DNA from: Klebsormidium nitens
Lineage: Eukaryota > Plantae > Klebsormidiophyceae
Reading direction: 5' to 3'
Assembly: GCA_000708835.1 (NCBI GenBank)
Contig: DF237424.1
Location: 1-64,000, forward strand
DNA length: 64,000 bases
Below are positions 1-64,000 of this stretch, in pieces. Both the position numbers and the translations under genes were made by a program. Under the pieces are notes generated by a model. It ran no database searches. It worked only from the letters and a program-made list of their open reading frames with translations, and was not told where the DNA came from. Numbering within the stretch: position 1 is the stretch's first letter; the number at the start of each line of letters is the position of its first letter.

Positions 1-1084
1 AGACGTGGCCATGTGCTGCGCTTGCCTCTGCTGACACTACAAAGCATCCGGGGGCCCAAGAGCCCCCGGCACGCCTGGTTCCAGGAGAGGAGGGGATCCC
101 TTCGCCTCCACCTTTTTCAGACTCGCGCACACACGCGCGCGCCCAGAGGAGCATACCTCAATACCTTACGAGTGAGCCGAGCGCCCTCCCCTGAGTGGCT
201 CTCCCTGCGCAGCATGCTGGCGAAAGTTTCGCAATGAGCAAAGATTATCTAAGCAAAGGAACAATCATTCAGCCCTAATATATGTGTATCGATCAAAAGC
301 AATCATAGGTGCAATGTATACACCGGAGGAATTGGTGCATAAGGCCCCCATGAGGCCTGGCTGAAAGATGTGCAGAATGCGCATATCCGGGTACTTCTGG
401 CCCAAAAGCTGGCGCTATATCATGGACATCACCGGTTCGACACACTCACGCGCTGGGCGTACTCAGATCGAACCGTAACATGATACCGTCCATGATTCGT
501 GGCATGTAATCGACACTCGCAAGGTTGAAACTTGCCTTTTTCCAAGGCACATATGTCGGATAAAGTGAAATGGTACTAAGCTCCAATCTAGACGCGACTC
601 ACCGGCGCGTACAGTTCAAATGACTGCTCTTCATTTAAGCTGAATGAAGCATCAACCTAAAAATGTGGCCGCCTGTCGAGTTTGTATGTACAAACGTAGT
701 CAGGTGGATGATAATGAAAACTTGCAGCCTGCATGTTGGATGTACATGCAACATGTATATTGTGCTCTTGGCAACCCAGGCGTTGGGCCCGCCATGCCAA
801 TTATGCTGCATGTGGTAGACGCAGCATGTGGTAGACGAGTCCTGTGGAGTCTCATTCAAAGCATGCAGCCGGTAAGTTAAGGGCATAAGGCCTCGCCGCC
901 ATGTCGAACCTCGTATAGAGGACACAAGCTGCGGTCAATGCAAAACAAGGCGCCATCCAGGTTGAGCGCCCGAGTGAGAGACGTCGAGAGGTTTGGGCGG
1001 TTATTACAGATAGCTGGCTTCTTTAGTGTCGTTCTTCAGTGTCGTTGATTCCAGAAGGGAGATAACCTTGGACTCGGATCATGC

Positions 1085-4000
1085 TCAATCCTCCTCAATC
1101 TCTGCAGGCTCGGCGGGCTTTTCTCGTTTCGTCCTTTGGGGCCCTAGGGTAGGGAAGCGTCGGGCCACGGCCGCAGTGTCCAAAACGCCCCAAACCTGGA
1201 GAAAGAACCAACAGGCTTCAATGCTTGCAGTCCCCCCAAACCTTTCGCCTCAGAATCAGATTTGCAGCCTATAGAAGTGAAGCCCATGGGAAGTGGGGAA
1301 CCATCTAGGTCAATTTGGGTATTCTCAAATCGCAGTGCTAACATGGGGCAAACATCAGTATTAGCTACAAAGAAGACGCCCGAGTCTGAAGAGGTGGACC
1401 AAGTGGCGAGCTGGAAACGTTTCCATGATTGGTCCGATCGGTGAGAGGGAACAACAGATGTGCCGTCCAATACAACGGCAGTCAAGCTGAAGATAGAAAT
1501 TTGGACTAGAGCGCCTTACGTTTAGTTCACCCTTCGATCCTCCGTTCGCGAGCAGATGGGGGGCGTCTTTGCAGAAGGAAACCGAAAAGACAGCTCCCTG
1601 TAGGGACAGAACGGGTGAAAGCTTTGCAACTTCGCTAGATCCGCAGGCTCCCATGCACCTCTACATCGATTTCTGATGCGCCCGGGGATTCGCCCCGTCG
1701 CAGCATGAAAGTTATCCTGGCCTATCACGAGCCAATTGAGCGGGGTCGATCAAGATCCAATTGAACAGATCGAAAGGCCAGGAAAGACCCAGGCAATCTG
1801 CAAAGTCATATTGCGCGTGCACTTTTGGGAATCGACACGCAGTACGCGGGCCGCGACCGTGGGACTTATACAACGAGAGGAGGATTCTCAAGGAACTTTA
1901 ATCCTGCGCCTCAAAAATCTGAGAGCTTCATCAAGCCTGATCAGCAAGCAGTGCTCACCACTTTCGGGTTCTTCGAGGCCAGCATGGCTGGCCGGTGTCC
2001 TGTCGTGTCCCACAGCTTAACCTGGAAAAGGAAGAGAGTGCGCCCATCAGCAGGGAGGAAGTAGATCAGTGGAAAGACAGCCTGCTTCATGGGTCAGGAG
2101 GCTCCTGTTTCCAACAGGCATGCTGCGAGCTCGAAAGAAGGAAAGAGGACACCGCCAGCTACTACGTTCTTTCAATCGCGCAGTTTCCTTGGGAACTCGT
2201 GCCATCAGAGCTCAACGGACGGGAGAATACAGCAGGACTTAGTGTTTCGTCGCCAGAGGTGATGGGCCCGACAAGAACAACGCCCGGTTACCCTGGTGGT
2301 AAAGGCTGTCGCTAGGGGGCGTTGGCTTACCATTTTGTCTGTCGATCCCGTTGCTAGGAACTGCAATACAGACATTTGAAAATGGTCAAGCAAGGAAGTT
2401 CGAAGAAGGGTTGTAACTGCCCTAAAAGCGGTAGCTGCAGACGCGATGCACTCCGAACCTCCTCCGAAATTCCTGTTATATCCCTTGCCTACTTTGCCCC
2501 CCCTACTTTGCCAAAACATCTGTCAAGTACACTTGAAAAACTCTGCCAGGACTTACAAGCACTACACACTGTAAGCCTAAAAACTTAACAAGAAGACAGA
2601 TATAAATATACACTTATCTCCAAGCGCTTGCGCGATATCAACGCTTCAAATCCAACTTCTCAAAAGTTCGCAGTCCCTTACGTTCGGCACTGCCGGATTG
2701 TACGACACTGAACACGTCGGCTTGTCGTGCGCCGCCAACGTGAACAGCGCCCCCTCGCCTGCCGCCCCACTACTGCTCGCCCCGTCCGCCGCCCTCCCTT
2801 TTCTGACGTCATGACACCGCACCAGACCGTCTTCCGTACTGACTACGAAGTACTGCGGCGCGTGCGGGTCCCACGCTGCGCACTCCACGTCAGCAGAGAC
2901 CTGCCACGTCAGCGCGGGCTGCTGCGGGGAGCGCATGTCGATGACTGCGGCCATTTTGTCGAAGCCGCCGCTCAGGAGGACCGTCGGCTCGGCGGGGTTC
3001 CATACGACCGTTTGGACCTGCGCACAGCAAGAGTTACAAACCGCCTGTCAGGGACCAATGCAGAAGGACCTGCTTGTCGAAAGTCCGATCCAATTGGAAG
3101 ATTTGGAAGGATAGTTGCAGACAATCGACAGGAGTTGCCTAGTTGACGCTGCGGCGATGACTAGAATCCTTTCGACGCCCGGCCCCGAAGAACAGATCCG
3201 ACTTCGGAGGTGGTGACACTGCGGGATTGCAACCGGGAATAAGCGTTGCCGGGGTGAAAAGAAATCGAAGCACTAAGAGTGTCGCAGCGCTTCGCAGCAG
3301 CGCAACAACTGCAGGCTGAGAAGCAATCCGTATGCGGCACAGGATTATCAATGCAGTCAAATTGGTAGGCCGTCCACTCAAAATAGCACCCCATAAACGC
3401 ATCTGAAACTGGGCGAATTATCGGCCGCGGAACGTCATACTGAGACGGCACATTTCACGAACGCCCGAATGAAGCCGTTGAGCTAAGTCGCAGCCACCAG
3501 AGACCCGGTAAAAGTCGCGGAATGGCAAGCATGGAACGCTTTTTCAGAAAGTTTCAAATCCCGCTCGCGGTTCTCAAGCGGCGCACCTTGTCCGTGTGGT
3601 GCGTCAGAGTGTGCTCGCACTTGCCCGTCGTGATGTCCCACGCCTTGATTGTTGTGTCCGCGGAACAACTGGCCAGCACGTTTCTGCAAAAATGATGTTG
3701 GAGGCATAACACTTTCCGCCTTGCACCCTGAAACATTCGGCGGGGAACGGGAGCACCCTGACAAGGGCAGAGATTGTCTGCAGTTCTAATTTGGAAGGTA
3801 CGGAGAATTACGCTCGAAAAGAGACTCTGATACCTATCAACGCGTCAACACCAGGAAAAGGATCGACACCTAACTCTAGACTCCAACAAAGATGGTGATA
3901 GCGGAAGACCGGAAACGGCTTATTGACAAGCTGAGGACTTGAGCACATGCGAGTTGAGGAGTTGACCAGGCTCCCCACTCCGCCACAGGACCGCTTAAAG

Positions 4001-7000
4001 TGGAAACCGGGGCAAGGCATCTTAGTGCTGCGTAGAAGAGGAGAAGCCTGCACGCATGCGCCAAGCAATTGATGGGTGCACAGTGACCCACCTAAACTCC
4101 GCGTTCCACGCCAGGCCCAGCACCGAGTCGGTATGACTCCCCTCCTTGAGGTTGCGCTGCAGACCACGATGCGACCGCGTCAGTAGGCTCAATTTCGAGA
4201 CTGTTTCCGTCTCACCAGACCTTACGTAGTCGTTGTCTCCAATGATGCAACGGTAGTCTCCTCCTTCCTCATCGAGCCCCAACAGGTGGGAAAATGAACG
4301 ACAATCGCGTTTTGCAGGCATGTTGAGGGTCAGGACCAAAGCGACAGCTGGTTGAGTGCAAGAGTATTCTTCGCAATCTATCCGGACCGATTTCCAATCC
4401 GTAATTTACTTCGAAAAATTGAATAATGTATGAATGGATCAGGGTTCTAAAAGCCCGCACAGCAATCGCGTAGGTCAACAAGAAACCGCACAAACAAAGC
4501 GGGGCAACAGAACCGGATAGTAGGCAGTTGTCGTTTACAGACCGAGGGTAAGCATCCACTGACCCTGCCGGGGGCCATTTGCCCTGCAAACGCTAAAGAT
4601 TGATTCATATACCAAAAGATTTGAACGAGCGACCGTTGACGGCCGCCGAAGGCTCACCTTCTTCTTCTTCTTGCTCTTCTTTTTCTTTTTCCCATCCTCG
4701 CTGGTTGGTTCGTCCTCAGCAGCCGTCCCCTCCTCTTCGTAGCCGCCCAACGTTTGCACGGGCTCGACCGCATCCAGCTGCGGAAGCGACCGGTGTCAAT
4801 AAAAGAATTTGACAAGCTTGAAGGCCTACCACGAGACTCAGTCGCGTGAACTTATGCATCGACCGGCAAGAGGCTGAGGCCACTGCAAATTTTTGCATGC
4901 CTAATCTGAGGAAACCCAACAACCAAAACGAAGCAACGCAAAGTAGCACCAAAAAGAGGATGTGACCCCTACACCAACCAAGGAGGTCGACCCAAACAAG
5001 AAAGCCTAAACCGCTCACCCATACAACTTGTTCAAACTACTTCCTAGAAGTCGACTCGCTCAGATCCCTGACAGACCTTCATCCGCCTTCCTCAAAGCTA
5101 GTCTGACCATAACCGCTTTCTCCTGGGCAGAAGGATCATCCGCCGTCTCGCCTCAACAGGCAGCCAGACCGTTCAGCAAACCCAAGGGTTCTTACCACGT
5201 CCAAGTCCCAGATCTCAATCTCCGGCATGAGCGTCCCAACAGCCACCATGTTGCCTGCAAGACGATCGGCAATTGCTTGTCAGCCGGAATGCGCACTAGC
5301 GCCATTGAGGCGTCGCACAACAGCCTCAGGATGCACTGAAACAGAAACAAAAGGAAAGTTCGACCGCCTCTTCTCTGACACTCAAGCACGGTACCAGAAC
5401 AAGAAGTTCCCTGACTTACTTCCCCTTCCAGATGACTCTACTCTTTAGCTGTGGCAGACATACAATTCCGACTCACTCACATCGCACTCGTTCCAAAAAG
5501 GTACTTCCAACAGCAAGTGCTCCAAAGTCGTCCCATCGAATCAACCCGGTGGATCCGACCCGTATGTTACTAACAAGTATCGGAGCAGGGCCTAGGCCCA
5601 CCTTTACTGGCGGCCGGGTCTGCAGCAGTGGCAGCCGGGTTGCAGTCCATCCAGGCGAGCGCAAGGGGAAAGGCGGGCAGCATGATGTCATGGTGCACGT
5701 ACAGGTTGTCGAACTCGTCGCCCTGCGCCTCCTCGTACACCCACACCTGGCAAAGCGGGAATGATGCTATTGCGACAAACGTGCGTTCTTCCAAACTACT
5801 GGTACGACATCCAACGGTCACGGAAAGATGGGGACTACGTACTTCGTCGCTGCAAAGCTGAGCATCTTCGTATAGGCGGAACCGCCTGCTGTGGTGAAAA
5901 GTACGAGGTTTGCCAGGACTTTGAAACAAGATCAACAGTATCATACTTTTGATTGGAGTGATTCAATAAATCGATCACGAAGCTCCGATCAGAACGACTG
6001 AGAAGGCCAAACGTTATGCTCGAGCGATAGGACGTGAACTGGCCTTCGCCCTACCTCAATGTTGCTGACGTCATCCTCGTTGCGTGCTGTCAGCAGCAGC
6101 AGATCCGAGTCCCGAATGGTAAAGTCGTCGATCTCCTCTGAATCATCGTCCTGCACGGAGGGGAGCAGCAGCCTCGATACGTCAACTGGCAGCGGCTCTC
6201 TGCTTCTTCGGTATACTGGTACGTAAGTACTCCACCAGACACTAGATACATGGCTAGATTAGAGCGTCCGGACTCTACAAGTCACGAGCCGTTGAACCCA
6301 AGACCTCACGTCCCGTTTCGGGGAGCAGGATTCTGATGCGGTTGTTTGTTTTGAAGCTCTGCATTCGCGAGGGGAAGGCCGCCGTCGACTATGTCTAGCG
6401 ATCCAAAACGAGTGTCATCCACCGACACGGGTGCTCTGCTCCCAACGAGCCCGGCAGATTACAGTGTTGCATTGCTCCGCTTCTTACATCTAGACCGCAG
6501 AAGCGCGAAATGGCCTGAAAACGGCCACAAACCACAGCGCTGCCGCTGTTTGATGATGTCGAGAAGTGAACGCTTTAGATTGAGATCGTTTTCGCTAAGT
6601 TTGTAACAAAATCAGGTAGTAAACCTCTTCGTGGAGATAACTTGCGTTCCCCGGACTAAAGCTTGCAAACTTAGACCTTACATCGGACGTTTGCGCTGCG
6701 ACGTCAAGCATTGCAGGATTTCCAACCGTCTTGTATTCCAAAGCATACCTGATGTTTCCAGACTAGCTTTGGTAAACTAGGCGGTGTGCATCTGATTCTA
6801 CATGCTCTTCTGTGCAGAAACGAGCCCAACAGGACTTTCGAGTGAGTGACTGACTAGTCGTCAAGATCGCTTGACTAGCACATCATTTCTTTAATGGAGG
6901 CAAGCACACTTTCAATGCCTTCCAATCTGAAAACGCAACTTACAGAAGAAAGGCAGGAAGAATGCGTACCCCTTTTAAGGTGATGTAAGGATCGTCTTCG

Positions 7001-8397
7001 CTGCTGATGTACTGTGCATTGCCCAGGCCCCCGTTGCCAAAGAGCCGCTCGGTGTCTGCAAAGTTGCGGAAAGGGACCCAAGACATTAGGAGGAGAACGT
7101 CTTTTCCAACGAAGTCCCTCTCGACCAAACCGTTAATTTCTTCGAAATCAAATGAACTTGAACCTTCAAGAAGCTTTCATAACAAGCAGCTAATACCAAG
7201 TTCACCTTGACAATATAGAACCTTGGGGCGACTCCTCGAGGGAGGATTTGTGTCACTGCTTACAGTTGTGGCGGCAACACTATGCAGCAAGTCTCAGCCC
7301 AAATCGCCCCGCTTTTATCGTGTCCATCATAGCTTGGACTTTCCGAGGGAAGTGACAATCTCAATCCGCAAAACACCCTTCCCCTATCCTTTGCCCCAGT
7401 CCCAATCTTCCCCCGCTCTCACCTGCCTGCTCGTCCTCCTGGTCATAGTTGTCCATATCTAGTTCTGCCAGGCCAGCCGCCAGTGCATCGGTGCTTTTTT
7501 TGGCCGCGCGCTTGCCCTTTCCTCCCCCAAGAGCGGCCGCCACCGCCCTTGCCTGCTCTGCGGGGTCAGCTTCCTCCTCCATGCCCCCTTCTTCCTCCTC
7601 CTCATTTTCGTCATCTTCCTCCCACTCATCCTCTTCATCGCTGTACAGAAATTCGAATTTCACCAAGGATGAGAATTAGGGTTTCAGGAACAGAGTCGTG
7701 ATGGGTCGGTGGTGCACCACATTAGCATCACACCACCACCATCAAAGGTGTCAGATTAGGGTTAGGGTTAAGAAGCCCCAAGACCTCGCAAAAGAAACCT
7801 GCTTTGAGCTATGAGGAATGTACAGCCCAACAAATTCCTGGGTACGTCACGAAGGTTACGCTCTGCTATTTTCCAAAAATCTGACGCCTGAAGATGTGTA
7901 AAGCTGCAGCCTACAAAAAACAAAACTTCGACTCTTAACAACATTGAAAGCTCAACTGGACTCTGGTAATGGTGCACCAATCAGGTGCCATCACAGCATT
8001 GCTCAAGATTGCTTAATAAGAAGTAAAACATTTCTTCTACAATACTTGGAGTGCCACCAGCTTCTATAAAATCAGCTTTCAAGTAGGATTCCGAATGCAC
8101 AAGGCAGGACGCTGAGAGCAGCAGTTTCCATGTGAATGCCCCTTATGCTGTGAACGAAGGTAGAAGTGACAGCTATGCAATGCCGCCTTCCTGCAACATC
8201 CGCGTCACAAAAGCAGTACGAAGCGCCGCTTGCGATGCTAAGTCGGCTAACCTGCTATCCTCGTCACCCTCGCCCCTGGTTTCCTGTGCTTTCAGTGCGG
8301 CTGCCTTCATAGCCTCAAGCTCCTCCTCAGTAGGGTCCACCGTGATGGGCGTTGTCTTTGCAGCGCCCTTGGGCACCCAGCACACTGAGCTGATCAT
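1085..8397 (-). CDS. PWP1: Periodic tryptophan protein 1 (WD40 ribosome-biogenesis/chromatin factor), 14 exons
   Basis: Start MISSVCWVPKGAAK (ATG 8397) matches the PWP1 N-terminus. It is followed by an acidic exon (7423-7640) and exons encoding DDFTIRDSDLLLLTARNEDDVSNIE, VWVYEE..LYVHHDIMLPAFPLALAWMD, GNMVAVGTLMPEIEIWDLDV, SHTDSVLGLAWN, NVLASCSADTTIKAWD, VQTVVWNPAEPTVLLSGGFD, FLATGSTDKMVKLWD and GAVFSVSF, ending AEIEED* at 1085. Introns are GT-AG. Confidence 0.95.
7676..7770 (-). promoter_or_regulatory. Telo-box (AAACCCTAA, 7676-7684) and (TTAGGG)2.5 tract (7756-7770) in PWP1 intron 1
   Basis: The plus strand reads ttagggttt at 7676-7684 and ttagggttagggtta at 7756-7770. Function is inferred only from land-plant telo-box precedent. 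Confidence 0.35.
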
Positions 8398-8952
8398 GAT
8401 GCTGGCTGGTTTGACAAATTTATGCAGCAAGAGTGGTGTTCCACCGCAAAGCAGAAGTTCTAGAAGAAAGAAAGACAAACCAATGGGTTTGTTCCTGCGC
8501 ACCAGGATTTCTGTTCGTCACCAAGAAAATGCAGATGCGTCCTACGTTTCAACTTTCACGTTGCATGCTCTGAGTCTGACTTCTGAAAAGATGCAGCTCA
8601 ACCTTTAACTCTTGCAACCATTTTTGAACTTGTTCAATGTCCGCCGCCGCAAGGCCTCCATCACGAGACTTTGCATCAGGGGCTATCAGTATATCCTGTG
8701 GAGGCCCTGTAGACAAGCACTTTCTCGGTAATGGTTTTGCTTCCCTAGAACTTTCCAGAGAATCTCTCTAGCTGTGCAATTCTGCATCCTCTTCCAATTT
8801 CAGCACAGGCGCTCCAACAAAGCAACAACAAGCTGCAACGAAATCCGCTTTTGCCACATTCCAAGCCGAAGCGCCCCCCAAAAGTAGAACGCATACTCTG
8901 AAGCCAGCGTCTTCCTGACGACTCTTCGTCAAGTTGCTCGAACAGCGTCAGA
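8398..8952. promoter_or_regulatory. Putative bidirectional promoter, PWP1/CPN20
   Basis: Divergent start codons are 555 bp apart. Confidence 0.55.
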
Positions 8953-11300
8953 ATGGCGTGCATTGCGGCTCTGCAGAGTGCGGGAGTGGTTATGCAGAAG
9001 TCTTTGACCACCTTGCCAGCGTGCTCCTCTACCAACATCAGGAGCTTTGCGGCCTTCACTGGCCTGAGAAAGGACCCTTTTGCTGCCACATCACGGGCCT
9101 CAGCGAGGACTGTGCACAGGCGGCAGTCTGGGGTGCGAGCGTCTACAGCAGTGAGCACCAAGGTGAGCTTGCAGAGGATGTTTTAAGGGCTTGACGAATG
9201 CCGTGTATCTGTAATATTAGGATCCGTAGCACTCTTCAATTGTCTCGAGAAGCATGAGCTGAAATTTTCACGAAAAATTCATGATTGCAGTCGCTGACAA
9301 GAAGAATAAAAATGCATATTGCACACAATGCAAAGTTCCTCTAGGAACATCCTGCAAAGGGCGGGTAGAAGTGATGGTACTCCAGAGGCCATCAGCACTT
9401 GCATCGCATGTGCTATATCCTACCGGAGGCTGTGTCAACCTTTACCAAGAGCGGCTGCTACATGTGCTGAACCCTGACTTCAGATGCCGCGCTTTGCCTT
9501 CTCGGGTTGATTGAATGAACACTTTATACTGCGCACAATCTGCAGTTCACAACTATCAAGCCTGTGGGGGACCGCATTCTGGTGAAGAAAGAGAAGGCTC
9601 AGGAGAAGACCAGTGGTGGCATTCTGCTCCCGTCCACAGCACAGAACAAGCCTACTTCTGGTTCAGTTGTGGCACTTGGCGAGGGGAAAACTCTGCCAAA
9701 TGGAAAGAAGATTGAAGTTGGGCTTTCGGTAAGTTGCCCGAGCATGTTCTGTTCACAATGATGTCAATGCCAACCTAGGGATTTACTCCTGATCTATGTG
9801 ACTGGTTGGAGCCTTTTGCAAATCTTCATTGGACGAGTTACCAAAGCTGTTGTGAGCCATCGCCATGAAGTCAGTTCAGATTCAAACGACGACCACCTTT
9901 GATCGCCAATTGAGGCAAAAAACACCGGTTGCAAGTGCGGTTCACACATTTCAACGTCGGAGAATATCCGTGGCTGTTTCCACATCCTGGCTGGCATGCG
10001 CCGTAACAGTTCGTTTTCTGCACTCCACTCCCAGCCAATCAAGGCTTGCCTTAGCTGAAAGGCATCAATGTGCTGGTGCAGACTGGCAGCAAGGTAATCT
10101 ACTCCAGATATGCGGGTACCGAGGTTGAGTTCCAGGGAGAGGAGCACCTCATCCTGAAGGAGGAAGATGTGATTGGGCTGTTGGACTCAGATGATGTGAA
10201 GGACATGAAGCCCCTCGGAGATAGAGTTCTGATTAAGGTAAGTGATTTCTCAGTTCGACGCGGACTAATCCCGTGTTTCCTAGTGGCCACTGCCGTTTGA
10301 TTGGAGGAAACTTACTTTCAATGTAAACTTGGGAAGTCGAGATTGCAGCTGTCACAACAAGCAAGGTTGCTCTCTGAGTGCCGCCTGTCTTTCTCAAAAC
10401 ACGTTGACAAGGAACTGTGTCTTTCATAGCGGTTGTTCTGGCGGTTCTCGTGTATGGATGTGGAAGCGCCTCTCTTTCACATATGGAAAAGGAAGTCTCA
10501 ATCACATGAGATTGCATGAGTTTCGACAGCTTTGTGCACATACTAGCGGTCTAGTTTGAAGCTACGTTGCTAGGTCAAGGGTGATTTACGAAGCCGTTAT
10601 TGAAGCGAAGATAGTAAGTCACATGTGTAACTCTTCCTGCTCTGGTCGACAGGTAGCTGCTGCTGAGGAGAAGACCCAGGGGGGGATCATCTTGACGGAT
10701 AGCACAAAAGAAAAGCCAGTTATTGGAACGGTGAGCCATGCACCTTAATGTGAATGCTTGAATGTCTTCCACTTTTGGCCGACTACTGATTGGAAAGCTT
10801 CCCAACCGTCTCTCTGGAAAGCTTCCTAACCGTTTGCTCAAGTTTGGAATGCTTTTGTAGACCATAGTCGTCCTGGAATTCTGAATTTTGTCCAACAAGC
10901 ATAGTTACATCTGTTTCTGAACGACTTCTCGCATCGGGAAACGGCCTCTGGCGTAGTCGGTTTCACGTTTTTGGGGTCTCTAGACATGCCTGTATCAGTT
11001 GTGCCGATTACAAGTATGGCGAAGGTCTTGCAGCGTTCTGTCTCCGTCATCAGGATTCCAGACTCAAAAGGTCTCTTCTGTTGGTGGGAGCATACAATAT
11101 CAAGTCGCTCGCTTTTGCTCTGTTAGGTTGCCGCTGCGGGACCCGGCCCCCTCGACGAGGAGGGCAACAGGAAGGGCCTTGATCTGAAGGAGGGCAGCAC
11201 AGTTCTCTACTCGAAGTACGCCGGCACCGAGATGAAGGGCAAAGACGACTCCGCTTATGTCGTTATGAGAGCACAAGACGTCCTTGCTGTGCTCTCATAA
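8953..11300 (+). CDS. CPN20: Chloroplast 20 kDa co-chaperonin (tandem GroES domains) with transit peptide, 5 exons, ~266 aa
   Basis: Exons 8953-9162, 9546-9728, 10082-10237, 10653-10730 and 11127-11300 are all phase 0. There are two GroES repeats (IKPVGDRILVK..TSGGILLP..; MKPLGDRVLIK..TQGGIILT..; YSRYAGTE / YSKYAGTE), and exon 1 is S/A/T/R-rich like a transit peptide. Confidence 0.96.
10791..10833. repeat. 24-bp tandem duplication in CPN20 intron 4
   Basis: tggaaagcttcccaaccgt.. recurs at 10815 as tggaaagcttcctaaccgt. Confidence 0.8.
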
Positions 11301-12218
11301 ACGTCAGAATCATTATAGACAGGAATTAAGCATAATCTACCAGTTCATCAATGTATCATTGCCGGACGTGTACTCGGGGGACAGTTTTGGTCTGACAGTG
11401 ATAAAATATAGACTCGAGTGCTGGCATGTGAAGCCAGCTGTTGATTGGAAGTTAAGCTTCATGAGTCGGGCCGACATGGCCCAAAAGCTGAACGATTATA
11501 ACGTTGCTAGGGCCGGCCTGCATGACCCCAATTCTTGCCAATGCAAGTTCTTTCCTAATGGCGGCGGTCGTGGCTATCTCAGACGAGGGCACACCAAACC
11601 TTTAGCTTAAGTATCCAAATCAAGTTTATCGCATGGCGGCCGCACTCATGTCGAATCAATATTGTCAAGATCGTTCTTGTGACGATAATTGACGGCACTC
11701 ACGTTCAATTGATAGCTATCATCCACGACGGTTGACGTCATGCCCAGCTGGTGTGTGTAGGTCATGGACCATATACCCCAGCCTGTATGTACGCATAGAT
11801 ATCTGGCATGGGACCGTCAGTTTGCATACATTAGTACGTGGTGCCAGGAATCATAGGATCCGACATAATGGTCGATCGTCCAGCGCGCGCGGCCGGTCGA
11901 CCATCTAGATAAGATGGAGACACGAACAGGCCATGTTGGTAATCATTCTAAAGATAGCAAAGACATGCCACACCAGGCGGAGAATGACAAATGTGGGCCG
12001 GAAGCCAAAAGCTACTTAGGCATGCCGAGGAGATGCTGAAAATACATTCCCAATTCGAATTGTTCCGAGACGCCATCAGCGCGGTTGTTACGGTTGAAAG
12101 AAAGGCAGCATTCGTACATGCTCTCCGCCTTGCCAGGCAAGAACTGGACCTAAATCCAGACGCACCCTTGAAATCCGATTGAAGCGGATCAGGAGGGCTA
12201 CCCGATAGCCACTGTCCA

Positions 12219-15200
12219 CTACGTCACAGTCATAGATGAGCCATTGTCATTGACATTGATGCTCAGAATCAGGTCTGCGGCGTCCCGTGACCTGCATGAC
12301 AAGCAAAAGCATGACTCCTCAGGAACACACTAGCAGTATGACGTTCGTTAAGATTTGCAATCTAAAGAAAATGTGGCTCCTTGGTGGCAGTTGCTTTTGC
12401 GTGCAAGCTCAAAACAGGGCCTTGCGGAAGCTGAATGTCAGGCGTGAATTTCAAAGCTCGACAAATCGATTGACTGTCCACTCTCCGGCCAACCTTTCTC
12501 TCATACCCGGGCGCTGCTCTTCCTTTTGTGTGCGTTCCCGAAACACAGATATGCGGGTTACATGCTGGATTCCGAATGCGATCCCAAATCCGCGCAGAGA
12601 TCGGGGCAGAAATTCGTGGGAGTGAGGCAGATTCAAGAGAAATCTAGGAAATAGCCGCATTCTGAAGCCTGACTTGCTGAAAGACGCCTATTTCGGATAG
12701 TCCGTCCTGAAACTGTCGCCTCAGAACCTCGTCAAGCGAACGAACCGAGCTAAAAGCCGGGTCTGAGTCAAGGTTCTTACCACGTGTCCGGTGTCTGGTA
12801 CATGGACGCGGACGATCCGAAGCAGGACTGCAGCATGTCCGTGTTGATGACCCCCGGGTTCAGAGCCACTGCTATGCAGCCACGTGGCAGCTCCCGGGCC
12901 AAGGAGCGGGACATGCCCTCGACGCCCCACTTGGTGGTGCAGTACGGAGCAACCTGCGGTGAAAGTCGGAGCAGTGTTCAAGAAGGGTTCAGGGTAATTC
13001 CTGTCAAACTTCGACCGTTGATTAGGGTGCAAGTATCAGACATGGAAAGCTTTCTGGCTGCGGATCAGCCGTCCGAATCCAAATAGACGACGAAGGGTGG
13101 CCGTCGTGAGCGCCCTACCTTCAACGTATCAAATTGACGTATCAAACTCCAAAAAGCCAACCGCTGGTTTTTGCTGGTGAGCCTTACTAGCGGACCGCAT
13201 GCTGACGAAGTAGGACCACGGGAGAGGTTCGAAAGGCAGGCACTTTCAAATCGATCGACGGGAGAGCTTGGTGTGCAAGGGGAGGGCTTCCAAAGAAAAG
13301 AGAGGGTGGTCGGGTTCGCAGAGGAGTAAACGAACGTCCCTTTGCCGAGGGGTCCTTCAGTGAGGGTCCTGACTAGCTCAGGCCACCTTCTGAAAGAGCG
13401 CTTCAGTAGTCGAAAGCGCTCCACAAACGCAAACTACACGCTACAGACCAAGTCTAGCGTTGCTTGGAGCATCAACAGAGTCGTCAACAATTTCTCGAGC
13501 TCAGAGACGGAACTGTGATTCAACCCGCCGACTAGAAGCGGCGAGCATAAGAAGGAAGGTGGCTCTAATAAGGACTTGGTTCCCATGCCACTTACGTCTG
13601 GCGCTGCGCTCCGGCCCCACCCCGACGACATGTTTACAATGACGCCCTTCTGCTTCGCGACCATGTGAGGAACAAAGTGCCTGAAAGCGGAGACAAGCAA
13701 CGAGATCGTTTGAATTGCTTTTGTAAATCTTCAAAGTTTGCAAGATTGTTTGAATTGCTTTTGTAGATCTTCAGAGTGTGCATCTTCGGACAAATCTCCT
13801 GTGTCACCAGATTGTCAACAGCTTGAACGGCCAAGGACATACTCGGGCACCTTACCCTCGCACCCAAGATGATGCACGGCCAGTCTGCAATTCAAAAGGT
13901 GCGAAGCTTGCGGAAGTCGACGTTATATCCAAGTCCCGGCCTTTGTGGGAGCTATCGAACCATCCGTGGAAAGGAACATCTTGGGTGCGAGACTAAGGGG
14001 GCCCGAGATAGGATTCTATCTCACCGTTTCTCATAGACTGCATCTACTGTGCTCCAGCTGAGTGCTGATCTGACCTGGCTTTTAATAATCACAGTCGAAA
14101 TGAGCATCTGCACAGGGGGCTCGTCGAACTACGGAGGCCATTGGGGCTGCCAAAGCATTGGGGCCTTATTTCGTTTGCAGGACTGCGAAACGTCAGGGTT
14201 GACAGCACACAGTCTTCGCCTCTCCACCGAGCTTATCACAAGACGAAACCGTTCTGACGCCCTTTATTCATGATTTCCAGACAGCTACCGCTTTGGCTTG
14301 AAGAATCGGTTCACGGGCGACATACCTGATAACGTTGGCCGTCCCTTTTATGTTGACGTCAATGACCGCATCAAACTCCTCAACGGGTACCTCCCACAGC
14401 GGTGCGTTCTTGTTGATGAGCCCAGCGTTATTTACTGCAGGCGACCCACGTACATCAAATGAAACGCCTGCGCTTTGATTGTGGGCCAAAAAGCAATCCC
14501 ACGTGTAGTTACGTTTTAATACAGAGTCGAATGAGAAACGGATGGGAGAAAAAAGGGGTTCTCACCAAGGATGTCTGGAACTCCGAACCTTTCGACAGTG
14601 GCGTCGGCCCAGCTCTTCACCTCCTTGTCGGCCGCCTACATGAAAACGCTGGATTGCGTTCAGGATTCTCCCACTGTTCCTTGTCAATGAGTAGGGCTGT
14701 CGAAAGGAGCCAATCAGCATACGGAGAATGATACCGACGCCCTTGCTTCGAAGTTGGGCGCTGCAGGCTTTCAAAGGGGGGACGCAATTTTCGAGGTGGT
14801 GACTATCCGACGACTTGCGGCAGATTGCACATCAAACAGACCGGACGTCTTCTGACAGGACAGCAACTTGTTAGGCAACTTACCACATCCACCGCTGAAA
14901 ACGAGTGTCGATCACCTAGCCTGTCCGCAAGTTCTTTCACAGCTGCTTCCGATCGTGCACAACCTTGAAGGGGAGGAGTTGCGTACATCAGTGCATTGGA
15001 AAGCTTGCGTTCTCTAGCGGCTCAAAAGCACATAGATTCAATGTCCTGGCCCTTCTCAAATCGATGCAAGCAAATTTGCATTGCAGGTTGTGAAGCCCAA
15101 CTCTGTTAAGGATTGCACTGGACGGAGGGGAAGCCTGCCATAACACCGTGATATCTTTGGAGGTTGATAAGGAATTTGTGACGGAACATCCTGATTGGTT

Positions 15201-16193
15201 CCCTTGGAGAGCCTCACCTACGACAGTGTGTCCCCGAGACGCAAGTTCCACCGCCAACGATTGGCCCTGCCCATGTCAGAATACAAGTGCCAATGTTTAC
15301 AGAAGACAAGGTGGAAAAAATTTTGTGTGCAAAGAGAAGATATGATGATCATGTTGTCTCCACGACAGCATTCGTTCTATCCCAGACCCTTGCAGCTGCT
15401 CTAGTACAAAAGTCCCATGACACACATGATGTGATTGAGCAGGGTCAGAATTTTGGTCACATGATGGTTCTTATGCTGATCGTTGAGCGTCATTGCGGGG
15501 TGTAGCAAACCAAGCCTTGAGGGGCCTAAGAGCTTCAGGTAGAGGACCACTCACCAGGCCCTTGCTCACCCCCGTCACAACAATAACCTTACCTGGGCAA
15601 TGTAATCGCGTCAATGAGAAGATGCATACCCAGGTGCAGGAAACGAAGGCATCAAGCCCCAAGGGCCTGGCTAGTGCTCAAACATGCTTTCAAAATACAT
15701 GATTGTACAGGCGCAATGCATTGCGCTCTTCACTTGAATTGGGCAAGCATGGTCAAGCTGAACTCTCAGTTTAAGGCATGCTACTGACTCCGTTCTCGAA
15801 GACTTTATATTCCTGCCTTGTTGAGTCCTCACCATCTTGCGGAGTGTCGCCCCCAGCCCCCATGCTTCGGGCCAGTGGCGGTCTCCGGCCCCCTTGCGTG
15901 AATTGCCAATTTCCTCCGGTAAGACCCTTTGAAGAGAACAATTGGCTACAGGTACGCAGCCCTAGGTCTCCTAAACACGGCTCAGAAGCATTTGAGCATG
16001 CATAGCCAGCATAAGACAGCTGCCTGCGGCGTATGGATGATGACAGGAGTACCGATTCTACGGAGCGAAAGCAGCTTACTGTGTGGCAAGATTTTGCTTC
16101 CAAACAGGGGGCTTCCCTCTTCGTTAAGCGGGGGCAGAATGCTGACCCCAGCTGCGATCTCAAAGGCGAATGAGCCGCCTTTGCTGCGGCCAT
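12219..16193 (-). CDS. Short-chain dehydrogenase/reductase, NADPH-dependent pterin aldehyde reductase-like (At1g10310 family); alternative start at 15863
   Basis: Spliced exons give KVIVVTGVSKGLGQSLAVELASRGHTVVGCARS (TGxxxGxG), VNNAGLINKNAPLWEV, IVNMSSGWGRS and VAPYCTTKWGVEG (YxxxK), then LNPGVINTDML and a last exon ..NDNGSSMTVT* at 12219. The first exon is open from an in-frame ATG at 16193 through ATG 15863 to the donor after 15833. Confidence 0.9.
13703..13782. repeat. 40-bp tandem duplication in SDR intron
   Basis: agatcgtttgaattgcttttgtaaatcttcaaagtttgca followed by agattgtttgaattgcttttgtagatcttcagagtgtgca. Confidence 0.85.
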
Positions 16194-16787
16194 GGTCCCA
16201 TTGCAATTTGAATGCGGTCCTCTTGTCTCGTGACTCAGAGCTCTGTGAAGTCCACACCATTTCTACCTAATAAACCTTTTTTGGGGGGCGCAACACGGCC
16301 AGCACTGCGATACCGTATGTACTCCTCGATAAATGTCTCGGTCAAGGACACTCCAAGTTACCGTAGACCAGACTTGCACAAACCCCCGTTTGAATTGTTC
16401 CACAGGGCCACATCGAACTCCGTCGATCGCCTCATGCGGGCCGCGGAAGCAGCTTTTGGTTCGACATCGAATCTAAACTAGAAACCCCGATTTCTGAACC
16501 ACATTTTAACCCGGCAAGGAGAAGTGCTGTTAACAAAACCTGCAATGAAGGAGACGAAGCGGGCGTATATTGAACTTGAAGCGCAGCTGAAGCCTGAGCT
16601 GTCCTAGCCTGATTGCCAGCTGAAGTCTGCCAGTGCAAGGACGATCTCCACAATCTAGCGCCCTGGTTGCTGCTTTGCCACTGTGTCTCCAAGCAGCAGC
16701 TCGCAAAGCATTTGTACGCTCTTGAAACACTCAGCTGGTTGCTTGCACTCTCCAATCGCCTCGTGCGCATCGGCAGACTCAGTCAAG

Positions 16788-19444
<2,657 letters not shown>

Positions 19445-21145
19445 TTTGGAAGCCGCAACAAGCAGTTGCAGTGGCAAAGCGCCTCTTTGTTGCAAGCAGT
19501 TCCGCTTACGTAGACTTGTAATCGAATGTCATTGCTTGCATATGTGTACAGAGATACTTACTTTGTTACAGAAACACTCCTTTCGACCTGGTAAACATAA
19601 ACGAAACATGTGTGTCAGTATATTTTCATTCTCTTCCAGTCTATGCTGGCTTCACCAACCATGCTACGGCGGTATTGCTAACTGCAAATCCTCGAGCCGT
19701 GTACTCATCCTAAAGCTTGTAGAGGAGGGGTTGGCAGCGAGAAATTGCATGAGAGCGAGCAGTCATTGCTGCTTCGTTTGTACAAGAGCGCGGCTAGGTG
19801 CCAGGTCACAGTATACGTTAAATTGCCACACAACAGGTACGACCGGCCATGCAATCTGACGTGCACAAGCTAATGACTTGATTCAATCGCGGCCCAGACT
19901 CGATGAGCTAGTAAGTTATTGGGGGCGCGGCGCGCCCGGTGCTGTGCTCGCTCGCTTTACATGTCACTGCGCGCGCTGCAATCATTGGATCTGAAACACT
20001 CCGATCCAGGCCTGCATGCACTTCATCGATCCATGTAGTCGAATATAGCATGGGTTGATTGATCCATATTTGACCGTCAGACTATAGCTAGCAATTCCGT
20101 ACCAGCGTTTATTTTCGTCGGTATGGGTGCCGAATTTTACAATCGATCATGGACATTTCGGCGGCGTGTCCCATATTTCTGACATTTCGTAAAATTGTGG
20201 CATTCCTCTGCTAAAGATGACCATTTAGTACCAGCCTTTACCGGGCCCTCAAATATATTATTCGACCTTTTCGTCATCCAAGAAAAACAACTTCCTAAAC
20301 TTTCGGCAGCCCAAATAATCATCTATCTAAAAACGATCCGACTCGAATAAAACGCTGGTACTAACGGTAGCTGTGATTTATGCAAAAGTTCCTACGATCA
20401 AGTGCACTGTAACTGCCAAGTATCTGCATCACATATGGCGGCATATGGGCGCTTACTACTTAATCGAACCAGTAGCTGATCATGTGATCAGAGTTGGCCA
20501 AGACTTGGCTCGCACTGCAGCTCCAGCGATCTCCGCCGGGAGCGAGTAGCACAATCGAATAAAAGCAAACGAGATCAGTGACGACGTACGGTATGCTGGA
20601 AAGTGCACACGTGAGTGCTTTCATGTTTCTTCGATTGTTTATTTCACATTCGGGTGTTCTTGTGACGATCTGAATGTCACTCCGACGGCCCTTTCAAAGA
20701 CGATCCGACATTCTTTCGTAGTACATGTGTCGGACTCCACGTAAATATACAATTGCAGTATATGCTAGCTATTCCAATCGAACTTCGGAATGTTTGCATG
20801 GACAACTACGTTACTCTAACGTCAGATATGGCTGCTGGAAACTGATCAAACGCATGCTGATATCTTAGTAATCCACCTCGAGAACAGGAGCGTGCAACTT
20901 GACGGAAGACAGCTCACGAGAATTTTCTGCTGAAAGAGGCGCACTTTCCGTTATCACTTAAGCGACTGTTAAAAAAAGTCCGGAATTCGACAAACTGTTC
21001 TAGCAGCCTTTCGTAAAAGCAAGCAACTTAGTGACTTCCTAATCCAGTCTTGCTGCTGTACACAAACAACTTCGAGCTCGGGTCATCAAACTAAAGTCTA
21101 TATACCCCATACAAAGTTTCCGATTTGATCTATAGATGTCAAAAT

Positions 21146-24100
21146 TCACTCCCTTTTTGATGTTCGCTTCACAGGCTTCTTCTGGCCTGCCAAGCGGGCT
21201 TTTCTTTGTCGGAACAAGTACAGGTACAGGTTGAGCCAAAGGAAAGGATACACGAGAAGGACGCCCTGGATGAAGAAAGAGAGAGCTACCATTCAGATGG
21301 TTCCAAGTACAACTCTTCCAGTCAAACCTTAATATTTTCGCAGAGTAGGCATTATCGGCCCTGACGATCGGCAGAACCGGCCAATCCAACAGTCAAAGAT
21401 CGAGTAACGAAGGTCGAAACTCGAAGGGTGGCGAACCTGACGCAAACAGCAGACTAATGATACCCAGGACTCAAGTGGTGTAGAGGAGGAGTCAGAGTCA
21501 TCGAGCCCATTGCGTGTGATCCCCAATCCCTCCAGAGCCATAAAGCTTACCCAGAGGAACTCGTGATAGCCAAAGGGCAGATGCTTGAAGTACTCCCCGT
21601 GCAAAGAGCGGTCCTTTATGTAGGGAAGGGCCTTATACATAAGAATCACTGCAAAAGGGCGAGGGCGACGAAACAATATTCATTTCCTCGTCCTGCTGAA
21701 AAGGCAAGATGCGTTTCAAAGATTCCTCGCCATCCGGATCTCAGGATGGTTTTCACAGCGGGAGTACATCCTCCAGAAATAAGTGCCCGGTTCATCATAG
21801 GAAGGTGGTCCGAAGCAGAATGGCATACCAGGGATTGAAATGCAAGTGAGCAATAACCGGATCCTTCATCTCGCTTCATATTGTATCCACTCTAATCTCT
21901 CAAACAAGAGAAATTGACCACCCGAGCCGCACCCGTGACCCGGCGCTTTTGACACCGACTGTTCAAACGGACTTCCCCCATCTCGAAAACCGTTGGCCTA
22001 ATAATGTTTCTCGAGCCTGATTACCAAGGTCCGCGTCCAATCAAGTTTGTCCAATCGAACGAACCCGAGCCAGGGCTCAAGTGAAACTTCGGACACTAAG
22101 TGAATCACCATCTGGAAGGTTGATCTCGACCAGCTGCACCATACTAGAACGGCAGCAAGCTGCTCTAAGTGGCGTTGGACGTCGGACTCGCTGACGAAGC
22201 ATTGAATCGGACTCAAGACCTGGGGACCTTACCTTCTCCGAGCACGCCTGCTGGGTACAGAGGGATGAAAGCCGTGTACCTGGACAACGAGAAGTGCACT
22301 GCTTGCTCTGATTTCGAGGCATTCGAACTTCCATTGCTGCCACTTCCGAAGGTCCTGCTGACTGGAGGTCTACCGAGAAGACCCTCTAAATATGATGCCA
22401 ACGTGGAGTGCCCTTCGAGTGGCCATTTCGTCGTCCAGTTTCGAACTCCCCTCTGAGGAACGGGAAACGGACGGCTTTGTGCTGTTCAAGGTTTGGGCTC
22501 TTGTGAGGAACGATGGCGCAAGCAGATTGGACACCCCTTTGCCTTAGGTTGAAGCTTTCCCGAAAGCGAGGGGGCACGCCGACATTTACGGGACGCTACT
22601 TACCGGAGCCATACCAGCCACCTAGGGCTAGCTTTGATGGTCGCCAGTGCGTTTTGGGGGTACCGGATGATCTGTAGCACACACAGCAGGACCACTCTGA
22701 ACGACTGTACTTCAATTTAGTTTCTTTCCAATCTCTTCACTAAGCATGCAGGTCGCTGTTCAAAGACGAGAAGAGACTTTCATAACATCGATGATGAGAA
22801 TTGATCCAAAAAACTTTAACCAACTTGTCAATCTCTGCTTATGTGGAACGGACAGCCACCGCCAGACCAAACGAGTACCTCACGAACTGTTTCAAGAATC
22901 TGACCTGAAACGAAGTACGGTCAGCCTTCTGATTTCGTAATTGACATAAATTGAGTCCACTTATTTTGGTGTTCAGTACTATTGTAACTCACCTCAATCA
23001 AGGACCAAGCCAGGAGCATGATAGCGAGGGCCGGCTCGGATTGTAGCTGTACACATGGACGAGCGATCCAGTCAGAACCAGTGGTCGGCTGGCATACCAG
23101 GAATGTAGCACACGGCCATCCTCGAGAAACTTAACAGCGTTGTACGGATTTCGCATTACGTGACAACATCTTCCTGAGGACTGCGCCTGCCCATATGGAA
23201 TCAGTGAGTCGGAGCTGCAAAACTCTCTTCACAACGAGCCGCAGCTTCTTATAACCCAGTCTTGACGTGAACAGAACATGGGGTCGGAAAGACCAGTAAT
23301 CTGTGTTTGTCACTAATGGATGCAACCAACGCACTCACCTCAGGGACTGAGCCAATGACTGCATAGTAGACATGTAGGCGGCCAAGCCATTGAAGCAGTG
23401 TGTTCAGGGTGCCGCTGCGGACAAGGCCTGCAAAACAGGAGCAGAAGAGACTTGGTTCAAGCCTAAAGGCCTTCTTTAAGTCCATTTTCCCCTTCTCTGC
23501 AAGGTTAGTGGTGTTGTGCCCTTCAATACAGTAACAAAATGCTTCAGAGGGGCCATTTGGACGCCATCTCAAAACGCAAGTGCGAAAGACTATTAACAGG
23601 ACATAATGTCTAAGATGCCACAGGATTCTCATCTGTGCGGAACATCCGGAGGGATAAGACAGAGTACACGAGGGGTGAAACTCTTACCCACTGCGGCATG
23701 AATAACTTCCAAGAAGGCGCCAAGCAGTAAGAATCCTGCCAGAGACAAGAAAAGCAGATCATGTCAATCTGATTCAGAAGAGATCAACAAGAAGCGTGCA
23801 TATTGGGGACACAGACTCTGCACCAGGAACGCAACCACTTGCACCAGCCACCCACTGTTGTATAGCACCACCCCAATTGCGTTTCCACGTCCCAGTGACT
23901 CACGGCCTGGAGTTTCATTGCAGCCCCTTGGAGTTCAAACAAAGAGCTCAGTCAGTGGCCTCACCAACAACATCTTTGACCACCGAGTATGACTGGTCAA
24001 ACGAGCCTGTTTTGAAGTAGTTGTCAAGAAGCAGGACGGCAACATACAACCTGCATCAACAGAATAATATCCAGTCATTCTGCCACCTGAACATGGGTCC

Positions 24101-24511
24101 GTTGCATTGTATGAAATTGGACCTACTGGTGGCACCGTCCTGCCATCCAAAGTCATGGGCATTGAGAGGCAAAGCGAGAATTAGTTGACAAGTGGTATCA
24201 ATGAACGAGCTTACTTCGCTTGAATTTATGCAGGTTGCAATTTGAGACCAATGCCCAATTGAAACTAGTCTCTGAATCATTGCTGAGGTGCTGCTGAGGT
24301 TCTGCATTGGAGCTCTGCTGAGCACCCCTGTTCAGAATCTTTGCACAAGTGATTGTGGTTGGCTGAGTGCCCGCGTCAAGTCATCTGCCATTTGACCAAT
24401 TGGAGTCTTTAGCTTGCTCAGGCAAGTGCAAGGAATTGTGGGCTAAGAAACTCACCAACCAAGGGCCTGCAGAAAATTGTATACCACCAGATAGGTTGCT
24501 TTGACCGCCAT
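21146..24511 (-). CDS. PTPLA: Very-long-chain 3-hydroxyacyl-CoA dehydratase (HACD/PTPLA family; closer to At5g59770 PTPLA than PAS2), 9 exons, 221 aa
   Basis: Phase-consistent exons 24456-24511, 23965-24050, 23688-23735, 23339-23427, 22993-23046, 22604-22671, 22233-22279, 21551-21648 and 21146-21265 total 666 nt. They encode YLVVYNFLQALGW, FLEVIHAAVGLVRSG..QWLGRLH, AWSLIEIIRYP, WLRYTAFIPLYPAGVLGE (catalytic Y..E), MYKALPYIKDR and YPFLWLNLYLYLFRQRK. Confidence 0.93.
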
Positions 24512-24656
24512 TGCTGTGGCCCTCGTCTGCCCCTTCTACTTCAGGTTCCAACGAGAAATGCAATTTCGTCCAGGGCCACAGACACGCATGTTCGACTTTG
24601 TACTCTTATGCCAAGTTTATGTTGACATTATGTAAGATATTGAAGGAAGAGCGATC

Positions 24657-25360
24657 NNNNNNNNNNNNNNNNNNNNNNNNNNNNNNNNNNNNNNNNNNNN
24701 NNNNNNNNNNNNNNNNNNNNNNNNNNNNNNNNNNNNNNNNNNNNNNNNNNNNNNNNNNNNNNNNNNNNNNNNNNNNNNNNNNNNNNNNNNNNNNNNNNNN
24801 NNNNNNNNNNNNNNNNNNNNNNNNNNNNNNNNNNNNNNNNNNNNNNNNNNNNNNNNNNNNNNNNNNNNNNNNNNNNNNNNNNNNNNNNNNNNNNNNNNNN
24901 NNNNNNNNNNNNNNNNNNNNNNNNNNNNNNNNNNNNNNNNNNNNNNNNNNNNNNNNNNNNNNNNNNNNNNNNNNNNNNNNNNNNNNNNNNNNNNNNNNNN
25001 NNNNNNNNNNNNNNNNNNNNNNNNNNNNNNNNNNNNNNNNNNNNNNNNNNNNNNNNNNNNNNNNNNNNNNNNNNNNNNNNNNNNNNNNNNNNNNNNNNNN
25101 NNNNNNNNNNNNNNNNNNNNNNNNNNNNNNNNNNNNNNNNNNNNNNNNNNNNNNNNNNNNNNNNNNNNNNNNNNNNNNNNNNNNNNNNNNNNNNNNNNNN
25201 NNNNNNNNNNNNNNNNNNNNNNNNNNNNNNNNNNNNNNNNNNNNNNNNNNNNNNNNNNNNNNNNNNNNNNNNNNNNNNNNNNNNNNNNNNNNNNNNNNNN
25301 NNNNNNNNNNNNNNNNNNNNNNNNNNNNNNNNNNNNNNNNNNNNNNNNNNNNNNNNNNNA
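24657..25360. other. Assembly gap (704 N)
   Basis: Run of n characters. Confidence 1.
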
Positions 25361-25688
25361 CAATTAAGGGGCTTCCTAGGCGAGACGGTAGACCCTCAAT
25401 TCCTACTGCCTCCACGCCAAAAGTTGTCACTACCGTACGTACTTCGGAGGGCTCGTATAGGATATTGTGGACGGCATTTGCAGGCCAAGTAAACACACAG
25501 ATATTTCGAAAGGCATCTGATCACCTTCTGCTTTCTGTCCTTGCCAAAATCTTGAAATTGACCTTGAACTAATTGAAGTTGCATGGCAAAAGCAGAGCAC
25601 CACCAGCCTCATAAAGCTGACAGTGATAAAGTTCGCGCTCGTGTTGCTCCACATTGTCCACCATCTTTTCTTTGTGCGGGCCTTGGAG

Positions 25689-28600
25689 ATGGCAGCTGCA
25701 CCAGCTGACATTGGGCGGGGAACGCTGTACGTCTTTGTAGAAGCTGGGAGAGGGGAAGAGCCATTGTGTTTCTCCAATCTGTGCTCGCCGCAGGGTACAA
25801 TCTCCTCCTTGCGTGAAGCCATAGAGGTAAGAAGGCAACCCAGGAGTGGGAAAGTCAATGCGCCAAATGGAGGCCAATGCTGCCACTGTGGTTGACAATG
25901 ATATGGCAGTCTCAGCAGGTCTAGAGTGTAAGCTGCATTGGGATGCGTTTGCAGACTGCTTTATTTTGCAGACTGCTCATTTCCTTTAGCAGGATGCCCC
26001 TTTGTGGAATGCCCCTTTCATGAATGCGGCTAACATTTTGCGTTGCGTTTGCAACGGGAAACACTGCTGACTTTAGCAAACCTTTAAAAGCGTGTCTTGC
26101 TCTCATTATGAACTTTGACTGGGGTCACTTCAGACATGTCCCTTTCGCTGCAGGGACATTCAGTTATCAATGTTAAACTCCTAAGGTACTTGATTCCAAT
26201 GAAGTGCCGCAATCCGTGCAATGCGCTTTCGTCAAATGCAGAAAGTAGCCGCTCCTTATTTGAATGCCCCTTTATCCAATGCAGAGGCAGAGTCGCGACG
26301 CCGGTGTGCTCAAAAGCAAGGAGTGCATTCGGCATCTGAAGCTGGTCTTCCAGAACCACCCCGAGGTGTTGCTGTCCAATGACGATCCGCTGGACATCGT
26401 CTTCACGATCCTCAACGAACACTCTGGAAAGGACTGGCGGCAAACCTTTGCGTCTGGGGTGTGGCCCAGAATCACCGCAGTGGTCAAGAAGAAGAAGAAA
26501 CGAACCCAGGCGGCAAATGTGTCGGGAGCGGAGCACGCAGAAGAGGGTGTGGCAACGCCAGCCAGGGAGGAGGGCGAGACGTCAAGAAAGAGACGCGCAG
26601 AAGGGTCTGCAGACCAGGAAGGTGAGTAGATTGGGAGGAATGAAACAGGACGATTCTGTACATTGAGGCTTCCGCTTTCATCTATCTTGCTGTAATGTAA
26701 GCTGCAAGAACACCAAGACACCTGAGTCCGAAACCTGGTTCTTGAGTACCGAAACCCTCTGAGGGATTAGTTGGTCAGGCGGCAAATGCTTGAGTTTCTT
26801 AAGGGCTTTGAAAGCTCACGAGAAAGGGCGCCCTGGTTGCTGTTGCTTTTTGTAGAGCTTGTCATTTAGGGAGCTGTCAGGATTGGGTTTCTTGGATCAG
26901 CAGAATGAAAATGGATCAGCAAATGTCAGCGCAAGCTCCTCAGGATCCTAGTATAAAATAGGTGTCGTTCTGGCACAGCAATCAACTTATGAGAACGCAC
27001 TGTACCAGGGACGCACTGACAACCTCAATCTGGTTGTCAAACAGTTTCCATCAATCCCTGCAGGTGATCCTCAGAAGACACAGAAGCGTGGGGCTGGCGA
27101 CACTGCCAGGAGCCGGCGTCCTTCAGTTCCGAGCGCGGCTGCAGATCAGGCCGGTCCCAGTGGTTCTGCTCCAGGCACCTCCTTGGATGAGATGCCCACT
27201 GCGCGGCTGGGCAGCAATCCCAGCAGTGAGGAACGGGGAGCCGCCACGGTTCAGCAAATCAAGAGCGAGCGCGGGTCGAAGGAAAGAGGGGCGACCTCTG
27301 GGAAGGAAGCAGAGAGTGAAGGGGTCAGCCAGAGGGGGAGGGAGGCGAGGAGTGCGCGCAAAGAGACGACGACAGGGAAGGTGCAAAAGCATGGGGGCTC
27401 AGAAGCGAGCGAGGCCACGATGAGGAGAGGCGACCAGATAGGTGGCGTAGATCGGAGGCCAGGGCAGGTAATGGGAGATGAAGGGAGAACTGCCTTTGGC
27501 AGAGACGAGCAAAGGAGGGGTGCGGACGAAATCGTTGAACGTGGCCGGGGATCGCGAAGCGGCACTGGACGGGAGAGGGAGCAGATTGGAGGTGCTGAGA
27601 CACGTGGTCAGAAGGAAGTGCAGAGAATGAAGGCAGAAGAAAGTGCGTTGATTGGCCGCAGGGGATTGCCGGCAAAGGGTGCGGTTGGAAAGGAGCCGGC
27701 CTTCCGGAAGGAGGGGCCGGCTACAGGAGGGGCCAGGCAACCGGGGCCTCCTGGTGATAACATAGAGGGGGCGCCGACCGTGCGTAAGAGCAAGCGGCGA
27801 GCCCTGACAAACTACCAAATGAGTGACTCGGAGGACGAAGCTGGTCCGAGTCTGGCAGAGCGCGCCTCTGGCGTGAGAGTCAATGCTGTGCTAGGGAAGG
27901 CGGGAGGGCCTCGAGCGGTCGGCAGGAGCAGCGGATGCAGCTTGGAGGGTGTGAGTGGGGGTTCCAACGGGCGCGCTGCCTCAGGGGAGCTGTCAAGAGG
28001 AAACCGGAGTAAAAGGAACCCTCTCAGTGGTAAGGGGGAACGGGTTGGGGCGACAGTGGAGGCTGGCAGCAAGGAGTCGGCAGGGGGGTCGTGTACGGCG
28101 CGCGGCTCTAAGAAGCCTGCCGATGCAAGGCAAGCGAAGCGCTGCAACGCCTGTGAGGATGCGGACAACCCGGAGCTTATGCTGGTCTGTGCCAGAGACG
28201 GCTGTCGGACGGCGCAGCACATTTACTGTCATAGCGAGGATCTAGAGGAGGTGCCGAAGGGGGACTGGTTCTGCTCCGTGGGCTGCGAAACGAAGGCGGG
28301 AGAGAGAAGGGGCGGACCGTGGGAGGTCGTTGGGCGACCGGTATGCAGCGTGCCAGGCTGTTTGAAAAATGCGTACTATGGGTACAGAGAAGCTGGGCTC
28401 ATTGTGAGGGAACGATGCGGGGAACACAAACGGTTGGGCATGCAGCAGGCAGGGGGGAACGTGTGCGAAATCCTGGGGTGCCATACACAAGCACATTTCG
28501 CAAATCGAGAAGCTGTCCGGAGATGGCGCTGCGCAAAGCATCGGGAGGTAGGCATGGAGGCCACGTTCACATGTGACGTTTCTGGGTGTCCTATCACGCC

Positions 28601-28814
28601 AACCTGGCGGTCCATAGAGTCAAAAGGGCGGCGTTGCACAGCACACAAGCTGCCTGGGATGACGCCAAACGACTGCTGCAAGACCAACGGTTGCAGCCGA
28701 CGAGCTACCTTCTACTACTCAGGGGAGGCGCGGTCCGCTTGCCAACACCATGCTCGACCAGGGATGATGTCCAAGAATACAAAGCGAGTCTTGTTGCCTC
28801 GAGATTGCTTGTGA
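25689..28814 (+). CDS. Uncharacterised PHD-finger + four EsV-1-7-type Cys/His repeat protein, 3 exons, ~741 aa
   Basis: Exons 25689-25826 (donor gtaaga), 26285-26621 (donor gtgagt) and 27064-28814 join in frame (2226 nt). A PHD C4HC3 motif lies at 28143-28286 and four CxxxGC..C..H..GM repeats at 28344-28787. Exon 1 is the least certain part. Confidence 0.8.
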
Positions 28815-30527
28815 GGTGGTTTTAGCAACATACATGAGGAATTCCGTACTCGATTAGAACTGAACGAGAGAATCTTAGGCTAGCAGCTACACCGGGTGAG
28901 ATAACAGCTTCCTTGGCCACGGTTCAATCGTTGATTGGACATTTGATTCCGAATGTGGATTGATTGTCAAGCTAGGCAGCTCTAAAACTATGTCATGCAT
29001 CAAGAGTGCTTGGCGTTTGCATGCACTGCGGTAGCAGAATGCATATTCCGATATTGAAATGCAGCTAGTAGATTACAACTAGATATACAAGCATCCGGCA
29101 TGTTCTATTAGTCACTCGACGTACTCGAACCGCGGGCGAATCTAAACCGAGCAGCTCCGGCTTCAAAAAAATGCAGGTGCTATACATGCTTCAGGCGCTT
29201 TGGTGACTTGGATCATTGGTTGAAGTTGATTTCGAGAAAGTTGAAAGCCAGAAAACTTGGGCGCGCCATTCGATGGCAGAGAATTGTGACTCACAGACTG
29301 CAGCATGCATGTGAGCAAATTGTTGATCAAACTCACATGCTGCGCCAGGCTGTAGTGACATGCAGTAGTCATGTGACATAGAGTGCAATGATCTTATGCA
29401 TGTTGTTCGACCACGATGTTCTCTTTTAAAAACGCCATAGCCACATGGGCCATATAGGCTTCCATGGCATACACATGGCCACCCCGGGCCGTCAATGTTT
29501 GAATTGCGTCGGAACGCCTAGCTAGCCTACCGTATCTCATGGTACTGACTTACGTAAGTCAGTGTGCTACATGCTACAGTACACTACACTACACATGATC
29601 GGATGATCCCGGACGCGAGAACCCAATGCAACAATTTAGCATACATATACGCAATTTATGTGACATATTTCAACCTTCATCCGGATGGAGGTGATGGACG
29701 CGCGGGGACAGTTGTGGGATCATGTTAAGCTTTATACCTAAGCTAGCTATACTTAAGCTATACTTATTGAAGTTATACTATGATCGTAGTATAGCCTATA
29801 GTATAGCTATATCATAGTATCGATACGGAATCGCCAGCGTTCTGCTTGTGCAGACCGTGCGTCGCGGTCTGTAGGCATTGACATACATGTACTAAATTGC
29901 ATGTTGCATTCACGCCTACACTTTGCTTGCATGCACGAGTGTGGACTCGATTATGTTGTACTAATTTGAGAAACGGACAATAAATTACTCATATAAACCC
30001 TGAGATTGAAGGTGATGCGCCCAAACAATGATCAAATGCGAGACATGCCCGGGCCATGTTATAGGAGAGGCCGGGTCAGTCCGACATTCTTGTATGCACA
30101 CACCATATTTGATGGTGGCAACTTCAACACTGTGGGCCTTGAATGGGCTCAGAGAGAATATAATATCCTTGAACGACATCCATTTCAAATTGTTTCAACG
30201 TCGTACTGCAAAAGGTGGAAGCGCCCATTTTCCCGACGAACTGGCAAATACGGCAGGGCATGCAAGAACCTTTCAAGCAGTGCTTAATGAAGGCTCCACA
30301 CAGAACATAGACCCCAATAGCCCTGCAAAGTTCACAATAACATGAGGCTTTGCCGAGGCAATTGTTCAACAATGGCGCCGTAGCATGACTGGTTGTCTTC
30401 AGCTTCGTCACATACACAATATGAAGGGAAGGCCGTCAGCCTGCACTGTCACGTAGCACTCACAAGTGCCAAAAGAAACGGGCACTTGAAAAGGGGGATA
30501 TCAAGAAGCTGGCCCGAGGCAAAGAAC

Positions 30528-33500
30528 TCATTCGAGGGTCGTGCTTATGATCTTCACATCCTCAAAAGGCTTGTCATTTTTATCAACTTTTACCTTTTCT
30601 ATTGCCTGCACAACATCAGCGCCCTTCACGACCCGACCAAAGACAGTATGCTTGTTGTCTAGCCACGGAGTTGCTACCGTCGTGATGAACCTGCGAAAAA
30701 AGGCGATAAGAATCACTCCGGATGTTATGAAGACCAAAGACTACCTCCCGTCAAAGGCGTTTCCCTTGACAAAGGCAACAGCTCGATCCAGTGCGCCACA
30801 GCTCAGCTTCAGCTCAGCTTGTTCGTTCACGTAGTTGGCTGGACACTTCGACCAGAAAAACCGGGGACCGAATATTCCAAATCTCCAGTAGAAGCTCTGC
30901 TTGGTTTTAGCATTTTTGGTCTTGACATCATTCAAATTGCCACCATTTCTCACCATTGCGAGCCGTTGGTGTTGGGCCCCGCATTGGCCATCGAGACGGT
31001 GAACGGCCGATCATGCCGCAGCGACTTGTGGAATTCGTCCTCGAACTCCCCGCCCCAGATGGACTGCCCCCCCGTGCCGTCCCCAAGGGGATCCCCCGTC
31101 TGCACCATGAAGCCCTTGATGACCCGGTGGAAGATCAGGTTGTCGAAGTAGCCGTTCTTGCAGTGCGTCACGAAGTTCTCGACGGTGCGCGGGCACTCCT
31201 CCGGGTACAGCCGCAGGTGGAGGTCGCCGTAGTTGGTGTGCACAGTCTGCCGAGGGAAGGGGGAAGGGTTGTGAGTGGACAGATTTGGGCGCTCGGAGTG
31301 ACAGCGGGTGCTCTGGCGATACGATCAACTGTGGTGCATGGAAGCGACCTTCCCTACGAAGCGGCTTGAAGTCAGTCCGTCCGCAGAGCCTTTCGCTACC
31401 AAGAACTGCCTTTCAAATGACAACCGACCACTGTGTGTCAAGACTTCGATGATGAATCTAAAGAACGAAAAAGAACTAGCGGAAGGAGCTCTAGTGGTTG
31501 AAGCGCGAAAGGGTTGACGACGACTCCTTTTCGGCAGGCTATCCGCAACCTGCCAACGCCGGAGCTTCCCAGTCTTTGTATCACTAGTGGCCGCCAGATT
31601 TTTAAAGTAAAGAAGTTCGCACGCTCGAAGCTGACCCATCCTTTTCCAAAAACCTTGGAAACGCTCCCGCTTTCTGCTTCAAACGAAGCCTTCAATACCC
31701 TCGAGCCTTGGCTTGGCATTCGGGATTGGACGACGTTTCCGGGGAGGGCTCTAGCTTCTCACCGTGCCCTCAGTGAAAGCCCTACATAAAGCAGAAGGCA
31801 CAACCCGAAAGCCCAAAATACTATCAAAAATCAGTACAAATCTCGCGTCGCTCACCACCCCCGTGGAGAGCTGCCCCGCCGCGGCCCGCCCGCTGTCGGT
31901 GAGCGCAAGCAGCTCCTCGGCGGGCGGCTTCTCGTTGAAGACGTCGCGCCCCTTGCTGACGTCATCCGCCTCCTCGGGCTCCCTCTTGGTGAACAGGTAC
32001 AGCCGGTGCTTCTTGAACGCGCAGCAGAGGAGGGTGACGTCACGGCCCAGCAGGTTCGGGTCGGGCGCGGTGGTAACGGTTCCGTCCGGGGCGGTAATGG
32101 TGATGGGCGCGGGGTTCTGCGAGTTGGCGGACAGGTTGGCGCGGTATGCCTTGCTGCCCTTCTTCTCGCCGCCCTGGAAGAGCGCGACGCGCAGGAAGCG
32201 CTCCGTGTTCTCGACCTTGCCGATGATGCGCACGCACCGGTTGGTCTGCAGGTTCACCACCTTAATGCTGCGGGGGAATGGGGGGGTGGAGTCGTCAGGA
32301 CGAGAGTGAAAGCACCGGCTCGAGACTGGAAACATTGGAAGTTGTGCAGGGGGTTCGCAGTTTGTGGACTCTTCCAAAGGAAGGACAACCTTCTTGCAGC
32401 GTCTTATAACGTTTTGTTGACCAGCTCGACGCTGGGCGTAGTCCATGACTAGACGTCAAATGCGAAAGTCAACCCGTCTTCCATCCCGAGGGAAAACCGA
32501 CAGAATGGAGGGGGGAAGGAACAGCACGGGCATCGTTTTGTGCGGAAGGGGTTCAGTTGCAGATTGTCAGAGGATCGACCCCTTGATGCCAGAAGAAGAA
32601 CCGCTAACCGCCAGACATCAAATTGAGCCGTCGAAGCATGTACACATGCAAACCACATTGTTAGAATCTTTGAGCGAGCGAGAACAGCCGTGACGTTAGA
32701 GTCAGCAGGGCGTTGCGAACGACAATCGAGCAACAAATAAGAGCGGAGCCGAAGCTGCACAGGGTCAAAAAGCCCGGCGCTTCTCGCACGCTTGGAATGA
32801 GAGAACATAAATCTGGGCGCATCAAAAGGCAGTTTTCCCGTCCAAGAGAGACGAGCGGCGCACTGGCTGCGAATGATACATTGCGGACGTCCTGAAGTCC
32901 AAATACGTAAACGGCGTCTGAAATCAGCGTCTAAAGCAGCCGTTGGACTTCCTAAGAATGAACATCAGAAGACCTCGAGGGGCCGTTAGTAGCGGCTCAA
33001 GGGCACTTGTTGACGCCAACTGTGCACGACAGCTCAGATTCACCAATCGCAGTCCTCACCCTAAGAGAGTGGGGTAGAGGACAAAGTTGCTGCTCTCGTC
33101 GAAGACCGCATTGGGCGGCACCGCTTCGGGGCTGGTTTCAATCTCCTTCTCGATGGCCAGCCGCCGCCCAAAGTCGATCGGGTCCAGCTTGAACAGCTCC
33201 GCATCCCCGCGCTGCAGCTCGGCGGCAGCCTGACGGGAAAAGGAAAGGGGATCGCGATTAGCTGCGGTCCCGATGAGCTCTTTGGTCTAGTTACCCCGCC
33301 GACAAACTGTTGGAAGGCCCAGAGGACTGACAGCGATCGGGCCTCCAAAAAACTGAATGACGCTCCTGGAGTGCGTTTCGATCGAAGTGAAGTCGAGCTC
33401 AGGATCGGCAAATATTGCTGATACCTCTGAATGCGAATTCTCAAACTTGAGCTTTTCAAAGCGATTCGAGCGGGGATGCTTCGACTCCCAAACCCAACGG

Positions 33501-36500
33501 AAACCCTCTCGATTTGTCTACAATCGGCAGAGACTCTGCCGGACTGACACTGGCCCAACGAACCCAGAGCCTTCCGAAGGCCGGCAGCTCACAGTCTTGC
33601 GCACGAGTCGATAATGAGTCACGTGTAAGCAGAGGCAAAGAGCACGTACTCGTCAAACTTCTATCTCGACTGATGTCGCAGAGTGTTTTCGTACCTCTCT
33701 GCTTTCGTCGTATGATCGTCGTAGCTTGCCCGTCTCGAACCGGAAGACTCGTATCCGTTTGTCAGGGGAGGTCGTCACGAACTGTCGGCCATCGGGCGAG
33801 ATCTGCACGCAAAGAGATGACGTCAAGCAATGGAGAACTTGTTCAGACTCGCATCGACCGAGCTAACGTTTGACTGAAGCTTCGACGTCAGAACACAAGC
33901 TCCAGATTGTCTTGGGGCTCAGTCCTGGAGTACAAATGGCGGCGCACGAGAACCGGTGAAAGGAAGATCGCCCAGTATGCAGCAGCGCTGGAATTTTACA
34001 GTGAGTTCGTTTAGATGGGCAGCGAGTGCAGCACGTTTTCCCGCATTTTTCCAAGCATACAGCAGCTGGGCCAACGTTTAACGAGAATTGCGGTTGTTTG
34101 TGTCTCTAAAACTAGGGTCCTAGTATCGGACACGTACTTTCGTTCCTCCCATCCCGTCACGTAAGCCTGCCCAACAAGAAGGTGGCAACGAGTCTCACCT
34201 CCAGAGAGGAGGCTGTGGTTTTCGCCTTGGCCAACGCATACAGGTCGGTGTCCGTTTTATACCGGAAGCTGACACTGCAGAGAAGCACATGGAGAGTCAG
34301 CACGGCCCCAGAAAGGTTACCGCCGCCGGAGCAACCTCGGGTTTGAACGCAGCACTCTGGACTGAAAGCCTGATCCCTAAAGCTTTGGATTGCTCCGGGG
34401 GGTCCCGCAGAAGCGAGCTGTATGTGCGTCTCTTTACAGAGCCCAGGAAGTCCACTTCCGGGTTCGAATCTTGTTTGGACGGTCCAGATCGCTAGTACGG
34501 CCGATCTGGGTCTCCAGAGCTGCCTTTTGAATAGAAAGCTAACGGGGACTGGGTTAGCAGCCTGACGCCCAGATCTTTGTTGAGCAAGACAACTATCTGG
34601 CAAATCATTTCACACTGGGCTCCTTAGAATGAAAGCGTCAGGTAGGTGCTACTAGGTAGGTGCTAATAGGTAGCTGCTAAACAAAGGGACCAATGATGCT
34701 ACTTGAAACCTGTGGCCAACAAGATCAAGGAAAACACACGTTTGAAGCTCTGTCTTACATGTCTGTGTTGCCGACCGGAACCTAGCAACCCAGCAATCCA
34801 GCAACTCAGCCAAGAAGGCTTCTCTCGCCCCCACAACCTGTGATGGCGAGAGCCTACCTGCTGCTTGGCAGATCGCCCGTGTCTGGCGACCAGTACTCCA
34901 GAAGCCCCTTTGTGTCCGCCGAAATCACGACATGGCGGGCCACGTTGTACCGCATCACCTGAACTGGACTACTATGAACCTGCAAAGCCAGAAACGACCT
35001 CAGTACGGGTGTTCGAAATTTCGCCTTGGCCTACTTTCTCGTTCTTTTTCCAATTTTTGACAGCTCACCGTTGCAAAACAGTATGCTTCTGCTGTCCCCG
35101 CATGCTTACAGTTCAAGAGCCCCTGCCAGCACTTAGATTGACAGGGAGCTCCACAAGAAACAGGAGCTTTGCTTTGCTTTGCTCTTCACGGCCTTTCTCC
35201 AACCAAAGTGAACAAACGGAATTTCGGATTCAAAAGCGTCTCCAAACTCGTCTCAAAACTTTCCAACGTATTGGGCCTACCTTCATGCTCTTGATGGGGT
35301 CGTTGGACCCCGACCTTGCATCGTAGATGTGCACCTGCGCCAAGTCCGCGTCTGCGACCGCCAGCCTGGCCTGCGCCTCCCCCTTCTTAAACACCCACTC
35401 GACAGCGCTAGGGGTGTAGGGTAACCGCAGCATGGCCATCATGTCAAAGCTGACGACGTCAAAGATCTTGGCAGACTTGTCCGTGGAGATGGTCGCCGCG
35501 AGCAGGCCGTCCGGGCTGACCTGCAGAAACTCCCACGGTTGAGTCCAGATGTGAGCAATGTTCTTGCGACACCAGGAATCTAAGCACGAGGTTTGAGAAC
35601 ATCGAGCAAGCGTCTGCATTTCGGCTTCGTTGAGTTCAAGTCGGCAAGCGGCGTGCAACTTGCGCCTGACCCAGCATGAGTTGAATGTCGCGGCCACCAT
35701 GTCCGGAGAGTTTCACCTGATCCAAGCTTCTGCTTTTGACTGTCAGAATGAATCGAGGAGAATGCGGACTCCTGCCCAACTTTCAAGTTCACTTCCCTCG
35801 ACTGTAACTCCTCGGATCACTGGTCCAAAAGGGTCTTGCCGTCAATGTCAACCGTCAGACTCCTTTTCTTTTGCAAAGAACGTCTGCCAGGATCGCCTGG
35901 GAGTCCGCGCTTTTCTCCCACTTGTTGTGTTGTCTAAACCAAATCAACACTCCTGACATGAGCTTTTCAGATGAGTGAACCTTACACGCGGTGGTCTTCC
36001 ATGCAGTTCAGAGTTGACACCCCAGGAAGTCAACATTTGCAACCATACTTGCACAGTGTCTAAGAGAAATCATTCCCCCAGAAATGAAGGGCAATTGAAG
36101 AAGATGCGAGTATCTGGTCATTGACTTACCACCAGGCCAGTGACAGGTCCTAGGTGCGCTCTGAAGTGCTTGGCAAATTCGATTCCCATGGGCTTCTTCT
36201 TCCAAAACTTGAGGTGACCTGGGGAAGAGCAGGAAGTTTTGGGCTTGTCAGATGAGTGGAGAGTTTTGCACTTCGACCCCGACATCCAGAAGTTCGCAAA
36301 ACATCGCATCTGCTCGGTGATCCAACGAACATTAAGTATAAATCATTGTGGACTTGGATTCCGCCTTAATTCGTCGTCTATGATAGTCCCTCCTTCCGTG
36401 GGGGCGCACATGTGGCTTCTTGTGAACAAGGACACGGGGTTTGGACTCAGCAAAGCTCACCATCTGCACTTCCGGTGATAAAAAAGTCTGCGGGGGACAC

Positions 36501-36926
36501 CGCAACGACCGTGACGATGTCACGGTGCATGTAACTCTTCTCATACCTGCAAAACAACGGGCGCCTTTAGGATTGAAGCCACCACCACCCAAACAGGCAA
36601 ACGTACATCTTTGGGAGCGGTAGTTGCCTCTGTCTCCGCTTTCTTCTCCAATTGCTGATCTCATCATCGAAGGTGCCAAGGCCCAATGTATCTGGGGGAG
36701 TAGGTCAACGACCTTGAGTTACTTCTACTTACATTTCAGCAGATGGTATAGCGTCCAGGTACACTTTCTCAAATTCCAACTGCTTTTTCCTCTTCTTTGG
36801 TTGTGGCAGAGCAGGCCCGACCATTTCTTCCTCCTCCTCGACCTCCTCTCCCTCTTCTTCAATCGCATCCAAAGGCCTCTTCCGAGGGCCGTCATCAGGC
36901 TGGCTTTGGTCTTCGGGAGCCCCCAT
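30528..36926 (-). CDS. CYP71: WD40-repeat cyclophilin (PPWD1/CYP71), ~11 exons
   Basis: MGAPEDQ start at 36926, then [67 protein letters not shown] and RDVFNEKP. The PPIase domain contains [27 protein letters not shown] and [14 protein letters not shown], ending with a stop at 30528. Confidence 0.97.
34640..34681. repeat. 14-bp x3 tandem repeat in CYP71 intron
   Basis: aggtaggtgctact / aggtaggtgctaat / aggtagctgctaaa. Confidence 0.8.
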
Positions 36927-37608
36927 AATTGCTGACCCGCAAATGTATAACACAACTCTGGTCAGTGGATGCCGGCCCAACAAAAGTCTCACGCTCGTAC
37001 CAGCTGCGCTGCCCGCTCCAACCTATTGCAATTAGTTCTGCACATGTGAAGCAACTTCCACCAAAGGCCAGGGCAATGAAGGAGACAATGAACACTTCTC
37101 TTGTTCTCTTCAAACCCGTTCGTATCGGAAAATATCAGGGGTGGTGCTTCCTCCTGACCTTCATAGAAGTGGATCTTCCAAGTGCTTCCTTGCACTTGCT
37201 TGAACTGTGAACATTCATGATTCAGCTTTCTCTGGAGCTAACTTAGCCTGGGCTAGCCCAGGATTTTCCAAATTGGCATTGGCATTCCGCTCAAGGGGAC
37301 GGAAAGGCAGTTCTTTTCGGCGGATTCCGGCTCCCCGGGGCCCAGCTGCTGCGCCCGGGGCCTCTGGCCCCTCTGCGATGGTTTCTTTCGGTATAGGTTT
37401 CTTTCGATCGGCCCTGACTCAGACCCAGGGCCAGAGTCTGTGCAAGCTGTGCAGCCGCTTGATCAGCCGCTTGGTTTCGCAGGATCCCTTAGGCTTCTGC
37501 ACCATTTTGCGCTGCATTAGCTGACCTTTGCAGATTGTGGGAGGAGGATAAGGGCAGGATTTTAAGCTGCAAAGACAGCAGACTCGGGGTTTTTGTGCAT
37601 CAAGCAAG
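36927..37608. promoter_or_regulatory. Putative bidirectional promoter, CYP71/VHA-B
   Basis: Divergent ATGs are 682 bp apart, with a GC-rich core containing GGGCCCA-like motifs near 37330-37370. Confidence 0.55.
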
Positions 37609-43054
<5,446 letters not shown>

Positions 43055-45442
43055 CCACATACGCGCATCTTGTTCATGCAGTAATCGCCAACATCCAGAC
43101 GCGACCGTCCGGCTTCAAGGGATTGCTTCCATACCCATGTACAGCTTCTGCTGGTATTTGATCTCACTTTATTATTCGTAGTGTTAAGCATTCTTGTCTA
43201 GCAAAGACCTTTGTCTTACAACCGCAAATCAACACTTCGGACTTGTTCCTACAATGATTCAGTGACTATACGCCAAGTCTTACGTTTTAATGAAATAAGA
43301 TCGCCAAGCTTACTCCCGTTGGTCAGGTTGCATCTTGCTCGATGCACCAGGGCTTTGTAACAAGCTCAATCCCCAGCTCTCTATTCAACATCTAAGTATG
43401 CATGGACTGTTTTCAAGTAACTGCAGTCTGGCACGGCCTGATTTATCTTCGGAGATGGAGGAGTGTATGCGCTGCACATGAACTTTGAGCTCTTGCTATG
43501 GCGGCCGGCCGCGCCTGTATTTACCATGGTTAAGGTTAAGGTTAAGGAATTACCATGGTCAAAGGATGCAATTAACATAGAAAGCCAAAGTGCATATGCT
43601 TTTGTCAGACATTAAGGGCATGCACAGATTTGCCTTACTAGGGGCCCAGCTCAACATGCACAGCTGTGCATGTAACATAGGTTAATTGCCTGAAAAGCTA
43701 ATGCAACACGTTTGCTCATGCAATGCAGTCGAAAGATCAGACATGACATATGTGCACTGTGTGAACTATATCTGTATATAGTCTGGCATGACCGACAGCC
43801 CTGACGGGTGTGAGCGCGCACCACATGGTCCATTTGTCACGGTATACTTGCATCTGATCCAACCGGCGCATGCAAGTCGGTCACAAGGGCCCGGCATGTT
43901 TGTCAGACCCATTTCACATAATATTTGAACACCATTTCAATGACGCGCCTTCGATTTGTTCAAATCTACACCGTCCGATCACAGTCCATGCACTCATCCT
44001 ACTTTGATTGGAACCTTATAGTAGATTGTGATGTTCTCTTCTAGCCTGCTATTGATATCGCAGCTCATCGCCGGGCCAGTCAGTGCCGCTTCATGTGGCA
44101 TACTCATGTGTTGATCTTAGAGTATCACATATCATGCTTGAGCAGTTTCCTGAGCGCGCTAACTTCCACAACAGGCGATGCACCCGCTTTCAGGCACTCA
44201 CCTACGTAGTCGCGATCGCGTCGATTGCTGAAGTTTGAAAGCTGAAAGCTGAGATGTAATGCCTTCTCTGGTGCAGCTTGGCATCATGACTGGTTCAGAG
44301 AGACAGCTGGCGGCGGTAACACTGCAGCCGAACAATATTGTTGACATCAACAATGGCCCTGTCCTGCCATGTGCAATATACTCTGCATATGCAAGAATGT
44401 GCCCTGGGACCTGATGGCAGCCAGATCAACTAGATCAGATGTATGCGAAGGCGGCAATGTCGGAAATCACATACGAATGCCAATGCCAATGGCTTTCCCG
44501 GGTTTCCGAACGTCAACACAAATCTCAGCTCGTGTTCGATTGCAGTGCACGGGTTCCGCGCAATTTGAACCGTCCATATGAATCTGACCAGTTGATCGAC
44601 GGTACTGGACCACTGCATCAAGTATGCGCGCGTGAACAACAAGGGTTCTGTACGCGGGTAAGTTGGCGAAAGCTGAAAAGGCTGACTCGATGCACACTGG
44701 CAGTATTGGCCTAATCTTACTTCTCGGCCGCCACCAGGCAGCTGGCACGGCACCATCCGAATCGCTTTGGCAACAAGGGCGCTACCTATACTGCTCTGAG
44801 AAGCACTGGTAGGGCTACGTTTAAGTGCGGTACTGAGGAGGAAGTACCAGGTAGGACCCACCAGAGCTACCTGTACCTGAGCTCAAGCTGTGTAGCTAGG
44901 TACCTCAGACGTTGTAGATAGCTGTGCGTCATTGTATCCTTCACCGGTACAGTGCTCCGGTAGTAATAGGTATACCTACGGTACCTAGTATTGATGCAAT
45001 CTAGGTATTGTAAAGGACACGACCAGTGCGCCAAGGCTCAGGGGTCAGGGCATGTGCCAACCTGTCTATTCGCAACGAATTGACTGATCAGCAGATTTCA
45101 AGATTTCAACCCTCTCAACCCTGACTTCAGCGACCGTAGGGACCGCTTGTCAGTGGCCGTTGACTGCTATTTGGACCAGGATGCCTCAAACCAGCGCTCT
45201 TTCAATATGGTCAGCTTGCGGTGCATCTGCTGCTCATTGGAGAATATCCATGTTCCAATCCTCTCAATCAGAGCTTTGCAGCAGGTGGACAGAGGGGCAA
45301 GGACCTTTATTCCGGATCTTCGCAAAATCTGTCATCATTCCAAGAAGCATCCTTCCACAAGAAAGTGCAAGCGCTGCGCTAGACTGCCTTTGCTCTTCAA
45401 CGCCCCTGCGCTCCGCCTTCTGCGCCTCATCAGCACGTTAAA

Positions 45443-48400
45443 ATGGGTTGCGGTGCGTCCGCCGCTCGCGTGAGCGCAAACTGCCCCAAGATCAGGGCCA
45501 TCAAACTGACCGAGGTACGTCCCAGGGGGATTTGATAGCCTCCAATAGACAGCGCACGACAAGCGGATTGCTTTAATGTTGGAGGAGCAGGTTGCAATGT
45601 GCCGTGGGCCTGAATGCATAACAGTACCCCCAGGCAGTGCGCCTATCCGCATTGCAGAAGAAGAAAGCTTCTGCGTCAGGAAGAAGACGGATGCAATGGG
45701 AGTGGTAATCGCAAGGGTTTTTACGGCCTGCATGTTACCGGGACAGTGTCCAACTATTGGTGATCACAGTCTTTGAGTGTCAAAAAGGCTCTTGCTCCAG
45801 TCCCTCTTCTTATGCAAGAAGCGGGAGTTGAATTGTGGATTGATAGTTTCAGGGCGCGGACAAACACTACCTTTCTTGGAAAGGGGCGTAGTTTACCTGT
45901 CTTTCTGGTTTTGTTTGTAAGCGCAGTGCAATGGAAGACAGTCGCGGTGGTAAAATCTCTTCAAAGAAGCAGCCTTGCTCAATGCCTGATGAATGGGTTT
46001 TCCTGGTTCTCAATAGGTCAAGATCCCCGAGTTTGATGAGGTCTTCAACGACTGCAAGAAGCCCCTCAACACTATCGTCAAACTGAACAACGACTTGTAC
46101 GCCTATCTGGATGGCGTCAAGATCCGGGCCTTCTGCCTGATGGGCCAGTCCAAGATTACCCTCATCCAAGAGGCAAGTGCCCTTCAAGAAATGCCACATG
46201 AAACTATAATTTCATGCAAAAGCTTCTGAGCGAGGCAAGCCGGACAAGCCGCGCTTGTTCAGATACCCGCTGTCATTCTATGTTTTGCCAAGAATCCAAT
46301 CTCTCCTTTCTCCGATAAAAGAAGCCTTCTAGCACTGTGCAAAATCGTACTTACGGTTGACTGCTTCAATGTTTGATGGGAAGAAGTTTGAGTCTGCAGT
46401 ACCGCAAACAGATCCCTCGGCTCCGTTCTGACTGAAAATCTTGTCCGCATGCAGGAGAACAACGTGACTTGCGATCTCCAGAAGCTGAAGGATGACGACT
46501 TCGTGTCTTGCCTTGCTGACGAGTTGGCCAAGCCCACCACGGGACTTAAGTAAGCAAAGCAGGCTGATTCCTTGGATTCGATTGGAGCCTTCGATGGCGA
46601 TTGTAGCGCACGCGTCTCATCTTACTTTTCAGACTATACTGCAGCACATTCTGAAAGCAAAAAGTACCCAGAAACAATAGGGACCAGAATCAAGCACGCA
46701 GCATTGTCTGAAGGAGGCAGTAGGCCAAGTGTTCTGGCATCGCTTTGGGAGTGCATTCATTTGCCCGCTCAAAGGCGTCGTTTCCAGTCCGAACCAGTGT
46801 TTTGCCCGCTCCCTGACCAAACACAATTTGGTCCAGCCTTCATTCAATCTTTGTCGTTTTTTCTTGAACCCGTCCCATACGGTCTGCACTTTCGCACCTT
46901 CGTTTGCCGGGCCTTTCCTGGATACTCTGTGCTCACACCTCCTTGCCCGAGGCCGTTGTGCTTTACCCCCAAGTCCCGCTCTAATTGTGTCTTTCTCCGC
47001 CAGGTTGAAGGCTGCTTGGGACAAGATGACTGCGTTGGCGGCGCCCCTGGCCGCGGCCGCGGAGGCCGCCGGGCAGACGTTCTCGATCGCGGCGGACGAC
47101 ACGATCCACTTCGAGGAGCCCGCAGAGGAGCCCACCGAAGAGGACGCCAAGGCCAAGCACACCGCCTTCTGCGACGCCGGTGAGCGGTCCGGGCGCCACG
47201 TGGCAACCCGTTGCTGACGTCAGCACGTGCAGGGCCTGAATACGAAATCCGCACTCTGGAAAGATAAAACTTGCAGGCTTTCATTCGATCACGCCTCCCT
47301 GTTAGTTCTGCTTCTCGAAGAGAGAGCCTCGTCGCGGCCAATTACATCAGCGTCAGCATTCCCAACACCATCTTCGATCGTCTCCCCACCGACGCAATAT
47401 CGCTGACGTCGTCCTCGCGTGCGCGCAGTGGACAAGTTCAACCTGCAAGTGTACAACGTGCGCGCGGTGCTGGCGGCCATCAACGGCCCGCTGAGCCTGA
47501 GCGGCGCCATCTGCGAGCTGAAGAAGCACCTGATGGCCAAGGGCCACGGCTTCGACGTCGACTTCTCCACCTTCGAGATCAAGATGCCCTCCGTGCACGA
47601 CCTGCCCAAGCCGCTCGCGTGCATCGTCGAAGTGGTGAGAGCGCGCGCGCGAGCGGTTTACAGTTTGTGAACGTCAGAGATTAAAGGCGTGTCATGCTCT
47701 GCTTTGAGGGCGCGTTACGCATCTGCTTCTGGACTCATCAACAGGCCTCAATAGGAACACTTTGAGACGGCACGCGACCAACCCCTCGTTCGGGCCTACA
47801 GTAGAAAGCATTGAAACCGCACTTGCCCGCGTGCGTCAGCAGGTTGAAAAACAGACGCATATTTTCGTTCTCGTTCTCGTTCTTGTTCCCAAACCAGCCT
47901 CGATCTGGCCATGTGTCGCACCCGCTCTAGGTGCCTTGCTGATGCGAAAGCAGGTTGACCTTTACGCCAAAGTTCCCTTCCTGTTTCAGCTTCTCAGCCT
48001 TGCTTTCTGGTTCGTTCCCAGATTGAGAAGCTGATTGACCGGCTGAAGCACATCGGCGAGGTGGGCGAGAAGATCAAGGAGGAGCTGGAGGAGCTGGTGA
48101 AGAAGGCGGAGGAGTTCCCCGAGAAGGCCAAGGACGCGCTCTCCAACTCCGAGATGAACCCCTTCGAGATCCTCAAGGCCGTGCACGCCGTCGCCATGAA
48201 CGTCAAGGTGCGCGCGCGTTTTGGGGCGTAAAGTCTTTATCAGAGTTTGTTTGTTTTAAGGCCGTTTATGCCCGGCGCAATGAGGCGCCAATGCAAGCAC
48301 CAGACAATCAAGGCAAGTAGCGGCGAGCACTGACGTCGGTTCTCAATACTTTGATTTTGTGGGGTTCGCTGCCACGCAAAACAGGTAGAACGAAGACAGG

Positions 48401-48763
48401 ACCGTACGCTCCGCGCGCTGCGACGATGTTTTGCGTTTCTTGCCGCCTTTGCTGGCGTTGCTCCTAGCCGAAGCACCTTTCTCCAAAAGCCTCAATGAAG
48501 CCCCGCTCAGGGGACAGAGTGCTGCTCCTTCCGCCTCGCCCTGCTTCCGTTTGAATGAGCTCTGCCGGAAAGATTCCCGCTTCTCACTCCGCTCGTCCCC
48601 TTTGCAGAACGTGGCGGGCGCGCCGTTCATCCTGACCGGCGTTCTGGGCACCGTCAAGACGATCCCCACCGAGATCATCCAGGGCATCAAGGACGCGGTC
48701 GCCGGAAAGCCGTCCGTCGCCACCCCGGCCTCGCCCAAGTCCCCCGCCGCCAAGGCCGCATAA
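45443..48763 (+). CDS. Uncharacterised ~333-aa alpha-helical protein with N-terminal MGCGAS acylation motif, 7 exons, one GC-AG intron
   Basis: Exons 45443-45469, 46017-46172, 46455-46549, 47004-47179, 47429-47634, 48022-48207 and 48608-48763 sum to 1002 nt with all phases consistent. Later exons show strong GC3 codon bias. Confidence 0.85.
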
Positions 48764-49269
48764 CCGGGTTGTTAACCGAGGGGTTAGGGGCGACCACTGT
48801 ATGATATACCGGACGGACACCATATACAGAAAAGCTGGACTGTAGGACCTGAGAGGGAGATCGGGGTATGGGCAGTAGTGCTGAACTCTGATTCTTAACG
48901 CCCACCTGAACTTTTCTGACTCCTTGCTATCAGAAATTAAAGCAGATAAGAAACGATTTGAGGCGCGCACTGTCAAAAGAGAGGCTGTACATGTGAGGGA
49001 GATGACGTGGCGTCAAGCGCTGCGGCAGCGGCGCATAGCGAGACTAGGGCAGAGTGCATAAGAAACAAGATACGCCTTTACATTCGGCCTGTCCTATGCC
49101 TCTTTCCTTAGTACAAGCGACAGTCAAATGAACGATTGAGCAAACCGCCAGATGATGCATCTCTGTTTTTGGGTAATACTTGCGTTCATGATTTGGTCGC
49201 GTTGTCTCTTTTGTCAGTAGTATTCCTTGAAGTGCACGCCGGGCATTGACGTCGTCTCGAGAATGTTTC

Positions 49270-49349
49270 AACGGAGGCCCACTTTGGGACAGTAGACTTC
49301 GTAGCTCCAACGGAGACCCACTTTGGGACAGTAGACTTCGTAGCTCCAA
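49270..49349. repeat. 39-bp tandem duplication downstream of the MGCGAS gene
   Basis: aacggag(g/a)cccactttgggacagtagacttcgtagctcc occurs twice in tandem. Confidence 0.9.
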
Positions 49350-51017
49350 TAAGGTCGAACGTATCATCTCGAAGTAAGAAGTGAAAGAAAGTACAAGCCT
49401 ATCCGAGGCCTACGCTGAAGACTTCTGAAAGTTTTGGGAGGAATTTGATCACGAAATTAAGTCCGCCAGACCTCATTTCGTAAGGACAAATCGCGGCTCG
49501 GCTCTTCGTGACCTTACTTTGTAGTGTCTTCTACTGAGCAAGCTGATACCCTGCCAGAGAACAGCTTAGGTTCGCGGAATCATCATGTCAGGATTGACGC
49601 GGCAGTTGCGGGTGCGACACATAATTCACGAGGCGCGGGATCCGAGATTGCGCATGATCGTCGATAGCCGCAGCGCATTTGTTTTGACAAGATTGGGTGA
49701 TACACTCCAGTCCACTCGGAAGTATGTCGCCGTTCAGCCGCGGCCCAGTACGATTAGTGCGTCGCTTTTGCAACTTGTGGCGCTTTACGCCAACATTGGT
49801 CTGCATACTCTCTCCTCTCCGAACGTATCTTTCCTTCCGATAGGAAGCATGTCCTGCCGTCAGAACGTTCTCCAAATAGTCACTGTATGGCCTAACGCGG
49901 AGCGTGGCCATCTCGAGAGCCCAGAATGCCGCGCATGTTGATCTGGTGCTTTGGCAGCGAGTCCCTGAGTCTTATACTTTAACACAATCGACCGCGTGCA
50001 AACAGTGAGATCAGTGCTGCGGCAACAGATAGCACGAGCTCTCAGCAATCATAATCAGAAACCTGCGACTCAACCTTGCCGGGTCCATATTTGTTAGGAT
50101 TGACGGTCTAACAACATCTATGCACCAGCCCCGCACCAGCCGTGAATTAAGCTGTCCAGACTCCAGGGAGCATCTCGCAGAGACTAGCGCGTCGATCCCC
50201 CGTTGAGGACCGTTATCGGACTGCAAGCGAAGGCCTATCCGTCTAGCTCAATACAAACTTTTGAAGCTTTTACAAGGTCAAGCCAATATAAGAATACATT
50301 CGCTATAGCTGCACAAGGCCATCTGCACTATGGTGCAGTTGTCTCGCTTGCTTGACTCGCTTGCTTGTCCCGATAAGAGCCTTCAAATAATACTAAGTAC
50401 AACGCCTGGTCTGTCGTCGGAAGCGGAAACAAGAATCAAAGAATCAGCGAGACCGCCCTCCGGCGGGCTAGCCCGTGGAGCACGGCGGCCGTGTGCTCCA
50501 CGACCGTCAATCTGCTCTATCTGGATTTGACGGCTCTGGGCAGCCGTAGCTGCCGAGGCACCGGCTGTATACGTGACCTTGCATGTGGCGAATTCACCCT
50601 GCGCAGCGTCCATTTTCCAGACGGTTGCGGAAGTATGGTCGCCGGAAAGATGGCCCGGATGCCATCTCCTTGTGTTGAGAAGGTTGTCAATGTCAACGTA
50701 CCGGTACTTAATTTCTCAGGTCTAGGACTCGGAGCACAGGTGACAGGGCGCTCACAAGCCAATTGGGGTTGTGCCTGACTGGAGAACGACAACACGCACC
50801 ACCAACGCACCACCAATCAGCAGATAGCCTGTTAGGTACCGAGGGCCTTGGTGATCCATGCATCATTGGCCGCCAAGCAAGTGATCAAGCGGGCTCTAGA
50901 GATAGCTTCTTGAAGGCTGAGCAAGGAGCACTTGGAAGTAGCGTGTTTGGATTCCAGAGCGGTGGGGCCGCACGCTAAGAGCAGCACAGACCAGAAGCGC
51001 GCATCTGGGACGTGGCA

Positions 51018-52993
51018 ATGACAAACGCCCCAGACAGATATGAGCGCTTTGTACTGCCGGAGGGCGTCTCAAAGTAAGGCCACAGTCAGCAATCGCGGGT
51101 GCACTTTGGCCTTCCGCTGCAATGCTGCGGCGAAAGACAGAAAATGATCTTGCAAGCGAAGACTAAAGAGAAGACATTCAATGGTCCCCAGCCCAGAGAA
51201 TCAGACTCCAAGATAATCAAGCACAGTCTTTGTTTGAGCTGCACATCTGCTTGAGGACTTGTTATTATTGGAGTCAATGCACTGTGAGATTGAGCTTTTC
51301 AGTGTTGCGATGTAGTGGTGCAACTTGCAACCATTTTCAGGACTCTTCAGGCAGTACGACCACAGGCGTTACATGGGCGAAGTCTCTTTCAACGCTAGCA
51401 CAATATGCAGTCTATTGAGTCATCTGTACGATCAATTATGTGTTTCAATCGCTGCAGAGTGACGAGGATCAAAGACACGCGTATCACCAATGCAGCAACT
51501 TTTGAAGTTCAGCGGGAAGACCACACACTCGGCAACTTGATAAGAATGTAAGTCATTCGTCCCCCGGACCCTCCCCAGTTTTGAGAGTCTCACCACAGTC
51601 GGCTGCGGGCCACAGTTCCTGGAATCTGCTTGATTGGCCCGAGCATCTGCGGTCCTGGAAGTTTGTCTCAAGTCTTTGACATGTCAGTAGGAGCTTGGGG
51701 GAGTTAATTGGTTGCTGCTGTCACTCTTGGTGAGCTGTCGCTTCTAAGATGGAAGTTGAGCCGATGGCAAGTTTCGGCCTCTGCTTCTGATCAGCACATC
51801 AGCTTCCCGGGTCCTCTTGCCGTTCGCATGAAGATGAGACAGGGATGCTTCTAGACTAGATTGAACGAGGAACGCTGAATGCAAAAGGAGATCCTTTCTT
51901 TGCAGGCAATTACACAGAGATCCAGAGGTGCTGTTTGCTGGTTACAAAGCGCCTCATCCGCTTGAGTACAAGATCAATTTCAAGGTCAGTCAACATGTTC
52001 CACGACCCCCTCTCTAGCTCAAACCGTTAGTGCTCATCAGCGGGGCACAAAGTTTTCCCCAAGAGCAGTGGTGGTTGCTGATGTCCATGTGTGATTGGGG
52101 TTTATCTTAGATGGTCAAGCCTTTACAATACACGCACGCATGACATATTCAGTCTCTACTACTCAATTCACGCCTACATTGCAAAGGGTTGAAGTATGCG
52201 GATGGGAGGCAGTCAAAGCATGCCGGGTCTTGTCAATCCCAGCTGCAGGTGATTGTAGTTGCAATCAACCGAGTACGGCTCTAGTCAAACTGACCGTTAA
52301 CTGCAGCCGCAAAAGAGAGTCATTATTCTGGTGCACCCGAGTTGTTGCATGGCCAGACACTTCTGTGCGGGTGGCAAGTGTTTCTAAGGAGCCTGAGATG
52401 GTTTACTTTTGTCCTCAGGTGCAAGCAAGAGACACCACTAACCCTGAGACTGTCTTCCGACGAGCCATCGATGCGGTGGATACGGAAATAGCAGACCTGC
52501 GGAAAGCATTTACTGTGAGCTTCCAACTCCCATCCCCTTCGAATTTAGATCTCGGGCAGAAGTATAAGCTGAATGCTGCATAGAATTATCTTTAAGCTTC
52601 TCGTTCCAGAGTTTCCTGCCAAATCCTGCGGTTTCTATGTCTGAGTGTTGGTCGCTCTGGCATCTGTCGCCCTTCGCCTGCAATCTCGAGTAGGTCGAGG
52701 ATTGGTCGCTTTATGGGGCCCGTGAAGAACTTCTAAAGAACAGGGTGTGCACTCTAGAAAGCTCCCTTGTAAGAAATTAAAGAAGGGCCTCCACATCGGC
52801 AATACACCAAAGGCCGTTCACCTTCCAAGTGGACATGTCTGACGCGGAGTTTATTTTGACTTCGACTCTCCCCATTGTGGTGTAATTGTTCCTGTGCAAT
52901 TCTGCCTTAAGTGCATTTAGCTTCTCTGACTGATGCTTCGTACATTTACAGGAGGAACTCGCTCGCCCTAGAGATCAGGGCAACTTCTACTAA
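51018..52993 (+). CDS. NRPB11: DNA-directed RNA polymerase II subunit RPB11, 5 exons, 120 aa
   Basis: Exons 51018-51073, 51458-51547, 51906-51984, 52419-52514 and 52952-52993 encode [29 protein letters not shown] and [13 protein letters not shown]. Confidence 0.97.
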
Positions 52994-54550
52994 GGCGCCA
53001 GCTCTGCACCAGCTATGAGCTTCCAATGGGCAGACACGCTTCTTCTCGTAGCTGCGGGAATAAGCGTCTCTGCTTGACCAGAGGTTTCAACTCGAGATCA
53101 AAACTATCTGACAAAATTTTATAATTCCTCGGTCAGATTTTTAAGTGGGCAACGAGTCCTTGGTAGTCGCGTGTGTCCTTTTGATGGCGCAAGGAGTCCG
53201 CTGGTTCTTGCAAGGGCCTTCAACGATTGAGTGCGACGCTTTTCCGATCGACCATATCTGCACATCGGCCAGACAACTGTACATCAGCCAGACGCTCAGG
53301 CTAGAAACGTTGAGAGTCTCGTATGGTGAGGCGCATTTGCGCTGCCCGGCCACAGCACGTAGATGTACACCCGCATGGTGTCATCGTCGTCTGGCACGAC
53401 GTATTCGTCAGATATTTGCCCGTTCCCTGCTGTTGCCTGCCGGAGCCCTGCAATTTACGTCCCTCTAAAGCACGGGGCGGCCGGATCTGATTTTGGTCTG
53501 TCGCCGCGCGACCAGTATATCCGCCAGAAGATGGTAGTGACATGCCGGGCCCCATACAAGTCGGATTGATACCAATTGTCCATTGCACTGAACAATGACT
53601 TGATTGAGTAATGTAGGAGCTGGACATGCTGGGTTCGGTTCCACGATACCGATGATCTGCGCACATGCAGCTGTGTTATTACATGCCGTTCAAGGTTTTA
53701 GTGGCACTTCGGAACTTACGCCCCAGGCCCTCAACTTGCAAGGTAACATACAAGCCATTCATGTGCATATCGCATGCCTAGCGCTAGAAGAATCGCCTCT
53801 ATTAGCTAGCCGATACTTCCTAAAGCGTATATATTCCTTCGCGATCATGCAGGGCCGGCACACTGACGCACCTTGCCCGTACCACACCAACTCAATAGCG
53901 CACATGCGCTGTCTACAGGAAGCCCGACTGATCCACGTAAACGCGCAAAGCGCAACCGCTGGGCAGCAGCCGCCCACTAAGGCAGCAAATGTTTGCGACG
54001 CGTACACATTCCTCGATCCACGCGTGCCGCCCGTAAATGCTGACGCCAAACTACTTAGATTCATAGATTGATTGAAGCTCTTGCGCAAGAGCTTGTGCAC
54101 ATCCTCCAATTGCGAATCTCCGATCACGGGATTAAGATTGATCCTCGCAAGACATGCACATGTATTCAAACACTCCGGCTCGCCTATGCAGAGATTGTAC
54201 CATCTATAGGCATACCACAACTATCGATCCTGCAGTACTTAACCGGCCGTCGCATAGCAATTCGCCTATATACGGTCATCGGCCTGTTCAGCTAGTCTGA
54301 CGAGACAAAACTCGGTCAATCGTTCGAGGGCGCCGTCGTGACTGAGCCTAATAGGTAGATTGTCTGCGACCCCAGAAGCCTCCTGCAACGCTACTTGCGC
54401 CGGCGTGTTTTGAACCTGATGAGTCACGAGCCGGCTCAGAATGACTGTAGAAAGGAGGATTTTCATCGCAAGGACATTGATCAAAGTTGCTGCTCGAGAG
54501 TACTCGACGTGCCCCGATGTCCTGGTCCAGAGGACTCTAATCAATCTCGC

Positions 54551-57230
54551 TTAGCACTCAGCTGGTGTCTGCGGTGTTTCCGCCTCTTGACGCGCGCGCG
54601 CGCGCTTGGCGGCTTCCCTCAAGATGCCGGAAACCCCGCTAGCAATCATGGCGGCGACGTCTGTTACCGTGTCTTCCCGAAGCTGGTCGCCCGCCACGTC
54701 AGCAGTCGCCCAGGCTTTTAATGACGGCGCCGCCGCGCCCCCAACGTCATCATGCGAATGCGCCGAAGACTCTCGGCCCTTACTGTCTTTGGGAAACTTG
54801 TCGGCGGGACGTTTCTGTTCGATGAAGATACAAAAGTTACAAGGGCAAACATCTCTGCACTGTGTGCTGAGACGGAAGGTAACTACATTTGAGGGTCCGG
54901 TCAACACGGGTAAACGAGCAAAGGTCAAATGCTGCATGATTACGCCGATGAAAACTTGCAGGCGGACAGTCTTCCATAACCAGCGTGTGCTCAAGTCGGG
55001 AACAGCTTTCCGTTTACTCAAGTGTATCGTGAAGAGGCTGTTGAGCATGGCATCTCACCTTCCGCTTGCCGTAGGATATATTGGGGCAGTATCTGCCGAG
55101 GTGGGTGATGACGCCACGTGGCGTTTGGAACTTGGCCCCGCACTTATCGCACTGCGTGGCACTGCCAGCTCCAGGGCGCACGCGCGCACCGCCAGAAGAG
55201 CGCGCGCTCTCCGCGGCCGCCGCGCCGTTCTGTAGAACGCGAGCAAGGGAGATACGTACGATCGTCAATGAGACGCGCTGGCAACGAATGACACGTATCT
55301 GGCCGGCCCTTAACGTCCAAGGTTTCAGACAACATCATTGTAAACAACAATGGAAACACTTCAAAGAAACGGCCGTTTGCTTGTCTGATTATCTTTGAAG
55401 GATTCGGTGTAAAAAGGAAGAACTCCGCGAACAAGGAACGAAACTGCAAGGTCACACAAGCTGCGCTGCAGGTCAATTGCTCATGCATAGAAGCATCACA
55501 TCTAGATCCACTCTGTATAACTCCGTTGCTTTCTTAATAAGGTTGGCAAATTTGTTCTAGCCACGGCCTTTTTCCGTATACGTTCCCGGTCTACACCTCA
55601 AGTGTTTCTTCTCAGTGTAAAGCAGGGTCTTTTGACAAGAAAGACACATCGGCCTGCTCTCAGCCAACGCACTTCTGACTTCGTTCTCACCTCGGTCCCA
55701 CTGACCGGCTCTTCTTGATCGCCGGAGCGCGCCGCCTCCAACAGAGACCGCCAATCGGCTGGCGGTGCATACTCCCCGTCCGCCAATACGCGTCCGCAGG
55801 GAGTCCGCCGAACAGCGTCCGAGGCCGTCCGATTTGCCCTCTGCCAACGCGTGCAAGGAAATCGGGGCGTGTCAGTGACGACTTTGCTGCAAGAACCGGA
55901 CGGCTTCATTGAGAGCCATGAGTTAATACTTTGCACGGAGGACGTCGTCGCCGAAACGCTCTTTCTATGCTCATTAAATCGAAACGGCGTAAGAGGAGCT
56001 TGTCCACTTCGAGCTGCTGGGCTGAGGAAAGGAGGTCACAAGACAAGGCCGATGCATTTTGTTGATACGAGATTATTCGTTTCAGCATGTGACGGGCGCA
56101 GGTTGGAGGTTTCAAAAGTACAGAGGATTTAATCTGTTGGAAAGCTACGAGAAAAGAAAAACCCGTCAAGAGTTTCTGTCGATTGTAACATTGGAAACAG
56201 CACGAGAAAAAGAAAGACCCGCCAAGAGACTCTGTAGATTATTTTGATTCTTTAAACCCGCAACTCCCAATTTGCGCACGCAAGCTGTGAAGGAAAGACC
56301 TGTAAAGCAACAAAGCTGAGCTTTCCTGCTTAAGTCAAAAGGCGTTTCACCAAACTATCCACATTGAAGGGCAGTAATTTGAAGCTCATCAGGCTGATCC
56401 GCAGAGAAGCAAAGACTTCCAGGAGACATGTCAGTCAAGGATTGAGAATCATGAATTGCAAGGACCCACCAGCCAGATCTGCCTCTCCCGCTCGAAGTTG
56501 ACCATCATGAGGGCCAGGATCTTGGCCAAAGCAGACGAAGAGCGAACCTCCCTGCGAGTGAATCAAAGGCAATGAAGACGGTATCGTTCTTCGAGATCTC
56601 AGTATGTTTCAAGAAGGGGCACAGAGTAGAGTAGGACCGCAGCCTGAGAAATTACCCCCTAAGCGAAGAATGAGAGACCTCGAAAGAGAGAGATTACTGT
56701 TCTGCGTGTCCCTCAAGCACTCGAAGTTCTTCGTGGATGATCCAGGTTCTGGATTCTGGATCATCCACGTAAAAGTTCATGTCTTGAGTACTTCACACTG
56801 TGACAGTTTCTAGAGAGGGCCAGTCTACGTTATAAGAATCGGTCATCAGCAGATGAGCCATGGCAGCTGTTTTGACTCACTCGAGTGAGTCAAGTTCCTT
56901 CGCCGCGTCGAAGTCCCGCTTGAAGTGCTCGTGCATGCTGCCCCACACCTGCTTGTCTATCGAGAATGTCGAGCTCTCAGCATCATACAGAAAGCCTTTG
57001 AACTCATCCCCCTCAGTCTTAGGCGCCCACTTGGCAAGAAAAGGGTTTACCACCGCCATAAAGACAAGAGCGGGCCTCTTTGCGTTGCATTCAATAGCTG
57101 CTTGAAACACGTTATACCAGGCAGAGAGCCCCACGCAAAACTCGTCGATCTCGGGCCAGGTGCCTTGGTGTTCCTTCTGCCCAAAGTCCTTTCGCTTCAC
57201 CAGGAGTACGCACGCCCGGTGATGGGACGC
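54551..57230 (-). CDS. Uncharacterised multi-exon protein with a C2HC zinc finger; 5' end unresolved (further exons probably up to ~58000)
   Basis: The candidate chain 56881-57230, 56698-56790, 56470-56551, 55930-56016, 55691-55840, 55059-55229 and 54551-54814 is phase-consistent (1197 nt). Exon 55059-55229 encodes QCDKCGAKFQTPRGVITHLGRYCP (C-x2-C-x12-H-x4-C). The middle exons are less certain. Confidence 0.55.
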
Positions 57231-58802
57231 CTGGGATAGAATCGAATCGTCCCTTTCCATCTTTGCTAGTGACCCGCTTCAAAAAGCTGCATACGAGAGA
57301 AAGCAGAAGACGTCCCTCCGGATGCGAGTTTTTAGCGTCTCATGTTGCGAAGGTGCACTGGACCCTCGTTCTGGTAATTATGAGACCGCTGTTTTCGTCG
57401 TGTTGTGGCCAGCAATCTCTCTTCGCTTTGATGAAACAGTATATTAGCAGACTGAGCGTGAAGGTACTGACGAAGTTGTCGCCTGTACTGCTAAGCAAAA
57501 TTCGAGTATGACCAGGCTGCCTCGAATGCGCAGAGGCTTAGTCCTCGTCGTTCGACGATTTTCTCCAATGATCTGCATGGCGAGGCTTTCCGTACGATTT
57601 TGCGGATTCTCCCGAGAGGAAGCCCAGCTAGCATGGATTGATGTTGTGAAGATGCATGGAAGGGCACCTCAATTGGGCAGGCAGCCAGAATTACTCTCTC
57701 GCAAGGCTGGGGGCCTTCTTCCCGTAGAGTGGCGTTCTTTTGTAGAGGAGATACTTCAGCGCAGGCAAGTCACTGTGTAGGAATTAGAGTGGAAGCGAAG
57801 GTCCGCTGAAAATGAGGTCTTACCCGCTGCACAACCAGCTTGCATTCAGTCATTTCGAAGCAGGGAAGCTGACCGGCTGGGCGCGGCGCTGCATTTCCGC
57901 GAGACCTCAGGGATCGATTTTGCTCGGGTGCGCACGGAATACGGTTCTTGAGGGACCATCTTCTGAGTGCCGCGCTTCTTTGCAAGACCTGCTGTTCTCC
58001 CACTTCAGAAAGAGGTGTGCAAGCTCTTAGAAGGAGTCAACTCTGGCAAGGGACCTCCTACTAGTATTCATTGGGTTAAAAGGGGCGCGAGGTGAGTTAC
58101 GAGGATGAAGTTCGGCAAAACGTTGGCATGCTCCATCTACAGCCTCTTACAAAAGAAGAGGAAGGAGAAGCATCCAAGATGTATGAAATGCCACTCATTA
58201 TCATCATAAGAAGGAGTATGAAGACACATTTGGAAATTCAGTTTGAACATACGTAGCTTTGAGCAACCAAGCTGCTATTTTTTGCACGTGTTAGCTAGCG
58301 CAACTCCGGAGTCACCATATTGTCCACGGTTCGAAATTGAGAAAGCTTTGCTGCGTTACGCCCTGATAGCAGGTTCCTAAGAATCGGTTTTTGTGGAGAA
58401 GACAGACAATCTCCAAGATTTCACTTCCTTGTGATTTGAAGAGTTGACTCAAAGATTGGATCCCGAAAAAGCCTTGGGAATCTGCTCTTGAGCATTGCCA
58501 GAAGGTCATTGGTCAGCATCCCCTTCGTAAGAAGTTTCTGTGAAATAAGGCAGTGGCGGATACAGCCTGTTTCTTTTGCCACGTCATATCCACGTCAGAT
58601 TGATTTACGAGGTTGTGGGAACCTTGAATGTTTCTCCTTCGTCCTTGTCCTGACGGACGACCTTTCTTCAGACATCATTGCACAACTGGGCAGTTTGACC
58701 AGCTGCTGCTAGCGCTATCCATGCAGAAACACTTCGCTTCTGCTTCGCGGTCTGTGTCAAGTCCGTCGAACTCGGCCCCCCTCGAGGACAATTCCAACCA
58801 CC

Positions 58803-61622
58803 ATGGCGAACTTCTGGCCAGGTCCTGCTGCCCATTTCTCGCCCCAGGGTCCCGTTAGACCTCCAAATTCTCAAAACCCTCAACCCCTAGTTCAGCAGCC
58901 GCCGCAACGTTTCGTGACGTTTCAAGGTCAGGCCCAATCTTCGCTCGGACAGGAACGACTTTTCGGACAGGCGCAGGGCTTTGGTCAGCCGCAGGGTTTC
59001 GGACTGCCCCACGAAACGGGACACGTGGCAGCTTCCGGACATGTGGGCGGTTTTGCGCAACCTCTTGCGTTCGGACAGGGTCTGGGTATTGGACAGGCGG
59101 CATACGGGCAGGTCCAACAAGGCTGCCTCCCGGGGCACTTAACCGGTCACGCCATGCAGGCTCAGCAGACGGGGAAGAACTTCCCTGAGAATCAGTGCGG
59201 GGGTCAATTGCTTGTGGTTAACCCCCTCGCGGTCGCTCAACCGGCCACCCCTAACCACTTTGTTTCGGTCCAGACCGGGACGGTGTTTCCTAACCCTGGC
59301 ACAAACACCCCGGTTCAAAACGCACCTATGCTCGGTAACCCGGGTCAGTTGCTCCAGCTTCAACCGGGGGTGGTGCTCCCCAATCCGGGTCAAGGTCTCC
59401 CGGTCCAAGGGATAAACGTCTTTCCAAACGTGTATCAAGCTTTTGCGGGCCAGGCTCAAACCCCGTTCTCTTTCCCGGTGGCGGGCCCCCGACCTGTGAC
59501 GCCTCCCAATTCTCATCTAGTAGCAGCCTTGGGCAAACCCAGTCCGATTCTCCCCAGTTCGAGTAGCTTCCCCCAGAGGCCAGTCCAGCCGAATAGTCCT
59601 TTCCAGAGAGCTGTCGGGGGGAGCTTCCCGGGGCACGCAACGCCGCAAGAGCAACCCCCCAGCACACTGACAGTCAGACGGCCGTGGCAACAGCGGTGGC
59701 GCGGGATGGGCAAGCAGTGCGAGGAGCCGGGGTGCAACTTCTTTGGGGGACGTAAGACTTTCGATTTCAATCTGGAGGTCTACAATAGAGTCAGAAAGCT
59801 AAAGTTGTTTCTTCGAGTCGAGGTGAAAGAGCGGATAACGCAAGGGAACTGCTAGGCGTGAATGCGCCGCATTTGTAATGCAGAGGCTTGTGTGAAAGCT
59901 TGATTCCACCTGTTCTCAGCACGGGCACTCGGTTGAACAACGAAATACCCAGAAATTTCGCATGAGTTTGAGCGCTGCTCCAAGTGCATTGATCGTTGTC
60001 TCGGTAGCTTAGCTTGGGGAGGTTGTCATTTCTTCGGATTGATTGGCTTTGATTCTAGATGTGGAGGTCCTTTTGTGACGCCATGCACAAAAGAGAGAAT
60101 TGGTCAATAGCCCTTAAGCATGTTTTTGATGCTCTGACATCGTATGGGGTCAAACGAGCGCCTGCCTAATTAAACAGTACCAGCAACTCTCGACTTCGAT
60201 TGCCTGAGAAGGATTGGTCCACTTGGGTGTATTCGAGAATGCGCTTCAAGGCTCTTCTGGACTATTGAAAGTTCTTTTAGTTCAGCTTCAAAACGCCGAC
60301 TTCCTCGATTGCTAGAGTTCGCCATCCAACAATCTTGCAATCAAATAGCCCACTTGTCTTCGATGGCGCTTCGTCAGATTTTAAGCCCGCTCTCTTTCTC
60401 TATCTGCAGGCAAGGCGATGGCCAAGCACCGCTTTCATAACCACGACGAGGTACCGACCCCGCCCAAAGCGCCGGTGAGCAAGGAAGCAGGGGAGAAGGC
60501 GCTCAGGTGGCGGGAGGACCGCAAAAAGTGCTTCCCAACAGGGGCCAATATCCAGAAAAAGGTGAGCGCAGCCTCTGTATCGCACATGAGTCGGTTCCTT
60601 GCAGATTGTACGCGCGCATGAGCCGAACAGGCCAACTTTGAGACCGCTGAAGTCGTTTACGAAAGGGTTAGCAGACGAGGCGCCTTGCAATCAAAAGCTT
60701 GGGCGGAAGGGTTGATCAACTTCGGAGAACTTGGCAGCAGAACCTAAAACTTCGTTGCCACATGCTACAGTTTTAGGTTCTGCAGAGAGCTTTTCAGGGG
60801 ATTCGGAATTCATCATCTCGATCTTAAGACGCCGTCTCGCTACATTACTGTTACATTACATTACTACTTTAACTGTTCTTCGAAGTCGGGATACGAAACC
60901 CTGCAGACCTCGTGTCCTTTCTGTTTTCGTCGTCGCATGCTTGAGCTGCCTCTCGATCGACCAAGCTAGCTAAGCGTCCCCTTAAAACCTTCTTCAGTAT
61001 AAATATCCGATTCAGAGGAACATCCAGACTTTACGAGGAGACACCTTTTTGACACAACCGAAACTGCAAATAAAAGCGGGCCAGCCTCCATGAATGAGGA
61101 GCCGCAACGCCCACTTTTTCAGAGAAGGAAGACGACAAACCGGAAAGACTCCAATACTGTGTAGAAGACGGTCAAGCACTGGGCATCTTCTGCTTTCTGC
61201 AGTTGGCGGAGGGCGCCGCGCGCTTGGCCCGCGGCGAGCTCGACCTGGAAGTCGACAGCCGCAAAAGACGGCGGCACCTGCGGCAGCTGGTCAGCCGGGG
61301 GCAGCAACTGGGCGTTCCGGTGCCCGCAGGGCTGGAGCGTTTCCTCGAGGACGATGCGACCGGGGGAAAGCCCCGAGGCGCGAAAGAAGACCGGGCGGCT
61401 GGCGGTGCGGCCTTGGACTGGGAGACGTTCTTCGGTCGAGTGCTGAAAGCGGAGGAAGGGGCGGAGAACGGTGGGGCGGAGGAGGGGGAGCTAGGAGAAG
61501 AGAGGGAAATGCTGGAGGGGCAGAAAAAGGGGAAAAAGGGCAAGTCGAGCAGGAACAGGAAGACGCGAGAAGCTGCTGACGAGGACGGGAAGCGCGTGCC
61601 AAAGCGGGAAGCAGGCCCGTAG
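58803..61622 (+). CDS. NUFIP1: NUFIP1/Rsa1-like box C/D snoRNP assembly factor with a long Q/G/P-rich N-terminus, 3 exons, ~506 aa
   Basis: Exons 58803-59751, 60410-60561 and 61203-61622 join in phase. The junction rebuilds a C2H2-like finger (CEEPGCNFFGGRKAMAKHRFHNH), followed by the NUFIP1 motif WREDRKKCFPTGANIQKK and the plant-like RRRHLRQLVSRGQQLGV helix. Confidence 0.8.
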
Positions 61623-62927
61623 AGATTTTTTAGGAGCGGCCCGGGGGGAAGCGTTCATGGGAAGCGGGGTTAAGGAGGAGCCTGGGGGCCTCGCGGCGAT
61701 GGGGCCGAGATTCGGGATAATTGAGCGTCAAAGCGGGTGCAGTTACGCGCCTGACAGGGCAGCGGCAGAACTTGCATCATGATGAGTAGACCTTTCTTTG
61801 GACGAGCCTGTAAAATTCGTTTGTAGCGGACATGGAAAACACTTGAGAAAATCGTTTGGGCAATGGCAGGGAGCGTTAGCTAGTCTCGCCTGCGCAGAAA
61901 TATAGAAACACAGTTCGATCTGACGAGTCGGCATGCATGCATGAGCTAGTTTACGAAGTGCTATCTTGTAGCGCAGGGTATAATTGTAACACAGGACATG
62001 GATCTGGGCAAATCCTTCGCTTACAAAAGTTCATCATTACAGGCTGCCGAGGCTCCGCGTACGCACGCTCGACGATTTGTACAAGACCATGTGCATGCAA
62101 GAGGTCGATGATTGGCAGTTGTATTTCACTTACAAGTCTGTTCTGGACATGTGCAGCAAATCGATGCTAATAGACATGCGTAGCATCATTACGCAATTCT
62201 GATAAGTCATCTAGAACGGGCCCGCTTGTGCACAAAATTAAGTGCAAGTACATGAAAAACGCGGCTCAGCGCCGACCGGCATGTCGTGTGGACGGCCGAA
62301 TGCTCGCTGGCTGCGACAGTGCGACCATGGATTGAAAAACATTGCACGGAAGGAATTGCAAATATAGACGTTTGACTTGCGCACATGCCAACGCTTCTTG
62401 ATAAGCAGCTTAACTAAAATAGTGTACATTTCGCTCTGTTACCTCTTCATTTTCGCAGCTTACTATCGGACCCGACTGTCTTAGACCATATTGACGGCTT
62501 CCGTGTAAGTTTACTACAGTATTGCAAGCCCAGACAATCGACAACTTCTAGATATAGACCTATCTTTCGACTATAATAAATCAGCTCCTAATAACCCTGT
62601 TTAACGTGCTAGATAGTTACCATGTTGCATTCAATAGCACAGGAAATGTTCAGTGAACGCAAGTGCCGTGCTACACTTGCACTCGGCCCCTTCGAATAAT
62701 CACTTTATGTATACCATATGACCACGGGCTCTTCAAACACCTCCGGTCGTCAATGCGCGAACAACATCCTTTCAACCCCTTCTCGAGCCACCCTCCGGCG
62801 CGCATCCCCGAGCTCCCGGGCTCATTCTCCTGGCTCTCCAGAGGCGCAACCCCAGCTTTCCGAGCCTTCCATCCAACCAATAAACCGCAGAACCCCGGGC
62901 TCTTCAAAACCGACTCCCCCGGGCGCC

Positions 62928-63938
62928 TTACACCTTGTGCTCGGGCATCCCGGTGTCCTGGTAGGGCTTGGCCGGGGGGCTCCCGGTTGGCGACAACTCG
63001 GCCTCGGGCTCCGGCACGGGCATGCCCGCCAGCTTGCGGCCGTGGTAGTAGAGGTAGTCGGGAATGTGCAGCAGGATGTAGCAGCAGATGCCCGCGATGA
63101 CGCCATACGCGATGGAGTACGTCAGGGGCATGATGATGATGGTCAGGAACGCGGGGATGCCGTCGCGCGGGTCGTTCCAGTTGATCTCCGCGATGGCCTT
63201 CATCATCATGGCGCCAACCTGGGAAGCGAGAAGGGGAGGCGAGCGGGTCAGGTTCAACCGTGAGAATTCGGGTTTCTTAAACGAGGAGCTCGGGAATTGC
63301 AAAACTCTCCAGCCTAACGAGGCTCTCATGCTGGCAGGGAATTGAGAAATCCTAGCTCTTTGTCTCTTTTCAGTTTTAGCTTTTAGAAAAAGTTCATATC
63401 TGAGCGAAACCATCAAACGCAGCCCCGTTCGAGCCTCCTAGAGCAAATACGTCAGATCTGAGTTGCCAGGCCCTTACCAAGAAACGGAGGGACAAATCTT
63501 GTTTCCGTAGTAGCAAGCTAGACCCGTCACGACTACGGACGTCACCATAGACTGTAGTGCTAGCCAGCATCACAACTTGCTCACTCGCACCGTCCCTTGC
63601 TGTCCACACTAACCAAGCCACCTTCGGACCCCCTCAACACAAATTCGAATACGGAGGAAAAGAAAAGAAGAAGAAGAAGGCGGCGCTCACCAGGATGAGG
63701 GGCGGCCCGTTGGCCCAGGGCGGGATGGAGGCGAAGATGGGCGCGAAGAAGAGGGACACGAAGAAGAGCGACGCCACAGTCAGCGCCGTGAGGCCGGTGC
63801 GGCCGCCCTCGCGGATACCCGTGGCAGACTCCACGAAGACGGTCACGGGAGAGGTGCCCAGAGCGGACCCGACCACGATCGCGGTGGCGTCCGACATGAA
63901 GGCGGGGTACTGCCCCGGGAAGTTGCCCTCCTCGTCAA
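62928..63938 (-). CDS. AZG: Adenine/guanine permease (AZG, NCS2/AzgA family), last two exons; gene continues beyond the window
   Basis: Exons 63691-63938 and 62928-63218 encode [40 protein letters not shown] and [39 protein letters not shown]. Confidence 0.95.
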
Positions 63939-64000
63939 CTGGAGGAGATAGAGGAGAAAGGTTACGTTCAGCAGTAAGGTTCGAGTTCTTTCCGTATTCG

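Follow-up and report, generated by a model that had tools for sequence, protein, structure and literature searches.

In the streptophyte alga Klebsormidium nitens, the gene KFL_004750060 encodes a protein in which a PHD finger is followed by four EsV-1-7-type units, and the best reading of this protein is that of a lineage-specific nuclear chromatin adaptor. It represents a new architecture of known domains, one that is in the databases yet undescribed: no PHD+EsV-1-7 architecture was found in the literature searched, in agreement with the preliminary description of the locus, which knew of none. The protein is already held in NCBI and UniProt with both Pfam domains precomputed, and no mention of its gene identifier or of that of its paralogue KFL_003700130 was found in the literature searched. 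It is an unstudied rather than an unseen protein.

The window analysed here is a 64,000-nucleotide stretch of contig DF237424.1, whose assignment to a streptophyte was confirmed, the source being K. nitens. KFL_004750060 is a real, intron-containing gene of this alga, extending from start codon to stop codon over positions 25689-28814 of the forward strand, on which all features given below lie, and coding for 741 aa in three exons. Exon 1 (25689-25826) encodes aa 1-46, exon 2 (26285-26621) aa 47-158 together with the first base of codon 159, and exon 3 (27064-28814), which holds a 543-aa ORF at 27183-28814, aa 159-741 and the stop. Both introns (intron 1, 25827-26284, 458 nt; intron 2, 26622-27063, 442 nt) have GT..AG borders, and the translation of the joined exons is identical to the annotated protein, which bears out the splice junctions 25826/26285 and 26621/27064 that had been proposed from the letters of the DNA.

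The four EsV-1-7 units are located at 28344-28442 (aa 586-618), 28464-28556 (aa 626-656), 28572-28661 (aa 662-691) and 28677-28766 (aa 697-726), each assigned to Pfam PF19114. This profile (EsV_1_7_cys, IPR043822) scored 64.8 bits with the ORF and 62.1 bits with the 741-aa protein, against a cut-off of 25, and it matched in four stretches, as the preliminary description had it. Each unit follows the pattern C-x4-C-x15-18-C-x2-H-x3-G-M, and in sets of 31, 80 and 69 relatives the Cys/Cys/Cys/His columns show either no variation or conservation of at least 90%. Each unit probably holds one zinc through its Cys-Cys-Cys-His set. A six-frame search of the window found no further copy of the unit, nor did 30 shuffled versions of the window contain one. 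The units do not derive from a recent duplication, since TRF detected no DNA-level tandem repeat beneath them. The array is basic, with a pI of 9.3 in KFL_004750060 and of 9.2-9.6 across all copies.

In structure modelling, the array folded confidently (pLDDT 85-96) and the PHD finger only moderately well (pLDDT 56-77). In a Foldseek comparison with BFVD, in which both sides are predictions, the array model matched the virus protein EsV-1-7 (Q8QNQ2) with an E-value of 7.6e-12 and a probability of 1.00. Among the 24 BFVD matches at E<=1e-3 are EsV-1-7, EsV-1-115 and pithovirus, klosneuvirus, marseillevirus, cedratvirus and Tetraselmis virus proteins; some giant-virus matches bear the names endonuclease or DNA primase. 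The array has no solved homologue: against the PDB, nothing was found by sequence and nothing significant by fold (best E 0.25, to miscellaneous zinc-binding domains). A WRKY19-type reading of the repeats, which the preliminary description had set against its own, was rejected, as neither Zf_WRKY19 nor any other zinc-finger family matched KFL_004750060 even at E<=10. Likewise, Zf_WRKY19 (PF24906) gave no match in the family proteins P0016, P0125 and P0129 at E<=0.01. This profile is also matched by 4 of 69 EsV-1-7 relatives (best 1.9e-9), and therefore the two Pfam families appear to be related or overlapping.

The PHD finger lies at 28143-28286 (aa 519-566), where it had first been placed, and has a complete C4HC3 ligand set; PF00628 scored 32.2 bits, above its cut-off of 24. 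All eight ligands are invariant in 7/7 family copies, the last ligand pair being C-x3-C in KFL_004750060 and its orthologue in a related alga (L002, Logan SRR23617307) and C-x2-C in the paralogues. Whether the query was the single sequence or the family profile, the best PDB matches were the fingers of BAZ2A, BAZ2B, ATXR5, KDM5A/B (PHD1), WSTF and CHD4, joined by those of DPF2/3, UHRF1, PHF21A and AIRE, all of which we take to be readers of the unmodified H3 tail. For BAZ2A the E-value was 1e-10 when the single sequence was used and 1.3e-13 when the profile was, while the H3K4me3 reader ING1 appeared at only 4.8e-3. Besides the C4HC3 ligands, the finger has in common with BAZ2A/BAZ2B (TIP5) and related fingers a Trp before the seventh Cys and an acidic segment before the third, which is kept in 7/7 copies and can be lined up with the finger of BAZ2A. 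In sequence, the PHD finger thus resembles readers of the unmodified H3 tail, and a preference for H3K4me0 may be proposed, with the cage residues assessed by alignment alone. The partners differ: KFL_004750060 lacks the bromodomain, SET, JmjC or ATPase partner of BAZ2A-type readers, and none of BAZ2A/BAZ2B, ATXR5, KDM5A/B, CHD4, DPF3, AIRE and PHF21A carries EsV-1-7 units or the N-terminal domain described next.

For the N-terminal ~105 aa (25722-26491, aa 12-115, with intron 1 inside), modelling gave a ubiquitin-like/PB1-like beta-grasp domain without a sequence family. The AF2 model, whose input alignment had three rows only across the domain, has a pLDDT of 70-91 and the element order b-b-a-b-b-a-a-b. 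When it was compared with the PDB using Foldseek, all of the best 50 matches were beta-grasp domains (probability 0.9-1.0, TM up to 0.63 on the target), with a best E-value of 4e-3 and none reaching 0.001. The model has the strand and helix order of PB1, ubiquitin-like and Ras-association domains at a sequence identity of just 5-18%, and we leave the subclass (PB1, UBL or RA) unnamed. The domain had no match in Pfam, and none in the PDB by sequence, profile included. It is common to the paralogue KFL_003700130 (E 3.4e-16), and 15 positions of exon 2 are invariant in six family copies. This predicted folded domain was absent from the preliminary description.

Between the N-terminal domain and the PHD finger extends a G/R/A/S/E-rich linker (26507-28130, aa 121-514, with intron 2 inside). 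Its composition over aa 113-515 (G 16%, R 12%, A 12%, S 10%, E 10%) and its predicted disorder, with pLDDT below 50 except in a predicted helix at 27603-27653 (aa 339-355), uphold the disordered character that had been claimed for it; the length is ~400 aa rather than ~350. The two basic motifs noticed earlier are also present: a run of five K then R at 26486-26503 (aa 114-119), where the L002 orthologue also has a basic run, and a second motif at 27783-27800 (aa 399-404). Both are NLS-like and may serve nuclear import.

The fusion is not unique but belongs to a conserved multigene family of Klebsormidium-type algae. The PHD+EsV layout was also found in the K. nitens paralogue KFL_003700130, in the Logan SRR23617307 orthologue and in copies from JGI metagenomes 3300060284/85, with P0016, P0125, P0129 and further loci carrying both domains and at least 7 copies in three genomes; about five family genes were seen in K. 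nitens. Seven copies align through the PHD finger and the repeats. KFL_003700130 (GAQ87693.1, P0125) has the full architecture, with N-terminal domain, linker, PHD finger, four-unit array and three exons. It is 30-41% identical to KFL_004750060, has a longer spacer between PHD finger and array, and is one of four clustered EsV genes on contig DF237319.1, whereas KFL_004750060 is solitary. Unit-by-unit scoring between paralogues, aimed at positional orthology of the four units, gave very noisy results. Word-indexed protein searches returned the query protein alone with the PHD and repeat region, being insensitive enough to miss the 656-aa paralogue, and the L002 orthologue alone with exon 2. 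A scan of metagenome contigs with the KFL_004750060/L002 pair gave 102 pattern matches, 0 of them confirmed.

The L002 orthologue is syntenic, has three exons and is collinear with the window over 19.5-36.7 kb; the loci L003 and L006 are collinear with each other. In the comparison with L002, exon 1 is 74-78% identical (dN/dS 0.35) and exon 2 is 79% identical (dN/dS 0.22), and dN/dS is 0.21 for the PHD finger and 0.56 for the linker. The N-terminal domain and the PHD finger are under purifying selection. No part of the locus evolves faster than the array, which has an amino acid identity of 46%, a pN of 0.35 (0.06 in a neighbouring exon) and saturated pS, and the orthologue has only three intact units, the fourth not being intact. 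The low identity and the unconserved unit 4 fit a changing specificity but also a loosely constrained tail.

EsV-1-7 genes number in the hundreds in brown algae, where IMMEDIATE UPRIGHT (IMM), a member of the family, is a genetically defined developmental regulator, and the domain is widespread in giant viruses. To our knowledge, no member has an established biochemical activity. The proteins of virus and brown algae, IMMEDIATE UPRIGHT included, have in common with the KFL_004750060 type the Cys-Cys-Cys-His spacing, the tandem arrangement of units and a tendency towards gene clustering. They differ in having 5-11 units instead of 3-4 and in consisting mostly of the repeat alone, whereas here the array is C-terminal, behind a PHD finger and a beta-grasp domain, in a streptophyte host. 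The closest relatives outside Klebsormidium are brown-algal (Choristocarpus), giant-virus and unnamed eukaryote-like proteins with about 30-36% identity, and the KFL_004750060 array is at most 36% identical to any outside member. Among the closest relatives, 143 of 149 have no other real domain, and no Ectocarpus EsV-1-7 gene carries another Pfam domain (preprint 10.64898/2026.04.27.720984). According to the literature, land plants lack the family.

The preliminary description considered the array possibly virus-derived and an antiviral or developmental role conceivable; for neither idea did the evidence weigh in one direction. The repeat may be of viral origin. Either the whole PHD+EsV-1-7 module or no more than its array might have been captured from a member of the Nucleocytoviricota integrated in a Klebsormidium ancestor and then domesticated, with gain of introns and duplication, a tentative scenario to which we give a minor share of the probability. 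The abundance of EsV-1-7 units in giant viruses, seen in the BFVD matches, and the presence of a Faustovirus protein among the ten best sequence relatives are in its favour. So are the phycodnavirus-like core genes reported from K. flaccidum (= nitens) and other Klebsormidiophyceae (PMC5294986), and the view in the literature that the domain has a patchy distribution and may have spread by horizontal transfer (PMC7457493). Against it, the locus is now a spliced host gene, with two spliceosomal introns, synteny across two species and ordinary neighbours (genes for a short-chain dehydrogenase, an Arf GTPase, PTPLA, a WD40-cyclophilin and a V-ATPase). Moreover, the large ORFs of the window showed no viral hallmark domain, no close relative was found among IMG/VR viral contigs in scans with the array alone and with the KFL_004750060/L002 pair, and none of the viral relatives among the best 150 has a PHD finger. 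The best outside relatives are equally brown-algal, viral and unnamed eukaryote-like, and they favour no one direction for a transfer. An endogenous giant-virus element (GEVE or NCLDV insert) does not describe the locus, given its two introns, host neighbours and synteny in the second species. A prokaryotic or viral origin of the window as a whole was likewise rejected, with no Rfam matches in the window and with spliced genes.

The rapid evolution of the array invites a different explanation, by analogy with the tandem zinc-finger repressor families of animals: the family could be a fast-evolving recognition system, in which invading DNA, be it transposons or integrated viruses, is recognised by a variable array of zinc units, with the PHD finger coupling recognition to chromatin. 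An array that diverges faster than the rest of the locus while its ligand columns alone are held fixed, a unit number that differs between orthologues, and paralogues that sit together with other EsV genes in a conserved four-gene cluster would all suit such a system. We nevertheless consider it quite unlikely, as pN stays below pS in the two orthologous sequences and the family is small, not expanded. It is very improbable that the KFL_004750060 model arose as an artefact of annotation, or that the locus is a pseudogene in decay, with domains that are real relics but no protein product. That reading could appeal to the assembly gap at 24657-25359, 330 bp upstream of the start codon, to a protein cluster with one member on one contig, and to the lack of an intact fourth unit in the orthologue. 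It is opposed by a 2.2-kb frame over three exons that is open in two species at a dS of about 0.4-0.9, by dN/dS of 0.2-0.35 for the folded domains, by conserved exon structure and splice sites, and by a GC content of 0.61 in the coding sequence versus 0.47 in the introns.

Retained function is indicated by exons that are all open in the two species, at dN/dS of 0.21-0.56. We favour, with some reserve, the reading of KFL_004750060 as a functional nuclear gene, a member of a small Klebsormidium-type family whose product acts as a chromatin-targeting adaptor. The family architecture runs from a predicted beta-grasp domain through a basic NLS-like run, a disordered linker and a PHD finger to an array of three or four EsV-1-7 units. 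The protein would enter the nucleus, where the PHD finger would dock onto the N-terminal tail of H3, most likely in its unmodified H3K4me0 state. With one zinc probably held by each unit, the basic array could contact nucleic acid or a second chromatin partner; DNA binding is suggested here by its charge and by the names of the viral fusion partners. Across the flexible linker, at the other end of the protein, the beta-grasp domain may mediate self-association or the recruitment of another factor, and the protein as a whole would thereby act as an adaptor that targets chromatin.

The PHD-EsV-1-7 family documents the EsV-1-7 domain in the streptophyte lineage, among the algal relatives of land plants. 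The fusion is informative because nearly all EsV-1-7 members consist of the repeat alone and offer no contextual clue to function; it provides the first architectural hint of the EsV-1-7 repeat acting on chromatin. The compact four-unit array, which is confidently folded in the model, should suit structure determination. A much broader proposal, which we regard as unlikely, is that EsV-1-7 arrays in general, including IMMEDIATE UPRIGHT and the giant-virus copies, are sequence- or structure-specific zinc modules that bind nucleic acid or chromatin, and that in Klebsormidium a fast-evolving array became linked to a histone reader so that particular genomic targets, such as integrated viruses or transposons, are marked or silenced. 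If this were true, the PHD fusion would serve as the 'Rosetta stone' of an orphan domain, EsV-1-7.

The source of contig DF237424.1 is Klebsormidium nitens (Streptophyta, Klebsormidiophyceae), and the window follows the numbering of that record. The three exons of KFL_004750060 (25689-25826, 26285-26621 and 27064-28814, forward strand) translate residue for residue into the annotated 741-aa protein P0001, and both introns are GT..AG, which confirms the gene model of the preliminary description; GC content is 0.61 in the coding sequence versus 0.47 in the introns. A run of N occupies 24657-25359, an assembly gap 330 bp ahead of the start codon that leaves the promoter and 5' UTR partly unassembled; ORF calls spanning it are artefacts. 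The longest ORF of the window (27183-28814, forward strand) contains the proposed PHD finger and four EsV-1-7 units, and both families exceed their Pfam cut-offs: PHD scores 32.2 bits against 24 (28143-28286, forward strand), and EsV_1_7_cys scores 64.8 bits against 25 over the ORF, in four forward-strand stretches (28344-28442, 28464-28556, 28572-28661 and 28677-28766). Each unit carries the pattern C-x4-C-x15-18-C-x2-H-x3-G-M. The possibility that these repeats belong to another zinc-finger family found no support, as no other Pfam family matches them even at E<=10, and extra copies of the unit were detected neither across the six frames of the window nor in 30 shuffles. The linker is G/R/A/S/E-rich and predicted to be disordered, as first described, with a length of about 400 aa rather than 350. 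Midway along it lies a lone confidently predicted helix (aa 339-355, 27603-27653, forward strand; pLDDT about 80), which may be a short interaction motif. The second-longest ORF of the window (58803-59855, forward strand; 350 aa) is a Q/P/G-rich low-complexity exon of an unrelated gene with no Pfam match.

The best matches to the PHD finger, using both the single sequence and a seven-copy family profile, were BAZ2A (1e-10 and 1.3e-13, respectively), BAZ2B, ATXR5, PHD1 of KDM5A/B, WSTF, CHD4, DPF2/3, UHRF1, PHF21A and AIRE, whose fingers recognise the N-terminus of H3 in its unmodified state. The H3K4me3 reader ING1 matched at only 4.8e-3. In the seven-copy alignment all eight ligands are invariant, as are an acidic segment that precedes Cys3 and the Trp that precedes Cys7.

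At the other end of the protein, residues 12-115 of the full-length model (pLDDT 70-91) adopt the order b-b-a-b-b-a-a-b, and all 50 of the 50 best PDB fold matches are beta-grasp (probability 0.9-1.0, best E 4e-3), among them ubiquitin, UBLs, the PB1 domains of NBR1, MEKK3, Cdc24p and MAP2K5, RA/RBD domains and talin F0/F1. Relatives of this N-terminal domain outside the family were absent from Pfam, from the PDB by sequence and from a word search.

Searched exhaustively with HMMER, the array on its own recovered 1,082 representatives at E<=1e-3, with identity never above 36-43%. Among the best 150, a PHD finger immediately upstream of a C-terminal array occurs in four: P0001 itself, the K. 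nitens paralogue P0125 (KFL_003700130), and P0016 and P0129, both from the Logan assembly SRR23617307. By tblastn and blastn, the window at 19.5-36.7 kb is collinear with L002, a contig of that assembly bearing a three-exon orthologue (74%, 70% and 52% identical exon by exon) followed, as in the window, by the cyclophilin gene. DNA identity is 80-92% in flanking exons and about 70-72% in the PHD+EsV gene itself, and SRR23617307 therefore comes from a related species. A second contig of this assembly (L003) is collinear with K. nitens DF237319.1 (L006), each with a four-gene EsV-1-7 cluster in which P0125, or its orthologue, is accompanied by a second PHD+EsV copy. The K. nitens coding regions around KFL_003700130 lie in L006 at 4583-6790(-), 8001-11062(+), 14139-14828(-) and 17174-17667(-), at least two of them with a PHD finger; an annotated 547-aa gene there, 13338-19013(-), covers two separate repeat regions and may be two genes merged. 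Another three-part copy lies on the JGI metagenome contigs L004 and L005 (3300060285/84). On these contigs (520-9656 in L004), a Ty1/copia retroelement with gag, integrase and RT separates an N-domain-like exon from the EsV-only ORF P0018, and may be an insertion in an intron of the latter's gene. In total, seven PHD+array copies from three genomes are alignable throughout. P0125 shares the N-terminal domain (E 3.4e-16), and the whole architecture is therefore ancestral to a small family conserved in Klebsormidium-type algae.

All three exons are open in both species, and Nei-Gojobori dN/dS between the window and L002 is 0.35 in exon 1, 0.22 in exon 2, 0.56 in the linker and 0.21 in the PHD finger; that the gene is an unexpressed relic is highly improbable. 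No part of the locus evolves faster than the array, where few positions besides the ligand columns are fixed: units 1-3 are 46% identical, with pN 0.35 and a saturated pS of 0.72 that makes the dN/dS ratio of the array unreliable, and a neighbouring exon has pN 0.06 and pS 0.30. In the L002 orthologue (6086-7729, forward strand) three units rather than four are intact; the frame stops shortly past unit 3, and no fourth intact unit occurs downstream in any frame. Such divergence would fit a fast-evolving recognition system directed against invading DNA, a reading we consider unlikely. Separately, pS in the array (28344-28661) exceeds the 0.30-0.54 of the remaining gene and neighbouring exon, which could stem from a bias of the method when amino-acid divergence is high, from turnover of the repeats, or from exchange between this array and paralogous ones.

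The array could also be a domesticated viral module, a doubtful though less remote reading, and one compatible with a role in chromatin. It is predicted at pLDDT 85-96 (AlphaFold2, 31-row alignment) and resembles no solved structure by sequence or fold, with weak PDB fold matches that include animal-virus proteins. In a BFVD fold search 24 proteins matched at E<=1e-3. EsV-1-7 itself (7.6e-12) and EsV-1-115 are among them, together with proteins of pithoviruses, klosneuvirus, faunusvirus, marseillevirus, cedratvirus and Tetraselmis virus 1; several of the matches bear the name endonuclease or DNA primase. The neighbours of KFL_004750060 are ordinary cellular genes (short-chain dehydrogenase, Arf-type GTPase, PTPLA, WD40-cyclophilin, V-ATPase subunit), no viral hallmark domains were found among the large ORFs of the window and no Rfam families in the window, and the gene is a spliced host gene, not part of a viral island. 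The ten best outside relatives of the array, all about 30-36% identical to it, include the brown alga Choristocarpus tenellus and Faustovirus among those named; the contig of the top match, P0002, is eukaryote-like and also carries histone H2A and CENP-T, and IMG/VR contigs yielded no close relatives. Phycodnavirus-like core genes are reported in Klebsormidium genomes (PMC5294986), the EsV-1-7 domain is described as patchy across taxa and possibly horizontally transferred (PMC7457493), and land plants are reported to be without it (10.1101/2024.02.19.579948). Together, these data make a viral source of the repeat plausible rather than demonstrated, and any transfer may have gone in either direction.

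All of the 149 nearest relatives among the 1,082 representatives carry EsV_1_7_cys, and among them PHD occurs only in the three Klebsormidium-type proteins. A UCH (ubiquitin hydrolase) domain is present in one of these relatives (E 1e-55) and Viral_Rep in one (E 7e-8). Zf_WRKY19 matches four of them as well (best 1.9e-9), suggesting that the two Pfam zinc-repeat families overlap. In the literature searched, neither the combination of PHD with EsV-1-7 is described, in line with the preliminary description, nor are KFL_004750060 and KFL_003700130 cited. NCBI/UniProt already list the protein with both Pfam domains precomputed, so that it is unstudied but not unseen, a new architecture of known domains.

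The observations of the preliminary description thus hold, and its interpretation is supported in part. The reading we favour is that KFL_004750060 would act as a nuclear chromatin adaptor. Its PHD finger would dock on the H3 tail, probably in the unmodified form, while the putative zinc-binding units, basic in all family arrays (pI 9.2-9.6), would contact either nucleic acid or a second partner on chromatin. Beyond the flexible linker, the predicted beta-grasp domain may self-associate or recruit another factor. The PHD+EsV-1-7 family is of value chiefly for what it may reveal about how the orphan EsV-1-7 repeat functions.
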